DNA of 64,000 nucleotides from a virus: the IMG/VR virus record IMGVR_UViG_3300009514_000888, positions 96,001-160,000 of that record; one strand, 5' to 3'. This document shows positions 1 to 64,000 of this stretch, piece after piece. Each line of letters begins with the position of its first letter. Position 1 is the stretch's first letter. A model generated the notes under the pieces. The model ran no database searches. It was not told the DNA's origin and saw only the letters and a program-made list of their open reading frames with translations. A program made the position numbers and the translations under genes.

Positions 1-1
1 A

Positions 2-601
2 ATGATATTCATGCACATTCCCAGGACAGCTGGGACATCGATTTACATAGCCTTGATGCGAGAGGTTTGGCTTCCTGACAAATCGATCAATCTGGATACG
101 AGATGGGACAAGTACGCAACATACCATGAGTGTCGCGGACATTTTACGGCCGAGACAGCTTTGCTCCATTTGGGGCAGGATCGTTTTGATCGAGAGTTCA
201 AATTTTCATTTGTCAGGAACCCGTGGGACAGGGTGGTGTCGTCTTTCGAGTACAATTGCGCATCTAATTGGTGTGAGAATTTGATATTTGACCAGTATGT
301 TTTTCAGATATTGAGTCCCATAGAGAATGATAGGCACATTGTGCATTCCCTTAACTGCGTGGACATCTTATCCATAGATGGAGAGATGGCAGTTGATTAC
401 ATAGGCAGATTCGAGAACTTGCAACATGACTTTAATGAGCTGTGCCAGATGCAATTGGGGCGAACGGTTCTCCTGCCTCATCTGTCCCCGACTGCCCGTG
501 ATCATTACTCGACTTATTATACGAAAGACACCAGGGAGAGGGTGGGAGAGATTTTTCAGAAGGATATTGAGCGATTTGGGTATAAATTTGAAACAGCATG
601 A
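2..601 (+). CDS. Sulfotransferase family 2 protein
   Basis: HIPRTAGTSI (PAPS 5'-PSB-like), FSFVRNPWDRVVS and DYIGRFENL motifs; may be 5'-truncated at the window edge. Confidence 0.85.
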   Translation: MIFMHIPRTAGTSIYIALMREVWLPDKSINLDTRWDKYATYHECRGHFTAETALLHLGQDRFDREFKFSFVRNPWDRVVSSFEYNCASNWCENLIFDQYVFQILSPIENDRHIVHSLNCVDILSIDGEMAVDYIGRFENLQHDFNELCQMQLGRTVLLPHLSPTARDHYSTYYTKDTRERVGEIFQKDIERFGYKFETA

Positions 602-798
602 ATTGGTATAAAAGAGCAGAGTCCGTCCAGAAGGAAATGTCCGATCTATCTTTGGTCAATCTCGATCTCATTGCCGGTCATGTCGCAGATGTCAAGGGCT
701 GGGTTGAGCAGGGCAAGAAGTTGAAGCCCTGGATGATTGATAAGATTGCAACAGCTAGAAACGACTTGAATGATGTGAATATGTGCCTTTCCAAATAG
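598..798 (+). CDS. Small phage hypothetical protein with N-terminal MNWYKRA motif
   Basis: ATGA overlap with the upstream stop; helical W-x3-KI-x2-A-x2-DL-x2-V pattern of the kind seen in large-phage proteins. Confidence 0.65.
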   Translation: MNWYKRAESVQKEMSDLSLVNLDLIAGHVADVKGWVEQGKKLKPWMIDKIATARNDLNDVNMCLSK

Positions 799-864
799 AG
801 GATTCTCTCTATTTTTATTGAATAAATTTATAGGAGACACTTTCTTTGTAGGAGGGGAAAGGAT

Positions 865-2541
865 ATGGCTAAGCCAGAACAGTGGATCGCTGCCAACGTG
901 ACGGATCGTTACATATCGGTAGGCGACATGCCCAGGTTACCAACATTCGAACCTAGATCATCTGTCAATTTATTGGTTTATTATGACAAGAGAAATGTTG
1001 ATCAATCATCTGATCTGAAGGAGTTGGTTCGCGTTGGCTGGATCAAGATGGACAAGAAGTCTACTTTCAGCACCGTTAGGATTGTTGAGAAGCAGACGAA
1101 GGTCATTGAAAAACAAACAATTGTAAAGAACGAAGTTCGCAAGTCTGACAAATCATATCAGCCCTTGTCCCTAGAGCATTGGGACATGAATCCGCCTAAG
1201 AATATTACAGATGCCCTTGATCGTCTTGCCGAGAAAGTGCATAACTATTGTTTTAGGGTATCTGAGATGGCAGATCATCGCCTTCGTTGCCGCTTGCCTC
1301 ATATAGAGTATGGCGACTCTGTCAATGTTGCTGCGATGTCGCAGTATGTCGGTTATCAGGTAGCCGCTCATAACCTCCCCGATGTTTGGCTTGAGACGCA
1401 AGGAGAGGGCATCGTGATTGCGGTTCTTGATACGGGCTGTGATGTAGGGCATGTAGACTTGAAGAATTCGTTTGCAGAGGTAACTGGATATAGCGCTGAT
1501 GTGACGGATGGCAATGGCCACGGCACTCACTGTGTCGGCATCATCAGCGCAAACAATAATACGGCAGGTATCGTTGGCGTCGCTCCAATGGCAATGATCC
1601 TGCCGATAAAGGTGTTGAATGATGATGGCTGGGGATATGAGGACGATATCGCTCACGGCATTCATATAGCTATTGATATGGGTGCCGACATCATCAGCAT
1701 GTCACTGGGAGCGGACATGGACCTTCCCTTGGTTCACGAAGCAATCAAGAGGGCATATGACGCGAACATTCCGGTCGTTTGCGCGGCTGGCAACTCAGGC
1801 GATACTGGAACCGACATTAACTTTCCGGCGCGCTACCATGAATCTATTTCTGTTGGCGCTCTTGACAAAGATCGTTTGAGAGCAGAGTTCAGTCAAACCG
1901 GATCGAGCCTGGATTTTATGGCTCCTGGCGTTTCGATCCTGTCTACGGTCCCAGATAACCGCTACCAATATATGAGCGGGACTTCGATGGCGACTCCTTG
2001 GGTTGCTGGTGTTATTGCCTTGATGATGTCCAAGCATCGTCGCTTAGGCGGCCAGACGCCACTGGATTCGATAGATGCAATCAAGGAGCATCTGTCGCGT
2101 ACGGCCATCGACATGGGAGACGTGGGCAAGGATAATTTGACTGGGTATGGCTTAATCGATGTTCCAGAGGTTGTGAAGTCAATTGAAGCAATCGAGAAGC
2201 ATCCTGATGTGATCATTGCTGCCATTCAGGGGGATGCTCCTGGGCATGAGTTTGAGAACGTATATCATGAATGGATTCAGTTTCTCAATGTCAGCGGCAC
2301 AGCCCTTAACATGACAGGGTGGTACGTGGAGGATGCCGCAGGTTGGCATTATGACTTCCCAGAGAACTACATATTCCTCAAGGGTTCCCTGATGAGGCTC
2401 AGAACAGGAAAGGGAGAGGATACTGTATCTGATCTTCACTGGGGTTATGGTCGCCCAATTCTGAATAACGAGGGAGATACAGTTTACCTGTATAACAAGG
2501 ACGCAAGGCTCGTTACGCAATATACATACGTCGTCGAGTAA
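865..2541 (+). CDS. Subtilisin-like S8 serine protease with N-terminal extension and C-terminal lamin-tail (LTD)-like domain
   Basis: Triad motifs VLDTG, HGTHCVG and GTSMATP; oxyanion AAGNSG; C-terminal EWIQFLN..LNMTGWYVED..ILNNEGDTVYL; strong RBS. Confidence 0.92.
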   Translation: MAKPEQWIAANVTDRYISVGDMPRLPTFEPRSSVNLLVYYDKRNVDQSSDLKELVRVGWIKMDKKSTFSTVRIVEKQTKVIEKQTIVKNEVRKSDKSYQPLSLEHWDMNPPKNITDALDRLAEKVHNYCFRVSEMADHRLRCRLPHIEYGDSVNVAAMSQYVGYQVAAHNLPDVWLETQGEGIVIAVLDTGCDVGHVDLKNSFAEVTGYSADVTDGNGHGTHCVGIISANNNTAGIVGVAPMAMILPIKVLNDDGWGYEDDIAHGIHIAIDMGADIISMSLGADMDLPLVHEAIKRAYDANIPVVCAAGNSGDTGTDINFPARYHESISVGALDKDRLRAEFSQTGSSLDFMAPGVSILSTVPDNRYQYMSGTSMATPWVAGVIALMMSKHRRLGGQTPLDSIDAIKEHLSRTAIDMGDVGKDNLTGYGLIDVPEVVKSIEAIEKHPDVIIAAIQGDAPGHEFENVYHEWIQFLNVSGTALNMTGWYVEDAAGWHYDFPENYIFLKGSLMRLRTGKGEDTVSDLHWGYGRPILNNEGDTVYLYNKDARLVTQYTYVVE

Positions 2542-2564
2542 TCACACGAGGGCGTTCGCTACCG

Positions 2565-2586
2565 ACCCCCCGCAAGGGGGGTTTTT
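2565..2586 (+). terminator. Rho-independent terminator
   Basis: ACCCCCC-GCAA-GGGGGGT hairpin followed by a T run, downstream of the S8 gene. Confidence 0.85.
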
Positions 2587-2676
2587 CTATCAATTTGGGG
2601 GCAGGAGTCCTGACCTGATTTGGGCGGATATATAGGGCAATGGGGTATTAAATCGATTACATTAGGGAGCAGGAAA

Positions 2677-3408
2677 ATGATTATAGTTAGTTTTACGTCT
2701 ACATCTTACCGCTTGCCCCAAATGGAGCCTGCTCTAAAGTCTATTTGTGAGGGCAGCCTACACCCGAACCATATCTTTTTGCATCTGTCTACCGCTGCTT
2801 TTGGGCATGACGAGGGCGTATCGGAAGTTCCCGAGTTTGTCCTCAAGTATCCTGTCAAAATTTGTTGGGGAGAGAACCATGGCCCGTATCGCAAGCTACT
2901 GCCTACGTTGCGCAAGTTCTGGAACAAGCCAGACTACATGGTGGTTACGTGTGATGACGACTGGATATATCCTTCGTTCTGGCTTGAGAGGATGGTTGAA
3001 GCCGCAGAGTTACATACTGATAAATGCATCTGTTATGCGGCTAGGAGGATTGCGGTCGGCGGTGACGGCAAAATCAGACCTTACGTTGAGTGGGAAAACT
3101 TGCGATCATCGTATGGGCTGACTCAGGCGGACAGGGTTTTGGCTTTGGGCGGGCATGGCGTGTTGTATCGTCCCAGGTTTTTTAATTCTGAAATCTTTGA
3201 TGTTCAGAAAGCTTTTGAGGTTGCTCAGTTTTGCGATGATTTCTGGTTTTCTGGACAGTTATGCAAAAGGGGAGTTTCGGTACGTGTGCTAGAGAGCTGC
3301 TGGGAGGATTTCGATCATTTGGAGCTGGACTTTCCGCTTTGGGATGATAATAAGGATCGTAATAATCAGTACGCGATCAATGCTAAGCGGCTATTCGGGT
3401 TCTGGTGA
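2677..3408 (+). CDS. Glycosyltransferase-like protein (GT-A fold)
   Basis: SFTSTSYRL, GPYRKLLP, VTCDDDWIYP (DxD), GHGVLY and CDDFW motifs; start placed at the ATG after AGGA. Confidence 0.7.
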   Translation: MIIVSFTSTSYRLPQMEPALKSICEGSLHPNHIFLHLSTAAFGHDEGVSEVPEFVLKYPVKICWGENHGPYRKLLPTLRKFWNKPDYMVVTCDDDWIYPSFWLERMVEAAELHTDKCICYAARRIAVGGDGKIRPYVEWENLRSSYGLTQADRVLALGGHGVLYRPRFFNSEIFDVQKAFEVAQFCDDFWFSGQLCKRGVSVRVLESCWEDFDHLELDFPLWDDNKDRNNQYAINAKRLFGFW

Positions 3409-3684
3409 TTGGTTCACGATCTTGGATTCTAGGACTTCCGCTATTTCTTTGATTGATGACTGTTCTAGTTGATCCAGCTCTTCTTCTAGGCTGATTTTGC
3501 GGTCCAGGATATCTAGAATGGTAAAGTGGCATCTACCGTATTCCTGGGAGCCGACTTCATGTTGCCCCTGCTCCCACTTGAGGCGGTGAAATTCTTGTTG
3601 CGTTTCGCTTAACGCTTGAAGCACTTTTTGAATAGGGCTAGATTCCTTATCCACTCTTGCCTCCGTACAAATTGTCTTCAGCAA
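3391..3684 (-). CDS. Hypothetical helical/coiled-coil protein
   Basis: Fills the gap between two + strand genes; start uncertain. Confidence 0.4.
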   Translation of the reverse strand: MLKTICTEARVDKESSPIQKVLQALSETQQEFHRLKWEQGQHEVGSQEYGRCHFTILDILDRKISLEEELDQLEQSSIKEIAEVLESKIVNQSPEPE

Positions 3685-3753
3685 AAAGGATTATCTATCC
3701 TTCATATTTCGTTGTGCCGATACAACTGTGTACTAAAGAAGGAGACATTAAGG

Positions 3754-4686
3754 ATGAGAATAGAGCAGGAAGTCAAACTTGATTTCAAAGACGTTCTGAT
3801 CCGCCCCAAAAGATCGACGATGGATACACGCAAGCAGGTCAGTTTGGATCGGGAATTTCAGACATTGCATTCCGGTCTTGTGGTCAAGGGTGTCCCTGTC
3901 ATTGCATCCAATATTGACACCATCGGCACATTTGCGATGGCTAAGTCATTGGCTGAATTTGGGATGTTTACTGCACTGCATAAGCATTATGCTGTTGACG
4001 ATGTGGCCAGGTTTATGGTCAATAATATTGATCTTTGGGATCGTGTTTTCTACACCTTGGGTATGACACAGAAAGATTCCGAGAAGCTAGAGGCGGTCCA
4101 GAATCGCATGGTGGATATCGCCTTGCATGAGGACGTGAAGATATTTCAGGAGGACGACTTCCTCGACAATATGCGCAAGATGAGCAGTGGATTCCCCAGG
4201 CTCTTGTGTCTTGATGTCGCCAATGGGTATATCAAACAATTCCATGAGTTTGTTAAAACGATTCGCGATGCCGCTCCGCATGCAATTATCATGGCCGGGA
4301 ATGTTGCGACACCAGAGATGGTGCAGCAGCTTTTGGAATGCGGAGCAGATATCGTCAAGATAGGCACGGGTAATGGCTGTTTTGTTCCCGGAACTAAAGT
4401 CAAACTAAAAGACGGGTGCAAAAATATAGAAGATATCGAAGTTGGAGATGAAGTGCTTACTCATCGAGGGGAATATAAGAAAGTCATAGCAACAACCAGT
4501 AGAGAAGAAAATAAAGAAGTGTACAGTATTAATGATATTCAATGTACTGGTAATCATGAGTTCTATGTGCTTCATAAAAAGTATAGGAATATAGTGAATG
4601 ATGAAAACATGGATGAGTTTGCTGAATGGATTTCAGCGGAGAATCTTACCAAAGATTATGTTCTTCTAAAAATTAAGAAGGATTGA
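3754..4686 (+). CDS. guaC: GMP reductase N-terminal part fused to split-intein N-fragment
   Basis: MRIEQEVKLDFKDVLIRPKRST, LDVANGY, AGNVAT and GADIVKIG match type 1 GuaC; the chain then continues as CFVPGT..IEVGDEVLTHRG..CTGNHEF (Hint blocks A/B) and stops. Confidence 0.93.
   Translation: MRIEQEVKLDFKDVLIRPKRSTMDTRKQVSLDREFQTLHSGLVVKGVPVIASNIDTIGTFAMAKSLAEFGMFTALHKHYAVDDVARFMVNNIDLWDRVFYTLGMTQKDSEKLEAVQNRMVDIALHEDVKIFQEDDFLDNMRKMSSGFPRLLCLDVANGYIKQFHEFVKTIRDAAPHAIIMAGNVATPEMVQQLLECGADIVKIGTGNGCFVPGTKVKLKDGCKNIEDIEVGDEVLTHRGEYKKVIATTSREENKEVYSINDIQCTGNHEFYVLHKKYRNIVNDENMDEFAEWISAENLTKDYVLLKIKKD
4378..4683 (+). other. Split intein N-fragment (102 aa, IMPDH-1-like)
   Basis: Cys1 directly after GTGNG, block B TGNH, ends at a stop codon with no HN terminus. 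Confidence 0.92.
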
Positions 4687-4697
4687 GTTAGGAATAT

Positions 4698-4737
4698 CCT
4701 AATTACTAAGTGTGGACTTGGCACTGGTAATTAGGAG
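4698..4737 (+). promoter_or_regulatory. RNA hairpin sequestering the endonuclease RBS
   Basis: CCTAATTAC (4698-4706) pairs with GTAATTAGG (4727-4735), covering AGG of the AGGAG located 8 nt before the GTG at 4746. Confidence 0.75.
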
Positions 4738-4745
4738 ACATAGAA

Positions 4746-5657
4746 GTGATTAATAAGATACATGTGGTTAATTTTGGAAATCAAGAAATATTAGGATGTC
4801 GAAAAGAAGGCAGAATGAAGTTTTGGTTATTGGAAAACGGAATTGAGATTAATAGTAATGATTTGTATAAGAAGCCAGTTAATATTGAATGTCATCAATG
4901 TCACAAAAGTAAGCGTGTTAAGTTTTATGGGGGAAATAATGGTCTTATTAAAAGGCAATACATATGCCAATCATGTAGCAAGCAGGGAGATAGGAATGCC
5001 TTTTTTGGGAAGAAGCATTCTGATGAAACAAAGAAGAGTATATCAGAGTCTAATACAGGGAATCTAGTGGGTGATAAAAATCCTATGTGGGGAAAAAGCG
5101 TTTGGGACACGTACTCTCCAAAGCAATTTGAATCTATTCGAAAGAAGATAAGTAAAAAATCGCAGGGTAGTGGTAATGCGTTTTGGGGAAGAACCCATAC
5201 AGATGAATTTAAGAAAAAGAAAGCAAAGCAAGCAAGACAATGGATAATAGATCATCCAGAGCATTTGAGGAAAATGGTGGCCCATTCTTTGGAGGCTCAA
5301 AAAAGGTTTAGGAAAACGGGGATAGAGGCAGTGACAGAGGTAGAATTGCAAAGAAGAAAGATACCTCATAAATACAATAAGATATTGCACAGGAAATATC
5401 AGTATGATTTTTTGATAGGAGATAAATTTTTGTTAGAAGTTCATGGTGATTATTGGCATGCTAACCCAGAGATATATGGACCAGGTAAGCGATCTCTAAA
5501 TGATAGACAGATATTCAAAGTTGAGCAAGATAAGTCGAAAAAAGTGTTTGCTGAAAAATATGGTTACAAGATTTTTTACATATGGGAAACGGAAATAAAT
5601 AATTTGGATTTTACTGTTATTTCTCAAATAGAAAGGATATTAAATGGCGTTATCTAA
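4746..5657 (+). CDS. Free-standing homing endonuclease (Zn-finger, NUMOD3 repeats, Vsr-like/EDxHD-type nuclease)
   Basis: CHQC/CQSC; [14 protein letters not shown] and [14 protein letters not shown]; [23 protein letters not shown]; AT-rich; lies between the two intein halves. Confidence 0.88.
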
Positions 5658-5772
5658 ATACGAATTTGTTGAAATAGAATATATTCAGGTTTCTCCATAT
5701 TCAGGGAAAGTTTATGATTTTGAAGTGGAAGAAGATCATTCGTACAATGTGGGTGGTATAGCTGTGCATAAT
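5644..5772 (+). other. Split intein C-fragment (43 aa)
   Basis: Blocks F/G ending His-Asn, with +1 Ser. Confidence 0.93.
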
Positions 5773-6372
5773 TCAGTTTGCACGACTCGCGTCAAGACTG
5801 CTGTCGGATACCCGTCCTTGTCTTCGATAGCCGAGTGCGCTGATGCGGCTCATGGTTATCGTCGAGGGCTTGTATGCGCCGATGGCGGATGCGTTGATTC
5901 CGGGGATGTTTGCCGAGCATTCGGCGCTGGTGCTGATTTTGTGATGCTGGGAGGCATGTTCGCTGGAACAGATGAGTGCGACGGGGAATGGGAATACAAC
6001 TATGAAGAAAGCATGGCTTCTACAACGTTCAATGAATCAATGCACATGGCGCATGGCTTCGGTTGGGTGGGATCAGCTGTTTCTGCCACTGGAGATGCGA
6101 GACATAAGAAGTTCCTGAAGTTCTATGGCATGTCTTCCAAGGAGGCTATGCAGAAGCACGATGGAGGCGTAGCATCTCACAGAACCGAGGAGGGGAAATG
6201 CGTTAAAATTCCATATAAGGGCCCGTCTGGTGAGGTTGCCCAGGATATTATGGGAGGATTGCGATCATGTTGCACATACGTTGGGGCAACGTGTCTCAAA
6301 GAACTGCCCAAGTGTTGCACGTTTGTTCGCGTGGCCAATGGCAGAACGCATAATACAGTTTTTGGAGGATGA
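5644..6372 (+). CDS. guaC: Split-intein C-fragment fused to GMP reductase C-terminal part
   Basis: [21 protein letters not shown] followed by SVCTTR (catalytic Cys loop), [22 protein letters not shown] and [12 protein letters not shown]. Confidence 0.93.
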
Positions 6373-6813
6373 ATGGCGGATGCTCAAAAAGTTCGATTAG
6401 CAACTGCTTCGGATTTGACGCAGGTTGTGGAGTTATTGGGACAATTGAGTCCCCTGAATGGTGCCTGGCCCAGGCATCGCTTGGAGCTGTTGTTGGATGA
6501 AATTTTGCATGATGACAAGCATCATCTTTTTGTTTATGATGTCGGCGGCAAGATCGTGGGAGAGGGCATGGTTATGATACGCTTAAACTTGTCGCATGGC
6601 GGCAGGGCGGTAGCATATGCCGAGAATATTGTGGTTGACCAGTCTTATCGTGGGCAGGGCATCGGCGCGCAATTAATGGCCAAGATTGCGGAAACTGCCA
6701 AGAAGCATCATTGCTATAAGTTGCTTTTGGATTGTTCAGAACAGAATGTGCCATTCTACCAGAAGTTGGGATTTGAAATCACATTCGAGAAAAATATGCG
6801 CATGGACTTTTAG
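6373..6813 (+). CDS. GNAT acetyltransferase, glucosamine-6-phosphate N-acetyltransferase (GNA1)-like
   Basis: AENIVVDQSYRGQGIG, CYKLLLDCS and NVPFYQKLGF motifs. Confidence 0.8.
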   Translation: MADAQKVRLATASDLTQVVELLGQLSPLNGAWPRHRLELLLDEILHDDKHHLFVYDVGGKIVGEGMVMIRLNLSHGGRAVAYAENIVVDQSYRGQGIGAQLMAKIAETAKKHHCYKLLLDCSEQNVPFYQKLGFEITFEKNMRMDF

Positions 6814-6848
6814 CGAGGATTCTGGAGCCAAAATGAGTATTCTCCATT

Positions 6849-7526
6849 ATGGGGGATATTCGAAAAGTCCAGCGGAGAATTGCGAGGTTTATATGCGGGA
6901 AGGTTGATGCGGCAACGGCAGTGATGCAAAAGGACATTGCCGCTGGCCGACCTCCTCGTAAGTTTATGTCGGCTATCAAACGAGTTTGGAAGACTCGCAA
7001 AGATGGTCATTACAGTATTCCTGTGAGCAAGGTGCCCTATCCATATTCCCAATTGAAGGTTGCTTTCATCAAGTCTGCCACATCGAGTTTGGACGGCTGG
7101 ATGATGAAGATTAGCTCTTCGAGAATGCGTAAAGCTAATACGAAAGAGGAGGCAGAAAGAGCCAGGGTTATCATCAATGGGGTAGTTTACCATGAAGTAG
7201 AGCATATCTTTTTTAGCGGAACGCATGTGGATCGCAAGAAAAAGGATAAGATGAATGCTTATATTGAGTATCTGATTCATCCTGGAGAGATTAGAGCGTA
7301 TGCCAAGATGTACGCCTACATCTTCAGCCAAGCATTTCCGGGAGAGCCATTCGACTATCGCAAGATGTCTAGACTGTCTAGAGATTGGCAGGTTTACAGC
7401 GCCGTTTACTATTTCGAAGTGTTTAACGATGCTCATTTTGTGAAAAAATATCCGAGGGTTCGCGGGATTCAAAAGAAGGCGCGGAAATTAACGAAGAAAC
7501 TTCTAGAGAAGGAGTTTCGCTCTTGA
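6849..7526 (+). CDS. Basic hypothetical protein with HExxH...E motif
   Basis: VYHEVEH followed by HPGEIRAYA. Confidence 0.6.
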   Translation: MGDIRKVQRRIARFICGKVDAATAVMQKDIAAGRPPRKFMSAIKRVWKTRKDGHYSIPVSKVPYPYSQLKVAFIKSATSSLDGWMMKISSSRMRKANTKEEAERARVIINGVVYHEVEHIFFSGTHVDRKKKDKMNAYIEYLIHPGEIRAYAKMYAYIFSQAFPGEPFDYRKMSRLSRDWQVYSAVYYFEVFNDAHFVKKYPRVRGIQKKARKLTKKLLEKEFRS

Positions 7527-8431
7527 AGAACTTGCATCTAGACTTAGTCAGGGTTACAGAGGGCGCGGCTATCGCGGCCTCCAAATGGGTTGGGTCTGGG
7601 GAGAAGGAATTGGCAGATAAGTTTGCGACAGAGGCTATGCGCAAGCGATTGAACAGAATGGACTTTTCTGCGATAGTATCTATAGGAGAAGGGGTAAAGG
7701 ACAATTCTTTTGGTATATTTAGAGGAGAGAAACTAGGAATTCTAAGAGATAAAGAAGAGGATTTTTGTTTAGCAATAGACCCTATCGAAGGGACTACGCC
7801 AACCAGCAAGGGTGGATATGAGGCTATGAGCGTTATTGCGCTCGGTAAGAAAAATGCCTTCTACCAGACAGATCAGTTTTACATGCACAAGCTCGCTGCC
7901 GGAGAAGAATTAGCCCAGGCTGCTAGACTGTCATTATCCGATCCTGTCCATACAACGATAGAAAAGGCGAAGATTGCTTTGCAAAAGCAGGTTACGGTTT
8001 GCGTTTTAGATCGGGACAGACATGATGAACTGGTTGCTACTTTGAGAGAGATGGGCTGTCGCGTATTCTTGATCTCTGATTGCGATGTTAGCGGGTGCAT
8101 TTCGACCTGCATGCCAGAGAGCGGCATTGATCTTTACATGGGGATTGGCGGCGCTCCTGAGGCTGTTATTACCGCAGCGGCGCTCAAGTGCATGGGAGGG
8201 TTCTTCCAGGCACAGGCTTGCGATAGAAGCGGGCAGGCAGGGGCTATCGCAGATATTCTGGGTATTGAACGATTGGTCAGTGGTCCTACTATATTTGCAG
8301 CCACCGGCATTACGGATGGCAAACTGCTGAAGGGTGTCAGATATACTTCCAAGGGTCCGGTGACGCATTCTCTGACTATGCGATCTGAAAGCGGGACAAT
8401 ACGCAAGATTGAGACAATTCATGGCAACTAA
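7523..8431 (+). CDS. glpX: Fructose-1,6-bisphosphatase class II
   Basis: VRVTEGAAIAA, IGEG, IDPIEGT, LDRDRH, GIGGAPEAVITAAALKCMGG and FAATGITDG motifs; TTG start overlapping the upstream stop. Confidence 0.95.
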   Translation: MKNLHLDLVRVTEGAAIAASKWVGSGEKELADKFATEAMRKRLNRMDFSAIVSIGEGVKDNSFGIFRGEKLGILRDKEEDFCLAIDPIEGTTPTSKGGYEAMSVIALGKKNAFYQTDQFYMHKLAAGEELAQAARLSLSDPVHTTIEKAKIALQKQVTVCVLDRDRHDELVATLREMGCRVFLISDCDVSGCISTCMPESGIDLYMGIGGAPEAVITAAALKCMGGFFQAQACDRSGQAGAIADILGIERLVSGPTIFAATGITDGKLLKGVRYTSKGPVTHSLTMRSESGTIRKIETIHGN

Positions 8432-8699
8432 TAGATACCTGTCTGATGAGATGAGGGTTCTGCTTCACTATTATTCTGGACAATATGCAAGTCAGGCTAT
8501 GGCATGGGAAGAGGAGTCCCTAGAACCTCCCACGAAACATAATCTTGTGCAATTCCTGAAAGAGAGAGGAGCTTATGCTGGAGAGATATGGAGATGGGGA
8601 TATCCGGTCAGCCAAGTTGTCATGGCAGCGCAGGTGGGCGATGAAGATCATGGAGAGTATGGGCTTGGAGGGGATTGGTGGAAACAGGGAGTTGAGTGA
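8421..8699 (+). CDS. Hypothetical protein
   Basis: Overlaps the glpX stop and ends in a GTGA overlap with the next gene. Confidence 0.5.
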   Translation: MATNRYLSDEMRVLLHYYSGQYASQAMAWEEESLEPPTKHNLVQFLKERGAYAGEIWRWGYPVSQVVMAAQVGDEDHGEYGLGGDWWKQGVE

Positions 8700-9817
8700 A
8701 GACGATCAGTCTGTATTTTGATGGAAGCATTCTGCGCGCCGCGCGCGCCTCAGATGGACAATATCTTGTGAAGGACAACAATTACTCCGTTGGGCTATGG
8801 TCCGGAGAGCATGTCAAGGCAGCTGTGCCGCCTTCTCCGCTAGAAATGCCGCCTGTTTCGTCATTTAAGCCTTACTTAAATGGGCGATATGAAGTCTCTA
8901 TGGGTATCTATTCTATCGGGACCGATTTTGGGAATGGCGAAGCAGATAAGCGCATTTTTCAAATTGACAGAGATTTTTATCGTTACCAGGAAGCCAAGAG
9001 AGAATCTGCCAGGAGTCAGATTGGGCATATTCATTTACGTGGAGGGCTAGGCAATGACGCGGAGGCGTCGGCCACATCTTACTTTGTGCATACTTTATCG
9101 AGGGAGTATCCGGACTATTTCTCTCTAAGACGTATGAGGCATGGGTATCTTGAATTTCGTTCTTACTTAGATGGATATGTCTTAACGCTCAATCGTCGTA
9201 TGCAATTATTGGGCGTCTACAATCAATACGATCCAGGCACTTATGACAGGGATATGAGCCTGAACTTGACATCTTTGGACTGTTTGGGTTTTATGATTCA
9301 GGCAGACTTTGCAATTGTAGAATTCAACAAAAACAGGGATTGGGTCAGTTACATGCATGTATCCATGCCTTCGGGTTGGCGTCCGAAGGATAAAATTATG
9401 AAGAGCTTTTCTGATGTGCATAAGCCCGTTCCTGGCATGGGCAAGCTGCGTAAACAAGGGTTCCAAATTAGCCAGACGATTTGCCGAAAAGGACCATTTG
9501 TGCGATTTGTCTGGGGGCCAACTAGCGATTTGGACCTAGATCACCATCCAGATAGGTTTTCGCCTAAAGGTTGGGGGAATATTTACCTCCGCGTAGAAAG
9601 ACAGGTAACGGTGCCTTTTCCGGATTGTAATGCATGTTTATTCTTAATTCACGTGTATCCGGTCGATGTAGATTGGGGAGTCGATACCGAAACGAGTGCC
9701 GCTATCATATCAGCAATCGAGGGCATGACAGGGGAGGAGCTGCGCTACAAAGGGCTGGATGGCTGGGAAGACAGAATAGTTGGATATATAGAAAGGAAGT
9801 GCAAAAAGCGCATTTGA
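8696..9817 (+). CDS. DUF3445 family (heme-dependent oxidative N-demethylase alpha-like) protein
   Basis: MPSGWRPKDKI..F..VHKPVP, RFVWG, LDHHP and LRVERQ..PF...LFLIH motifs. Confidence 0.7.
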   Translation: MKTISLYFDGSILRAARASDGQYLVKDNNYSVGLWSGEHVKAAVPPSPLEMPPVSSFKPYLNGRYEVSMGIYSIGTDFGNGEADKRIFQIDRDFYRYQEAKRESARSQIGHIHLRGGLGNDAEASATSYFVHTLSREYPDYFSLRRMRHGYLEFRSYLDGYVLTLNRRMQLLGVYNQYDPGTYDRDMSLNLTSLDCLGFMIQADFAIVEFNKNRDWVSYMHVSMPSGWRPKDKIMKSFSDVHKPVPGMGKLRKQGFQISQTICRKGPFVRFVWGPTSDLDLDHHPDRFSPKGWGNIYLRVERQVTVPFPDCNACLFLIHVYPVDVDWGVDTETSAAIISAIEGMTGEELRYKGLDGWEDRIVGYIERKCKKRI

Positions 9818-9860
9818 ATTACAAATGAATTAGTGTATTTGCACCAAAGAAGGGGACGGC

Positions 9861-10610
9861 ATGCCTAATCGTAAGAAAGAAAAGACACAGAGCAGATCAC
9901 GGAAAGCAAAAGAGGCGGCTAATCATTTTATCCAATGCTTTGACGAGACTGATGGAGCAGAAAACCTAGAAGAGCTTACTGAAGCCGTATCTGAATCCGT
10001 ATCTGAATCCGTATCTGAATCCGTATCTGAATCTACTGCTACAGAAAATCAATCATTATCAGTTACCCGCAAGCCATACGTCGCCCAGCGAGTTCCCTAT
10101 CTACGATGGTGGTTGTTGCTGTGTAGCATTTTGGTTGGAGCATATTTGTGCTGGAAACTTGGTTTCTTTCATACAGTGATGGAACACGACATCACAAAGA
10201 TCAGCCTATTGATTGCGGCTATTTTTATATACATGACGATCTTGTGCGGCTACTTGACGTGGAGGGTCAGTTGTTATGTAGATATGCTGGGTATGAAGGT
10301 GGATGTTCGCCCTGGCGGAGAGATGGTGTCGCTGGAGAGGCTCAGACATCGGGCGGAGGTTGGTTGGTTTTTCAGCGATCAATGTTTGACGCTAGGCATG
10401 ATTGGTACTGTCGTTGGTTTTATCATCATGTTAGCTGGCGGGTTTCAGCAACTAACAGGAGGAGACACTACAGCCATACAAGCATTGATCGGCAAGATTA
10501 GCGCTGGCATGGCAACCGCTCTCTATACCACTCTTGTGGGATTGGTATGCAGCTTGCTTTTGAAGTTACAATATTTCAATCTTAGTCGAGCAATAGAAGA
10601 ATTGAAATGA
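9861..10610 (+). CDS. MotA/TolQ/ExbB proton-channel family membrane protein
   Basis: Four TM segments; LGMIGTVVGF and GMATALYTTLVGL motifs. Confidence 0.85.
   Translation: MPNRKKEKTQSRSRKAKEAANHFIQCFDETDGAENLEELTEAVSESVSESVSESVSESTATENQSLSVTRKPYVAQRVPYLRWWLLLCSILVGAYLCWKLGFFHTVMEHDITKISLLIAAIFIYMTILCGYLTWRVSCYVDMLGMKVDVRPGGEMVSLERLRHRAEVGWFFSDQCLTLGMIGTVVGFIIMLAGGFQQLTGGDTTAIQALIGKISAGMATALYTTLVGLVCSLLLKLQYFNLSRAIEELK
9985..10032 (+). repeat. Tandem repeat, 4 x CCGTATCTGAAT (encodes VSES repeats)
   Basis: Four exact 12-bp copies in the N-terminal linker of the ExbB-like gene. Confidence 0.95.
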
Positions 10611-11296
10611 GAAAATATGGCGCTCAAACTGCGTTTCTGGACGTGTTGTTCTTATCCTTATTAGGCTTCGTGGCACTGACCCTTTTGGAGTTACTGCTTA
10701 TCAATCCGATTGAGCAGAATAAGACTATTGAGGCCAGGGCAGAATTTATGATTACCGTGAGTTGGCCGGATGATCTTGCTCATGATGTAGATACATGGGT
10801 AGAAGACCCTGTTGGCAATGTTGTCTCGTTTAAGCAGAGAGAAAAAGGCTTGATGCATCTGGATCGTGATGATCTTGGACATCGGAATGACACGATTATG
10901 ACTGAATACGGGAGGGTGGAGTTCAAGGGTAATCGAGAGATTGTAACAGTTCGTGGGATAGTCCCTGGCGAATACATCGTCAATGTCCACCTGTATCGTA
11001 TGGAGAGCCAGGATGAAGCCCTGGTCACTGTTCAATTGGATAAGATCAGTCCTTTTAAGACTGTCATTGTTAAAATGGTAACGCTTGTGAGTCATGGAGA
11101 AGAATTAACAGCATTTCGTTTTTATGTCAATAGAGATGGACAGGTTTCGAATCTCAATGAATTGCCTAAGTTTGTGGCTCAACCGCAGCTGAACCCAGGG
11201 TTTGTCGGAACGCCACCGGCGTCGCGTCCGAATGCCATCAACCCGCCCAACCATGACGGAGTCCCTAACCTGATCCCTGACGAGGAAGATGAATGA
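10607..11296 (+). CDS. Single-pass membrane protein, ExbD/MotB-like partner
   Basis: N-terminal TM with Asp (AFLDVLF), beta-rich soluble domain, ATGA-coupled to the ExbB-like gene. Confidence 0.6.
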   Translation: MRKYGAQTAFLDVLFLSLLGFVALTLLELLLINPIEQNKTIEARAEFMITVSWPDDLAHDVDTWVEDPVGNVVSFKQREKGLMHLDRDDLGHRNDTIMTEYGRVEFKGNREIVTVRGIVPGEYIVNVHLYRMESQDEALVTVQLDKISPFKTVIVKMVTLVSHGEELTAFRFYVNRDGQVSNLNELPKFVAQPQLNPGFVGTPPASRPNAINPPNHDGVPNLIPDEEDE

Positions 11297-11904
11297 GTAT
11301 CACGATTCCCCTTGCCTTCATTATGATGAATGCCATTGTCTTGTGGCTGATCATCGGGACCAAGGGATCAAAAGTCAACCCTGGTGCCCCTGGCAGCTCA
11401 ATACTGAAGCTGATGGTACTGTTGATGGCTAACTATTTTGCTATAGCCATTTGGCATTCCTTAGATAGCTATAAAGGATGGGCAACCCCGGATGCCTTAC
11501 CAGCGGAATTTGTGGTCATAGGAGCAGATGTGATAGAACCCAAGAAGACCACTGGCGATCCAGGATATGTATACTTGTGGATCAAAATCATAGACAAGGA
11601 TACGGATCAGGATCGCATATTGTCCTGGATGGGATATCATGCCGGTCCGGGGGAGCCTCGGGCCTATGCATTGCCATACTCTCGTAAACTTCATGAGCAA
11701 GTCAACCAGATACAACAGATGTTGCGTGACGGGAAAATGGTTAAGGGACAAAATGGAAAACCAGGAGAAGGCGACGGGATCAAGGACAAAGATGGCGACA
11801 AGGATGGCAGTAGTGGTGAAGGGGATATGAGTCAAGAGCAGGAAATAGAATTTCATGAGCTGAGGCCAGGATCATTGCCAGACAAGTATAAGAGACATCA
11901 TTGA
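11293..11904 (+). CDS. Membrane protein, third gene of the ExbB-like cluster
   Basis: Two N-terminal TM segments, EPRAYALPY motif, Gly/Asp-rich tail; ATGA overlap. Confidence 0.65.
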   Translation: MSITIPLAFIMMNAIVLWLIIGTKGSKVNPGAPGSSILKLMVLLMANYFAIAIWHSLDSYKGWATPDALPAEFVVIGADVIEPKKTTGDPGYVYLWIKIIDKDTDQDRILSWMGYHAGPGEPRAYALPYSRKLHEQVNQIQQMLRDGKMVKGQNGKPGEGDGIKDKDGDKDGSSGEGDMSQEQEIEFHELRPGSLPDKYKRHH

Positions 11905-12116
11905 TGATTTGGGCAGTTATTGATTTAGGGAACAACGAGCAGGTCGTGCATCGCAAGGACATCTTGTATGTAATGCTTAGTAGAGAGCAATACAGACCTC
12001 TGAGCTGGCAGGTGTTAATGGAATGGGAGGACGAGGAGATGGAGGGCTTCCTGTATTCTATGCAGGCGGCGGGTGCCTCTGACCCTGTAATTACTTATCC
12101 CTACAAAATGGAATGA
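11901..12116 (+). CDS. Small hypothetical protein
   Basis: Overlap-coupled on both sides. Confidence 0.55.
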   Translation: MMIWAVIDLGNNEQVVHRKDILYVMLSREQYRPLSWQVLMEWEDEEMEGFLYSMQAAGASDPVITYPYKME

Positions 12117-12997
12117 TATTTGACTACGAAACTGCTTTCTCCCGTAACCTTGGATGGTTGACTCTTGATGAGCAGCAAATTCTAAGGGGGAAATGTGTCG
12201 CCATTGCTGGGTTGGGCGGCGTAGGCGGGCATTACTTATTAACATTAGCCAGGATGGGTATCGGTTCGTTTCGCATATCTGATATTGACGATTTTGAGTT
12301 AGAAAACTTTAATCGACAAATGGGAGCAACTTTGCGGACAATTGGGAACCCCAAGGTAGGTATTTTGCGAGATCAAGCCCTGGATATCAACCCAGAATTG
12401 AATATAGAGATATTCCCCAATGGCGTGTTCCGATACAATGTGTCGGATTTTTTGAGAGGCGCAGATATCTTTGTAGATGGATTTGACTTGTTTGCCATAC
12501 AAGAGCGACAAGACACTTTTGCCATGTGTCATAGAATGAAGATGCCTGCCATTACCTCCGCGCCGCTTGGGATGGGGGCATCCTGCATTTCTTTCTTCCC
12601 GGACAAAATGACTTTTGAAGAATATTTTCGCCTAGAAGGGCATTCCCCGGTCGAGCAGCTGATCAGGTTTTTGGTGGGCATGTCTCCTCGCGCTTTGCAT
12701 GCCAAATATCTCGCAGACTTTTCTCACATTGACTTCGAAAACCGGCAGGTGCCTTCGACGGCAATGGGCTGTTATTTGGCGGCAGGCTGGGTGGGCGCTC
12801 AGGTAGTCAAGATTCTTCTGGGTCGCAGGGGCATGAAATATGCGCCTCATATTTATCATTTCGATGCCTATCGTGGCATGATGAAACATTCTTGGCGTCC
12901 ATTCGGCAATAACAACCCTTTACAGAAGATTATCTTGAGCCTGGCTCGCCGTAAATACGCCAGATTATCTAGGCAAATAAAGAAGGAATTGTCCTAG
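12113..12997 (+). CDS. ThiF/MoeB (E1-like) family adenylyltransferase
   Basis: AFSRNLG, IAGLGGVGG, SDIDDFELENFNRQ and FVDGFD motifs. Confidence 0.88.
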   Translation: MIFDYETAFSRNLGWLTLDEQQILRGKCVAIAGLGGVGGHYLLTLARMGIGSFRISDIDDFELENFNRQMGATLRTIGNPKVGILRDQALDINPELNIEIFPNGVFRYNVSDFLRGADIFVDGFDLFAIQERQDTFAMCHRMKMPAITSAPLGMGASCISFFPDKMTFEEYFRLEGHSPVEQLIRFLVGMSPRALHAKYLADFSHIDFENRQVPSTAMGCYLAAGWVGAQVVKILLGRRGMKYAPHIYHFDAYRGMMKHSWRPFGNNNPLQKIILSLARRKYARLSRQIKKELS

Positions 12998-13036
12998 AAA
13001 AATAGTATTATTACATAGGAGATAAGGAGGGAAGAG

Positions 13037-13285
13037 ATGCGTAAACTTTGGCATTTCATCGGTATGCTATTCGGATTTTGCGTTCGTCCCAAAGGGCGAG
13101 AATGGGTCTTGGTAGACAAGACTGTTTTGCCGTCTGCTTGGCAGCAGATGATTGACAAAGGACTGACGCCGAGGACCGTGGATACGACAGAAGCAGGCGC
13201 AACATTTTTCCGCAACAAAGTAGTTTATACGTATCGTTGCAGGAGAACGAAAGAAGTAAAAAAAGTCGTAGAGTATAATCCTTGA
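13037..13285 (+). CDS. Small hypothetical protein
   Basis: Strong AAGGAGG RBS. Confidence 0.65.
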   Translation: MRKLWHFIGMLFGFCVRPKGREWVLVDKTVLPSAWQQMIDKGLTPRTVDTTEAGATFFRNKVVYTYRCRRTKEVKKVVEYNP

Positions 13286-13423
13286 TTTTCACAGAAATTA
13301 AGACCCAAGTTGTATAAAGCTTGCGAGTCTTAGAAGGAGTACTGCCTACGTAGATGGTAGTACATACCTAGATCAGCTGATCAAAAATATCAGTAAGCCA
13401 CAAACCTAATAGGAGGGTACGAA

Positions 13424-13843
13424 ATGGCTGAATTGCTCCCTGAATCCGGAGAAGAGATCAATCCTCGTAAGGGCGAGGATAATTACCAGATTCTCTTCAA
13501 CAATGCCAAGCTGACCTACGATAAGTTTCTGGATATCATCTCTCGCGAGAGTGTACGTTCCAGCGACCATTCTGCTCAGTTGAACAACATTGCTGTTCAG
13601 CACTTGCAGAATGCCGTAGAGAATGCTAACCTGATTTCCAAGAACAGCATTGTTAACCTTGACCTGTGCGACAAGCACGCCATGAACAACTTCGCTCTGA
13701 GCGTTAATAAGCTCTGGAATCTTGAGGTTCCCGAGGCTGCAAGCCAGGCTGAAGTTCTGAAGGCTGTTGGCATGGATCAGGCCACTATCGCTGCTATTCA
13801 GGCTGCCGTCGTTGCGGCTGTCCAGAATGCAGTCGCTAAGTAA
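13424..13843 (+). CDS. Helical Asn/Ala/Gln-rich protein, tandem paralog A
   Basis: AGGAGG RBS; aligns end to end with 13929-14399. Confidence 0.85.
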   Translation: MAELLPESGEEINPRKGEDNYQILFNNAKLTYDKFLDIISRESVRSSDHSAQLNNIAVQHLQNAVENANLISKNSIVNLDLCDKHAMNNFALSVNKLWNLEVPEAASQAEVLKAVGMDQATIAAIQAAVVAAVQNAVAK

Positions 13844-13854
13844 TTGGTAATCCA

Positions 13855-13890
13855 CGTTATAGCCGGGAAACCGGCTATAACGGTTTTGTT
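13855..13890 (+). terminator. 12-bp perfect hairpin with GAAA loop between the paralogs (terminator or stabilising stem)
   Basis: CGTTATAGCCGG-GAAA-CCGGCTATAACG followed by GTTTTGTT. Confidence 0.75.
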
Positions 13891-13928
13891 AACGTTAACG
13901 TCCACTTGATATCAAGGAGAACGAAGAG

Positions 13929-14399
13929 ATGGCTGAAACGATTGAAAATGGCGAGACTCTGAATCCTGAGTCCGGAGAGGAAGTAAATCCCCGTAAGGGA
14001 GAGGATAACTACCAGAACTTGTTCAACAACTCTAAGCTCACGTATGACAAATTCCTCGACCTGATTACGCGCGATAGCCATCGCAGTAGCGATCATGGCG
14101 CGCAGATGAATCACATTGCGATGCAGGCGCTTCAAAATGCTGTTGAAAATGCAAATATGTTAGCGAAGAACAATCTTACCAATGCTGACCTGCTGAATAA
14201 GCACAGTATGAATAATTTTGCGGTAGCCACCGATAGGATGTGGAACCTAGAAGTGACGGAGGCTGCTTCTATGTCCAGTCTGCTTAAGGCGTCTGGCATG
14301 AACCAGGCCACCATTGCGGCTATACAGTCCCTAATTGTCAAGACTGTTCAAGACACGTTGGCAAATATGGCTGCCGGTGACGAAGACGGCGGCGAGTGA
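13929..14399 (+). CDS. Helical Asn/Ala/Gln-rich protein, tandem paralog B
   Basis: AAGGAG RBS; shares PESGEE.NPRKGEDNYQ.LFNN.KLTYDKFLD and LQNAVENAN with paralog A. Confidence 0.85.
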   Translation: MAETIENGETLNPESGEEVNPRKGEDNYQNLFNNSKLTYDKFLDLITRDSHRSSDHGAQMNHIAMQALQNAVENANMLAKNNLTNADLLNKHSMNNFAVATDRMWNLEVTEAASMSSLLKASGMNQATIAAIQSLIVKTVQDTLANMAAGDEDGGE

Positions 14400-14426
14400 A
14401 AGGGCTAAATGCCTAAACAGAAATCT

Positions 14427-14455
14427 AGCCCCGCTCTATGAGCGGGGCTTTTTTT
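14427..14455 (+). terminator. Rho-independent terminator
   Basis: AGCCCCGCTC-TAT-GAGCGGGGCT followed by a T run. Confidence 0.9.
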
Positions 14456-14504
14456 CGTGCGATAATTTGCCGATAGAAACCAGAGACAACAGACGGAGAC
14501 AATC

Positions 14505-14918
14505 ATGCTATCCTCTACCATTGTTGATGAAGCGTTCAAGCCTATCGTTTTTGGGCTTGATTTAGGCGCGTTGCTCGTTTTGGGATGTTTTGTGGCTTAT
14601 GCTGCTTTGACGCTAGTGGTCTTCTGGAAGGCGCATGAGAAGGGCAAGAGATGCGGCGTCTATGAAGGCTACTCCACTGGATACCAGGCAGGACAATCGC
14701 CAGAACCAGAACCAGAACCAGAAGCAGAACCGTCACTGGAGCCCCTGCTAGAGATGGACCCGGAGCCAGCAAAGACGGTTCGAAGAACTGTCAAGGTCAG
14801 GACGAGCAAGAAAGGAGAGCAGACCGCAGTGGCTCCCAAGCGAAGGGGCAGACCTCCTGGGTCTAAGAATAAGAAAAAAACTCCAGCCAAGAAAGCCTCT
14901 CACAAAAAGAGGGATTAG
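14505..14918 (+). CDS. Membrane-anchored protein with EP repeat and AT-hook-like basic tail
   Basis: N-terminal TM, 4 x CCAGAA repeat at 14700-14723, KRRGRPPGSKNK. Confidence 0.7.
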   Translation: MLSSTIVDEAFKPIVFGLDLGALLVLGCFVAYAALTLVVFWKAHEKGKRCGVYEGYSTGYQAGQSPEPEPEPEAEPSLEPLLEMDPEPAKTVRRTVKVRTSKKGEQTAVAPKRRGRPPGSKNKKKTPAKKASHKKRD

Positions 14919-14960
14919 CCCTATGGGTGGGCAAGGTATGCATAGGAAAGGATGCGAATT

Positions 14961-15068
14961 ATGGTTTGGTTTATCCTGGGGTTCGTATGCGGCGTCTTGT
15001 TTGCCCTTCCCGCACGCGCTTTGTGGGGCAATCTTATGCGCTGGATCAATAAGAAACTGGACAAATAA
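14961..15068 (+). CDS. 35-aa membrane peptide (below the ORF-track cut-off)
   Basis: MVWFILGFVCGVLFALPARALWGNLMRWINKKLDK; purine-rich RBS upstream. Confidence 0.55.
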   Translation: MVWFILGFVCGVLFALPARALWGNLMRWINKKLDK

Positions 15069-15140
15069 AGATCAATCGAGCACCAGCGCATAGCCAGGTT
15101 CGAAAGAAAGACTAATTGTTCGTGCCTCCTGTCGCTTCAT

Positions 15141-15179
15141 AACAAGCCCAGCGTTTTCTCGACGTTGGGCTTGTTTTTT
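15141..15179 (+). terminator. Rho-independent terminator
   Basis: AACAAGCCCAGCGT / ACGTTGGGCTTGTT stem followed by Ts. Confidence 0.8.
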
Positions 15180-15198
15180 GTCGATATCTAATTATGCC

Positions 15199-16584
15199 AT
15201 GAAGTTTATCAACGAGACGAAAAACACTGTTTACCTACATGATATAGATAAGCATATAACTTACCAGGGAGATGAGCCTCAGGAGATAGATGCAGATACT
15301 ATTTTGAAGTCTCATGGCTTCCAAAAGCTAGTAGAGATAGGGAAGTTCAGGATCGTATCTATTGGCTCTAGTCGCATAGAGAAAAACCTGCTGCGAATAC
15401 AGAAAATGAAGATTGTTAATGCCCATCCTGTTGTCACTGAAAACCAGCACATAGCAACGGACCTGGAGGTCCTGATCAAAGGACACTTCCTGGAAGCCGG
15501 AGGATATGCCAAGGTGAACCGGAACCTCGCGCTTGGGTTGCAGAAATTGGGTGTCAACGTCAAGGTGGATATCGTAGGCGGCACAAAGTCAGAATTGACA
15601 GCACAGGAGATGAAATCTATTCTGAGGCTCAGGGGTAAGCCCAGCCGTAATGCTATTCGATTGGACAGCGTAGTCCCCACGTTTGGCGTCTGTAGTCCAG
15701 GGAAGCACAAGATACTCTATACGACGGTCGAGGCTCATTCGGTCCCAGATCAATTCATAGAAGCCGCAAATATATATGACGAAGTCTGGGTAACATCCAA
15801 CTTTTGCGCGGATATTCTAACGAAATCAGGACTTGCAAAGCCTGTATTTGTTTTGCCAGATTCGATAGATACATCCCTATATACCGAGGAAGGGGAAGAA
15901 TACGAGTTCCAGCCATCTCTTAGCAACCATTTTGTGTTTGTAAGTGTATTTGGTTGGTCTTATCGCAAGGGATACGATGTCCTGCTGAAAGCATATTTGC
16001 GGGAATTCAGCGGAGATGATCCTGTTACATTGTTGCTGGTTAGCCGATTCCAGAACCGCTCATCCAATAGACAGCATATTAAAGATGAGGTATCTTCCTA
16101 TATCAGGCAATATGGGGGCGATAACCCGCCCAATATTGTGCGATGCTCCAAAGTGATACCAGAACATCAGATGCCGTCTTTATATCGGGCATGTGATGCG
16201 TTTGTGCTTTTTACTCGCGGCGAGGGATTTTCTCTTTGTTATCCAGAGGCATCGTTGTGCGGTTTGCCTATTATTGGCACCAATTGTAGCGGGCAAACTA
16301 TGTTCTTGAATCATCAGAACTCTTATCTTTTGGAGCCAGATCGATTTGCCAAGATGCCGCCTGGGAAGATGCATGTGCATTACTGGGACAATCAAGTCTT
16401 CCCCGTGTTAACATCCGATGAAGTTATTGATGAGGCCGGCGGGCTCATGAGAGCAGTATATGAGGATGTCATAACAGCAGTTAAGAAAAATGACAAGCTA
16501 CAGAAGTGGGTAAGAGAGAATTACCCGATAGAAACAGTCGCCCAGAAAGCGAAGGATCAGCTGTTAAGGAATTGGAGACCATAA
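15199..16584 (+). CDS. Glycosyltransferase family 4 (GT-B) with N-terminal extra module
   Basis: GGYAKVNR, YTTVE, YDEVWVTS, RKGYDVLLKAY and TRGEGFSLCYPEA motifs. Confidence 0.9.
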   Translation: MKFINETKNTVYLHDIDKHITYQGDEPQEIDADTILKSHGFQKLVEIGKFRIVSIGSSRIEKNLLRIQKMKIVNAHPVVTENQHIATDLEVLIKGHFLEAGGYAKVNRNLALGLQKLGVNVKVDIVGGTKSELTAQEMKSILRLRGKPSRNAIRLDSVVPTFGVCSPGKHKILYTTVEAHSVPDQFIEAANIYDEVWVTSNFCADILTKSGLAKPVFVLPDSIDTSLYTEEGEEYEFQPSLSNHFVFVSVFGWSYRKGYDVLLKAYLREFSGDDPVTLLLVSRFQNRSSNRQHIKDEVSSYIRQYGGDNPPNIVRCSKVIPEHQMPSLYRACDAFVLFTRGEGFSLCYPEASLCGLPIIGTNCSGQTMFLNHQNSYLLEPDRFAKMPPGKMHVHYWDNQVFPVLTSDEVIDEAGGLMRAVYEDVITAVKKNDKLQKWVRENYPIETVAQKAKDQLLRNWRP

Positions 16585-17273
16585 TGTTAGCTGTGGTAGA
16601 CCCGTCTCGGCACACGATAATCTTGTATGGGAGCTTTGGGGAAAGGGCTTTTACTTTTTCCCAGGTTCGAGAGTTCGAGGCGGCATTCGACAGAACTCCC
16701 ATGACTTATGTGACAGCCGCGATTCATACATCAGGGGCAGAGGTCGCAAACCTGGTGCGCAGCATGAGTGAGGGGCCTGCCACGGATGCGCCGACAGAAC
16801 CCGTGAGTCAGTTCTACTATCTTCGTTCGACAGCCAAGGGTTCATGCGTTATTAGTGGAACTAGCTTATCGTTTACAGGGCCAAGCGATGCCAAGAGGCT
16901 TGACGAAGACTTGGTTCAATTAATTCAGAATAGCGATGTTTTGCAGAACCTTATCAAGCAGGGAAGGCTTGAGATCATTAGCGAGCATCAATTCAAACAG
17001 GTTTGCAGAGATCATCAGGCGTATCTATCTAAAAGACATAAGCTAGAGCATTTGCGGGATAAGAAGGAATTGGATTCTATCCTGATCCAGAATGATAAGC
17101 CTGGGTCAGCGTTAGAGGTAGCGATTGGGGGGCGTCCAGACCCAGACGATATTGTCGTCACAGAGGATATGACGGAAGATATAAACAAAGGACGTAGGTC
17201 TTTGGAAGATTTGAATCCTGATGATTTAACGCCGGAAGAATTAGCATCTCTTTATGGCGGGGATTTCGCGTGA
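16584..17273 (+). CDS. Hypothetical protein with acidic tail
   Basis: TAATG overlap with the GT4 stop. Confidence 0.7.
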   Translation: MLAVVDPSRHTIILYGSFGERAFTFSQVREFEAAFDRTPMTYVTAAIHTSGAEVANLVRSMSEGPATDAPTEPVSQFYYLRSTAKGSCVISGTSLSFTGPSDAKRLDEDLVQLIQNSDVLQNLIKQGRLEIISEHQFKQVCRDHQAYLSKRHKLEHLRDKKELDSILIQNDKPGSALEVAIGGRPDPDDIVVTEDMTEDINKGRRSLEDLNPDDLTPEELASLYGGDFA

Positions 17274-18004
17274 CAGATATTTTGGTTGTTCATCTTGGCT
17301 CTGTGTCCGAGAATGTGGTCGCATCATCCATTTTGCGCGGTCTTTGTAAGAAATATAAGAATCCCAACATCTACTGGGTGGTTGCCAATCAGGACGCTCT
17401 CGGCTTGTGGCGACATAATAAGGATGTCCGTCGATCCATCATGCTTGATGAGTTTGTCAAACATGGGCCTCACAAGGTGGATGTCCTGATTAATTTACAC
17501 CCTAGCTTTGCCAATGATGATTGCATGTCTATTGATGCCGAAGAGCGCATGGGTTTTAATATTAACGAGGGCGCTTCGCATCTGGCCAAAGCCATGTATG
17601 GATATGAAGATAGCAAAATGAGCCTGTTTCAGATTTACTATCGCTTGGCAGGCATGAGATGGAGGGGATCGGGGTATGGCCTGGGATACTTTCCCCAGAC
17701 TAAGAGTAAGAAGAAAAGAGCCGGTATAGCAGTTGCCAACAGTAATTTGAGGCATTATATACTGCCGAAATTAAACTTATCATCGATGACGCTATGGGTT
17801 GTTCCGTTTCGAAAGAATGTATTCCGAAAGATGGATGAGATCAATAGATGTGGCACGATTGTCACAGATGATATGCTTACATTACACTTGTCAATCTTTC
17901 TTCGCAAGTATGTTTACTTCCTGGAGACCATGCCCTTGAATATACGAACAGAGTTTTTCGGCAAAGGACAGGTTTACTCTGTTCCTATGAGCTTACTGAA
18001 ATGA
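17270..18004 (+). CDS. GT9/heptosyltransferase-like protein
   Basis: ILVVHLGSVSENVVASSILRGL..Y.NPNIYWV N-terminal pattern. Confidence 0.6.
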   Translation: MTDILVVHLGSVSENVVASSILRGLCKKYKNPNIYWVVANQDALGLWRHNKDVRRSIMLDEFVKHGPHKVDVLINLHPSFANDDCMSIDAEERMGFNINEGASHLAKAMYGYEDSKMSLFQIYYRLAGMRWRGSGYGLGYFPQTKSKKKRAGIAVANSNLRHYILPKLNLSSMTLWVVPFRKNVFRKMDEINRCGTIVTDDMLTLHLSIFLRKYVYFLETMPLNIRTEFFGKGQVYSVPMSLLK

Positions 18005-18813
18005 GCAAAAGTCACAAGTACACTATTGTAGGAAATCAGACCGCCAATATCCTGGACGACATGGAGCACCCTTTCTATTACCGATCTGAATGCTTCGGAT
18101 TCGGTGAGCGGCAGGTAGGGAAGGGCGTTCGCATATGTATTATAGATACTGGGGTGCCGAGACACAAGGACTTGATCTCCGTGGCAGGCGGAGTGGACCT
18201 GAGTGATGTGTCCGTGACTTCCCGAGATACAGTTGGTCATGCCACTATGTTATCTGGTATCATTGGGGCCTGTAATCCAGATACGCTCGTTGGCATTGCT
18301 CCAGCCGCAGAACTCATCTATGCCAAAGCGGTTAACTCATATGGTAGTTGTCAATATAATGCTCTGATAGCTTCTGTGCTGTGGGCTATCATTAAGAAGT
18401 CTGATATTATCTTGATGTCACTGGGATCATCCACGGATTACTCTGTTTTTCATGATGCCATCAAAAAGGCTCACGGCCATAACGTGGCAGTGATTGCAGC
18501 GGCTAGCCAGGATGGTCAATCGCTTGCTTATCCTGCCAGATACCCAGAAGTATTTGCGGTGGGGGTTGGTAAAAGAACTAAGAGAAAGTCTCGCAAGCCA
18601 GATGATCCTAATTTGTCCGTTCCTATAGAGGAATACTATACAACCTATTTGGGACATACCTATGTCAAGAGTTATGGGGCCAGTCTGGCTGCGGCGCTGA
18701 CAGCTGGTTTGGCTGCTCTGGTCATTGAGAAAAGGACATTATTGGGAGAGGAGAGTATTCCGGTAGATAGTATTTATGAGGAATTGTCGTTTCTCAAATA
18801 CAAGGCTAGATAA
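18001..18813 (+). CDS. Divergent subtilisin-like S8 protease (catalytic domain only)
   Basis: IIDTG, GHATMLSGII, YPARYPEV and GASLAAA present; oxyanion motif altered to AAASQDG. Confidence 0.8.
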   Translation: MSKSHKYTIVGNQTANILDDMEHPFYYRSECFGFGERQVGKGVRICIIDTGVPRHKDLISVAGGVDLSDVSVTSRDTVGHATMLSGIIGACNPDTLVGIAPAAELIYAKAVNSYGSCQYNALIASVLWAIIKKSDIILMSLGSSTDYSVFHDAIKKAHGHNVAVIAAASQDGQSLAYPARYPEVFAVGVGKRTKRKSRKPDDPNLSVPIEEYYTTYLGHTYVKSYGASLAAALTAGLAALVIEKRTLLGEESIPVDSIYEELSFLKYKAR

Positions 18814-18825
18814 AAGGCGAAGAAT

Positions 18826-19242
18826 ATGCCCAAAGAGGATAATACAAAATCATCTCCTGACGAGAATATTTCCGAGCAGAACGCTGGACAGGATGAGATT
18901 ATCAGATTGATGAAAAACCTTCACCAGGCTGAAATACGAGTCGTGAAGAATGACATAGAAGAAGTGAAAAATCAGATTGCGGCTGTTGAGGAAAGACTCA
19001 ATGTCAAGCTGGACCAAATAGACATGGCCCTTCGCGGCAATACCAAGGATGGGGCTACGAACGGGATCGGCCTGTTTGAGCAGTATCGTCGTATGAGAAC
19101 CAATCTCAAGATCATTGCTCTTGCAGTGTTTGTGCTGTATGGCGCGAAAATATACGGGTTGACTCTTGAAAATTTCGTTAAGAACCTCTTCTCCGGAGAG
19201 CAAACCTCTTCCCACGTAGAGAAAGAAATGGAATCAGAATAG
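18826..19242 (+). CDS. Coiled-coil protein with a C-terminal TM segment
   Basis: Heptad pattern followed by IIALAVFVLYGAKIYGL. Confidence 0.65.
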   Translation: MPKEDNTKSSPDENISEQNAGQDEIIRLMKNLHQAEIRVVKNDIEEVKNQIAAVEERLNVKLDQIDMALRGNTKDGATNGIGLFEQYRRMRTNLKIIALAVFVLYGAKIYGLTLENFVKNLFSGEQTSSHVEKEMESE

Positions 19243-19278
19243 CATATCGTTTGGCCGATTCACACTGGGGAGATTCCC

Positions 19279-20352
19279 ATGAGAATAGGCATTTTTTCAA
19301 AACTGGAAATGGCTGGGGGATCGGAGTTTCGTTGCGCTGAAATGGCGAATGGAATTGCTCGTTATTCTGATCACAAAAGTATTCTGATCTCCGAAAAAGA
19401 CATCCCCAGCCGCATATGCGAATACCTGCATCCCGATGTCGAGATGAGGACCAATATCTTTCGCGGGAACACCAGGGATATTGAGTCATTTTACGGCCTG
19501 GACTCGCTGCTGATTATCAATACGGATTCCAAGTCTTTCGCCCATTATGATTACTGGTCAGGGAAGTCCGAAAGGCATGGTGTCTCCATAGACCTTACTC
19601 GCGTGAAGCAGATGGTTTTCCTGTTCAATTTTTTGGTCAGCCCATCCCAGCATCTTCATACGCTCGAAAAGTACTGTCGTAACATACGCATCTTGACAAC
19701 CAATACCAAGTTTTTCGACGAGATCAATAAACAAGATAGGTATCTGCAAGTTCGTCATTTTCCCAGGATGATTTTGCGCAGTCCCATTGATCCTGACAGA
19801 TATACAACATCAAAGAACCATAGTTGCGAAACAGGCAAGGTTAGATTGGGGATGCACTCAAAGGGGGTTGATAATAAATGGAATGATGGATGGGCGAAAC
19901 TGATTGAGATGTGTAACGAAAGGCTGGGAGATAGGATTGAGTTCGATTTTATGGGGATGAATAGCAAAATAGCTTATACGCTTAAAGACTTCCAGAATGT
20001 AATCTGCCGCAAAGAAGACAGTATCTCTGTTAAGGAATATTTGTCAGGTATCGATATATTTACATTCCTTCCGTCCTGGAAGCGAGAGGAGCCTTGGTCG
20101 AGAGTTGTGGCCGAAGCTATGATGAGCCAATGCCCTATTATTGCGACTAATCGCGGCGGGAATGTTGACCAGGTGATACCTGGAAATAATGGCTATCTGT
20201 GCAAAGATATTGACCAGTTCTTCAAGAACACTGTTCACCTGGTTAATCATTCCGTTCTTAGGGCGCAGATGGCAGAGAATTCCAGGCGGTTATCTAGGGA
20301 TTTCAGGACGAATAAAGTGATAGAACAATTCCTTGAGTTTATTGAGGGCTGA
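19279..20352 (+). CDS. Glycosyltransferase family 4 (GT-B)
   Basis: AGGSE and EPWSRVVAEAM..PIIATNRGGNVDQV motifs. Confidence 0.88.
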   Translation: MRIGIFSKLEMAGGSEFRCAEMANGIARYSDHKSILISEKDIPSRICEYLHPDVEMRTNIFRGNTRDIESFYGLDSLLIINTDSKSFAHYDYWSGKSERHGVSIDLTRVKQMVFLFNFLVSPSQHLHTLEKYCRNIRILTTNTKFFDEINKQDRYLQVRHFPRMILRSPIDPDRYTTSKNHSCETGKVRLGMHSKGVDNKWNDGWAKLIEMCNERLGDRIEFDFMGMNSKIAYTLKDFQNVICRKEDSISVKEYLSGIDIFTFLPSWKREEPWSRVVAEAMMSQCPIIATNRGGNVDQVIPGNNGYLCKDIDQFFKNTVHLVNHSVLRAQMAENSRRLSRDFRTNKVIEQFLEFIEG

Positions 20353-20353
20353 T

Positions 20354-21229
20354 ATGGATGCTGAATTACGAAAACAACTGCACGAAGCAAAGCAGAGATA
20401 TGCTGCGGAATTGGAGGAGCTGGAGAAGCATCCAACTCTGGTGTCTTTGCATCAGAACACCAGATATTGGGATGGGGAATTCACGAAACCATGTATTCGT
20501 CAATACAAGATTTCTCTTTGCACCACCTGCATGGGAAGGCTGGAATGCCTTAAGCAAACGCTGCCAAAGAATATGGAGGACAATAAAACATATCCTAACG
20601 CGGAATTTCTGATACTGGACTATAACAGCAAGGATGGACTCGGAGACTGGGTGAGGGACAATATGATGCATCATATCGAATCCGGGAGATTGGTATACTG
20701 CCGAACCGAAGACCCAGAGTTTTATAGTATGACACATTCCAGAAACTTGGCTTTCAAATTGGCAAGCGGAGAAATCGTCAATAACGTAGATGCAGATAAC
20801 TACGTGAATCAAGACTTTATTTTCTACTTGAATAGACTGGCAAACCAGGTTGGGCAAAAATCTATATTTGCCAAGGGTCGTCGCATGCTCCGCGGGCGTC
20901 TGGGATTCTTCAAGCATGAATTCATGGATATCCTGGGCGGATATGAGGAAGACATTGAGGACTATGGGCATGATGATCATGATCTGATGTATAGAGCATA
21001 TGCTTTCGGATTTACGCTGATGTGGTATGGAGGTCAGTTTTATGATAATACTGGCTCCAGTAAACATCAAACAGGTAATATGAAAAACGTTCATTGGAAA
21101 AATACAGAACTCAGAAACAAAGTGATATCTACCAGGAATTTGATTGCCGGGAAGCTCAAGGCAAACTGGGGGCGGGAATGGGGCAAGGCACATGTGGTTA
21201 AGAATTTCGCCGAGGAGATAGATGTTTGA
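20354..21229 (+). CDS. Glycosyltransferase family 2
   Basis: SLCTTCMGR, LILDYNSKD, SRNLAF, NVDAD, GGYEE and YGHDD motifs. Confidence 0.88.
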   Translation: MDAELRKQLHEAKQRYAAELEELEKHPTLVSLHQNTRYWDGEFTKPCIRQYKISLCTTCMGRLECLKQTLPKNMEDNKTYPNAEFLILDYNSKDGLGDWVRDNMMHHIESGRLVYCRTEDPEFYSMTHSRNLAFKLASGEIVNNVDADNYVNQDFIFYLNRLANQVGQKSIFAKGRRMLRGRLGFFKHEFMDILGGYEEDIEDYGHDDHDLMYRAYAFGFTLMWYGGQFYDNTGSSKHQTGNMKNVHWKNTELRNKVISTRNLIAGKLKANWGREWGKAHVVKNFAEEIDV

Positions 21230-21281
21230 AACATCAAAAGGCATATTCATAGACCTTGGGAGTCATGATGGCGATGTATAG
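21222..21281 (+). pseudogene. 19-codon remnant resembling the start of an FkbM-type methyltransferase
   Basis: GAGGAG RBS, MFETSKGIFIDLGSHDGDV then TAG. Confidence 0.45.
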
Positions 21282-21299
21282 ATATCCGGACGGCCTACA

Positions 21300-22073
21300 A
21301 TGAAGAATTTTATGGTAGCCAATTTGCGCGGCAAGGGTCGGTATGATGACCAGAAAATACAGACTCTTCTCAAGGCTCAAATTGAGAATAGTATAGAGGT
21401 TGGATGGTCTAGGTCTGATATCATTGTCCTGTCTAATTTTGAGTTTGAATACATGGGCGTCCGGCCTATCCTGACAGACTTGAATAAGTTCTGCTGGACA
21501 GGCTCCAAGATGTTCGGTATGAAATACCTCATGGATAATAATCTGGTATCTGATGGCATCATATGGGCGCGCGATCTAGACGCATGGCAAGGAGTATGGT
21601 TTGAGGAACCTGATGTGGCCGATGTTGGAGCGTCATATTATAGCCGTCCCACTTTTAATGGAGGAAGCGTGTTTTGGAGATTATCTGCTAAAGATATTGT
21701 AGATGATATTGTTGACAGGCTCGTTCAGGATAAGTCCAAAAGAGAAGAGCCTACGCTGAATGAGGTATTTAAGAGCGAACAATATAGCAGCCGAGTTACT
21801 GTGCTAAATTGCACGTATAATGTAGGGTGCTCAGGATATGTTCCCAGATATGAGCGCAGTATTAAGCCCATTCGAGTCTATCATTTCCACCCGTATAATC
21901 GCATTGCGTGGGAAACGCATTGCTTAGACAGAAATGGCCTGGGAGAAAAAGGACTGAATATCAGGCTAGAAAAACTCATTCGTAGGCATTATCCCAACCT
22001 CGCCACTGAATTGAGCGAAGAGGGCAAGTTGAGAGCCAAGCAAAAACGAGAAGATAGAATGGTCAAGAAATAA
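21300..22073 (+). CDS. Putative nucleotide-sugar transferase-like protein
   Basis: WARDLDAW (DxD-like), FNGGSVF, EEPTLN and YNVG motifs; GT context. Confidence 0.55.
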   Translation: MKNFMVANLRGKGRYDDQKIQTLLKAQIENSIEVGWSRSDIIVLSNFEFEYMGVRPILTDLNKFCWTGSKMFGMKYLMDNNLVSDGIIWARDLDAWQGVWFEEPDVADVGASYYSRPTFNGGSVFWRLSAKDIVDDIVDRLVQDKSKREEPTLNEVFKSEQYSSRVTVLNCTYNVGCSGYVPRYERSIKPIRVYHFHPYNRIAWETHCLDRNGLGEKGLNIRLEKLIRRHYPNLATELSEEGKLRAKQKREDRMVKK

Positions 22074-22663
22074 TGGGTTATGATAGCAAATATTACAGCA
22101 GACATTTGGTGCAATATCGAGATTGGGAAATGTCTATATCTCGGGATATTGTCAGCAGATATGGAATCAAGTCCATCATTGATTTGGGGTGCGGCGTCGG
22201 ATCATACCTGGAGGGGGCGCATGAGATGGGCATCCGCCCTTTACTTGGCTTAGAAATTAACTACAACATATCCAGGCATTTTACGCCTGCCGATATTTTA
22301 CCGTATATCAAAAAAGCAGATATTACACAACCCTTGGACTTCGGCAAGTTTGATTGCGCATGGTCCATAGAGGCCGCAGAGCATATTCGGACAGAAGGGA
22401 CCGAGCAATTCCTGGAAAATCTGTGTAATTCCGCCGAGAGATATGTTGTTATGTCTGCTGCTCCGCCAGGGCAAAAAGGAACAGGCCATATTAACCTGCG
22501 GCCTCAGTCATTCTGGATTAAGGAAATTGCGAGCAGAGGCTTCGCCTATCTGCCCGAGGAAGCTGAAAAAACGGTCGAGGTATGGGCGGATTGGAATCGA
22601 AAGAAAATACATAAGGTGCCTTGGTACCTGTATCGTAATCTCATGATATTCCTCAAGCCATAA
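22073..22663 (+). CDS. Class I SAM methyltransferase
   Basis: IIDLGCGVG, FDCAWSIEAAEH and GQKGTGHIN motifs. Confidence 0.88.
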   Translation: MGYDSKYYSRHLVQYRDWEMSISRDIVSRYGIKSIIDLGCGVGSYLEGAHEMGIRPLLGLEINYNISRHFTPADILPYIKKADITQPLDFGKFDCAWSIEAAEHIRTEGTEQFLENLCNSAERYVVMSAAPPGQKGTGHINLRPQSFWIKEIASRGFAYLPEEAEKTVEVWADWNRKKIHKVPWYLYRNLMIFLKP

Positions 22664-23565
22664 TGCCAGATAAGCCAGATATCCCTAGAGAGGTCATACA
22701 GCAGAGTCGGTTGTTGAGAACGATTTATGCGGGTTCAGACAAACCGACTCTGTTTACGCCTAATTACGGGGAATTTGGGCCTGTCCCGGACAAGATTATT
22801 CCTCTAGTTCATTATTTTGACAGTCCCCATAAAGCGGTTTGCTGCAAACGCGGAGATGAAGTTTTCTATCCTACCGCAAGCGAATTCTATTATGACTGGG
22901 AAGACTATATTGAGGATGAATATCGCTGGGGAGTTTTTGCTTACAAAAATAAATCCAAGAATCCCAAGATAGATGAACACGTTCGTATTTATCACGAACA
23001 GTTTCAGAAGATATTAGACCAATATGGGAGCCAATTCACATACATCCATATTTGGAAATTCCAGGTGGATCACTTGTGGAATGAATATGGCTGTCAGTTT
23101 CCGGTAAGCCTGCAACCGCTGATCACCAGACATATTCAAGCGGATATTGTCATATCCCCTAGAAACAGAAAATCCAGACCAGAAAACAATCTCATGATTT
23201 GGGATCAATTTATTGAAGCCATGCATACACATGGACATTCCGTTGGAAGTATTGGAGTTAAACACTATTCTTTAGAATTGGCACATTGCGATGTCAACTC
23301 ATGGGACTATGAAGACAATAGTAGCGCCGTCGTAGAGATGTTGCAAAATTGTAAGCTCTATGTGGGGCTGGATACTGGATCATCGCACTTGGCGTCCCTG
23401 CTGTCTGTTCCTATGATTGTTTTTTCACATGCTAATCAAAGATACTATCATACCGAATTGATGAGCAGGAGAACGTCGGGATACTATTTGGATTTGGGGA
23501 AAACCATAGATGACATCGAAATAGTAATAGACAAGACATTGGAGTATCTGAATGGCTCACAATAA
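22663..23565 (+). CDS. GT9-like protein
   Basis: YVGLDTGSSHLASLLSVPMIVF motif. Confidence 0.65.
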   Translation: MPDKPDIPREVIQQSRLLRTIYAGSDKPTLFTPNYGEFGPVPDKIIPLVHYFDSPHKAVCCKRGDEVFYPTASEFYYDWEDYIEDEYRWGVFAYKNKSKNPKIDEHVRIYHEQFQKILDQYGSQFTYIHIWKFQVDHLWNEYGCQFPVSLQPLITRHIQADIVISPRNRKSRPENNLMIWDQFIEAMHTHGHSVGSIGVKHYSLELAHCDVNSWDYEDNSSAVVEMLQNCKLYVGLDTGSSHLASLLSVPMIVFSHANQRYYHTELMSRRTSGYYLDLGKTIDDIEIVIDKTLEYLNGSQ

Positions 23566-24847
23566 ATACAATTGGGGTATTCTAACAGATACAGATGTTG
23601 AACTTATCATGGAATCTCTGTCTATGCTCGTCGAAAGATTTGGACGGGAAGAAACCCTGAAAGTCATGGAGGTTGGCGTCTGTCGCGGCAAGACCAGCCG
23701 AGGTATCAAGCATGAACTCGACAGACTGAGGGCAGTATATGAATATTGGGCCGTGGATTCAGGCGCAGGTATGGCAGGCAATGTGCTGCCGCCATTTGAG
23801 GGATGTAGGCTAGTGATTGGGAACTCGGAGGAATCATATATGGAGTTCCCTGATGATCTGCATTGGGTTTTTATTGATGGATGTCATTGTATTAATCATG
23901 TTATGTTGGATATACTGCATTATGCTCCCAAAGTTAGAGATGGCGGATTGATTGTTTTGCATGACACTAGCCCGCTTGCACAGGCTTGTAATCGACATCC
24001 GCCAGACTATCAAAAGCATGGACCCAGACATGCCGATTTTGGGACGGCTATTTTAGCGGCATTTGACAAATTGGACGTAGAGCATCGCCGAGATATGCAA
24101 TTGGTTCGATCTGCTCAAGACGAAGATGCATGTTGGGGAGGGGTATCGGTATTTAAGAAGGTCAAGAACCCAGAGGGAGCTCCGGTATATAGGGGCAAGG
24201 AGGGGCAGGACCGTTGGGCGATGGAGGTGCTGGGATATAAGCGCAATGGATACTTTGTGGATATTGGAGCACACAATGGGTACAACGATAGCAACTCCTA
24301 TGTCATGGAAAAATACTTCGACTGGGAAGGCATTTGCGTAGAGCCTAATACATATACCGAGGGCGAATTGCGCAAATATCGAAATTGCCATATCGAAACA
24401 TCATGTATTTCTGATGTCAATGGAGAAGTCGATTTTGTGCAGAGAGGGAGAAGAAAACAAGTCTCAGGTATTTATCATCCGGACGCCGACGAACATGTAC
24501 TTAGTCCGGTTGACCAATATAAACATCCACTCATCAAAAAGCCGTCGCTTACGCTAATCGCCCTATTGAAGAAATATCAGGCTCCCAGAATTATTGATTA
24601 TCTCAGCGTTGATGTGGAGGGCGCAGAACACCTGATACTCCAGGGGTTCGACTTCTCCAGATACAAGTTCTTGACTTTAACGATTGAACACAATTATTTT
24701 GAGGGCAATGGCTTTCCAAAGAAGAACCTCCAAAGAAGGCAGAAGGTGCAAGATACCCTTTTGTCCAATGGGTATCATCTGAATAAAACAGTAGTTGCCG
24801 ATGATTGGTTCTCGGTTTGGGAAGGACAGTCAACTACCCTCAGCTAA
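23552..24847 (+). CDS. Two-domain methyltransferase (Methyltransf_24-like plus FkbM-like)
   Basis: EVGVCRG..FIDGCH..HD followed by FVDIGAHNG..EPN..LSVDVEGAE; the last residues come from the inserted IS end. Confidence 0.85.
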   Translation: MAHNKYNWGILTDTDVELIMESLSMLVERFGREETLKVMEVGVCRGKTSRGIKHELDRLRAVYEYWAVDSGAGMAGNVLPPFEGCRLVIGNSEESYMEFPDDLHWVFIDGCHCINHVMLDILHYAPKVRDGGLIVLHDTSPLAQACNRHPPDYQKHGPRHADFGTAILAAFDKLDVEHRRDMQLVRSAQDEDACWGGVSVFKKVKNPEGAPVYRGKEGQDRWAMEVLGYKRNGYFVDIGAHNGYNDSNSYVMEKYFDWEGICVEPNTYTEGELRKYRNCHIETSCISDVNGEVDFVQRGRRKQVSGIYHPDADEHVLSPVDQYKHPLIKKPSLTLIALLKKYQAPRIIDYLSVDVEGAEHLILQGFDFSRYKFLTLTIEHNYFEGNGFPKKNLQRRQKVQDTLLSNGYHLNKTVVADDWFSVWEGQSTTLS

Positions 24848-25127
24848 AGCACGAGGGCTTGTCAGAGAGAGCTGACATCTTGAAAGATTCGTAGAATCTT
24901 TCAAGAGTTGACTAGACTAAGCAGAAAGGAGTGTTCTCCTAATATGCTACGTTAAGAGAGCTACAAGTACCAAGGGATGCCGCCCTAGTCCCCTGCTCTA
25001 CGCTAGACCTCTTTAATAGCACGTTTCCTGCAAAAGCAGGAAACTAAGCTCTCTTAACATTGTCGAAGGGCAATATACACAGGTTCCCAGTCCTGGCTTA
25101 CCGCATTAAAACTGGAACAAAAACACT
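24829..25127 (+). ncRNA. omegaRNA (HEARO-like) scaffold
   Basis: GTCAAC/GTTGAC pairing; GACTAAG, CTACGTT, CCTAGTCC and CATTGTCGAAGG motifs; 12-bp and 9-bp perfect hairpins. Confidence 0.82.
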
Positions 25128-26144
25128 ATGTTCATGCCAGTAGTTCATTCTGATCAGCAGCCCTTGATGCCAACAACGTCGAGCAGGGCGAGGCGTTGGA
25201 TGGCTCAAGGCAGGGCTACTGGATTCTACAAGAAAGGAGTATTCTGTGTTCGACTCAACGTAACTCCATCAGACACCAAAACCCAGACAATCGCTGTAGG
25301 CATCGATCCAGGATCAAAGCGAGAAGCTTACACAGTTAAATCGCAATCTCATACATACCTCAATCTGCTGTCTGACGCAGTAGATTGGGTGAAGGAAGCA
25401 GTAGAACAACGCCGTAACATGCGACGAGCAAGACGCTCCAGGAAAACCAGATATCGAATTGCCAGATTCAATAACAGAAAAAAGAGCAAGATTGCGCCTT
25501 CCACGAAATCCAGGTGGCACCTGAAACTTAGAATCTGTGATTTATTGTCACAGATATTCCCTGTATCACAGTTCGTTGTTGAAGACATCAAAGCTAAAAC
25601 AACTGGTAAAAAGCGCTGGGACACCAGTTTCTCCCCTCTTGAAGTAGGCAAGCAGTGGTTTTATGAGCAGCTGAGTAGTTTTGCTCATGTTGTGACCAGA
25701 CAGGGATATGAGACAAAAGCGTTGAGAGACGAACTGGGACTCAAGAAGTCGAGTTCTAAGTTAGCTGACAAGTTTGAGTGTCACAATGTAGACAGTTGGG
25801 TTCTTGCGAATGCCGCCGTTGGCGGTCATTCGCATCCGGACAACAAGAGGATACATAGGCTACATCTGATCAGGTTGCACAGGAGACAGTTGCATGCGTT
25901 TCAGCATGGTAAGGGCGGCGTTCGCCGCCCTTACGGAGGGACGCGTAGTTTGGGATTTAAGCGAGGAAGCTTCGTACAGCACAAGAGGAGAGGAGTATGC
26001 TTTGTAGGCGGGACGAGCAAGGACAGGGTCAGTTTGCATTGTATGCAAACTGGCAAGCGTTTAACGCAATCAGCTGAAGTTGTTGATTGCAGATTTTTGA
26101 GTTATTCTAGTTGGAGAGTAGGCATCGTTTCCTCCCCACACTAA
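25128..26144 (+). CDS. isrB: IsrB RNA-guided nickase (PLMP plus split RuvC, no HNH)
   Basis: PLMP, GIDPG (RuvC-I), Arg-rich bridge helix, VVED (RuvC-II), HNVD (RuvC-III); 338 aa. Confidence 0.85.
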   Translation: MFMPVVHSDQQPLMPTTSSRARRWMAQGRATGFYKKGVFCVRLNVTPSDTKTQTIAVGIDPGSKREAYTVKSQSHTYLNLLSDAVDWVKEAVEQRRNMRRARRSRKTRYRIARFNNRKKSKIAPSTKSRWHLKLRICDLLSQIFPVSQFVVEDIKAKTTGKKRWDTSFSPLEVGKQWFYEQLSSFAHVVTRQGYETKALRDELGLKKSSSKLADKFECHNVDSWVLANAAVGGHSHPDNKRIHRLHLIRLHRRQLHAFQHGKGGVRRPYGGTRSLGFKRGSFVQHKRRGVCFVGGTSKDRVSLHCMQTGKRLTQSAEVVDCRFLSYSSWRVGIVSSPH

Positions 26145-26175
26145 AGTATTGGGGGTTTCCACGATGCTGATCACT

Positions 26176-26934
26176 ATGATTTTTCTGCATAATGGTGCAA
26201 CAGGAGATATCGTTTATTCTCTGCCCTCGGCAATCGCAATGGGAGGAGGGCACTACCAGGTCAAAAAGCCAGGCCAGTTCCGCCTTCTCAAACGGCTCCT
26301 CGAAGCACAGCCCTACCTGACGCAAGTATCTCATTACAATAAGCTCACTGGATATGCACAGTTCGGAGATCAGCCCTTTTTCGACTTTGATAGATATAGG
26401 GAACATCCCAGGGTCAAGAGGTTTTATGACCATCCAGAAGAGGCGATTAATATCGCCAAAGCCCATCTGGAAACCGCCAATGTTCATTTTGATCTTGCCC
26501 AACAATGGCTATTCAATATAGAACCAAAAACGGAGGCAGATATCGTCATCCATAAGACCGAGAAGTATCGTAACTTTGAAGGCAAGAACTATATTCCTAC
26601 AATCGACTGGACGCTTTTGGAGGCATATGCAGATCGGTGCGTGTTTGTGGGATATGAGAAGGAACAAAAGATATTTAATCGCTGGTATACAGACCGCAAA
26701 TTCGAAGTCCCCTGGTATGGCTGCCAAGATATCTACGAAATGGCTCAGATCATTGCTGGGTCGAAGATGTTCATAGGCAATCAGTCCATCGGATTTGCTG
26801 CGGCAGAAGGCATGAAACACCCCAGGGTTCAGGAAACATGCCTGCGCATACCGAACTGTTTGCCGCATGGCAAGGACGGCCATACAGAATTGAGCATAGA
26901 GCTGATTGAGAAATACCTGAATAGGACAGCATGA
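26176..26934 (+). CDS. GT9-like protein
   Basis: GATGDIVYSLP and FIGNQSIGFAAAEG motifs. Confidence 0.65.
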   Translation: MIFLHNGATGDIVYSLPSAIAMGGGHYQVKKPGQFRLLKRLLEAQPYLTQVSHYNKLTGYAQFGDQPFFDFDRYREHPRVKRFYDHPEEAINIAKAHLETANVHFDLAQQWLFNIEPKTEADIVIHKTEKYRNFEGKNYIPTIDWTLLEAYADRCVFVGYEKEQKIFNRWYTDRKFEVPWYGCQDIYEMAQIIAGSKMFIGNQSIGFAAAEGMKHPRVQETCLRIPNCLPHGKDGHTELSIELIEKYLNRTA

Positions 26935-27536
26935 TGCATAACTTGGAAATCCAGAAATTAGCGCAAGATACGGTTGTCGGTAGATATGATATCTACAAAC
27001 TCGTTAAAAAGATTGGGCTTAATAACAATGTTGCCGAGATAGGGGTGGCAAAAGGTAAGAACTTCGCCAAAATCGTCTGGTATGCTCTGCCCAAGTATGC
27101 GGTGGGCATTGATCTTTGGGAATGGACAGAAGACAATTTGTGGTGGACACAGGAGTTCTTTGATAGTTACCGACGTAAAATAATAGAAGCAAAACCCGCT
27201 CTGGAAGAAAAGACCGGGGCTAAAATTGACTACATCAAGGGCGACTGCCACAAAATAGTTCATCAGTTTGAGGATGAATTTTTTGACTTCATATACATCG
27301 ACTGCGACCATAGATACGAATATGTCAAAAGAGACCTGAATGACTGGTGGCCCAAGCTGCGATCTGGAGGGATCATGGCAGGGCATGACTATCTAGAGAA
27401 ATCTTGCTGGAAAGGCGCGTGGACCTACGGAGTCGTGACTGCCGTGAATGAGTTTGTGAAGGAACATGAACTTTCCTGGATGCATTTAACTACTAAAGAT
27501 AGCGATCCTAGCTATATGTTCCTGAAACCAGAGTGA
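26931..27536 (+). CDS. Class I SAM methyltransferase (Methyltransf_24-like)
   Basis: AEIGVAKG, FDFIYIDCDH and GGIMAGHDY motifs. Confidence 0.9.
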   Translation: MMHNLEIQKLAQDTVVGRYDIYKLVKKIGLNNNVAEIGVAKGKNFAKIVWYALPKYAVGIDLWEWTEDNLWWTQEFFDSYRRKIIEAKPALEEKTGAKIDYIKGDCHKIVHQFEDEFFDFIYIDCDHRYEYVKRDLNDWWPKLRSGGIMAGHDYLEKSCWKGAWTYGVVTAVNEFVKEHELSWMHLTTKDSDPSYMFLKPE

Positions 27537-28244
27537 GTGTAAGCAACGGGGGACAAACTGAGCCATATCGAATTTGCCAATGCATTTCGCGGTTTCAGCC
27601 CCCAACAACTGACGAGCGTTAAGCACCTTTCTAACTTCATTTGCTGCCAGGCTGGTTTGGCTCTCAATCGAAAATCAATCGATATGGACCTTTCCCGTTT
27701 GATAGAATGTTGGGGCGGCGTCAAATGCAAACAGTATCCCGATGAGCTGGCTCGATTACTGGTTTATATCTATAATAATAAGCATAAAATCAATAGTTAC
27801 CTGGAAGTGGGTATAGAAAATGGGGGAACGTTTTTTGTGATAGACAGCTTCTTGAGAGCAGTCAATCCGAAATACGAAGGGGGGTACGGGGTGGATGTGC
27901 GATATCGTCGCGGTAGCCTCAATATGATCTTGGACTACCAGATGGCGTACCCTGATAGCTATATCAAGATAGTTCATGCCAACCATGTTTATGAATGGAC
28001 GGTTCCCAAAACCTTTGACCTGTGTTTCATCGATGCAGAACATCGCTATCATGCAGTTCTTAGGGATTACACGAAGTATAAGCCGTTCTCAAAGATTATG
28101 GCTTTTCATGATATTGCGTTGCCTATGCGAGAGAAGTCCACATCGGATTTGTGGGAAGAAATTAAAACAGAAGATTCGATAGAAATATTGAATGAGGACG
28201 ATAGATTTCGTACTCCGGTTGGAATCGGAATACTGAATCCGTGA
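27533..28244 (+). CDS. Methyltransf_24-like protein, apparently frameshifted at a G5 run near its 5' end
   Basis: YLEVG, FDLCFIDAEH and MAFHDI; the frame is open from 27543 without an ATG, while a coupled GTG at 27533 is in another frame. Confidence 0.7.
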
Positions 28245-28984
28245 AACCAACTCAGAAATCAGCAGATATCTACCGATGCTTCGGCACTGGACTCGGGGAC
28301 ATTCTTATATCCCTGAGTGTTTATTATGACTACAGTCAGAACCGCAATGAGATCATGCAACTGTCCTCGTGGTATCCTAAATATATAGGAGAATCCTGCA
28401 AACATCGAAACTGCGATCTTAAATTAAGAGAGATATATTCCCTGATTGAGGAACCCGAAAATGCCGCGATAGAAATTGTCAAAGATGAGCCTACGCATAT
28501 ATTTAATGTGGATGCCATGAATCAAACAGTATTTAAGAGATCAAGGCCATGTTGGCTACCGCGTCAGCATAAGACTATATCTTATCAATTGAATGCATCC
28601 TCCAAAAGGCGTTACAATATGTCTCAGGAACAGCAGGGAGAGTTGATATGCCAATGGCAGAAAAAGGGATATGAGACAGTGGGTTTGGGGACTCGCTTCT
28701 CTTTGGAAGAATGCGCCAAAGTGTTGTCGAACAGCTGGGCGTTCGTGGGGGCTGCAAGCGGAATGGCTTCTCTCGGATATGCGGTAGGCGTGCCTGTGTT
28801 TTTGATACGTAATGGATTCTGCTTGGACTATCTGATGCAAATCAGGCATGGTCATTTTGTTATTGTCGAGGATTATGACGAGTTCCAGGAGACGTTCCCT
28901 CAATATCTGTCGCATGGCATGGATTATTATAGACAGATCGCTTGTAATGCAGACCTCCTGAATCATCCGATACAAACGTCATGA
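28241..28984 (+). CDS. GT9/fucosyltransferase-like GT-B protein
   Basis: GTGLGD and FVGAASGMASLGYAVGVP motifs. Confidence 0.55.
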   Translation: MKPTQKSADIYRCFGTGLGDILISLSVYYDYSQNRNEIMQLSSWYPKYIGESCKHRNCDLKLREIYSLIEEPENAAIEIVKDEPTHIFNVDAMNQTVFKRSRPCWLPRQHKTISYQLNASSKRRYNMSQEQQGELICQWQKKGYETVGLGTRFSLEECAKVLSNSWAFVGAASGMASLGYAVGVPVFLIRNGFCLDYLMQIRHGHFVIVEDYDEFQETFPQYLSHGMDYYRQIACNADLLNHPIQTS

Positions 28985-29748
28985 ATGTATTAGTCACAGG
29001 CCATAGCGGATTCATTGGCTCGCATCTCTATCGTGCTCTTTTGGCTGACGGCCATTATGTTCTGGGATGGGATGATGTCCGGAACCCATCTTCCATTACC
29101 ATGGCCGTCAGTCAAGCAGATGTCATTTTTCATCTAGGCGCTCGCGTCAATACATTGGAACAGGATGTGAATCGCATTATGTTCGAGAACTACCATATCA
29201 CAAAGATATTGGTTGATGAGGCAGAAGAAAATGGAGCAAAGGTTGTATTCGCATCTTCTGCGGCGACTTATGGCGTCTCTGGTACACCAGCAAATGCCTA
29301 TGGATGGAGCAAGTATTGCGCCGAGCAATATGGACTTAAAGCTTGCTCTAGATTTGTCTCCTTACGCTACTTTAATGTCTATGGACCAGGAGAGGGGCAC
29401 AAGGGAGCGATGGCGTCCGTGGCTACACAGTCGATGCAGAAAGGAAGTTTTACACTATTTCCAGGTAAACCATCAAGAGATTTCGTTTATGTCTTTGATG
29501 TTGTTAACGCGAATATCTGGGCCATGGAAAATATTGAGCATGGAGTTTATGAGGTAGGTAGCGGAGAATCCAGAACCTTTGAGGATGTATTAAGCATATT
29601 GGGCATTCCATTCGATTACCATGACGCATCATCCATTCCGCATGGATATCAGATGCGAACACAGTCTGATTGCGAACAATGGATGCCTGGCTGGAGTCCA
29701 CGCTATACGCTAGAATCCGGGTTAACGGAATATTTGAGATCGCCATGA
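28981..29748 (+). CDS. hldD: NDP-sugar epimerase, ADP-L-glycero-D-manno-heptose 6-epimerase-like
   Basis: GHSGFIG, ASSAATYG, YGWSK and LRYFNVYGPGEGHKGAMASV motifs. Confidence 0.72.
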   Translation: MNVLVTGHSGFIGSHLYRALLADGHYVLGWDDVRNPSSITMAVSQADVIFHLGARVNTLEQDVNRIMFENYHITKILVDEAEENGAKVVFASSAATYGVSGTPANAYGWSKYCAEQYGLKACSRFVSLRYFNVYGPGEGHKGAMASVATQSMQKGSFTLFPGKPSRDFVYVFDVVNANIWAMENIEHGVYEVGSGESRTFEDVLSILGIPFDYHDASSIPHGYQMRTQSDCEQWMPGWSPRYTLESGLTEYLRSP

Positions 29749-30725
29749 AGAAAGCATATATCATTGGTATATCTGGCCAGGACGGTTCTTTGATGGCGGA
29801 TTTGTTGCATCGAAAGGGATACCAGGTGGCGGGCTGCTGCCGAAACGAACGGCAAGCATCCGCCTATCTCAGGGAGAAAGCAAAAGTCAATCGCGTTGAC
29901 TTGAATGTAGATATCAAGAAGATTGTCCATCGTATCGCTAGATTCTGTCCAAACGAAATATATAATTTTGCAGGCGTAACAGAACTGGAAACATCTCTTG
30001 ATTTCCCTGCCTATACTATGAACGTGAATGCATATGTCATTATGGAGATGATCGAAAAACTGAGCCAGATTCGCAAGTTTGCAAGACACCAGATCAAGTT
30101 CTGCTTGGCGAATTCATGCGAAATCTTTGGCGATCATCCAGGCCCGCATACAGAATTGACGCCGCTTAGCCCGCAATCCCCCTATGCTACAGCCAAGGCT
30201 GCTCTTTTGGAGATGTCCAGGCATTACCGTCGAAAGGGTATCTTTGTCTCAAATGCTATTTTACACAATCACGAGAGTCATGCGAGGCGAAAGGGGGTCG
30301 TTTACAGGGTTACATCTTTTGCCAAAGCATACGCAGCTTCGTCGCTGACGCTTGGCAATGTCGATACCTGCCGAGACTGGGGGTATGCCCAGGATTACAT
30401 GGATGCCATGTGGCTCATGAACCAGCATGACTCGCCTGACGACTATGTTGTTGCTTCTGGGGTATCTCATTCTGTGAAAGAGATGTGTACGATGGCGATG
30501 AGGCAGAGGGATATAGAGATGGAATGGACGACCGGCCCGGAGATATTCGCTTATGACAAGCGAACTGGATATAAGGTGTTTGTGTCTGATCCTGGAAGAA
30601 GTCGTCCAGGAGATGTCCCCAAACGATCTGGGAACATCTCTAAGATTCAGAAGGCTCTTGGCTGGAGCCCGCAGATGACATTTTCTGAGATGATTCGACT
30701 TCTTGTTTCTGGCGAATCTGCTTGA
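29745..30725 (+). CDS. gmd: GDP-mannose 4,6-dehydratase
   Basis: GISGQDG, SPYATAK, NHES, LGNVDTCRDWGYAQDY and PDDYVVASG motifs. Confidence 0.88.
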   Translation: MKKAYIIGISGQDGSLMADLLHRKGYQVAGCCRNERQASAYLREKAKVNRVDLNVDIKKIVHRIARFCPNEIYNFAGVTELETSLDFPAYTMNVNAYVIMEMIEKLSQIRKFARHQIKFCLANSCEIFGDHPGPHTELTPLSPQSPYATAKAALLEMSRHYRRKGIFVSNAILHNHESHARRKGVVYRVTSFAKAYAASSLTLGNVDTCRDWGYAQDYMDAMWLMNQHDSPDDYVVASGVSHSVKEMCTMAMRQRDIEMEWTTGPEIFAYDKRTGYKVFVSDPGRSRPGDVPKRSGNISKIQKALGWSPQMTFSEMIRLLVSGESA

Positions 30726-31704
30726 TTTTTTCAGCATCGCTGCCGTAATGGAGAGCGCCGCCCTCGTAATACCATTCGATTGCCCGAATCACATCCATCG
30801 GCTTGATCATGTCCATGCACCTTGGGATGACCAGGTGATCGCTGATTCTCACGGGATATTCGCATAAATCCTTGCGATCTTTAATATCTCCATCGCCTAT
30901 TTTTTGGCAGCGAGATTTCCAGCATCCGCCATTATCGCAACAGTCCAGGCTACCATTGACCGCCAAGAAGCGATGGTGCGGATAGGCTTCCCACTGGGGC
31001 GGTTCACGGCCTCCGGCTATGACAACTGCGGCCCTGTTTAGGGGGCGGCCTGGCTTGACTGGAGCGGCTGCGGCAAGATGCATCGCCCATGTTACAGGGC
31101 ATAACACTCCCACTGAATGATAAACCAGGCGAATGAATTGACGGGCATCTGTTTTTCCAATGAGATCAATCACATTTTCTAGCTTAGGATGAAAATGACC
31201 CTTTTCTCCAACCTGTACAAATGTGATTCTGCCTAAAAAATGGTTGACGACCTGCTGATACCAGTCAGGATTCCACCACTTGCTTGAGAAGTCCGTCTTC
31301 CCACCAGCCACAATGACCCAAAAGTCGTCGTCCAAACCTATCTCCTGAACTTGACTCATCCAAGACTGCTCGTCCTCCGAAAGATGAATATCTCCCTTGA
31401 AATCGATGGGCCTGAGGTTGATCTCTAATTGATCAGATAGAAAGTCATGAAAACCATGAATGAAGTGATAAGGAGAGGTATTGCTGCGATGGATCAATGG
31501 ATATTCGCATTCCAGGACTTTAACATCATCATCATTTTCGTCTAACTTTATAATGTAGGGATTGTTTTCCCAGATTGCGTCGCATGGTGTGCGAACATCC
31601 GTTTGATATTGGTCAGGAAATGTAATATGCAGATCGCGTATCGCCGCTGTCAGCATCATGATGTCGCCAGGACAAAGGCTGTGCTTAAGAACATATTTCT
31701 TCAT
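30640..31704 (-). CDS. GT9 (heptosyltransferase-like) protein with Cys-rich C-terminus
   Basis: PGDIMMLTAAIRDL, AGGKTDFSSKWW, LIGKTDARQFIRLVYHS and GGREP motifs. Confidence 0.85.
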   Translation of the reverse strand: MKKYVLKHSLCPGDIMMLTAAIRDLHITFPDQYQTDVRTPCDAIWENNPYIIKLDENDDDVKVLECEYPLIHRSNTSPYHFIHGFHDFLSDQLEINLRPIDFKGDIHLSEDEQSWMSQVQEIGLDDDFWVIVAGGKTDFSSKWWNPDWYQQVVNHFLGRITFVQVGEKGHFHPKLENVIDLIGKTDARQFIRLVYHSVGVLCPVTWAMHLAAAAPVKPGRPLNRAAVVIAGGREPPQWEAYPHHRFLAVNGSLDCCDNGGCWKSRCQKIGDGDIKDRKDLCEYPVRISDHLVIPRCMDMIKPMDVIRAIEWYYEGGALHYGSDAEKIKQIRQKQEVESSQKMSSAGSSQEPSES

Positions 31705-32105
31705 GCATCATATTTCGGTTTTTCTGCTTTGTCGCTTTTGCCTCGTCCGCTGCGAGACAGTTCTTCCTCCGTCCATTCATCGCGGAAGCCTGCCCCGAGA
31801 CGCCCATAGTCTTTGACAATAGGCAGTAGCTTGGTGGAAGAGAACGCCCCTATCACCGTCTGAATGTCCTCAATATCTTCCTCGGTTTTCAACTTTTTCG
31901 CAAAATCTGAAATACCCAATGCGAGAGCCATGCTCCCCAGCATGCCGTCTTCCGTGCCGGATAGCTTGTCGCTGATATCAAAATGATCCAAAAGCCTCCG
32001 ACGAAAATCTTGCCTGAGATTACCAATGTTGCGAATTAGAAAGATTGCTCTGTCCCTCTCTACAAAAGTGTCCAGAGAAACGTTGTATTGACCATGAGGC
32101 ATCAC
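31701..32105 (-). CDS. Hypothetical protein
   Basis: ATGA-coupled to the downstream minus-strand gene. Confidence 0.6.
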   Translation of the reverse strand: MMPHGQYNVSLDTFVERDRAIFLIRNIGNLRQDFRRRLLDHFDISDKLSGTEDGMLGSMALALGISDFAKKLKTEEDIEDIQTVIGAFSSTKLLPIVKDYGRLGAGFRDEWTEEELSRSGRGKSDKAEKPKYDA

Positions 32106-32185
32106 CGAACCCTCGAAAAGGAAAATGACGATAATATTACTAACACTACAGATTATCGACGCGGCAATCCTTGGAGATATAATTT

Positions 32186-32911
32186 ATGCCCTATGACTTT
32201 GGCGATCTACCCTACCAGAAATTCGTAATTGTTAGCGATCATCGATCTGGATCATATATGGTTCGATCCGCGCTGGAGTCCCATCCGCATATCCTGTGTC
32301 ATAACGAAGTCTTTCATGAAACCAGACAAGCCGCGTATCGCACAATGGCAATGGAAGAGGTTCTTAAGAATATGGTTTGGCAGCATATGGAACTGCCTAT
32401 GCAGGCGGTGGGCTTCCTTTTGATGAGATATCAATGCCAAATCAGCAGCCCATTTGCTCCCGTTTGGGATATCCTGGCCCATATGACTGGCCTTAAAGTC
32501 ATTATGTTATCCCGCAAAAATATCGTGGATCGAGCCGTGTCCCTTGCCATCGCACAAAAATTCAACTCTTACAACGATCAGCACCGACTGGCAATGAGAG
32601 ACGATCCCGTTATTGAACTGTCAGTAGATGATTTCTTGAAATCAGTCAATGCCTATACGAAACATATGGTGTATGCTAATCTGAAACTGGGCAGACAGAA
32701 ACTTCAACGCTATTGGTATGAAGATATCCTCGATGATCCTATTAAGACTTATCGCAGCATGCAGCAATTCCTTGGCGTCAAGGAAGTCCTGGACCTGGCA
32801 GCCACAACCCGACGAGTTGAAAAACGATCCCTCCAAGACGTTGTGATCAATTATGCAGAACTAAAGGAGGCAAGCGAACAGACCATCTTTGAAGATCATT
32901 TCAAGGCATAA
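32186..32911 (+). CDS. Sulfotransferase (Stf0-like)
   Basis: HRSGSYMVRSALESHP..EVF, LSRKNIVDRAVS and WYEDI motifs. Confidence 0.82.
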   Translation: MPYDFGDLPYQKFVIVSDHRSGSYMVRSALESHPHILCHNEVFHETRQAAYRTMAMEEVLKNMVWQHMELPMQAVGFLLMRYQCQISSPFAPVWDILAHMTGLKVIMLSRKNIVDRAVSLAIAQKFNSYNDQHRLAMRDDPVIELSVDDFLKSVNAYTKHMVYANLKLGRQKLQRYWYEDILDDPIKTYRSMQQFLGVKEVLDLAATTRRVEKRSLQDVVINYAELKEASEQTIFEDHFKA

Positions 32912-33561
32912 CCATAGCGATTGGACATCTCTCGAATAGCCTCCCCTAATTCAGGGTTCGTGCTCTTCATCTTCCCCCATGTAAGAACGGCATAGTCCTG
33001 ACGTTTGGTATGAAAAAACTCTTTTGGGTCAGGATGAGACTGATAATCTAATCCCAGCCTACGTAATACCTCATGACATATATGTGGTAACTCTGTAAAT
33101 GACTCTACTCTGTACGTGTATTCCGCAATCTCGTCGGCTCTCTTGTGTAGATGGTACCAATATCTCATGGTCCTGAATAACTTGATGGGACAAAAGTATC
33201 CCGACTCTAGCCCACCGCAAGCCCGGTGAGCGGGTATGCCAACCTCCCTGCATTGGTCACATAACTGAGGGAACTGATAGGATAGTCTTAAATGCTTCTC
33301 CACTTTGACCAGCAAGGCATCTCCTTTATGGTAGACACAGGCAGAAGCAATAGAGTTTAGAGGATGACGAACCTGATGAAGGATGCAATCGAATTGATCA
33401 GGGTCATGGAAAATGAAACTGTAGCCCACCACCCCGCCCTTGCTCTTGAAATTTTCATGCTCGACATCTGCCGAACAGGCACGGAGATATTTGGTGATGA
33501 ATCCTGTGCCGCTGCGGGTTGGTGAGGCAATCATGATCCTATTGGGGATAGCCGTATTCAT
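32896..33561 (-). CDS. Sulfotransferase-like protein with Cys4 insertion, paralog 2
   Basis: SPTRSGT, HQVRHPL, CDQC..C..C and RTMRYWY. Confidence 0.7.
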   Translation of the reverse strand: MNTAIPNRIMIASPTRSGTGFITKYLRACSADVEHENFKSKGGVVGYSFIFHDPDQFDCILHQVRHPLNSIASACVYHKGDALLVKVEKHLRLSYQFPQLCDQCREVGIPAHRACGGLESGYFCPIKLFRTMRYWYHLHKRADEIAEYTYRVESFTELPHICHEVLRRLGLDYQSHPDPKEFFHTKRQDYAVLTWGKMKSTNPELGEAIREMSNRYGYALK

Positions 33562-34201
33562 GACATTTGTCCCAAATTTTGCTCGCCAATTCCTCGTCTA
33601 ACTCGCGCAGCAAATCCCAGGTTAACATCGTATATCGTTCGGGATTCTCTCCTCCCCATAAATGGTCAGGTGATGGCTGCTGTTCTGGAATCCCCAGCCT
33701 TCGATACATCTCTTTGCGAGTCCCTTCATCATTGTGGAAATCTTCTACGTGATACCGCCAACTTGATATCTTTTCTGCCGCCAGATTCATGTAATACCAG
33801 TATCGCATGGTCCGCAGGACGCGAATATGGCACAAATATCTTGCGCCGGACCTGTGTCCGCAGCCGTCGTTGACGCCATGACCATGATCCAGACATTGGT
33901 CACAAATCTTCGGGTATTGATACTTGATGGGGAAAAACCCTTCAGGGTCTTCAAAGAAATATACGGGATAGCCGCTACAGGACGACATGACTTTTAAGGG
34001 ATCGCGAACTTGGTGGAAAATAATGTCGAAATCCCCAGGATTCATTTTAATGAAAGTCCAGCCAGTTATCCCATAATATCCTGGCTTGCGATTCTCGTGA
34101 CGAACCGCCACGCGAGGGCGCAGATGATTTAAGGCTTTGAAGATGTACTTGCTGCCCGATCTCATTGTGCCGCAGATCAACACTTGTTGCTTAAATTTCA
34201 T
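33539..34201 (-). CDS. Sulfotransferase-like protein with Cys4 insertion, paralog 1
   Basis: GTMRSGS, HQVRDPL, CDQC..C..C and RTMRYWY; start at ATG 34201. Confidence 0.7.
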   Translation of the reverse strand: MKFKQQVLICGTMRSGSKYIFKALNHLRPRVAVRHENRKPGYYGITGWTFIKMNPGDFDIIFHQVRDPLKVMSSCSGYPVYFFEDPEGFFPIKYQYPKICDQCLDHGHGVNDGCGHRSGARYLCHIRVLRTMRYWYYMNLAAEKISSWRYHVEDFHNDEGTRKEMYRRLGIPEQQPSPDHLWGGENPERYTMLTWDLLRELDEELASKIWDKCHEYGYPQ

Positions 34202-34383
34202 AGTGTGCGGGCAGGAAACCCCTACCCTCGTGGTAGGGGAGGAATGCCGCCTCCTTAACATTAAGCATAACTTTGAAGCCAGTCTCGCTACAAGTTTGAC
34301 TGGTAGGGCGCATTCAACCGTCCATACGTCTCAACCTTCGGGTTAGGGACAATCCCCCTCCCCTTGCGTGAGGGGTAGTTGAA
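34202..34383 (-). mobile_element. 182-bp non-coding IS200/IS605 derivative (MITE/PATE-like)
   Basis: On the minus strand begins TTCAACTACCCC and ends TTCCTCCCC..GGGGTTTCC..CACT immediately before ATGA, like the IsrB element. Confidence 0.75.
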
Positions 34384-34465
34384 GATTATTTTATCGTCCA
34401 CAAAGGGACCAAAACCTTTTTAGGGGAACGTGATATCAGAGTTCATTTGTTATCGGAGTATATAT

Positions 34466-34711
34466 ATGCAGATCAAGTACGGACTAATGGAAGTGCCGTT
34501 TGGGGGAAAAGAACCCCAGAAATGCGCAGATGATAAGTGTATTCGCTATATCAAGCCCGTCGAGGAATGCATGATTGATGTGGCGAACTCTAATGTTTAT
34601 TGCCCAGAGTGCGGGGTCTGCGAGCGGTATGCCCGCAAAAAAGCAGAACAGTGCAAGAGGCAGGGACGAGAGGATTGGGCGAAACGAAACGCTACCATTC
34701 CCCTCGATTAG
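34466..34711 (+). CDS. Small Cys-rich (possible Zn-binding) protein
   Basis: C-x4-C and CPECGVC. Confidence 0.55.
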   Translation: MQIKYGLMEVPFGGKEPQKCADDKCIRYIKPVEECMIDVANSNVYCPECGVCERYARKKAEQCKRQGREDWAKRNATIPLD

Positions 34712-34833
34712 CTCCCTCCACCTCGATTAGCAGGAAGGATATTTGTCGAGCCAGATGAAATAATATCTTTAGGAGGGAATTCTCCAAAGATGTCGCAACT
34801 ATTTTAGAGCAACGCAATATAGGGGGCTAGTAC

Positions 34834-37800
34834 ATGGCCATTGTCACTGATCCCGATGATCTGAATCGCTTTGCAGTAGCGGTTAATCCGGGAATAGAAC
34901 GTATATCAATTCGAGGTCTTGGTACGGCTCGCGTTGCGAAGCAAACAGACGGAGCTGTGACTTTCGGCTCAGGCGACACATGGGACGCTTTTACTGAATT
35001 TACGGGCACTGCGGACTTCGCCTCTGTTGTGGCTGGTGATATACTGACTATCGTGAAGGGCAATAATATCGGGCATTATATCGTATCGTCCGCCCCAACT
35101 ACTTCTCGAATCATTATCGACTCAGCCATTTCAACTTTTAATGGCTTTGACAATCTGGTGACCAATGGTAATTTTGCCTCTGGCGCAAACTGGACTGTTG
35201 ATACAAACTGGGCCATCGGTAGCGGCACGCTGAACTCTACTGCCGCCACAACCGCGCAGAGGGCTTACCAGACTTTGACCGATAACCCCCTGGCTAACTC
35301 CACGGTCTATGAAACAACCTTTGAAATTACCGCCTATACCGGAGGAACAGTCAATATAGACTTGGGAGGCGCTGGCGGCGCAGGTGGTGGCACGGACGGT
35401 GCTGGACGCACTGGCACTGGCGTGTTCACTGAAAGACTTACCTCTCCTGGATCGACTGGGCAACAGGTGACGTTCGAAAATAGCGTTGCTTCAACTCTCA
35501 GTATTGACCATGTTCATGTTTCTGAGTTGGTGACTTACCGCGTTGACCAGGCAACCGGCGAAGCCGCCGGTCCCTCTGGCGGCACGGTCGGCGATGGCGT
35601 TACTCTCCAGGCGGTCTATTCGTTTCTTAAAGAAGAATGGCGAACCTTCGATACGTCCCTGTTCGGAACAACAGGTGCAGATGAAGCTCCTGACTTGATC
35701 AAGTTTACGTTCCCAATCGAATCTATCACGCGCGAACAGTTCGAAATCGGTGGACCTACCCACTCGAATTGGGACTTCGCAGATAATACGACACGAAACC
35801 TGATCCGAACCGGAGGATGGTCATCCATTAATGTCAATAACGTCATTGTGGATGTCTACCCTGGCGTTATTACCCTCGGTAGTCTCGACTCCGATACTGT
35901 TGTTTACTTCATCCAAGCCAATAACTTCACGACGACGCCGACTGACTTCGTTTTGACAGGTGCCGTCAACCAGTCAGTTAACGCCTTGACGGTTACTGGC
36001 GGATTCGCCACAACCAATGTTAGCACCACAAATAAAGTTCCCACAGGACAGGTGACTGGCAATATCGTCTTTACAGCCACCGACACCATCGACGGCGGCG
36101 CTTCTGTCAACTTCGTAACCCTGGGTTATGCCGTAGGTGATAAGGTTCAAATCGTTGCCGCAGAAGATGCTGGTAATATCGGAATATTTACCATTGTGAC
36201 CATTGTCGATAATGCTGGCACCAACGACAGAATGACCGTATCTGGCGTAAGCATTACTTCCAATACCGACGATGACACTGCCCTTCTGAGTCCTGTTACC
36301 GATAACCGCGACTTCCTGAAACTTTTCGCGAGGAAGAAGGCCAGAACGTATGTTGACGCTGACCTGACGGATATCGGTGTTACGCAGCTCGAATCAATCG
36401 TTAACCGATTCCCGCTATCTCACGTTACTGACCCTGCGATTACGCTCGATGACGGGCAACTCGCCGGTGACCCCAGTAACTCCGTTTTCGCGTCCGTTGA
36501 AGTCGTCGATTCGTCAGGCACGAACGGCGATATGACTGCTTCAGTTCCCGCTGACGGAACATTCGCTTTTACTGCCGCTGCCCAGAACTTTAATACAGAC
36601 CTGAACGTCGGCGATACGGTTTCGGTCGAAACTGAAGGCACTGGTGGTTCAACCGCAGATATTGGCTTCTATGAAATTTTGTCTGTTGACGGCGCAACCA
36701 GCTTGACATGCTTTAACGAACCGCTGGTCGGGTCGGTGACTGATCCGTCCTCTGCTGATGTTACTTTCTCAACCTATACAAGATATCGCAAACAACAGGC
36801 AACAGATGGCGTTCTTTCAGACCCAACGGGAGCAGATAATGAAGGACGATTGACCTCCGCTGGCGGAACCTTTACCACAGATGGCGGCATCGGCGACCGC
36901 ATTGTTGTCGCTGGCGACATGGTCGTCATGACAGATGGATTTCTGATTGGTCCGTTTACTGGAGCTAACGGGTTAATTTTCTCGGGTGCCACAATCGAGG
37001 AAATTGGTAATAACGATTTTACCGCAGATGGGCTGATCGTCGGCGACCGTATTACAATCGCTTCTGCCGAAGATGCTGCAAACAATGGAACTTATGATAT
37101 CATAGCTATCGCAACCACCTCCTTCGACATCCTGACTGTTCGAAATACGGATGGCACAGCGGTATCGTTTACCGGCAATACCGATGATGAAACCGCGACC
37201 ATTCGAAGCGATAACTGGGAAGGCGTTTACAAGGTCGCAACAGGCGGCGTCGCCGCTACCACGCTGGACGTTGAACTGAATGATCCAGATGACCACTTCC
37301 CGACTTCTGGCACAGCCACGTCGATTACGTTCCACGTTTTGCGACCGACCATGATTCTGCAATATCGAAGTAAATTTGCCGCTCCAAGAGGACCAACCCT
37401 TAGCTTAGCCTATTCAGGCGCAACGATTCGAAGAACGGCGGACATCCCGTTTGCTTGGTCGGAAGATAACTATGTTGTTGGCGGAACAGTTGTGACGGCT
37501 AGCTCCGAAGATGGCGGCGTTAATAATGGTACATTTATTATTACTGCCCTGTCGAACGGCGGACAACCTGATGATACCGTTACCTTGATTAACACAGACG
37601 GTACGACTCCATCGTTTACTGCAAATACTGACGATGATAGCGTTACCATTACTGGTAACAGCGGTCACGTTCGAGCCATGAACGGCGTCAACTATTCGTT
37701 CAACTGGCGTTTGTTTGGTAATAGCGGAACGCTTGCTCAATGCTTCCAATGGATTCAGAGACAGCTGCGTCGCGGTCGAGCCTCGGAAACTCTGGCTCAG

Positions 37801-38364
37801 TCAGACATCGATACCAGCCAGTTGCAGTTCAGGGGCGATATCTCTGACCTTCTGATGACGTTCTCCTCGCCTACAGGCACGACAATCAATATGTTCATTG
37901 ATGACCTTGCCGCTGCTGACTTTAACAACGTTACCAAGTCTGACATCACTGGCACAGGCCGTAACTTTGCGTTCATCGCTGGTATTACCATCAACTTGAA
38001 CACGAATATTACGGACGGCGCAACTAACAAAATCGTTGTATTCTTTACGGACCCAGATGGAAATGCCACGACGCCTGTTGGGGGTAATGAATTCGGAACA
38101 GTTGGCGCAATTATCGTCCAAGACGATACCCCGGCCAATATGGAGGCAAGCGACCAGGCAACCACACCTCTGACTTTCAACTTCGACTATGATAACAATG
38201 TTCAGGGCGGACGCGATTCCACCGAATCTGCAACGCCAATTACTATCGTTGCTATTACGACAGATACAGGGCAGTATGTCCAGACAACAGGCAATATCCT
38301 GCGACAATCATCTAATATTTTCTCACTAGTAGCTGCGCTGGAGCGCAACTATCAGAACAATTGA
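34834..38364 (+). CDS. Large virion structural protein (tail/fibre-associated, beta-rich)
   Basis: 1176 aa, rich in T/D/G/A; MAIVTDPDD..GVTLQAVYSFLKEEW..LIRTGGW pattern of large-phage structural proteins; internal repeats. Confidence 0.7.
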   Translation: MAIVTDPDDLNRFAVAVNPGIERISIRGLGTARVAKQTDGAVTFGSGDTWDAFTEFTGTADFASVVAGDILTIVKGNNIGHYIVSSAPTTSRIIIDSAISTFNGFDNLVTNGNFASGANWTVDTNWAIGSGTLNSTAATTAQRAYQTLTDNPLANSTVYETTFEITAYTGGTVNIDLGGAGGAGGGTDGAGRTGTGVFTERLTSPGSTGQQVTFENSVASTLSIDHVHVSELVTYRVDQATGEAAGPSGGTVGDGVTLQAVYSFLKEEWRTFDTSLFGTTGADEAPDLIKFTFPIESITREQFEIGGPTHSNWDFADNTTRNLIRTGGWSSINVNNVIVDVYPGVITLGSLDSDTVVYFIQANNFTTTPTDFVLTGAVNQSVNALTVTGGFATTNVSTTNKVPTGQVTGNIVFTATDTIDGGASVNFVTLGYAVGDKVQIVAAEDAGNIGIFTIVTIVDNAGTNDRMTVSGVSITSNTDDDTALLSPVTDNRDFLKLFARKKARTYVDADLTDIGVTQLESIVNRFPLSHVTDPAITLDDGQLAGDPSNSVFASVEVVDSSGTNGDMTASVPADGTFAFTAAAQNFNTDLNVGDTVSVETEGTGGSTADIGFYEILSVDGATSLTCFNEPLVGSVTDPSSADVTFSTYTRYRKQQATDGVLSDPTGADNEGRLTSAGGTFTTDGGIGDRIVVAGDMVVMTDGFLIGPFTGANGLIFSGATIEEIGNNDFTADGLIVGDRITIASAEDAANNGTYDIIAIATTSFDILTVRNTDGTAVSFTGNTDDETATIRSDNWEGVYKVATGGVAATTLDVELNDPDDHFPTSGTATSITFHVLRPTMILQYRSKFAAPRGPTLSLAYSGATIRRTADIPFAWSEDNYVVGGTVVTASSEDGGVNNGTFIITALSNGGQPDDTVTLINTDGTTPSFTANTDDDSVTITGNSGHVRAMNGVNYSFNWRLFGNSGTLAQCFQWIQRQLRRGRASETLAQSDIDTSQLQFRGDISDLLMTFSSPTGTTINMFIDDLAAADFNNVTKSDITGTGRNFAFIAGITINLNTNITDGATNKIVVFFTDPDGNATTPVGGNEFGTVGAIIVQDDTPANMEASDQATTPLTFNFDYDNNVQGGRDSTESATPITIVAITTDTGQYVQTTGNILRQSSNIFSLVAALERNYQNN

Positions 38365-38412
38365 TACAATAAGGACTTACGTATATTTATTACTTTCGTC
38401 CTCAAAAATAAT

Positions 38413-38455
38413 AAAAAAGAACTCCGATACATGCGTATTGGAGTTCTTTTTTTTT
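38413..38455 (+). terminator. Rho-independent terminator (possibly bidirectional)
   Basis: A6-GAACTCCGATAC-ATGC-GTATTGGAGTTC-T9. Confidence 0.88.
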
Positions 38456-38522
38456 CCTTAGGCAGCATCGTGGACTACGTTGAAGATCACAAAATCTCTT
38501 GAAAGCATGTGAAGGCCTTAGC

Positions 38523-39782
38523 ATGACAGACGTTATTCAGTCAGAAATCAAAAAGCTAGAGACAGCGATAGAGTCCCTGGAGACTGACTGGGAGGCCCAT
38601 AGCAATCTGGGGGTTTTGCGGTATATGACTGGCGACCACAATGCCGCCTTGAAGCATTTTCTTCGCGCGACAGAGATAAACCCCCAGAGTGCCTTCGTGT
38701 GGCATAATCTGGCGAAATGGCACGATGGACGGAACGAGATGAACGAAGCCATCACGTGCTATTCTAAGGCTCTGGAGGCGGACCCTGCGTACCATTCTTC
38801 CCGTTTCAATCTGGCTTGCGATTATCTCAAGGCTGGGCGACTCAAGAAGGGTTGGGAGTGTTACGAGTCACGTTGGGCATTGTTCCCTGATGCTCATACG
38901 ATTCGTAATTTATTCAAGCATATTCCCGAATGGGCCAATCAGGACTTGCATGGCAAAACTATTGTGTTGTATTGTGAGCAGGGCATCGGGGACATGATCA
39001 TGTATGTTCGGTTTGCGAAGCATCTAAAAGAGATGGGTGCCACAGTTGTCGTTGATATTAAGGGCATTAATGATGTATCCCCCAAGGGCAGTATGAAGCA
39101 TTTGTTGGAGGCGATGGAATTTATCGACCATGTGACGCCATTTGAAGATGATGACGAGGGAACGATTGGATGTCATTACCAGCAATCGGTTTGCAGTTTG
39201 CCTTATATTTTGGGGTTAGAAAAGATTGATTGGGATGGGGCTTACATAGAGCCTGTTGAGCTTATTGAGTTGTATGTGGATATTATGGAAGCTCAACATA
39301 AGGACTTTTACAATATTGGCATTGTTTGGTCTGGCAATATGACATGTGGCAAGAACCCAGATCGTTCGGCATTGTTGAGGTTCTTTAATCCTGTTGGGGC
39401 ATTGCCGAATGTGAGGATGCACAGCTTTCAGGATATGTTCCAGTATCCGAAGGATCACCCATTTCGCTCTGATATGAAGGTGGGAACTCATTTTCCGTTG
39501 GTTCATTGGGATAGTTTGATTGCTACGCTTAATGATACTGCCAATTTAATGCATAAGATGGATGCGATAGTAACTGTTGATACAGCATTGGCTAATTTGG
39601 CTGGGGCGATGGATCATCCTAATGCTTATGTAGCCCTGGGATATAACGCGGATTGGCGATGGGAGACGGGGGATAGCACTCAGTGGTATCCTAATTTGAA
39701 GCTGTATAGGCAGGATGCGGATAAGGATTGGACCCCTGTTTTTGAGAGGATTGCTGCGGATTTAGGGGCTAGTATGACTTAA
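38523..39782 (+). CDS. TPR-repeat protein with GT-B/GT9-like C-terminal domain
   Basis: TPR repeats, GWECYESR, EQGIGD, IGIVWSGN, VTVDTALANLAGA, DWRW and WYPNLKLYRQ motifs. Confidence 0.88.
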   Translation: MTDVIQSEIKKLETAIESLETDWEAHSNLGVLRYMTGDHNAALKHFLRATEINPQSAFVWHNLAKWHDGRNEMNEAITCYSKALEADPAYHSSRFNLACDYLKAGRLKKGWECYESRWALFPDAHTIRNLFKHIPEWANQDLHGKTIVLYCEQGIGDMIMYVRFAKHLKEMGATVVVDIKGINDVSPKGSMKHLLEAMEFIDHVTPFEDDDEGTIGCHYQQSVCSLPYILGLEKIDWDGAYIEPVELIELYVDIMEAQHKDFYNIGIVWSGNMTCGKNPDRSALLRFFNPVGALPNVRMHSFQDMFQYPKDHPFRSDMKVGTHFPLVHWDSLIATLNDTANLMHKMDAIVTVDTALANLAGAMDHPNAYVALGYNADWRWETGDSTQWYPNLKLYRQDADKDWTPVFERIAADLGASMT

Positions 39783-40324
39783 TGTATGTCAGCGAATACT
39801 TCATAGCTTTGGCTATCCCCAAATGTGCATCGAGGACTATGCGGGAGTGGAATGAGCTATATGGGGGAAGTATTGATTTTGGCATGCATGGTATGTCATC
39901 TGATGCAGGGGATTATGAGGGGAAGATAGTATTTTCGCCTGTCAGGAATCCATATTCGAGGGCGATATCCCTTTGGAAGCATGTCAAGAAGTTGTATCGA
40001 TATTCTGATTCCATTGATGTTTTGATGGAGGAATTTATGGGCGTAAAGGACATGGTACTTAAGGATGTCTTTCGTTATTCTCAGATTGGATTTCTGAGAA
40101 GTTTTAATTTTCCATTTGATAAAGTTGAGGTCACATACATTCACATGGAAAATTTCGAAGAGGAGCTAAAGGCATTGCCCTTTTTCTTTCATCCTTTATC
40201 AAAAGAGGGAGCGTCTCATTCTAATTCCTGGGAAGAGGTTAAGAGCTTAAGCAGAGGTTCTCTCGATTTGATCAATGAATGGGCTAGCAAGGACTTTGAT
40301 GTTCTCTCTTATGACAGATTGTAA
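39782..40324 (+). CDS. Sulfotransferase family 2-like protein
   Basis: IPKCASRT, VRNPYSRAISLW and HMENF motifs. Confidence 0.75.
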   Translation: MYVSEYFIALAIPKCASRTMREWNELYGGSIDFGMHGMSSDAGDYEGKIVFSPVRNPYSRAISLWKHVKKLYRYSDSIDVLMEEFMGVKDMVLKDVFRYSQIGFLRSFNFPFDKVEVTYIHMENFEEELKALPFFFHPLSKEGASHSNSWEEVKSLSRGSLDLINEWASKDFDVLSYDRL

Positions 40325-40327
40325 ACT

Positions 40328-40744
40328 ATGAGTATAGCCATTATTGTACATGACCCCTTGGATGATTCTGTATCTATGCATGGAGATATGTGGGCTGATA
40401 TCATTGCTGCTTTTGATATTCCACATGTTTATAAGGTCGGAGGGGATCGGGTCAGTCCGTTTGTCCCATATGGACCAGAGCACATCATCCCGTCTAAGAC
40501 GGTTTGTGTCATGACTCCTGCTGAGGCTTTGGCAGCAAATGTTGAATCTGTCAAACTGCAAGCATATATACATCCTGATGAATGTACTTATGTATTTGGT
40601 CCAGATACCGATCAACGCGGCTGGCAGCATGGTTTTGCTGGACCAGATGTTGATTATGTTTCGGTGATTACGCCGAGTGCGACAGAGTTGTATGCATTTA
40701 ATGCTGCCGCTTTTATTCTTGGAAATCGTTTTAGGATTTGGTAA
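40328..40744 (+). CDS. Hypothetical protein, possible SPOUT-like fold
   Basis: HPDECTYVFGPD..DYVSVITP..ELYA. Confidence 0.5.
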   Translation: MSIAIIVHDPLDDSVSMHGDMWADIIAAFDIPHVYKVGGDRVSPFVPYGPEHIIPSKTVCVMTPAEALAANVESVKLQAYIHPDECTYVFGPDTDQRGWQHGFAGPDVDYVSVITPSATELYAFNAAAFILGNRFRIW

Positions 40745-43429
40745 ATGGCTGTAACTGACCTTAGAACTTTGATTGATGATGGTACTGACAACACCAACTG
40801 GACCGATGTGGCCGGGTCTGCTTCTGGCACCAACAATAGTGAGGTGTTCCCTCCGGGTGCCTCAGCTTCTGTAACAGACAAAGTATCAAAAACTGTTGAT
40901 GGTCTTTTGTATGATACTGGAGGAACAGGTAACTTCGCTGCTGGTGATCACCTTTACCTTTGGTATTCATACCTGTTTGGTGCTCTTGACACAATTGCGG
41001 GTGGAGGAATTCGCATTAGAGTGGCTGGTGCCACAATCACAAACTGGGCTGAAGTCTATGTTGATGGCAATGACTCTGGCAAGTCTGGCTGGCAGCTTGC
41101 GGTTGTTTCTCTGGATGCCATTTTGGCTAACCCTGATGGAACAAATGGTACGCCGCCAACGGCTGCAACTGTACAACGTGTTGGGGTTGTGTTTGATATT
41201 ACTGCTACTGTTGGTGGTAACAATGACAATGTTGCTGTTCAAGGTGTTTGGCGTTCGCCGTCATCGCTAACTGCTGCTTACCGTATTGACGCTGGTACTG
41301 ATGCTACACCAAATACGTGGCAAGATTTGATTGATGACTCTCTGACAAACGCTTACGGTCTGGTAGTCGAGGAGCCTAATGGCGCTATTACTTTGCGCGC
41401 GCCAATTGTTTTTGGACCTGACCCTGGGGGCGGCAGCCCTAATGCAGTATCGACATTTGTGGATACTGGCAAAGTTTTGGCTTGGGACTTGTCAACAGGT
41501 CTTATTGAACCTGATTTTTACAAATTAACTGTAGAAGCTGGCACGGGGGATGTTCGGGTGACTGCGGGGACAAAACTGGGTTCTGGCGAAACTGCTGTTG
41601 GTGTTAGCGGCTGGACCATCATTAGTGGCGGCCCGAGATGGCGTCTGGACTTTGAGGATGCCGATCAAGATGACATTCAATTCTATGGATGTTCATTCTT
41701 TGGATCAGGTCCATTGTCTATTAATGATGCTGCCGTTGAAATTATATCATGCGTATTTTCTGATTGTGACTTTATTACCATGACTGGCGGTGCTACTGGA
41801 CCCACATTGCTATCCAACTTCTTTTCTGGTGCGCCAGGGCCAAATGCTCAGGTAGTATTTACTAGCGGCGTTACTCCATCGGACGGGCAGTTTGACTTTA
41901 ATACGTTTGTCAATATGAGTTGGTTTGCTATAGAGATTCCATCAGCTACTACTCAATTTGATTTGCGAGGCATAATCTTCTCTGGTAACGGAACTAATCG
42001 AGATGTGCTGTTATCGCATACTACAGGCGATATCCAGCTTAATGTTCTCGAAGATGGCGATACTCCTGGGGTCACAAACGGCGCAACTATTACTGTCACA
42101 ATGACTGGTGCTTGTGACGTTATTGCCGTTGCTGCTGGGACCTGGTATGAAGCATTGGGGACGGAGACGAATGACTTAGGAAGTGCGACTGGAACGCTAG
42201 TTACTCAAACAACTGCTTCTCTTGCGGCAGATGATGATACGTTTGCATTGGCTGCTGTAAGCCCTCCGACTAAGAGCGGTGGAAATGTCTCTACTCTCGC
42301 CTATACTGGAACAGCGGACGATTATAGCGATAGTCATTTTCTTGAGATTCCATCGCACGGCGGCGGCATGAGCTTGAGGCAAGGTGCTGATGAAATAACA
42401 TTCGCTGCCGATACTCGTACTGGGTTTCCCGTAGCATCTCATACTGAGTCGGAATCTGTTCAAGGTATTGTGCATGTAGATGCTGCGGTTGGTTCAACGC
42501 CTGTAGTTTCTTTGGACGCTACAAATGACGCGCTTGGTGTTCGAGAAATGCGTCCGTGGCAAACCGTACAAGACTCGTCAACGTTGACGTTTAGCTATGG
42601 CGCTGGCACTTCTACTAATAATGCAAGATTTCTTTATGTAGCTGTTGTGGCTTTGGACGGAGTAGCTGCTAATACTTTGGTATCTGGTATTGTTTTGAAC
42701 AGAAGCGGCGGAACAACCGCTTTGTCAGCACGAACTACGACGTTCCCTGTTCAAGATGATAATGTCGGCTCTACTGGCAAGTCATTAGAATTGCATGTCT
42801 TTGACTATGATGTGGATACTGCTGGTCAAGATTTGGATCAAGGCACATATGACGTTAACAATAATGTCAACGTAACGATTACTGTTTTTGATTCCAATGG
42901 CGACGCTGCTCCTGGGGTATTGGTTGCTGTTTATCAAGATAATACTGCTCGCACGACGGTTATATCTTCTACGAGTTCCGATGAGAATGGACAGGTTGCC
43001 GGGTCTGCGGCATCTGGTTTGGGCGCGATTATTATCAGGGTCAGGCAGAATACAAACATAGCTAGTTTTAATACCACGTCTGGTGTCAATGATACCACCG
43101 AAACGATTACGACGGCTGCGAATCATCATTTCCAGGATGGAGATGCCATTACCTATGACAAAGACGGAGGGACCGCGGCCATCGGATTGACGGATGGGAC
43201 GGTTTACTTTGCTGGCAATGTCACAGCTGGTACCCTGCAAGTATATGATACGGCGGCTAATGCCATCGCAGGCGGCGCAGGCGGTAGGCAGGACTTAACG
43301 GGAGCTGGTAGCGAGACTCACCTGTTCGATCCCAAGAGGTTTATTAATTCAAGCTCGAAGGGAACAATCGGAGCAGGTAATTTCGAGGCTCAGATTTCAT
43401 TGGTTGAGGACATTATCGCTACAGGATAA
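40745..43429 (+). CDS. Virion structural protein (fibre/baseplate-like, beta-rich)
   Basis: 894 aa, T/G/A/D-rich, beta-helix-like central part, C-terminal module shared with the next gene. Confidence 0.65.
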   Translation: MAVTDLRTLIDDGTDNTNWTDVAGSASGTNNSEVFPPGASASVTDKVSKTVDGLLYDTGGTGNFAAGDHLYLWYSYLFGALDTIAGGGIRIRVAGATITNWAEVYVDGNDSGKSGWQLAVVSLDAILANPDGTNGTPPTAATVQRVGVVFDITATVGGNNDNVAVQGVWRSPSSLTAAYRIDAGTDATPNTWQDLIDDSLTNAYGLVVEEPNGAITLRAPIVFGPDPGGGSPNAVSTFVDTGKVLAWDLSTGLIEPDFYKLTVEAGTGDVRVTAGTKLGSGETAVGVSGWTIISGGPRWRLDFEDADQDDIQFYGCSFFGSGPLSINDAAVEIISCVFSDCDFITMTGGATGPTLLSNFFSGAPGPNAQVVFTSGVTPSDGQFDFNTFVNMSWFAIEIPSATTQFDLRGIIFSGNGTNRDVLLSHTTGDIQLNVLEDGDTPGVTNGATITVTMTGACDVIAVAAGTWYEALGTETNDLGSATGTLVTQTTASLAADDDTFALAAVSPPTKSGGNVSTLAYTGTADDYSDSHFLEIPSHGGGMSLRQGADEITFAADTRTGFPVASHTESESVQGIVHVDAAVGSTPVVSLDATNDALGVREMRPWQTVQDSSTLTFSYGAGTSTNNARFLYVAVVALDGVAANTLVSGIVLNRSGGTTALSARTTTFPVQDDNVGSTGKSLELHVFDYDVDTAGQDLDQGTYDVNNNVNVTITVFDSNGDAAPGVLVAVYQDNTARTTVISSTSSDENGQVAGSAASGLGAIIIRVRQNTNIASFNTTSGVNDTTETITTAANHHFQDGDAITYDKDGGTAAIGLTDGTVYFAGNVTAGTLQVYDTAANAIAGGAGGRQDLTGAGSETHLFDPKRFINSSSKGTIGAGNFEAQISLVEDIIATG

Positions 43430-43432
43430 TCA

Positions 43433-45694
43433 ATGTCTCAGGTCATTCTTACAAACTGGACCATCTTTTTCGCGGACGATGCTCCGGCTGCTTCGTCTGG
43501 CATGAAGCAGATTACATGGACTGGGGGAGGCGGACCGGAGGATAACACGAATACTGTCAATGACCTTTATTCCGAGATTATGCATTATTTTTCCATACCT
43601 GGAAATAATGACGCCGATGACACCACTCCCATGAAAGCCGTTACTCCTGTGAGATATGAGATAGGGAGGTTCGATTCAGGCGATTTGGAGGCTTGGTTTA
43701 TTGACCCCGTGAGCGCCCAGCACTTAACTGGCGGATCGATTCAAACAGTTGGTTGGACGAGAGTTGCTGACTCTTTCTCAGGGATTGTCAAGGTGGCATA
43801 TACTCCGACAACCAACCAGTTTGTGGCTTCTGACATTGGCCGAACGGTGACGCACGATGATGGCGATACTGGTATTTTACTTTGGTTTGATTCGACGAAT
43901 AATGAGGCTTGGATTCGCCCGACAGATGCGACTTCAACTAATAACTGGGATTCTGGAGCCAATGACTTCGTCGCCACTCTCGGAACTGGAGATGTTACTC
44001 AAACGGCGACAGCTGTTACCGGAGAGCGTCTTTGGTCGAATGAGAGAACGATTGGCACGCTTGAAGATAATACCCGTATATTTGTTGCACAAGCAAATAC
44101 AGAAATCAGCAACTTTTGGGGAGATGGAGATGCGATCCAGCAGATTAATAGGCTATTTCTTGTTAATGATGGCTTTGATGCGGGCTTGATCAACAAGGGC
44201 TTGCTAACGACGTATGCCCGTCAATATAGCAAATTATATGATCACTTTATTGCGGACTTGAGCGGCGGCGGACAGGTTCCAGTTCCCCTGTCTACTTCTG
44301 ACGACAAGAACAATACTTCTGGCAACAGGACCGTTACGGTCACTGGCGCATCTTCTGCATTTTCTATAGACGAAGTTGTCACTGGCGGAACCAGCGGCGC
44401 TAAGGGCGTGGTGACCGTCAATATCGGCAATCCAACAACATCTTTCGATTACTACTTAATAGACGATCTGACGGATTTTAATGCGTCCGAGACTCTGTCT
44501 GGTAGCATTGTTGGCGCAAATGGCTCGACAAACGGCGCACCAGCCGACGACGGACCGGCGCTCAATACGGGCGTCACTATAACCTTCGGGGAAGAGGACG
44601 CATCTTTTAATACTGGCACGGGCGTCAATGGAACAACAGAGGTGATTACGACGGCCGCGGCTCATGGTTTTTCGACTGAAGATGAAGTAGACTATACAAA
44701 GGATGGCGGCACAGCAGTCATTGGGCTAACAGAGGGAACGCTGTACTATGCTAGATCATTGTCAGCTACAACTTTGTCTTTGCATGCATCGGCTGCGGAT
44801 GCTGCATCAGATACAGCCAGAATTGACTTGACCGCTGCGGGGGCAGAGACGCATCGATTGGTTAGGTCTTATGACTTTGACGAGAATGGAACTGGGGAAA
44901 GTTATTCAATCATCATTAATTGCGATAGCCTTGATTTGCCTGATCTTTATGAACGGTTGAAGCATATTACGAGGAGAGGGGAGACGGCGACGCTGAACGG
45001 CATTGAGGGTCAGCAGTATATCGGCACCAATTATCGCATTGATTACAATGCTTTAACTGGCACGATTGATACAGGCAATACATTGACGCAGCTATTGGCA
45101 GATGGCACGACCACGACCACAGTGGTCCAGAAGCATCATACGATAGATGGCTTTCTGATGCTTCGTGATACGGATGGTGATTTAGAAGTTGGGGCCGGGG
45201 CTGCAAACTTGCAGATTGATGGATCGAATTTTGTGACGATGACTGGCGGCGCAACAGCGGAGATTATCCAGCCGGTAAGATTATCCCCCTTCGGCACCCT
45301 GGCAGGCGGACGATTTTTTGGCGCTCGGGGCGTCTATTTGGAGAATTTCGATTCATCGGAATTGAATAATATTGAATTGATAGACGACGGAGGACCAACT
45401 CGTACCTCGCCTATTGTGGTCACGTTTCAGCTGACTGGTTTGCAGTCAAATTCGGAAGTCAGACTTTGCGATTCAGATGTGGCCGATGGCGATCCATCTC
45501 AGGAGATAGCTGGAACGGAGAGTTCCGGCACCACCTTCTCTTATCAATATACCTATGTCGGGGATGTGAATGCCCATGTTATTATTCATCATTTGAATTA
45601 CCAATGGCAGCGGATTAGCGGTTTGGTTTTAAGCACTTCAGATCAATCGATCCCTGTTCAGCAGCAGCGTGATCGCAATTTCAGCAATCCATAA
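43433..45694 (+). CDS. Virion structural protein
   Basis: 753 aa, T/D/G-rich, within the structural block. Confidence 0.65.
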   Translation: MSQVILTNWTIFFADDAPAASSGMKQITWTGGGGPEDNTNTVNDLYSEIMHYFSIPGNNDADDTTPMKAVTPVRYEIGRFDSGDLEAWFIDPVSAQHLTGGSIQTVGWTRVADSFSGIVKVAYTPTTNQFVASDIGRTVTHDDGDTGILLWFDSTNNEAWIRPTDATSTNNWDSGANDFVATLGTGDVTQTATAVTGERLWSNERTIGTLEDNTRIFVAQANTEISNFWGDGDAIQQINRLFLVNDGFDAGLINKGLLTTYARQYSKLYDHFIADLSGGGQVPVPLSTSDDKNNTSGNRTVTVTGASSAFSIDEVVTGGTSGAKGVVTVNIGNPTTSFDYYLIDDLTDFNASETLSGSIVGANGSTNGAPADDGPALNTGVTITFGEEDASFNTGTGVNGTTEVITTAAAHGFSTEDEVDYTKDGGTAVIGLTEGTLYYARSLSATTLSLHASAADAASDTARIDLTAAGAETHRLVRSYDFDENGTGESYSIIINCDSLDLPDLYERLKHITRRGETATLNGIEGQQYIGTNYRIDYNALTGTIDTGNTLTQLLADGTTTTTVVQKHHTIDGFLMLRDTDGDLEVGAGAANLQIDGSNFVTMTGGATAEIIQPVRLSPFGTLAGGRFFGARGVYLENFDSSELNNIELIDDGGPTRTSPIVVTFQLTGLQSNSEVRLCDSDVADGDPSQEIAGTESSGTTFSYQYTYVGDVNAHVIIHHLNYQWQRISGLVLSTSDQSIPVQQQRDRNFSNP

Positions 45695-45790
45695 TGTGGT
45701 TGTGCCTGAAAGGTCTTTTCTTGCGAACATAGAAATAGAATATCAGCCAATGGCTGCGATGTCTCACCCCCATATAGAGGAAATGCGAGC

Positions 45791-47413
45791 ATGAGTAATA
45801 CTAATTTTGGACGTTGGTCAAGCTATCAGATTCCTCCAGACTCTACTGGCAAGGAAATCGCCACAACCGCTGTTCTAAAGGTCACTTACGCTTCTGGAAC
45901 GATTGACTTTACCAGAGGCGATGCGGTTACCGGCGCGGCTTCTGGACTGACGGGAAAGGTTTCGGCAGTAGACGGCACCACAACGGCGGGCGACATATAT
46001 GTTGTTGTCAATTTCTCTAGTCCTGCTGATGATTTTGATGTTGCCGAAGATATCCAGGTCAATGCGGTTACGAATGCGGTTGTTTCTTCTACGGTTCGCA
46101 TGCATGCTCCGACCGGAACTGTAGTTGGGGCAAATAATCCGCTCAATGCTCAATTCGTTGGTCCCAAAGGTTCGGCGTATATTCGATTTGCTGATGGCGA
46201 TCAGCAGATTGATGCAGCAGGCATATCCAGGGTTTCTCAGGCAACTCAAATTGCTCAGTACTGGAATCGTTATGATAAGAATGAGGATTTCCAGGAAACG
46301 GTAACGGGCGGCGGTTCGACGACCCACTTGCCTAATGAGTCGGCTGTCGCGATGGACGTTGGAACCCCAAGCGGAGATGAAGTTATTTGGCAAAGCCATC
46401 TCTATCACATCTATCAGATGGGATATTCACAGAACGTGGAGATGACTATTGCAGTTGGGGACACTGGCAAGTCCAATGTTCGCAGGCGATGGGGATATTT
46501 TGACGCTGACAATGGAGCATTTTTCGAGCTAAACGGAACAACTTTGTCTGTGGTCCGCAGAAGCCGAGCGACTGGTAGCGTGGTAGATACAGCCGTGAAT
46601 CAGTCGTTATGGAATGGCGACCGCTTGGACGGCGGAGGCGGTATTGATAACTTATCATTAATGAATATAGATGTTAGCACGATGCTGATCTATTGGATTG
46701 ACTATCAGTGGATGGGCGCGGGGCAGCTAAGATTTGGTGTTTACGATGACCAGGGAGACAGGATCACTGTTCACAGTGTACAAAATACCAACATCCGTGC
46801 CGAACCCTGGATGACGCATCCAGCGCTGCCTGTTAGGTTTGAAATTACCAATACGAGTACAGCGGCATCTCCCAGCCGCCTAAAGGCAGTATGCTGTTCT
46901 GTTAAGACAGATGGCAACTTAGTGGAAGCTCGATCAAGAAAGACGGTTAAGTGGTCGATTGAGTCCGCTACTAATTCGAGCGTAGCCGATACGGCATTTG
47001 AGCCTATTATTTCATTTAGAAGCAAGACTACTTTGAATAGTATTGTGAACCGAAAAATCTCTATTCCTGAACTGATTTCCGTGTATGTTACTAATAATCC
47101 CATTTTGTTTGCAATTATCAGGAATCCGACAACCTTGACTGGCGCGAGCTGGGGGTCGGTATCCACGCGATCAGCGGCAGAATTTGACGACTCGGCTACA
47201 GTCATCTCTGGCGGAGACCAGCTGGTCACCTGGGCGCTCGACATTGGAACGCATAATCTATCGTTGCCGTCGAATTTCGGCCTTTTTTCTGAGAATCTCC
47301 ACGTCCTGGGCGATGGTACGGTGGGAGACGTATTTAGTTTTGCGACGAAGTGCTTGGTATCGGCATCGACTTCAGGAGTGACGATGTTTCCGACATGGAT
47401 TGATGTGGAGTGA
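45791..47413 (+). CDS. Virion structural protein with lectin/jelly-roll-like C-terminal region
   Basis: RRWGYFDADNGAFFE, IYWIDYQWMGAG and PALPVRFEI pattern of phage structural proteins. Confidence 0.6.
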   Translation: MSNTNFGRWSSYQIPPDSTGKEIATTAVLKVTYASGTIDFTRGDAVTGAASGLTGKVSAVDGTTTAGDIYVVVNFSSPADDFDVAEDIQVNAVTNAVVSSTVRMHAPTGTVVGANNPLNAQFVGPKGSAYIRFADGDQQIDAAGISRVSQATQIAQYWNRYDKNEDFQETVTGGGSTTHLPNESAVAMDVGTPSGDEVIWQSHLYHIYQMGYSQNVEMTIAVGDTGKSNVRRRWGYFDADNGAFFELNGTTLSVVRRSRATGSVVDTAVNQSLWNGDRLDGGGGIDNLSLMNIDVSTMLIYWIDYQWMGAGQLRFGVYDDQGDRITVHSVQNTNIRAEPWMTHPALPVRFEITNTSTAASPSRLKAVCCSVKTDGNLVEARSRKTVKWSIESATNSSVADTAFEPIISFRSKTTLNSIVNRKISIPELISVYVTNNPILFAIIRNPTTLTGASWGSVSTRSAAEFDDSATVISGGDQLVTWALDIGTHNLSLPSNFGLFSENLHVLGDGTVGDVFSFATKCLVSASTSGVTMFPTWIDVE

Positions 47414-47414
47414 T

Positions 47415-48392
47415 ATGTTTAGTAACATATACGCAACCTATGGAGAAGATTATTGGGAGTTACGCGATAAGGTAACGTTTGATGGAGAAAACAGCCTCAT
47501 CATTGTCAATGAAGGCGAGACGGAGATTAACATCCAGGCAGATATCTATAGCGCCTGGAAAGACTGGGCGCTTCTTCGCGACTACCTAAAATTCCGAGCT
47601 GCCCTCCGAACAACGGGCGGCGACCCCTTGCCCAGTGGCGACGCTCTTGGCGCTACTTTCTTCCTCATTAACGGTTGGCAAATCTTTCTCGATCATGCCG
47701 CTAATTTTACAGGTAACATTTTTAATGACCTGGGAGGAGATGTCTTTGTCACAGCTGCCGATCTGAAAGTTGCCACGACGACTGTATCGAACTTGATTGA
47801 TAAGGTGAACCTCTCCGGCGGCGACGGTTTCTTGGCTAGCGACCGAACGACGTTGGATACGATTTTGTCCCAGACCACCGCCGACGCGATAGCGGATGCT
47901 GTTTGGGATGCCTTGGCTGTTGACTATACGGCTACGGGCGCTACTGGAGAGTTGCTGAACAACATACCTGGCGATGTGGCGGATACGGTATGGGACGAGA
48001 CGGCATCCGATCATAATGCGCCTGGATCGATGGGAGAGAAACAGAATACATCCACAGTCGATCAGGATGGCATAGCGGATGCCGTTTGGGATGCTCAGAG
48101 ATCAGATCATAATACGGCTGGGACATTTGGCGAAGGCGTAGCCACAAGCGGCGGTGGCGCAGGCGGCGGGTCGGTCGTGATCAATGTGGGACATGCTGAT
48201 GACAACTTTAGGATGTTAAGCCAAGATACGAATGCTGGTCCTGCCATAATCGTAGAAATGGGAGTCACGACGCCTACAAATACCTTCAAGGTTATTAAGG
48301 GCAAAACGCAGAACACTACAACTGATGAGGTAGAAACCGGAACGTCCTCTGCCAAATCAGTCAATATAGAAACTGGAACTGGAAATTCTTGA
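47415..48392 (+). CDS. Phage structural protein with three ADAVWD repeats
   Basis: IADAVWD / VADTVWD / IADAVWD, each followed by D[YH]..G..GE. Confidence 0.65.
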   Translation: MFSNIYATYGEDYWELRDKVTFDGENSLIIVNEGETEINIQADIYSAWKDWALLRDYLKFRAALRTTGGDPLPSGDALGATFFLINGWQIFLDHAANFTGNIFNDLGGDVFVTAADLKVATTTVSNLIDKVNLSGGDGFLASDRTTLDTILSQTTADAIADAVWDALAVDYTATGATGELLNNIPGDVADTVWDETASDHNAPGSMGEKQNTSTVDQDGIADAVWDAQRSDHNTAGTFGEGVATSGGGAGGGSVVINVGHADDNFRMLSQDTNAGPAIIVEMGVTTPTNTFKVIKGKTQNTTTDEVETGTSSAKSVNIETGTGNS

Positions 48393-48409
48393 TAGAAGGA
48401 GGCAAGCAA

Positions 48410-48619
48410 ATGCCATCACCAATCTGGGATGCTCTAAAAAAGCACTATGAGGCTCAGTCATCGGATGCGGAAGCCAATCTGAGCATGATTCTCAGTGGTC
48501 AGGTGACCATTGGAGAGGGGACAGACTATCGCAGGGAATTGCGGAGATGGATTCTACAGCTAAGTGAAGCAGAACAAGTCTTGGAGACAATGCAAAAGCA
48601 CAAGAATCTCGCGAACTGA
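48410..48619 (+). CDS. Small phage protein (paralog of 52978-53196)
   Basis: KHYEAQ..AEANL..IG..TD. Confidence 0.7.
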   Translation: MPSPIWDALKKHYEAQSSDAEANLSMILSGQVTIGEGTDYRRELRRWILQLSEAEQVLETMQKHKNLAN

Positions 48620-48633
48620 ATAGGGTTGGATTC

Positions 48634-49926
48634 ATGGCTCAAAAAGTATTCATTAAATACCGCGAAACCGGCGATCTTAAGAATGCGTATTCTGTAACGC
48701 TGGCGTCCGAAGATGGCGCATTCGGCATCAAGGTGACCACAACAGGGGAGGTTATTTTCCCTTCTGGCACGTCGGTGAGCAATCCGTCCGTTGGCGTCTA
48801 TGAGAAATCTTTTGATCCATCTCTCAATACTGTTTACACAGTATCTTGGAAAATTGTTGGCAGTGCTGGTGCGGAGGCCAGGTTTGTTGTTCAGCAGATT
48901 GGTCCTTTTGAAGACGATGATGGCGTCAGCGCGGTTGTCAAGAAAGTCAGGGGTCCATTTATTCAGGGGACAACCGGGTCCATACTTATTACCATTATTG
49001 ACGAGATGGGGTCTCCGATTGATGCAGACCTGATTACTTACAGCATCGTGGATTCTGATTCGGAGGAAGTTGTGTCTGGCGTTCCTCTTAAGGTCAAAAC
49101 CGGATGTTATGTTTTCGACTGGGAGATAGATGAAGATCAGGACGTAGGTCGTTATACGGTAACTTGGAGTTACGCTGTTCGAGGCGTATCTCATATCGAG
49201 ATTACGGATATTGTTGTCAGCGATGTTGGCGATGATGACGGCAGTTTTCATTATAGCGGCATTATTCTTTTGTTCCGTGAATCTTTGGAGCTGATGCTGG
49301 ATTGCGCTCAGAATGTTCCTATTTATTTTGAGCAAGCTCAGCCTACTCGCGATCGCAAGACTTATCGTTTTACCAAACAGATGTGGAATCCTACTACAGG
49401 AACGCATATCTACCGTAACAAAGAGATGGTCAATGCGGGATTTGATATCGACTATCTCAAGGGATTAGTAACCTTTACGAATCCACTGACTGAGTTTGAC
49501 TCTGTTTATGCCGACTATAACTTTCGATGGTTCTCGGATGAGCAGTTGGACAGATATCTCTCCAATGGCTTGCATGCGGTGAATATTTTTCCTCCCGAAA
49601 CCAATCATACGCTTGCGGATGTGCCCCAGAAGTTTATCCCCATTATCCTGTATGGTGCAGCCAAGGATGCTCTGCGATCCATGATGTTATGGTTGCAATA
49701 TCCAGAACCAGCGGAACTGTTCGGCGGACCAGAGCGGGCAAGCCAGGTCTTTGGCAATCTCGAGACATTGAAGAAGAACTATCATGAAGATTGGCTCAAG
49801 CTACTTGAGCAAAAGAAACTCGGCAGGTATCCAAGAGGTAGAAATATAGTGGTTCCCGAATATACGCTTCCCGGTGGAAGGAGTCGTTGGTTCAGATTTT
49901 TGTTTGGCACAGGTTCAGCATCATAA
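48634..49926 (+). CDS. Putative head-tail connector/neck-type structural protein with Ig-like N-terminal domains
   Basis: Two beta-sandwich-like repeats, then VYADYNFRWFSDEQL and a helical C-terminus. Confidence 0.55.
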   Translation: MAQKVFIKYRETGDLKNAYSVTLASEDGAFGIKVTTTGEVIFPSGTSVSNPSVGVYEKSFDPSLNTVYTVSWKIVGSAGAEARFVVQQIGPFEDDDGVSAVVKKVRGPFIQGTTGSILITIIDEMGSPIDADLITYSIVDSDSEEVVSGVPLKVKTGCYVFDWEIDEDQDVGRYTVTWSYAVRGVSHIEITDIVVSDVGDDDGSFHYSGIILLFRESLELMLDCAQNVPIYFEQAQPTRDRKTYRFTKQMWNPTTGTHIYRNKEMVNAGFDIDYLKGLVTFTNPLTEFDSVYADYNFRWFSDEQLDRYLSNGLHAVNIFPPETNHTLADVPQKFIPIILYGAAKDALRSMMLWLQYPEPAELFGGPERASQVFGNLETLKKNYHEDWLKLLEQKKLGRYPRGRNIVVPEYTLPGGRSRWFRFLFGTGSAS

Positions 49927-50027
49927 AGGACTTACGTCATTTTTTGTCCTTTATTTCTATTGTTGTTCCAAATTAGGGTATATTCTGGAAAAATGTCGAT
50001 AAATAAGTATATTCTTATTTAGGAGAC

Positions 50028-52121
50028 ATGGATATGCCCTGGAAAGGATCGCAATTATCAGAAACATCTGTGCAGCGCATGAAGCAGTCCAAGCAGCGAC
50101 GAATGCAATCCAAGTTTGATTGGTCTATTGCTGAACCATATTTAGACACCATATTAGACAATGGTAGTCGAAATCGAAAAGCAAAGTTCATTACACTTCG
50201 AGAGTTTAGGGAGCTAATTGAGAGCGGTAGAAGTTTGAAAGATATTAGGCTGGATGGAATTTCCAAACACATAGTTAATTTTTACAGTTTGTTTTGCCAG
50301 GGAAAAATCAATCTTTCCAAAGCACACTTTCTTATTGAATACGAATCAGGATTAGGTCTTGATGAGATTGCTGAAAAGTATAGTATTTCGCGAGACAACA
50401 TGACGTTCTTGCGTCAGCTATATGATGTCAAAGCCAGGGGCGCAACTTTTCAACATAGAAAGGCGACCGAAACCCCTTTGACACAGAGACAAAAAGAGAT
50501 TTTATATGGTTCGATGCTTGGAGATGCTAAACAAGCATCTCTTTCGTCGGTGGCTTTTAAGCAGGGAGAAAAACAAAAAGATTATTTGTTATGGAAATAT
50601 AGAGAGTTTGAAAATGTGGCATCCAAGAATTCTCTAAAATCATTTACTGTACTCGACCCCAGAAGTGGGCAGGAACATACTTCATGGCAGTTTTACACTC
50701 ATGCCAATACCGATGTCGAAGCTTGTGTGGACATCTTTTATCAAAACGGCAAGAAAGATATATCACAACCTATCTTGGATCAATTAACAGCCCTATCAGT
50801 TGCCGTATGGTTCATGGATGACGGAAAAACCGATTTTCATCATCGTCACATCAAAGGGAAAATGCATCAAATCAATCCAGAATGTATGTTTTGTACGGAA
50901 TCTTTTTCAAAAGAAGGATGCGAATTAGCATGTCGGTGGTTCAGGGAAACATGGGGATTATCAGCTTACCTGAGGACAAGAAAGCTTTCGAATGGCACTG
51001 GATATCGTATATGTATTAGAAGTCCTGATACAGATAAGTTTTTCGATGTTATCAGGCCATATGTGCTTCCTCTGTTTATGTACAAAATTAGTTATCGTAA
51101 ATATATAGAAGAAAAGACAAATTCAGATATAGCATTAGCGGATATCATTGGCTGTCCGGTGGGCGAAGAATTTGTGTCTCTGTCTATACCAGAACAAGAA
51201 GGTCGCATTAACCAAATTGTATCCTATTGGCATCGAAGGGGTGTAAGCCGACTCTTGCCGTATCCAAAATATTTTAAGAAAGACATGAAAAGGGTTCTTC
51301 AATACGATGCGGACAGATTGTTGCATGATGATTACATTGCTTTCTGTACGCTTGGAAATAATTTCCTAATGTCTCATTTTCCAAATTTCTATGAGGCCAA
51401 AGCAAAAGGAGGGAAGTCGGCAGCCGAAATCTTCAATAATGAGAGATATTTGAGCGAAATAGTCAGGGGTATTTTGCAGGATGGCCATTTCCCACGCGGA
51501 AATAGAATTAGAAGCAAACTGAGCGACTATAGAGGCAATCGCATGGTTTCTGGCTTCATGCCATGTGTAGCCAAATCTATATATCACAGGTATTGCGATA
51601 CTGGGTTTAAGGTCTTGGATTTTTGCGCAGGTTATGGAGGCAGGCTTTTCGGGGCGATGGCGTGCGAGAAGATTGTGTCTTATACGGGCATAGAAGTTAA
51701 TTACACAAGTTATGATAACTTGTGCGAGCTGCGACGATCACTTAAATTATACGGGAATGTTTGCAAGCCAGCTAACCTGATTAATGCCGATGCTATTGAA
51801 GGTATGCGACAGTTTAGTGATAAATATTTTGACTTTGCCTTTACCTCAGTTCCCTACTTTGATTGTGAAGAATATAGCGACCAATATAGCCAAAGTTTTC
51901 GTCGATATGCCAATTATGCAGAGTGGTTTGAGAAATTCCTTTTGGCATCTATAAGCGAAGCAAAAAGAGTGAGTAAAGTGGTATTATTAAATGTTGCTAA
52001 CACTGGAGCGTATCAGATCGCAGAAGATTTGGCTTCTGCTCAAAGTGTTAGTCCGGTCGATAACATACGTATGTCACGCAGGGGAGGCGGAACGAAATTT
52101 GAACCGTTGTTTTTGCTATAA
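50028..52121 (+). CDS. LAGLIDADG endonuclease domain fused to an amino-type DNA methyltransferase domain
   Basis: ILYGSMLGDA and AVWFMDDG..TESFS; C-terminal LDFCAGYGGR (motif I) and FTSVPY (motif IV variant); AT-rich. Confidence 0.8.
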   Translation: MDMPWKGSQLSETSVQRMKQSKQRRMQSKFDWSIAEPYLDTILDNGSRNRKAKFITLREFRELIESGRSLKDIRLDGISKHIVNFYSLFCQGKINLSKAHFLIEYESGLGLDEIAEKYSISRDNMTFLRQLYDVKARGATFQHRKATETPLTQRQKEILYGSMLGDAKQASLSSVAFKQGEKQKDYLLWKYREFENVASKNSLKSFTVLDPRSGQEHTSWQFYTHANTDVEACVDIFYQNGKKDISQPILDQLTALSVAVWFMDDGKTDFHHRHIKGKMHQINPECMFCTESFSKEGCELACRWFRETWGLSAYLRTRKLSNGTGYRICIRSPDTDKFFDVIRPYVLPLFMYKISYRKYIEEKTNSDIALADIIGCPVGEEFVSLSIPEQEGRINQIVSYWHRRGVSRLLPYPKYFKKDMKRVLQYDADRLLHDDYIAFCTLGNNFLMSHFPNFYEAKAKGGKSAAEIFNNERYLSEIVRGILQDGHFPRGNRIRSKLSDYRGNRMVSGFMPCVAKSIYHRYCDTGFKVLDFCAGYGGRLFGAMACEKIVSYTGIEVNYTSYDNLCELRRSLKLYGNVCKPANLINADAIEGMRQFSDKYFDFAFTSVPYFDCEEYSDQYSQSFRRYANYAEWFEKFLLASISEAKRVSKVVLLNVANTGAYQIAEDLASAQSVSPVDNIRMSRRGGGTKFEPLFLL

Positions 52122-52131
52122 GGATCATTCC

Positions 52132-52344
52132 ATGCCAGCCAATTCCACCAAAAAGACTCGTAAGCGATCTCGTCTCTCTGGTGTCCCCCAGGACATTGAT
52201 GATCGCACGTGGTATTACGAAGAGCCGAAAGGTATCTGTCTTGTCCGTCAGGTCTACGACAATAGCGATCACTATTTGAGGACTGATCAGATTTGGCTAC
52301 CCTGGCGAAAAATACGTGCCAGTTTGAAGCGTAAGGACGATTAG
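52132..52344 (+). CDS. Small hypothetical protein
   Basis: AAGGA RBS; phage-like ORFan. Confidence 0.55.
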   Translation: MPANSTKKTRKRSRLSGVPQDIDDRTWYYEEPKGICLVRQVYDNSDHYLRTDQIWLPWRKIRASLKRKDD

Positions 52345-52376
52345 ACATAATTAATGCCCAAGCACTATAGGCACAA

Positions 52377-52634
52377 GTGAAAAATTGCCGGGTATGTTAT
52401 GCTGTCCTCATGCCTAGAGAGTATGCTTTTTTCTTTCACTACAACAAACCGGCATCTGCGCGCGCGGGAAAGCCGCAAATATCGGTGCATTATAAAAACG
52501 CCTGTCACATCGTGGATAATGTTGTCGTCAACGTCAAAACATGGGGGCATCTTAACAAGCGCCAACCGAGATTTGTGGTTAAGGGGCGATGCAGCCAGAT
52601 GCGCGTCAGGGGAGGCGTAGCCTACTTCGATTGA
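52377..52634 (+). CDS. Small phage hypothetical protein
   Basis: FFFHYNKP..SVH..CH..QPRFV pattern of a large-phage family. Confidence 0.6.
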   Translation: MKNCRVCYAVLMPREYAFFFHYNKPASARAGKPQISVHYKNACHIVDNVVVNVKTWGHLNKRQPRFVVKGRCSQMRVRGGVAYFD

Positions 52635-52702
52635 AGGATAATTCACTTCTTTTGCTGGAATTAATCTAACGGTATTGCCTGCTTCACCAAAGGGGGAGAG
52701 AT

Positions 52703-52942
52703 ATGGGTGATTATCGTTTTTATAGTCATGGCTGGTGGGACGATAGTGACCTGGAGCATTTCATGCAGTTTGCCATTGCGGATGACAATACTGGCGAAAC
52801 AGTTTGGAATAGTGCATGGTTCGACCTCAAATGTGCGGATGCATCGGTTACGAAAATGATGCGTAATCAGATCAATGCTTTAGCCGAAAAATACGATATG
52901 GAGATAGATACCGAGCCTGATGACTTATGTCGATGGCGCTAG
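52703..52942 (+). CDS. Small acidic hypothetical protein
   Basis: GGGGGAG RBS. Confidence 0.6.
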   Translation: MGDYRFYSHGWWDDSDLEHFMQFAIADDNTGETVWNSAWFDLKCADASVTKMMRNQINALAEKYDMEIDTEPDDLCRWR

Positions 52943-52977
52943 GACGACCATGCCAATGATCCTACAAGGAAAAATAA

Positions 52978-53196
52978 ATGTCTAAATTACTCAAAGCGAC
53001 CCGCAAGCATTACGAAGCCCAGATAGCCGAAGCCGAAGCTAACTTAGAAATTATCCTGCACAACAACGCCGGGATTGGGGATCATACAGATTTCCAGGCA
53101 GAAGTTCGCAAATGGCTGGAGCAACTTGATCATGCCGAAAGCGTGTTGGGAACGCTAGGAAAGCATTCAAATCAATTGATTTATCAACCGGAATAA
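52978..53196 (+). CDS. Small phage protein (paralog of 48410-48619)
   Basis: KHYEAQIAEAEANL..GIGDHTD; AAGGA RBS. Confidence 0.75.
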   Translation: MSKLLKATRKHYEAQIAEAEANLEIILHNNAGIGDHTDFQAEVRKWLEQLDHAESVLGTLGKHSNQLIYQPE

Positions 53197-53197
53197 A

Positions 53198-54172
53198 GTG
53201 ACTATCGTAGATGAATCCTTGGACTATCCTTTCCGGGACAAGATGATTCTTGTGGCCGGCTGTCATGGCATGGTCGGCTCTGCTGTGATGCGCAAGTTAG
53301 AGGAGCGGGGGCATCCGTCTCATTTGCTGCCCAAGATAACGAGACAAGGGTTTGACCTGTGCAATGCCCAGGATGTGGAGCGGCTATTCCAATGGCATCG
53401 CCCGGACTATGTGGTTTTGGCGGCGGCGGTCGTCGGCGGCATTTATGCTAATCATACGAAACAGGTTCAATTCATTCGCGATAATCTCCAGATACAGAAT
53501 AACGTCATTGATGCGTGCTGTAGGCATGGCGTGCGAAAGTTGATTTTCTTGGGATCATCATGCGCGTATCCGAGGGAGTGTCCGCAGCCTATTAAGGAAG
53601 AATATTTGCTTACTGGTCCCTTGGAGGAAACTAATCAATGGTATGCCGTTGCAAAGATCGCAGGCATTAAATACGTGCATGCTTGTTTGAATGAAAAGCT
53701 ATTGAACGCTTCTTGCTTGATGCCAACGAATCTCTTCGGGCCGAACGACAATTACAATTACAATACATCCCATGTTTTTCCTGCATTAATTAGGCGGATA
53801 CATGAGGCCAAGGAGTGGAAGTCTCCTATTGTTTTGTGGGGTGATGGAACTCCCAAAAGAGAATTCATGCATGTTGACGACATGGCTGACGCTATTCTCT
53901 ATTTTATGGCAATGGACGAGAATATACCATTGGTTAACGTAGGTTGGGGGAAGGATATTTCTATTTGGGATTTAGCGAAATTAATGGCCAAGATTATCGG
54001 TTTTGAAGAAGAAATACTGATTAATCCCAGTTTGCCTAATGGCACGCCCCGAAAGCTTCTGGATACATCGTTTCTAAATAGCAAGGGATGGGAACCCTCG
54101 ATATCGCTAAGAGAGGGGATCGCTAGCACATATGAGGATTTTGTAAAGAATTATGATACCCTGAGGAAATGA
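53198..54172 (+). CDS. fcl: GDP-L-fucose synthase
   Basis: GCHGMVG, LAAAVVGGI, FLGSSCAYP, YAVAK, PTNLFGPNDN, HVFPALI, WGDGTPKREF and NGTPRKLLD motifs. Confidence 0.95.
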   Translation: MTIVDESLDYPFRDKMILVAGCHGMVGSAVMRKLEERGHPSHLLPKITRQGFDLCNAQDVERLFQWHRPDYVVLAAAVVGGIYANHTKQVQFIRDNLQIQNNVIDACCRHGVRKLIFLGSSCAYPRECPQPIKEEYLLTGPLEETNQWYAVAKIAGIKYVHACLNEKLLNASCLMPTNLFGPNDNYNYNTSHVFPALIRRIHEAKEWKSPIVLWGDGTPKREFMHVDDMADAILYFMAMDENIPLVNVGWGKDISIWDLAKLMAKIIGFEEEILINPSLPNGTPRKLLDTSFLNSKGWEPSISLREGIASTYEDFVKNYDTLRK

Positions 54173-54927
54173 GTATAAAGAAAGCTATTTATTTTGTGGC
54201 TTATGATTATCCTTTCACCCAAATGGCATCTCTTGCCTTGAGGTCTTTGAGAACGCGAGGCAAATTTCAGGGAACAGTTGTTATTTTTACGAATGCCAAC
54301 GGAGACAATCGTCGTCAAATGGAGCCGTATGCCGAAGTTGTTTATCACAGCAAATCCAAAATTATTCCCAAGGCCATGAAGTTCAAAAGTCCGAAGTATT
54401 TCAACTTCAAGCCCTATGATTGTATCATGTATTTGGACTGCGACATGCTTGTGTTGCGCAGTTTGAATTCGTTGTTTCGATTGGTGACAGATCGCAATGT
54501 AGTCTGTCGCAGCGCTTCAGATGGAGGAAGCATGCTGGACAACAAGACTTGTTGTTGGCGGTTTAGGGATGACAATGAGAAGCAGAAAGCCAGAAGTCGG
54601 CCATGCGTAAATTCAGGTTTTTTCTGCGTTGGTAATTGGACTTTTCACGAGATTTGCAGGCGGTGGGACAAGAGGATCAATATTCGATCTTGTATGCCTC
54701 CCAAAGGCATTTATGATCAGCCAGCATTCAATTGTGTGTTGACCAGGTACAACTATGATATTGAATACGTTAGCCCGCGCAAGATTGTTTATGCCGGGGA
54801 CAAGATGGGGTCATCTGCTATTCTTTGTCATTTTGAGCATGGACAAAAACTGAAAAGAATGAACGAGTTCCTTAAGTCCTTATCCGATTTTGAGAGTCCC
54901 GAAGCGGCTTTCCAGCAGGCGCATTAG
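54169..54927 (+). CDS. Nucleotide-diphospho-sugar transferase (GT8/GT77-like)
   Basis: YLDCD, VNSGFF and YDQPAFN motifs. Confidence 0.78.
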   Translation: MSIKKAIYFVAYDYPFTQMASLALRSLRTRGKFQGTVVIFTNANGDNRRQMEPYAEVVYHSKSKIIPKAMKFKSPKYFNFKPYDCIMYLDCDMLVLRSLNSLFRLVTDRNVVCRSASDGGSMLDNKTCCWRFRDDNEKQKARSRPCVNSGFFCVGNWTFHEICRRWDKRINIRSCMPPKGIYDQPAFNCVLTRYNYDIEYVSPRKIVYAGDKMGSSAILCHFEHGQKLKRMNEFLKSLSDFESPEAAFQQAH

Positions 54928-55215
54928 CGTTTGTTTGACGACCCGATCTTTGAGTCGCTTTTGCCCTGCTTCGTCTTGCGGGATCATGCTGTCTGAGGTT
55001 GGTTCGTCGTGGACCAGAATTTGCCCGTCACCTGTTTCTGATCCCCATCGACCCTCGTCGGTTTGATAGACCAGGAAGGTCGGCGGCAGCAGGCTGGCGT
55101 CAATCCCGTCTTCCTCTAATTCTGTCTTGAGAGATTGATATTCGGTATCTAGAAGATGCTTGAGAGTATCGTAGTATTTATAGCTTGAAAATTTGGCTCT
55201 GACATACCAGTTCAT
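54880..55215 (-). CDS. Hypothetical protein with N-terminal MNWYVRA motif
   Basis: Same N-terminal motif as 598-798; start uncertain (55233 is the alternative). Confidence 0.55.
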   Translation of the reverse strand: MNWYVRAKFSSYKYYDTLKHLLDTEYQSLKTELEEDGIDASLLPPTFLVYQTDEGRWGSETGDGQILVHDEPTSDSMIPQDEAGQKRLKDRVVKQTLMRLLESRFGTLKIG

Positions 55216-55286
55216 ACCTGTTATTCGTAACAAAATGCCCCATCCCTTTGTTAATCTGAGAGCGGGAAGAAGTCGATGGAGGAAGT

Positions 55287-55664
55287 ATGATTGTCAAAAG
55301 GGATGATGATGGCAAGAAAAAACAGGCTGCATCCTCTGATCAACCAGATGCGGCGGGGAAACCTCAACTGACGGCTGGCCAGCTGAATGTCTTAAAGCAG
55401 AGGTGCGAACATGACAATATTGAGTTCTATTACAGGGCGACAGATCGGCTGAAGCATTACATTATCCAAGGGCATCCTATTACCGATCAGCTGCCCGATC
55501 TTATCAAATCTGCCTTACTAGCAGGCAAGGGCATCGCTGTGACGAGAGAGATGATCTATCGATGGATATCTGGCAGCCTTGATCGACGAAATGCTTTCAT
55601 CTTAGAGCATGCAGAGATTCGGGTTGAGAATGATCCCATGACCGTCATTAGGAAATTTTCATGA
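55287..55664 (+). CDS. Hypothetical protein
   Basis: GGAGG RBS; ATGA overlap with the next gene. Confidence 0.65.
   Translation: MIVKRDDDGKKKQAASSDQPDAAGKPQLTAGQLNVLKQRCEHDNIEFYYRATDRLKHYIIQGHPITDQLPDLIKSALLAGKGIAVTREMIYRWISGSLDRRNAFILEHAEIRVENDPMTVIRKFS

Positions 55665-64000: not shown

What the first reader, a model, noticed from the sequence alone, without database searches (positions are those of the whole stretch)
24800..26179. Complete IsrB OMEGA element with reconstructable empty site, guide and TAM, inserted without destroying either flanking gene
Seen: deleting 24829-26175 gives ...TGG GAA GGA CA|A TGA..., which restores the stop of the methyltransferase and the ATGA overlap with the next gene, the coupling used throughout this operon. 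The element end supplies a replacement stop (adding STTLS). All three RuvC motifs are intact, HNH is absent and there is no tnpA. Established: IscB/IsrB guides are the flank 5' of the omegaRNA scaffold with a 3' TAM, and NTGA/ATGA-type TAMs are reported. Inference: guide = ...GATTGGTTCTCGGTTTGGGAAGGACA and TAM = ATGA, so the nickase targets element-free copies of this phage locus. An ATGA target lets the element exploit stop/start overlaps as safe sites. It is a candidate compact 338-aa programmable nickase.
Basis: partly seen in the sequence, partly recalled or inferred. Interest (0 to 1): 0.78.

Follow-up and report, generated by a model that had tools for sequence, protein, structure and literature searches.

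The report
IsrB guide-RNA transposon at phage gene junction
A 1.35-kb mobile element carrying the RNA-guided DNA nickase IsrB and its guide RNA sits intact on the four letters ATGA where one gene of a huge phage stopped and the next started; it is a well-preserved new member of an already described class, not a new kind of system.

Summary
Window 24829-26175 (+) is a complete, single-copy IsrB-omegaRNA element.

- **RNA:** a full-length HEARO/omegaRNA match (111 bits) starts exactly at 24829.
- **Protein:** a 338-aa ORF has the PLMP motif, an Arg-rich bridge helix and RuvC residues D60/E152/H219/D222. It has no HNH domain. Its best sequence and fold match is DtIsrB (8DMB).
- **Empty site:** removing the element gives ...GGACA|ATGA. 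That restores the methyltransferase stop and a 4-nt stop/start overlap, as at four other junctions of this operon.

No element-free allele of this phage was found. The boundaries, guide and TAM rest on 38 relatives instead:

- A conserved GTCAAC left end follows unrelated flanks.
- A right-end hairpin and a 17-21 nt spacer are followed by ATG[A/G].
- The fourth flank base covaries with the residue matching DtIsrB Q326: Q with A, K/R with G.
- One relative has a true empty allele that matches N|ATGA exactly and rules out the rival GT|GA cut for that relative.

ISC1/IsrB transposons with a 5'-GTCA end and an N|ATGA target (Kapitonov 2016) and NTGA/NTG TAMs (Hirano 2022) are already published. 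This scan has also reported similar phage insertions in at least 7 other genomes. Nicking activity and homing remain inferred.

The parts
23552..24847 (+). Upstream FkbM-type two-domain methyltransferase gene. Its last 19 nt (24829-24847) are element sequence that adds STTLS plus a stop.
   Evidence: ORF list. Pfam Methyltransf_24 and Methyltransf_21. Homologues at 43-49% identity have C-termini of variable length after the DWF motif.
24809..24828 (+). Predicted guide segment: the 16-20 nt of flank immediately 5' of the scaffold, ending ...GGGAAGGACA.
   Evidence: It directly abuts HEARO model position 1. Flanks upstream of GTCAAC are unrelated in 20 or more relatives. The 16-mer is unique in the 186-kb record. 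The guide length is inferred from DtIsrB's 20-nt guide (PMC9581776).
24829..25127 (+). omegaRNA scaffold and the left end of the element as written here (the 'RE' in TnpA convention). The HEARO match covers 24829-25078; the rest up to the ORF probably belongs to the RNA.
   Evidence: cmscan RF02033 at 111.2 bits, E 2e-23, full model. Meers et al. note that RF02033 lacks downstream omegaRNA elements.
24837..24857 (+). Left subterminal hairpin: CCCTC stem with an 11-nt loop containing CTAAAG. The loop's TAA (24845-24847) is the replacement stop of the methyltransferase.
   Evidence: DNA fold. Same stem and loop geometry as the right-end hairpin. An in-frame stop lies at +19 in 14 of 21 family members.
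24878..24906 (+). Perfect 13-bp hairpin with a 3-nt loop, inserted in the omegaRNA relative to the HEARO model.
   Evidence: Self-inverted match. It falls inside a longer stretch of unaligned extra sequence in the cmscan alignment.
25128..26144 (+). isrB gene, 338 aa. PLMP motif at 12-15, Arg-rich bridge helix at about 95-110, RuvC D60/E152/H219/D222, TAM-reading candidates R311 and Q314.
   Evidence: Pfam RRXRR only. phmmer to 8DMB DtIsrB, E 3e-37. AF2 model pLDDT 75; Foldseek top hit 8DMB, E 3e-25, TM 0.73/0.75. Invariant columns.
26122..26167 (+). Right subterminal hairpin overlapping the isrB stop. Inner stem is CCCCA/TGGGG (26134-26154) with an 11-nt loop containing CTAAAG. Outer stem is GCATCGT/ACGATGC.
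   Evidence: DNA fold, -9.2 kcal/mol. The same hairpin followed by TTTCC occurs in 20 or more relatives.
26155..26175 (+). 21-nt right terminal spacer (20 nt counted from the wider G run at the stem foot); the element ends at 26175 (...ATCACT).
   Evidence: The spacer is mostly 17-21 nt in 23 relatives and is always followed by NTG[A/G]. An empty site of relative L018 confirms that this end lies directly before ATGA.
26176..26179 (+). ATGA. It is at once the target/TAM, the original TGA stop of the methyltransferase, and the ATG start of the downstream gene.
   Evidence: Sequence. TAM base 4 covaries with the Q314-equivalent residue. NTGA/ATGA TAM of DtIsrB. N|ATGA target of ISC1-1_MA.
26176..26934 (+). 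Downstream gene (252 aa from the ATG at 26176). The source's gene caller starts it at the ATG at 26164, inside the right end (256 aa).
   Evidence: ORF list. Homologues P0051-P0055 have 4-5 residues before the conserved F-x-H-x-G motif, so they do not decide between the two starts.

Best explanation
Window 24829-26175 is an intact, non-autonomous ISC1-type transposon of the IS200/IS605 superfamily. It carries one omegaRNA gene and one isrB gene (the HNH-less relative of IscB/Cas9) and lies in a fragment of a huge phage.

It inserted immediately 5' of an ATGA tetranucleotide that was the stop/start overlap between a methyltransferase gene and the next gene of a sugar-modification operon.

Shown by sequence and comparison:
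- The element's ends, its two matching subterminal hairpins, the full omegaRNA, and an IsrB with every catalytic and TAM-reading residue conserved.
- The insertion changes the methyltransferase's last codon only synonymously (CAA to CAG).
- It adds five residues, up to a stop in the first hairpin loop.
- It leaves the downstream ATG in place.

Inferred mechanism:
- Read-through transcription of the operon produces an omegaRNA whose 5' 16-20 nt are the last bases of the methyltransferase gene.
- IsrB loaded with that RNA recognises genomes that have this sequence followed directly by NTGA. Those are element-free or freshly excised copies of the same phage locus.
- IsrB nicks the non-target strand. 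Recombination with an occupied copy then reinstalls or spreads the element.
- The occupied site is protected because GTCA replaces NTGA next to the guide match.
- Transposition to new sites would need a Y1 TnpA supplied in trans by the host or the missing part of the phage.
For: - RNA: HEARO at 111 bits, starting exactly at 24829.
- Protein: Pfam RRXRR only, no HNH. DtIsrB 8DMB is the best hit by sequence (E 3e-37) and by fold (E 3e-25, TM 0.73-0.75). D60, E152, H219, D222 and R311 are invariant in the family.
- Left end: GTCAAC plus hairpin plus GCTTG begins abruptly after unrelated flanks in 20 or more relatives.
- Right end: a hairpin over the stop codon, then TTTCC, then a 17-21 nt spacer, then ATG[A/G], in 23 relatives and in the window.
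- TAM readout: 14 of 15 xTGA flanks have Q at the Q314 position and 8 of 9 ATGG flanks have K/R (Fisher p 1e-4). This mirrors the experimental role of DtIsrB Q326 and its Q326R mutant (PMC9581776).
- Empty site in a relative: L057 equals L018 minus its element, with junction CTAG|ATGA. The N|ATGA reconstruction is identical at 129 of 133 positions, while the GT|GA reconstruction adds a mismatch at the junction.
- Prior literature: N|ATGA target and 5'-GTCA terminus for ISC1-1_MA (PMC4810608). Guide lies outside the element, needs read-in transcription, and upstream genes are co-oriented (Meers et al.).
- Same geometry elsewhere: stop restored at +4 in the empty site and at +19 in the occupied site in relatives L020 and L018.
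Against: - No element-free allele of this phage was found in IMG/VR, GenBank phages, the protein collection or the sequencing-run index. The closest homologues of the flanking genes are only 40-49% identical.
- There is only one copy in the record and no tnpA, so mobility in this genome is not shown.
- No RNA data exist for the omegaRNA.
- No sigma-70-like promoter stands out above shuffled controls.
- IsrB makes a nick, not a double-strand break, so homing efficiency is uncertain.
- Homologue C- and N-termini of the flanking genes vary in length. They therefore neither confirm nor refute the reconstructed gene ends.
Confidence: 0.85

Rival explanations
1. Same element, but cut as in the Ktedonobacter ISC families (target GT|GA). 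The element would be 24831-26177 (5'-CA...AT-3') and the empty site ...GGACAGT|GATTT. The methyltransferase would end CAG TGA and the next gene would start with GTG in a GTGA overlap.
For: Kapitonov et al. verified GT|GG and GT|GA insertion for several ISC families whose occupied sites also read GTCA...ATGR. A GTGA overlap exists in this same operon at 28241. Both models give identical proteins, guide and NTGA TAM, so this locus alone cannot separate them.
Against: The one empty site recovered for this clade (L057 versus L018) matches N|ATGA and mismatches GT|GA at the junction base. ISC1-1_MA and GstIscB were also shown to follow N|ATGA(A). Relative L025 has GTGA where its sister L038 has ATGA, as expected if that base is flank and not a fixed terminus.
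Confidence: 0.06
2. The element is a stranded passenger. It is structurally intact but no longer moves or homes in this phage, because no TnpA or no empty alleles are left. It persists only because it is harmless at a gene junction, or it has been co-opted for a phage function such as excluding related phages.
For: Single copy. No tnpA in the record. Base composition is indistinguishable from the flanks: GC 0.47 against 0.44-0.46. Four other ATGA/GTGA junctions in the same operon are unoccupied. Related phage contigs L004/L005 hold a truncated IsrB relic, which shows that decay does occur.
Against: All catalytic, bridge-helix and TAM-reading residues and the full omegaRNA are preserved. That is not expected for long under neutral decay. 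About 98% of iscB genes lack a nearby tnpA, so its absence is normal for working elements (Meers et al.). The record is only 39% complete.
Confidence: 0.2
3. Not an insertion. The omegaRNA and isrB are an old, fixed part of the operon, and the restored ATGA overlap is a coincidence.
For: No empty allele of this phage was seen. Composition is not deviant.
Against: Homologous operons in related contigs have no such gene next to the methyltransferase or the downstream gene. Both ends carry the family's conserved transposon termini, and relatives sit in unrelated contexts. A relative has a documented empty site.
Confidence: 0.02

Closest known systems
ISC1 transposons, e.g. ISC1-1_MA of Microcystis aeruginosa NIES-843 (Kapitonov, Makarova, Koonin 2016, PMC4810608)
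   Same: Non-autonomous element of about 1.3 kb that encodes only an HNH-less IscB1 (= IsrB). It has a 5'-GTCA terminus and subterminal imperfect hairpins, makes no target duplication, and inserts at N|ATGA as verified by empty sites.
   Different: The host is a huge uncultured phage, not a cyanobacterial chromosome. It is a single copy. The 3' terminus is ...CT rather than ...CG. Direct similarity to ISC1-1_MA was not measured; the IsrB genes of Microcystis phages (LMM01 and kin) are about 36% identical to the window's.
DtIsrB-omegaRNA of Desulfovirgula thermocuniculi (PDB 8DMB; Hirano et al. 2022, PMC9581776)
   Same: Same domain order: PLMP, split RuvC, bridge helix, HNH-replacing linker, C-terminal TAM-interacting domain. 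It is the best sequence and fold match. An R...Q pair spaced as DtIsrB R323/Q326 is present. DtIsrB's NTGA TAM includes ATGA.
   Different: About 27% identity over the structural alignment. 338 aa against 351 aa. The omegaRNA carries an extra 13-bp hairpin. No biochemical data exist for this protein.
GstIscB / ISGst IS605-family elements (Meers et al. 2023, bioRxiv 10.1101/2023.03.14.532601)
   Same: The omegaRNA end abuts the guide-giving flank. The TAM TTCAT equals ATGAA on the nuclease-sense strand. TnpA is absent from most elements. The nuclease cleaves the empty donor joint to retain the transposon.
   Different: GstIscB has an HNH domain and makes double-strand breaks; IsrB only nicks. 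Here the setting is a phage, where the empty targets would be co-infecting genomes or replicated copies.
Phage-borne IsrB/RRXRR genes: K2IsrB from a viral metagenome (Hirano 2022), Microcystis phage LMM01 and kin, Bacillus phage vB_BspM_AgentSmith, huge phage LR745208
   Same: IsrB genes inside phage genomes. Identity to the window's protein is 56% (LR745208), 43% (AgentSmith) and 36% (LMM01). K2IsrB recognises an NTG TAM.
   Different: In GenBank these are annotated only as RRXRR or hypothetical proteins. Their insertion-site logic was not examined in the papers I read.

Membership tests
IsrB (HNH-less IscB, OMEGA nickase) | N-terminal PLMP domain | tested here: met
   PLMP motif at residues 12-15. 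Pfam RRXRR covers residues 4-156. P12, L13, M14 and P15 are invariant in the family alignment.
IsrB (HNH-less IscB, OMEGA nickase) | Split RuvC domain with intact catalytic D/E/H/D and an Arg-rich bridge helix | tested here: met
   D60, E152, H219 and D222 are invariant. They align to the DtIsrB motifs. An Arg-rich stretch spans residues 95-110.
IsrB (HNH-less IscB, OMEGA nickase) | No HNH domain between RuvC-II and RuvC-III | tested here: met
   No HNH Pfam hit at E <= 0.01. Only 66 residues separate E152 and H219. The fold matches IsrB (TM 0.73/0.75) better than any IscB.
IsrB (HNH-less IscB, OMEGA nickase) | C-terminal TAM-interacting domain with base-reading residues | tested here: met
   A beta-rich C-terminal domain is modelled at pLDDT 80-90. 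R311 is invariant. Q314 covaries with the fourth flank base across 24 elements.
IsrB (HNH-less IscB, OMEGA nickase) | Cognate omegaRNA encoded directly upstream on the same strand | tested here: met
   HEARO RF02033 at 24829-25078, 111 bits, full model, ending 49 nt before the ATG.
IsrB (HNH-less IscB, OMEGA nickase) | RNA-guided nicking of the non-target strand | not testable with these tools
   Needs biochemistry.
ISC1 / IS200-IS605 superfamily non-autonomous transposon | Subterminal imperfect hairpins at both ends; no terminal inverted repeats; no target-site duplication | tested here: met
   The two hairpins have 5-bp stems and 11-nt loops that share CTAAAG. The flanks ...ACA and ATGA... 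share no repeat.
ISC1 / IS200-IS605 superfamily non-autonomous transposon | Site-specific insertion next to a 4-nt target (N|ATGA) | tested here: met
   The window's flank is ATGA. Of the 23 relatives, 22 have ATG[A/G] and one has GTGA. A relative's empty site confirms the cut position.
ISC1 / IS200-IS605 superfamily non-autonomous transposon | Presence/absence polymorphism or several copies showing mobility | tested here: inconclusive
   This locus is a single copy and no empty allele was found. Relative L018 does have an empty allele, L057.
ISC1 / IS200-IS605 superfamily non-autonomous transposon | Y1 (HUH) TnpA available in cis or in trans | tested here: inconclusive
   No PF01797 match in the 186-kb record. 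The record is only 39% complete and the host is unknown.

The most novel reading that the evidence does not exclude
This IsrB clade may be specialised for gene junctions, above all in phages.

- Both transposase and nickase read ATGR, so copies accumulate exactly on start codons.
- The conserved first 19 nt carry an in-frame stop. It re-terminates any upstream gene whose TGA lay in the ATGA target.
- In phages the element would spread without TnpA, by nick-induced recombination between co-infecting genomes. It would then be an RNA-guided equivalent of free-standing phage homing endonucleases.
Probability: 0.3. Interest if true: 0.6.

Novelty: new member of a known kind. Interest (0 to 1): 0.35.

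Why it matters
It adds a clean, apparently functional IsrB-omegaRNA pair from a huge phage, with a readable natural guide and TAM. The comparison set also gives a purely genomic confirmation of the experimentally found TAM-reading residue: Q pairs with A and K/R with G at the fourth TAM position. That rule could be used to predict the TAMs of uncharacterised IsrBs from sequence alone. It also illustrates how an ATGR-specific transposon can sit in tightly packed phage operons without breaking genes. None of this changes the current picture of OMEGA systems. The value is as a well-documented example and a possible enzyme candidate.

Tried and rejected
**Searches for an element-free allele of this phage all failed.**
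- Exact empty-site pattern in IMG/VR: no match.
- A degenerate pattern that I mis-specified (wrong first codon) was wasted. The corrected degenerate pattern, covering both cut models, also found nothing.
- Back-translated search with the downstream protein in IMG/VR: nothing.
- tblastn of both flanking proteins against GenBank phages: no hit, or only distant partial hits.
- The large protein collection gave only 40-49% identical homologues, in differently arranged operons.
- Sequencing runs: none was listed.
- The genome search 'relatives' is not available for virus records.

**Other dead ends.**
- Rfam at the gathering threshold missed most relatives' omegaRNAs. A permissive scan and a motif search were needed instead.
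- My automatic hairpin finder for the right ends was too noisy. I replaced it with hand-anchored ends.
- L004/L005 turned out to be a truncated IsrB relic lacking both the omegaRNA and the right end, so they were useless for boundaries.
- Megablast of the AgentSmith and LR745208 loci found no element-free relatives.
- Exact-protein look-ups for the flanking genes of L026, L033, L031 and L042 returned only occupied contigs, or contigs without DNA.
- Promoter and terminator scans were not above shuffled expectation.
- I tried to separate the two cut models with the IS608 cleavage-site/guide pairing rule recalled from memory. I dropped this as unreliable.
Full report
**1. Setting**

The window is bases 96001-160000 of a 186-kb IMG/VR virus record that CheckV estimates to be 39% complete. 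Earlier notes of this scan treat it as a huge phage. The finding lies in a co-oriented operon of methyltransferase, glycosyltransferase and sugar-epimerase genes. The genes of this operon are joined by 1-nt (TAATG) or 4-nt (ATGA/GTGA) overlaps.

**2.

The sequence reads ...GGAAGGACA|GTCAAC... at 24828/24829 and ...GATCACT|ATGATTT at 26175/26176. Removing 24829-26175 gives TGG GAA GGA CAA TGA, with an ATG overlapping the stop.

In the present state the methyltransferase ORF (23552-24847) runs 19 nt into the element. It ends ...WEGQSTTLS at a TAA. Its last original codon changes only from CAA to CAG, both Gln.

Homologues of the methyltransferase (43-49% identity) have C-terminal tails of different lengths after a conserved DWF motif. 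A five-residue addition is therefore plausibly harmless, but these homologues cannot prove where the gene originally ended.

Homologues of the downstream gene have 4-5 residues before a conserved F-x-H-x-G motif. The ATG at 26176 gives 2 such residues, and an in-frame ATG at 26164 inside the element's end gives 6. The source's gene caller chose 26164. Either start would work.

**3. What the insert is**

- Rfam's HEARO model, the RNA now known as the IscB/IsrB omegaRNA, matches 24829-25078 over its full length at 111 bits against a gathering score of 83. Model position 1 falls on 24829.
- The ORF 25128-26144 (338 aa) hits only Pfam RRXRR, with no HNH.
- Its best solved relative by sequence is DtIsrB (8DMB, E 3e-37).
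- An AlphaFold model built on 17 family sequences (pLDDT 75, pTM 0.72) has 8DMB as its top Foldseek hit (E 3e-25, TM 0.73/0.75). The HNH-bearing IscBs come next.
- In the family alignment the PLMP motif, D60, E152, H219, D222 and R311 are invariant.
- The record holds one copy only and no Y1 transposase gene.

**4. Boundaries, guide and TAM from relatives**

No near relative of this phage exists in the collections. I therefore fetched 38 loci encoding IsrBs 40-69% identical to this one. They came from metagenomes, from Chloroflexota and Poribacteria MAGs, and from two GenBank phages.

*Left end.* In 20 or more loci a conserved GTCAAC-ACC-hairpin-GCTTG block begins abruptly after flanks that share nothing with each other. 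This places the guide/scaffold border of the window element at 24829.

*Right end.* In 23 relatives and in the window, a hairpin overlapping the isrB stop codon is followed by TTTCC and a mostly 17-21 nt variable spacer. Then comes ATG[A/G], or GTGA in one case. The two hairpins of the window element have 5-bp stems and 11-nt loops that share CTAAAG. These are the subterminal hairpins expected of IS200/IS605 elements.

*TAM readout.* I sorted the elements by the fourth flank base:
- 14 of 15 xTGA flanks have Gln at the position of the window's Q314.
- 8 of 9 ATGG flanks have Lys or Arg there (Fisher p 1e-4).
- The sister pair L042 (ATGA, Q) and L043 (ATGG, R) shows the switch directly.

This is the behaviour shown experimentally for DtIsrB. 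There R323 reads G3, Q326 reads A4, and the Q326R mutant accepts G (PMC9581776). So the four bases after the right end really are what the nuclease reads. The window protein (R311, Q314) is predicted to need NTGA, and its flank is ATGA.

**5. A published ambiguity, and its resolution**

Kapitonov, Makarova and Koonin (PMC4810608) described these elements as ISC1 transposons. They showed by empty sites that ISC1-1_MA inserts at N|ATGA with a 5'-GT terminus. They also showed that the Ktedonobacter ISC families, which look the same when occupied (GTCA...ATGR), actually cut at GT|GG or GT|GA.

For the window, the second model would shift both ends by 2 nt (24831-26177). The empty site would then be ...CAG TGA with a GTG start. 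That gives the same proteins, guide and NTGA TAM, so this locus alone cannot decide.

An exact-protein look-up of the gene downstream of relative L018 (IsrB 60% identical) returned contig JACKQG010017657.1 (L057), which lacks the element. L057 aligns to L018's left flank joined to its right flank at 129 of 133 positions, with the junction CTAG|ATGATAAC exact. The four mismatches are upstream SNPs. The GT|GA reconstruction adds a mismatch at the junction base. N|ATGA therefore holds in this clade. I keep 24829-26175 for the window and give about 6% to the shifted alternative.

**6. Family-level habits**

- The ATGR after the right end opens an ORF of at least 100 codons in 11 of 21 informative elements. 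Only 17% of control ATGR sites in the same flanks do so (p 2.5e-4). Two examples are a phage tail-sheath gene (L026) and a gene two genes upstream of a prohead protease gene (L018/L057).
- In L020 and L018 the reconstruction shows the same geometry as in the window. The upstream frame stops at the TGA of ATGA in the empty state, and 19 nt into the element in the occupied state.
- That +19 stop, a TAA or TGA in the first hairpin loop, is present in 14 of 21 family members. The other two frames run to a median of about 41 nt.
- I cannot tell whether this stop is selected or is a by-product of the conserved loop.
- Earlier agents of this scan reported the same two habits on other phage genomes. 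I re-derived them here on an independent set of loci.

**7. Mechanism**

Steps that are shown:
- The element's anatomy, intact motifs and target motif.
- The guide-giving flank. Its 16-mer is unique in the record.
- Co-orientation with the upstream gene.

Steps that are inferred from the literature:
- Read-in transcription makes the omegaRNA (Meers et al.).
- The RNP nicks the non-target strand of DNA that carries the flank followed by NTGA (Hirano et al.). Only element-free copies have that arrangement.
- Recombination then copies the element back, as restorative or non-restorative homing (review PMC13565253).
- The occupied site escapes because GTCA replaces NTGA. The third base is C instead of the G read by R311.

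From my own knowledge, nicking homing endonucleases such as I-HmuI of Bacillus phage SPO1 show that a nick can drive homing in phages. I did not check this in the library. No promoter signal stands out, and no expression data could be obtained.

**8. Verdict**

The thing itself is a new member of a known kind:
- ISC1/IsrB transposons with GTCA ends and an N|ATGA target were described in 2016.
- The guide/TAM logic was published in 2021-2023.
- IsrBs from viral metagenomes have already been characterised.
- This scan has already met the same configuration in at least seven other genomes.

- An empty-site confirmation in the clade.
- A natural-variation confirmation of the TAM-reading residue.
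- Numbers for the start-codon and replacement-stop habits.

At 338 aa the protein is not meaningfully smaller than known IsrBs.

Noticed in passing
L010:4398-5000, L011:717-1319, L012:4398-5000 (absent from L008/L009): In related phage-like contigs, a 200-aa NUMOD3 (homing-endonuclease-type) gene sits between the DegT aminotransferase gene and the homologue of the window's downstream gene. In L008/L009 those two genes overlap directly. So a different selfish element is parked just upstream of this gene's homologue in other genomes.
   Followed up: no
L004:3013-3636 and L005 (IMG/VR contigs): A 207-aa C-terminal fragment of an IsrB (63% identical). It has no omegaRNA and no right-end hairpin, and abuts the next gene. 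It is a decayed relic of the same element family in another phage.
   Followed up: partly
window 24845-24847 and 21 relatives' left ends: The loop of the first omegaRNA hairpin (CTAAAG or CTGAAG) puts a TAA or TGA exactly 19 nt into the element, in the frame of a gene whose stop was the TGA of the ATGA target. This holds in 14 of 21 elements. The other two frames stay open for a median of about 41 nt.
   Followed up: yes
window 24878-24906: A perfect 13-bp hairpin with a 3-nt loop is inserted in the omegaRNA relative to the Rfam HEARO consensus. It lies at roughly the position where DtIsrB tolerates deletion of a stem-loop (nt 34-67; PMC9581776).
   Followed up: no
window 26066-26099: A terminator-like hairpin (9 pairs) followed by a T-run lies inside the 3' end of isrB, about 80 nt before the downstream gene's start. 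Such sites are not significantly more frequent here than in shuffled sequence.
   Followed up: no
L014 / MW749006.1 (Bacillus phage vB_BspM_AgentSmith): This cultured 200-kb phage has two matching places for the IsrB protein in its record. One has a weak HEARO match (L014:1244-1422). It could serve as an experimental model for phage IsrB homing.
   Followed up: no
L026 (metagenome contig Ga0326597_10022870), ATG at 1248: An IsrB element ends directly before the start codon of a 733-aa phage tail-sheath gene, which is followed by tube and baseplate genes. The IsrB has Q at the TAM-reading position but the flank is ATGG. It is one of the two exceptions to the covariation; the other is L051.
   Followed up: partly
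window 21300-29748: A long co-oriented operon holds at least five SAM-methyltransferase-like genes, a GT9-like gene and an NAD-dependent epimerase gene, joined by overlapping stop/start codons. It is a large sugar-modification cluster for a phage.
   Followed up: no
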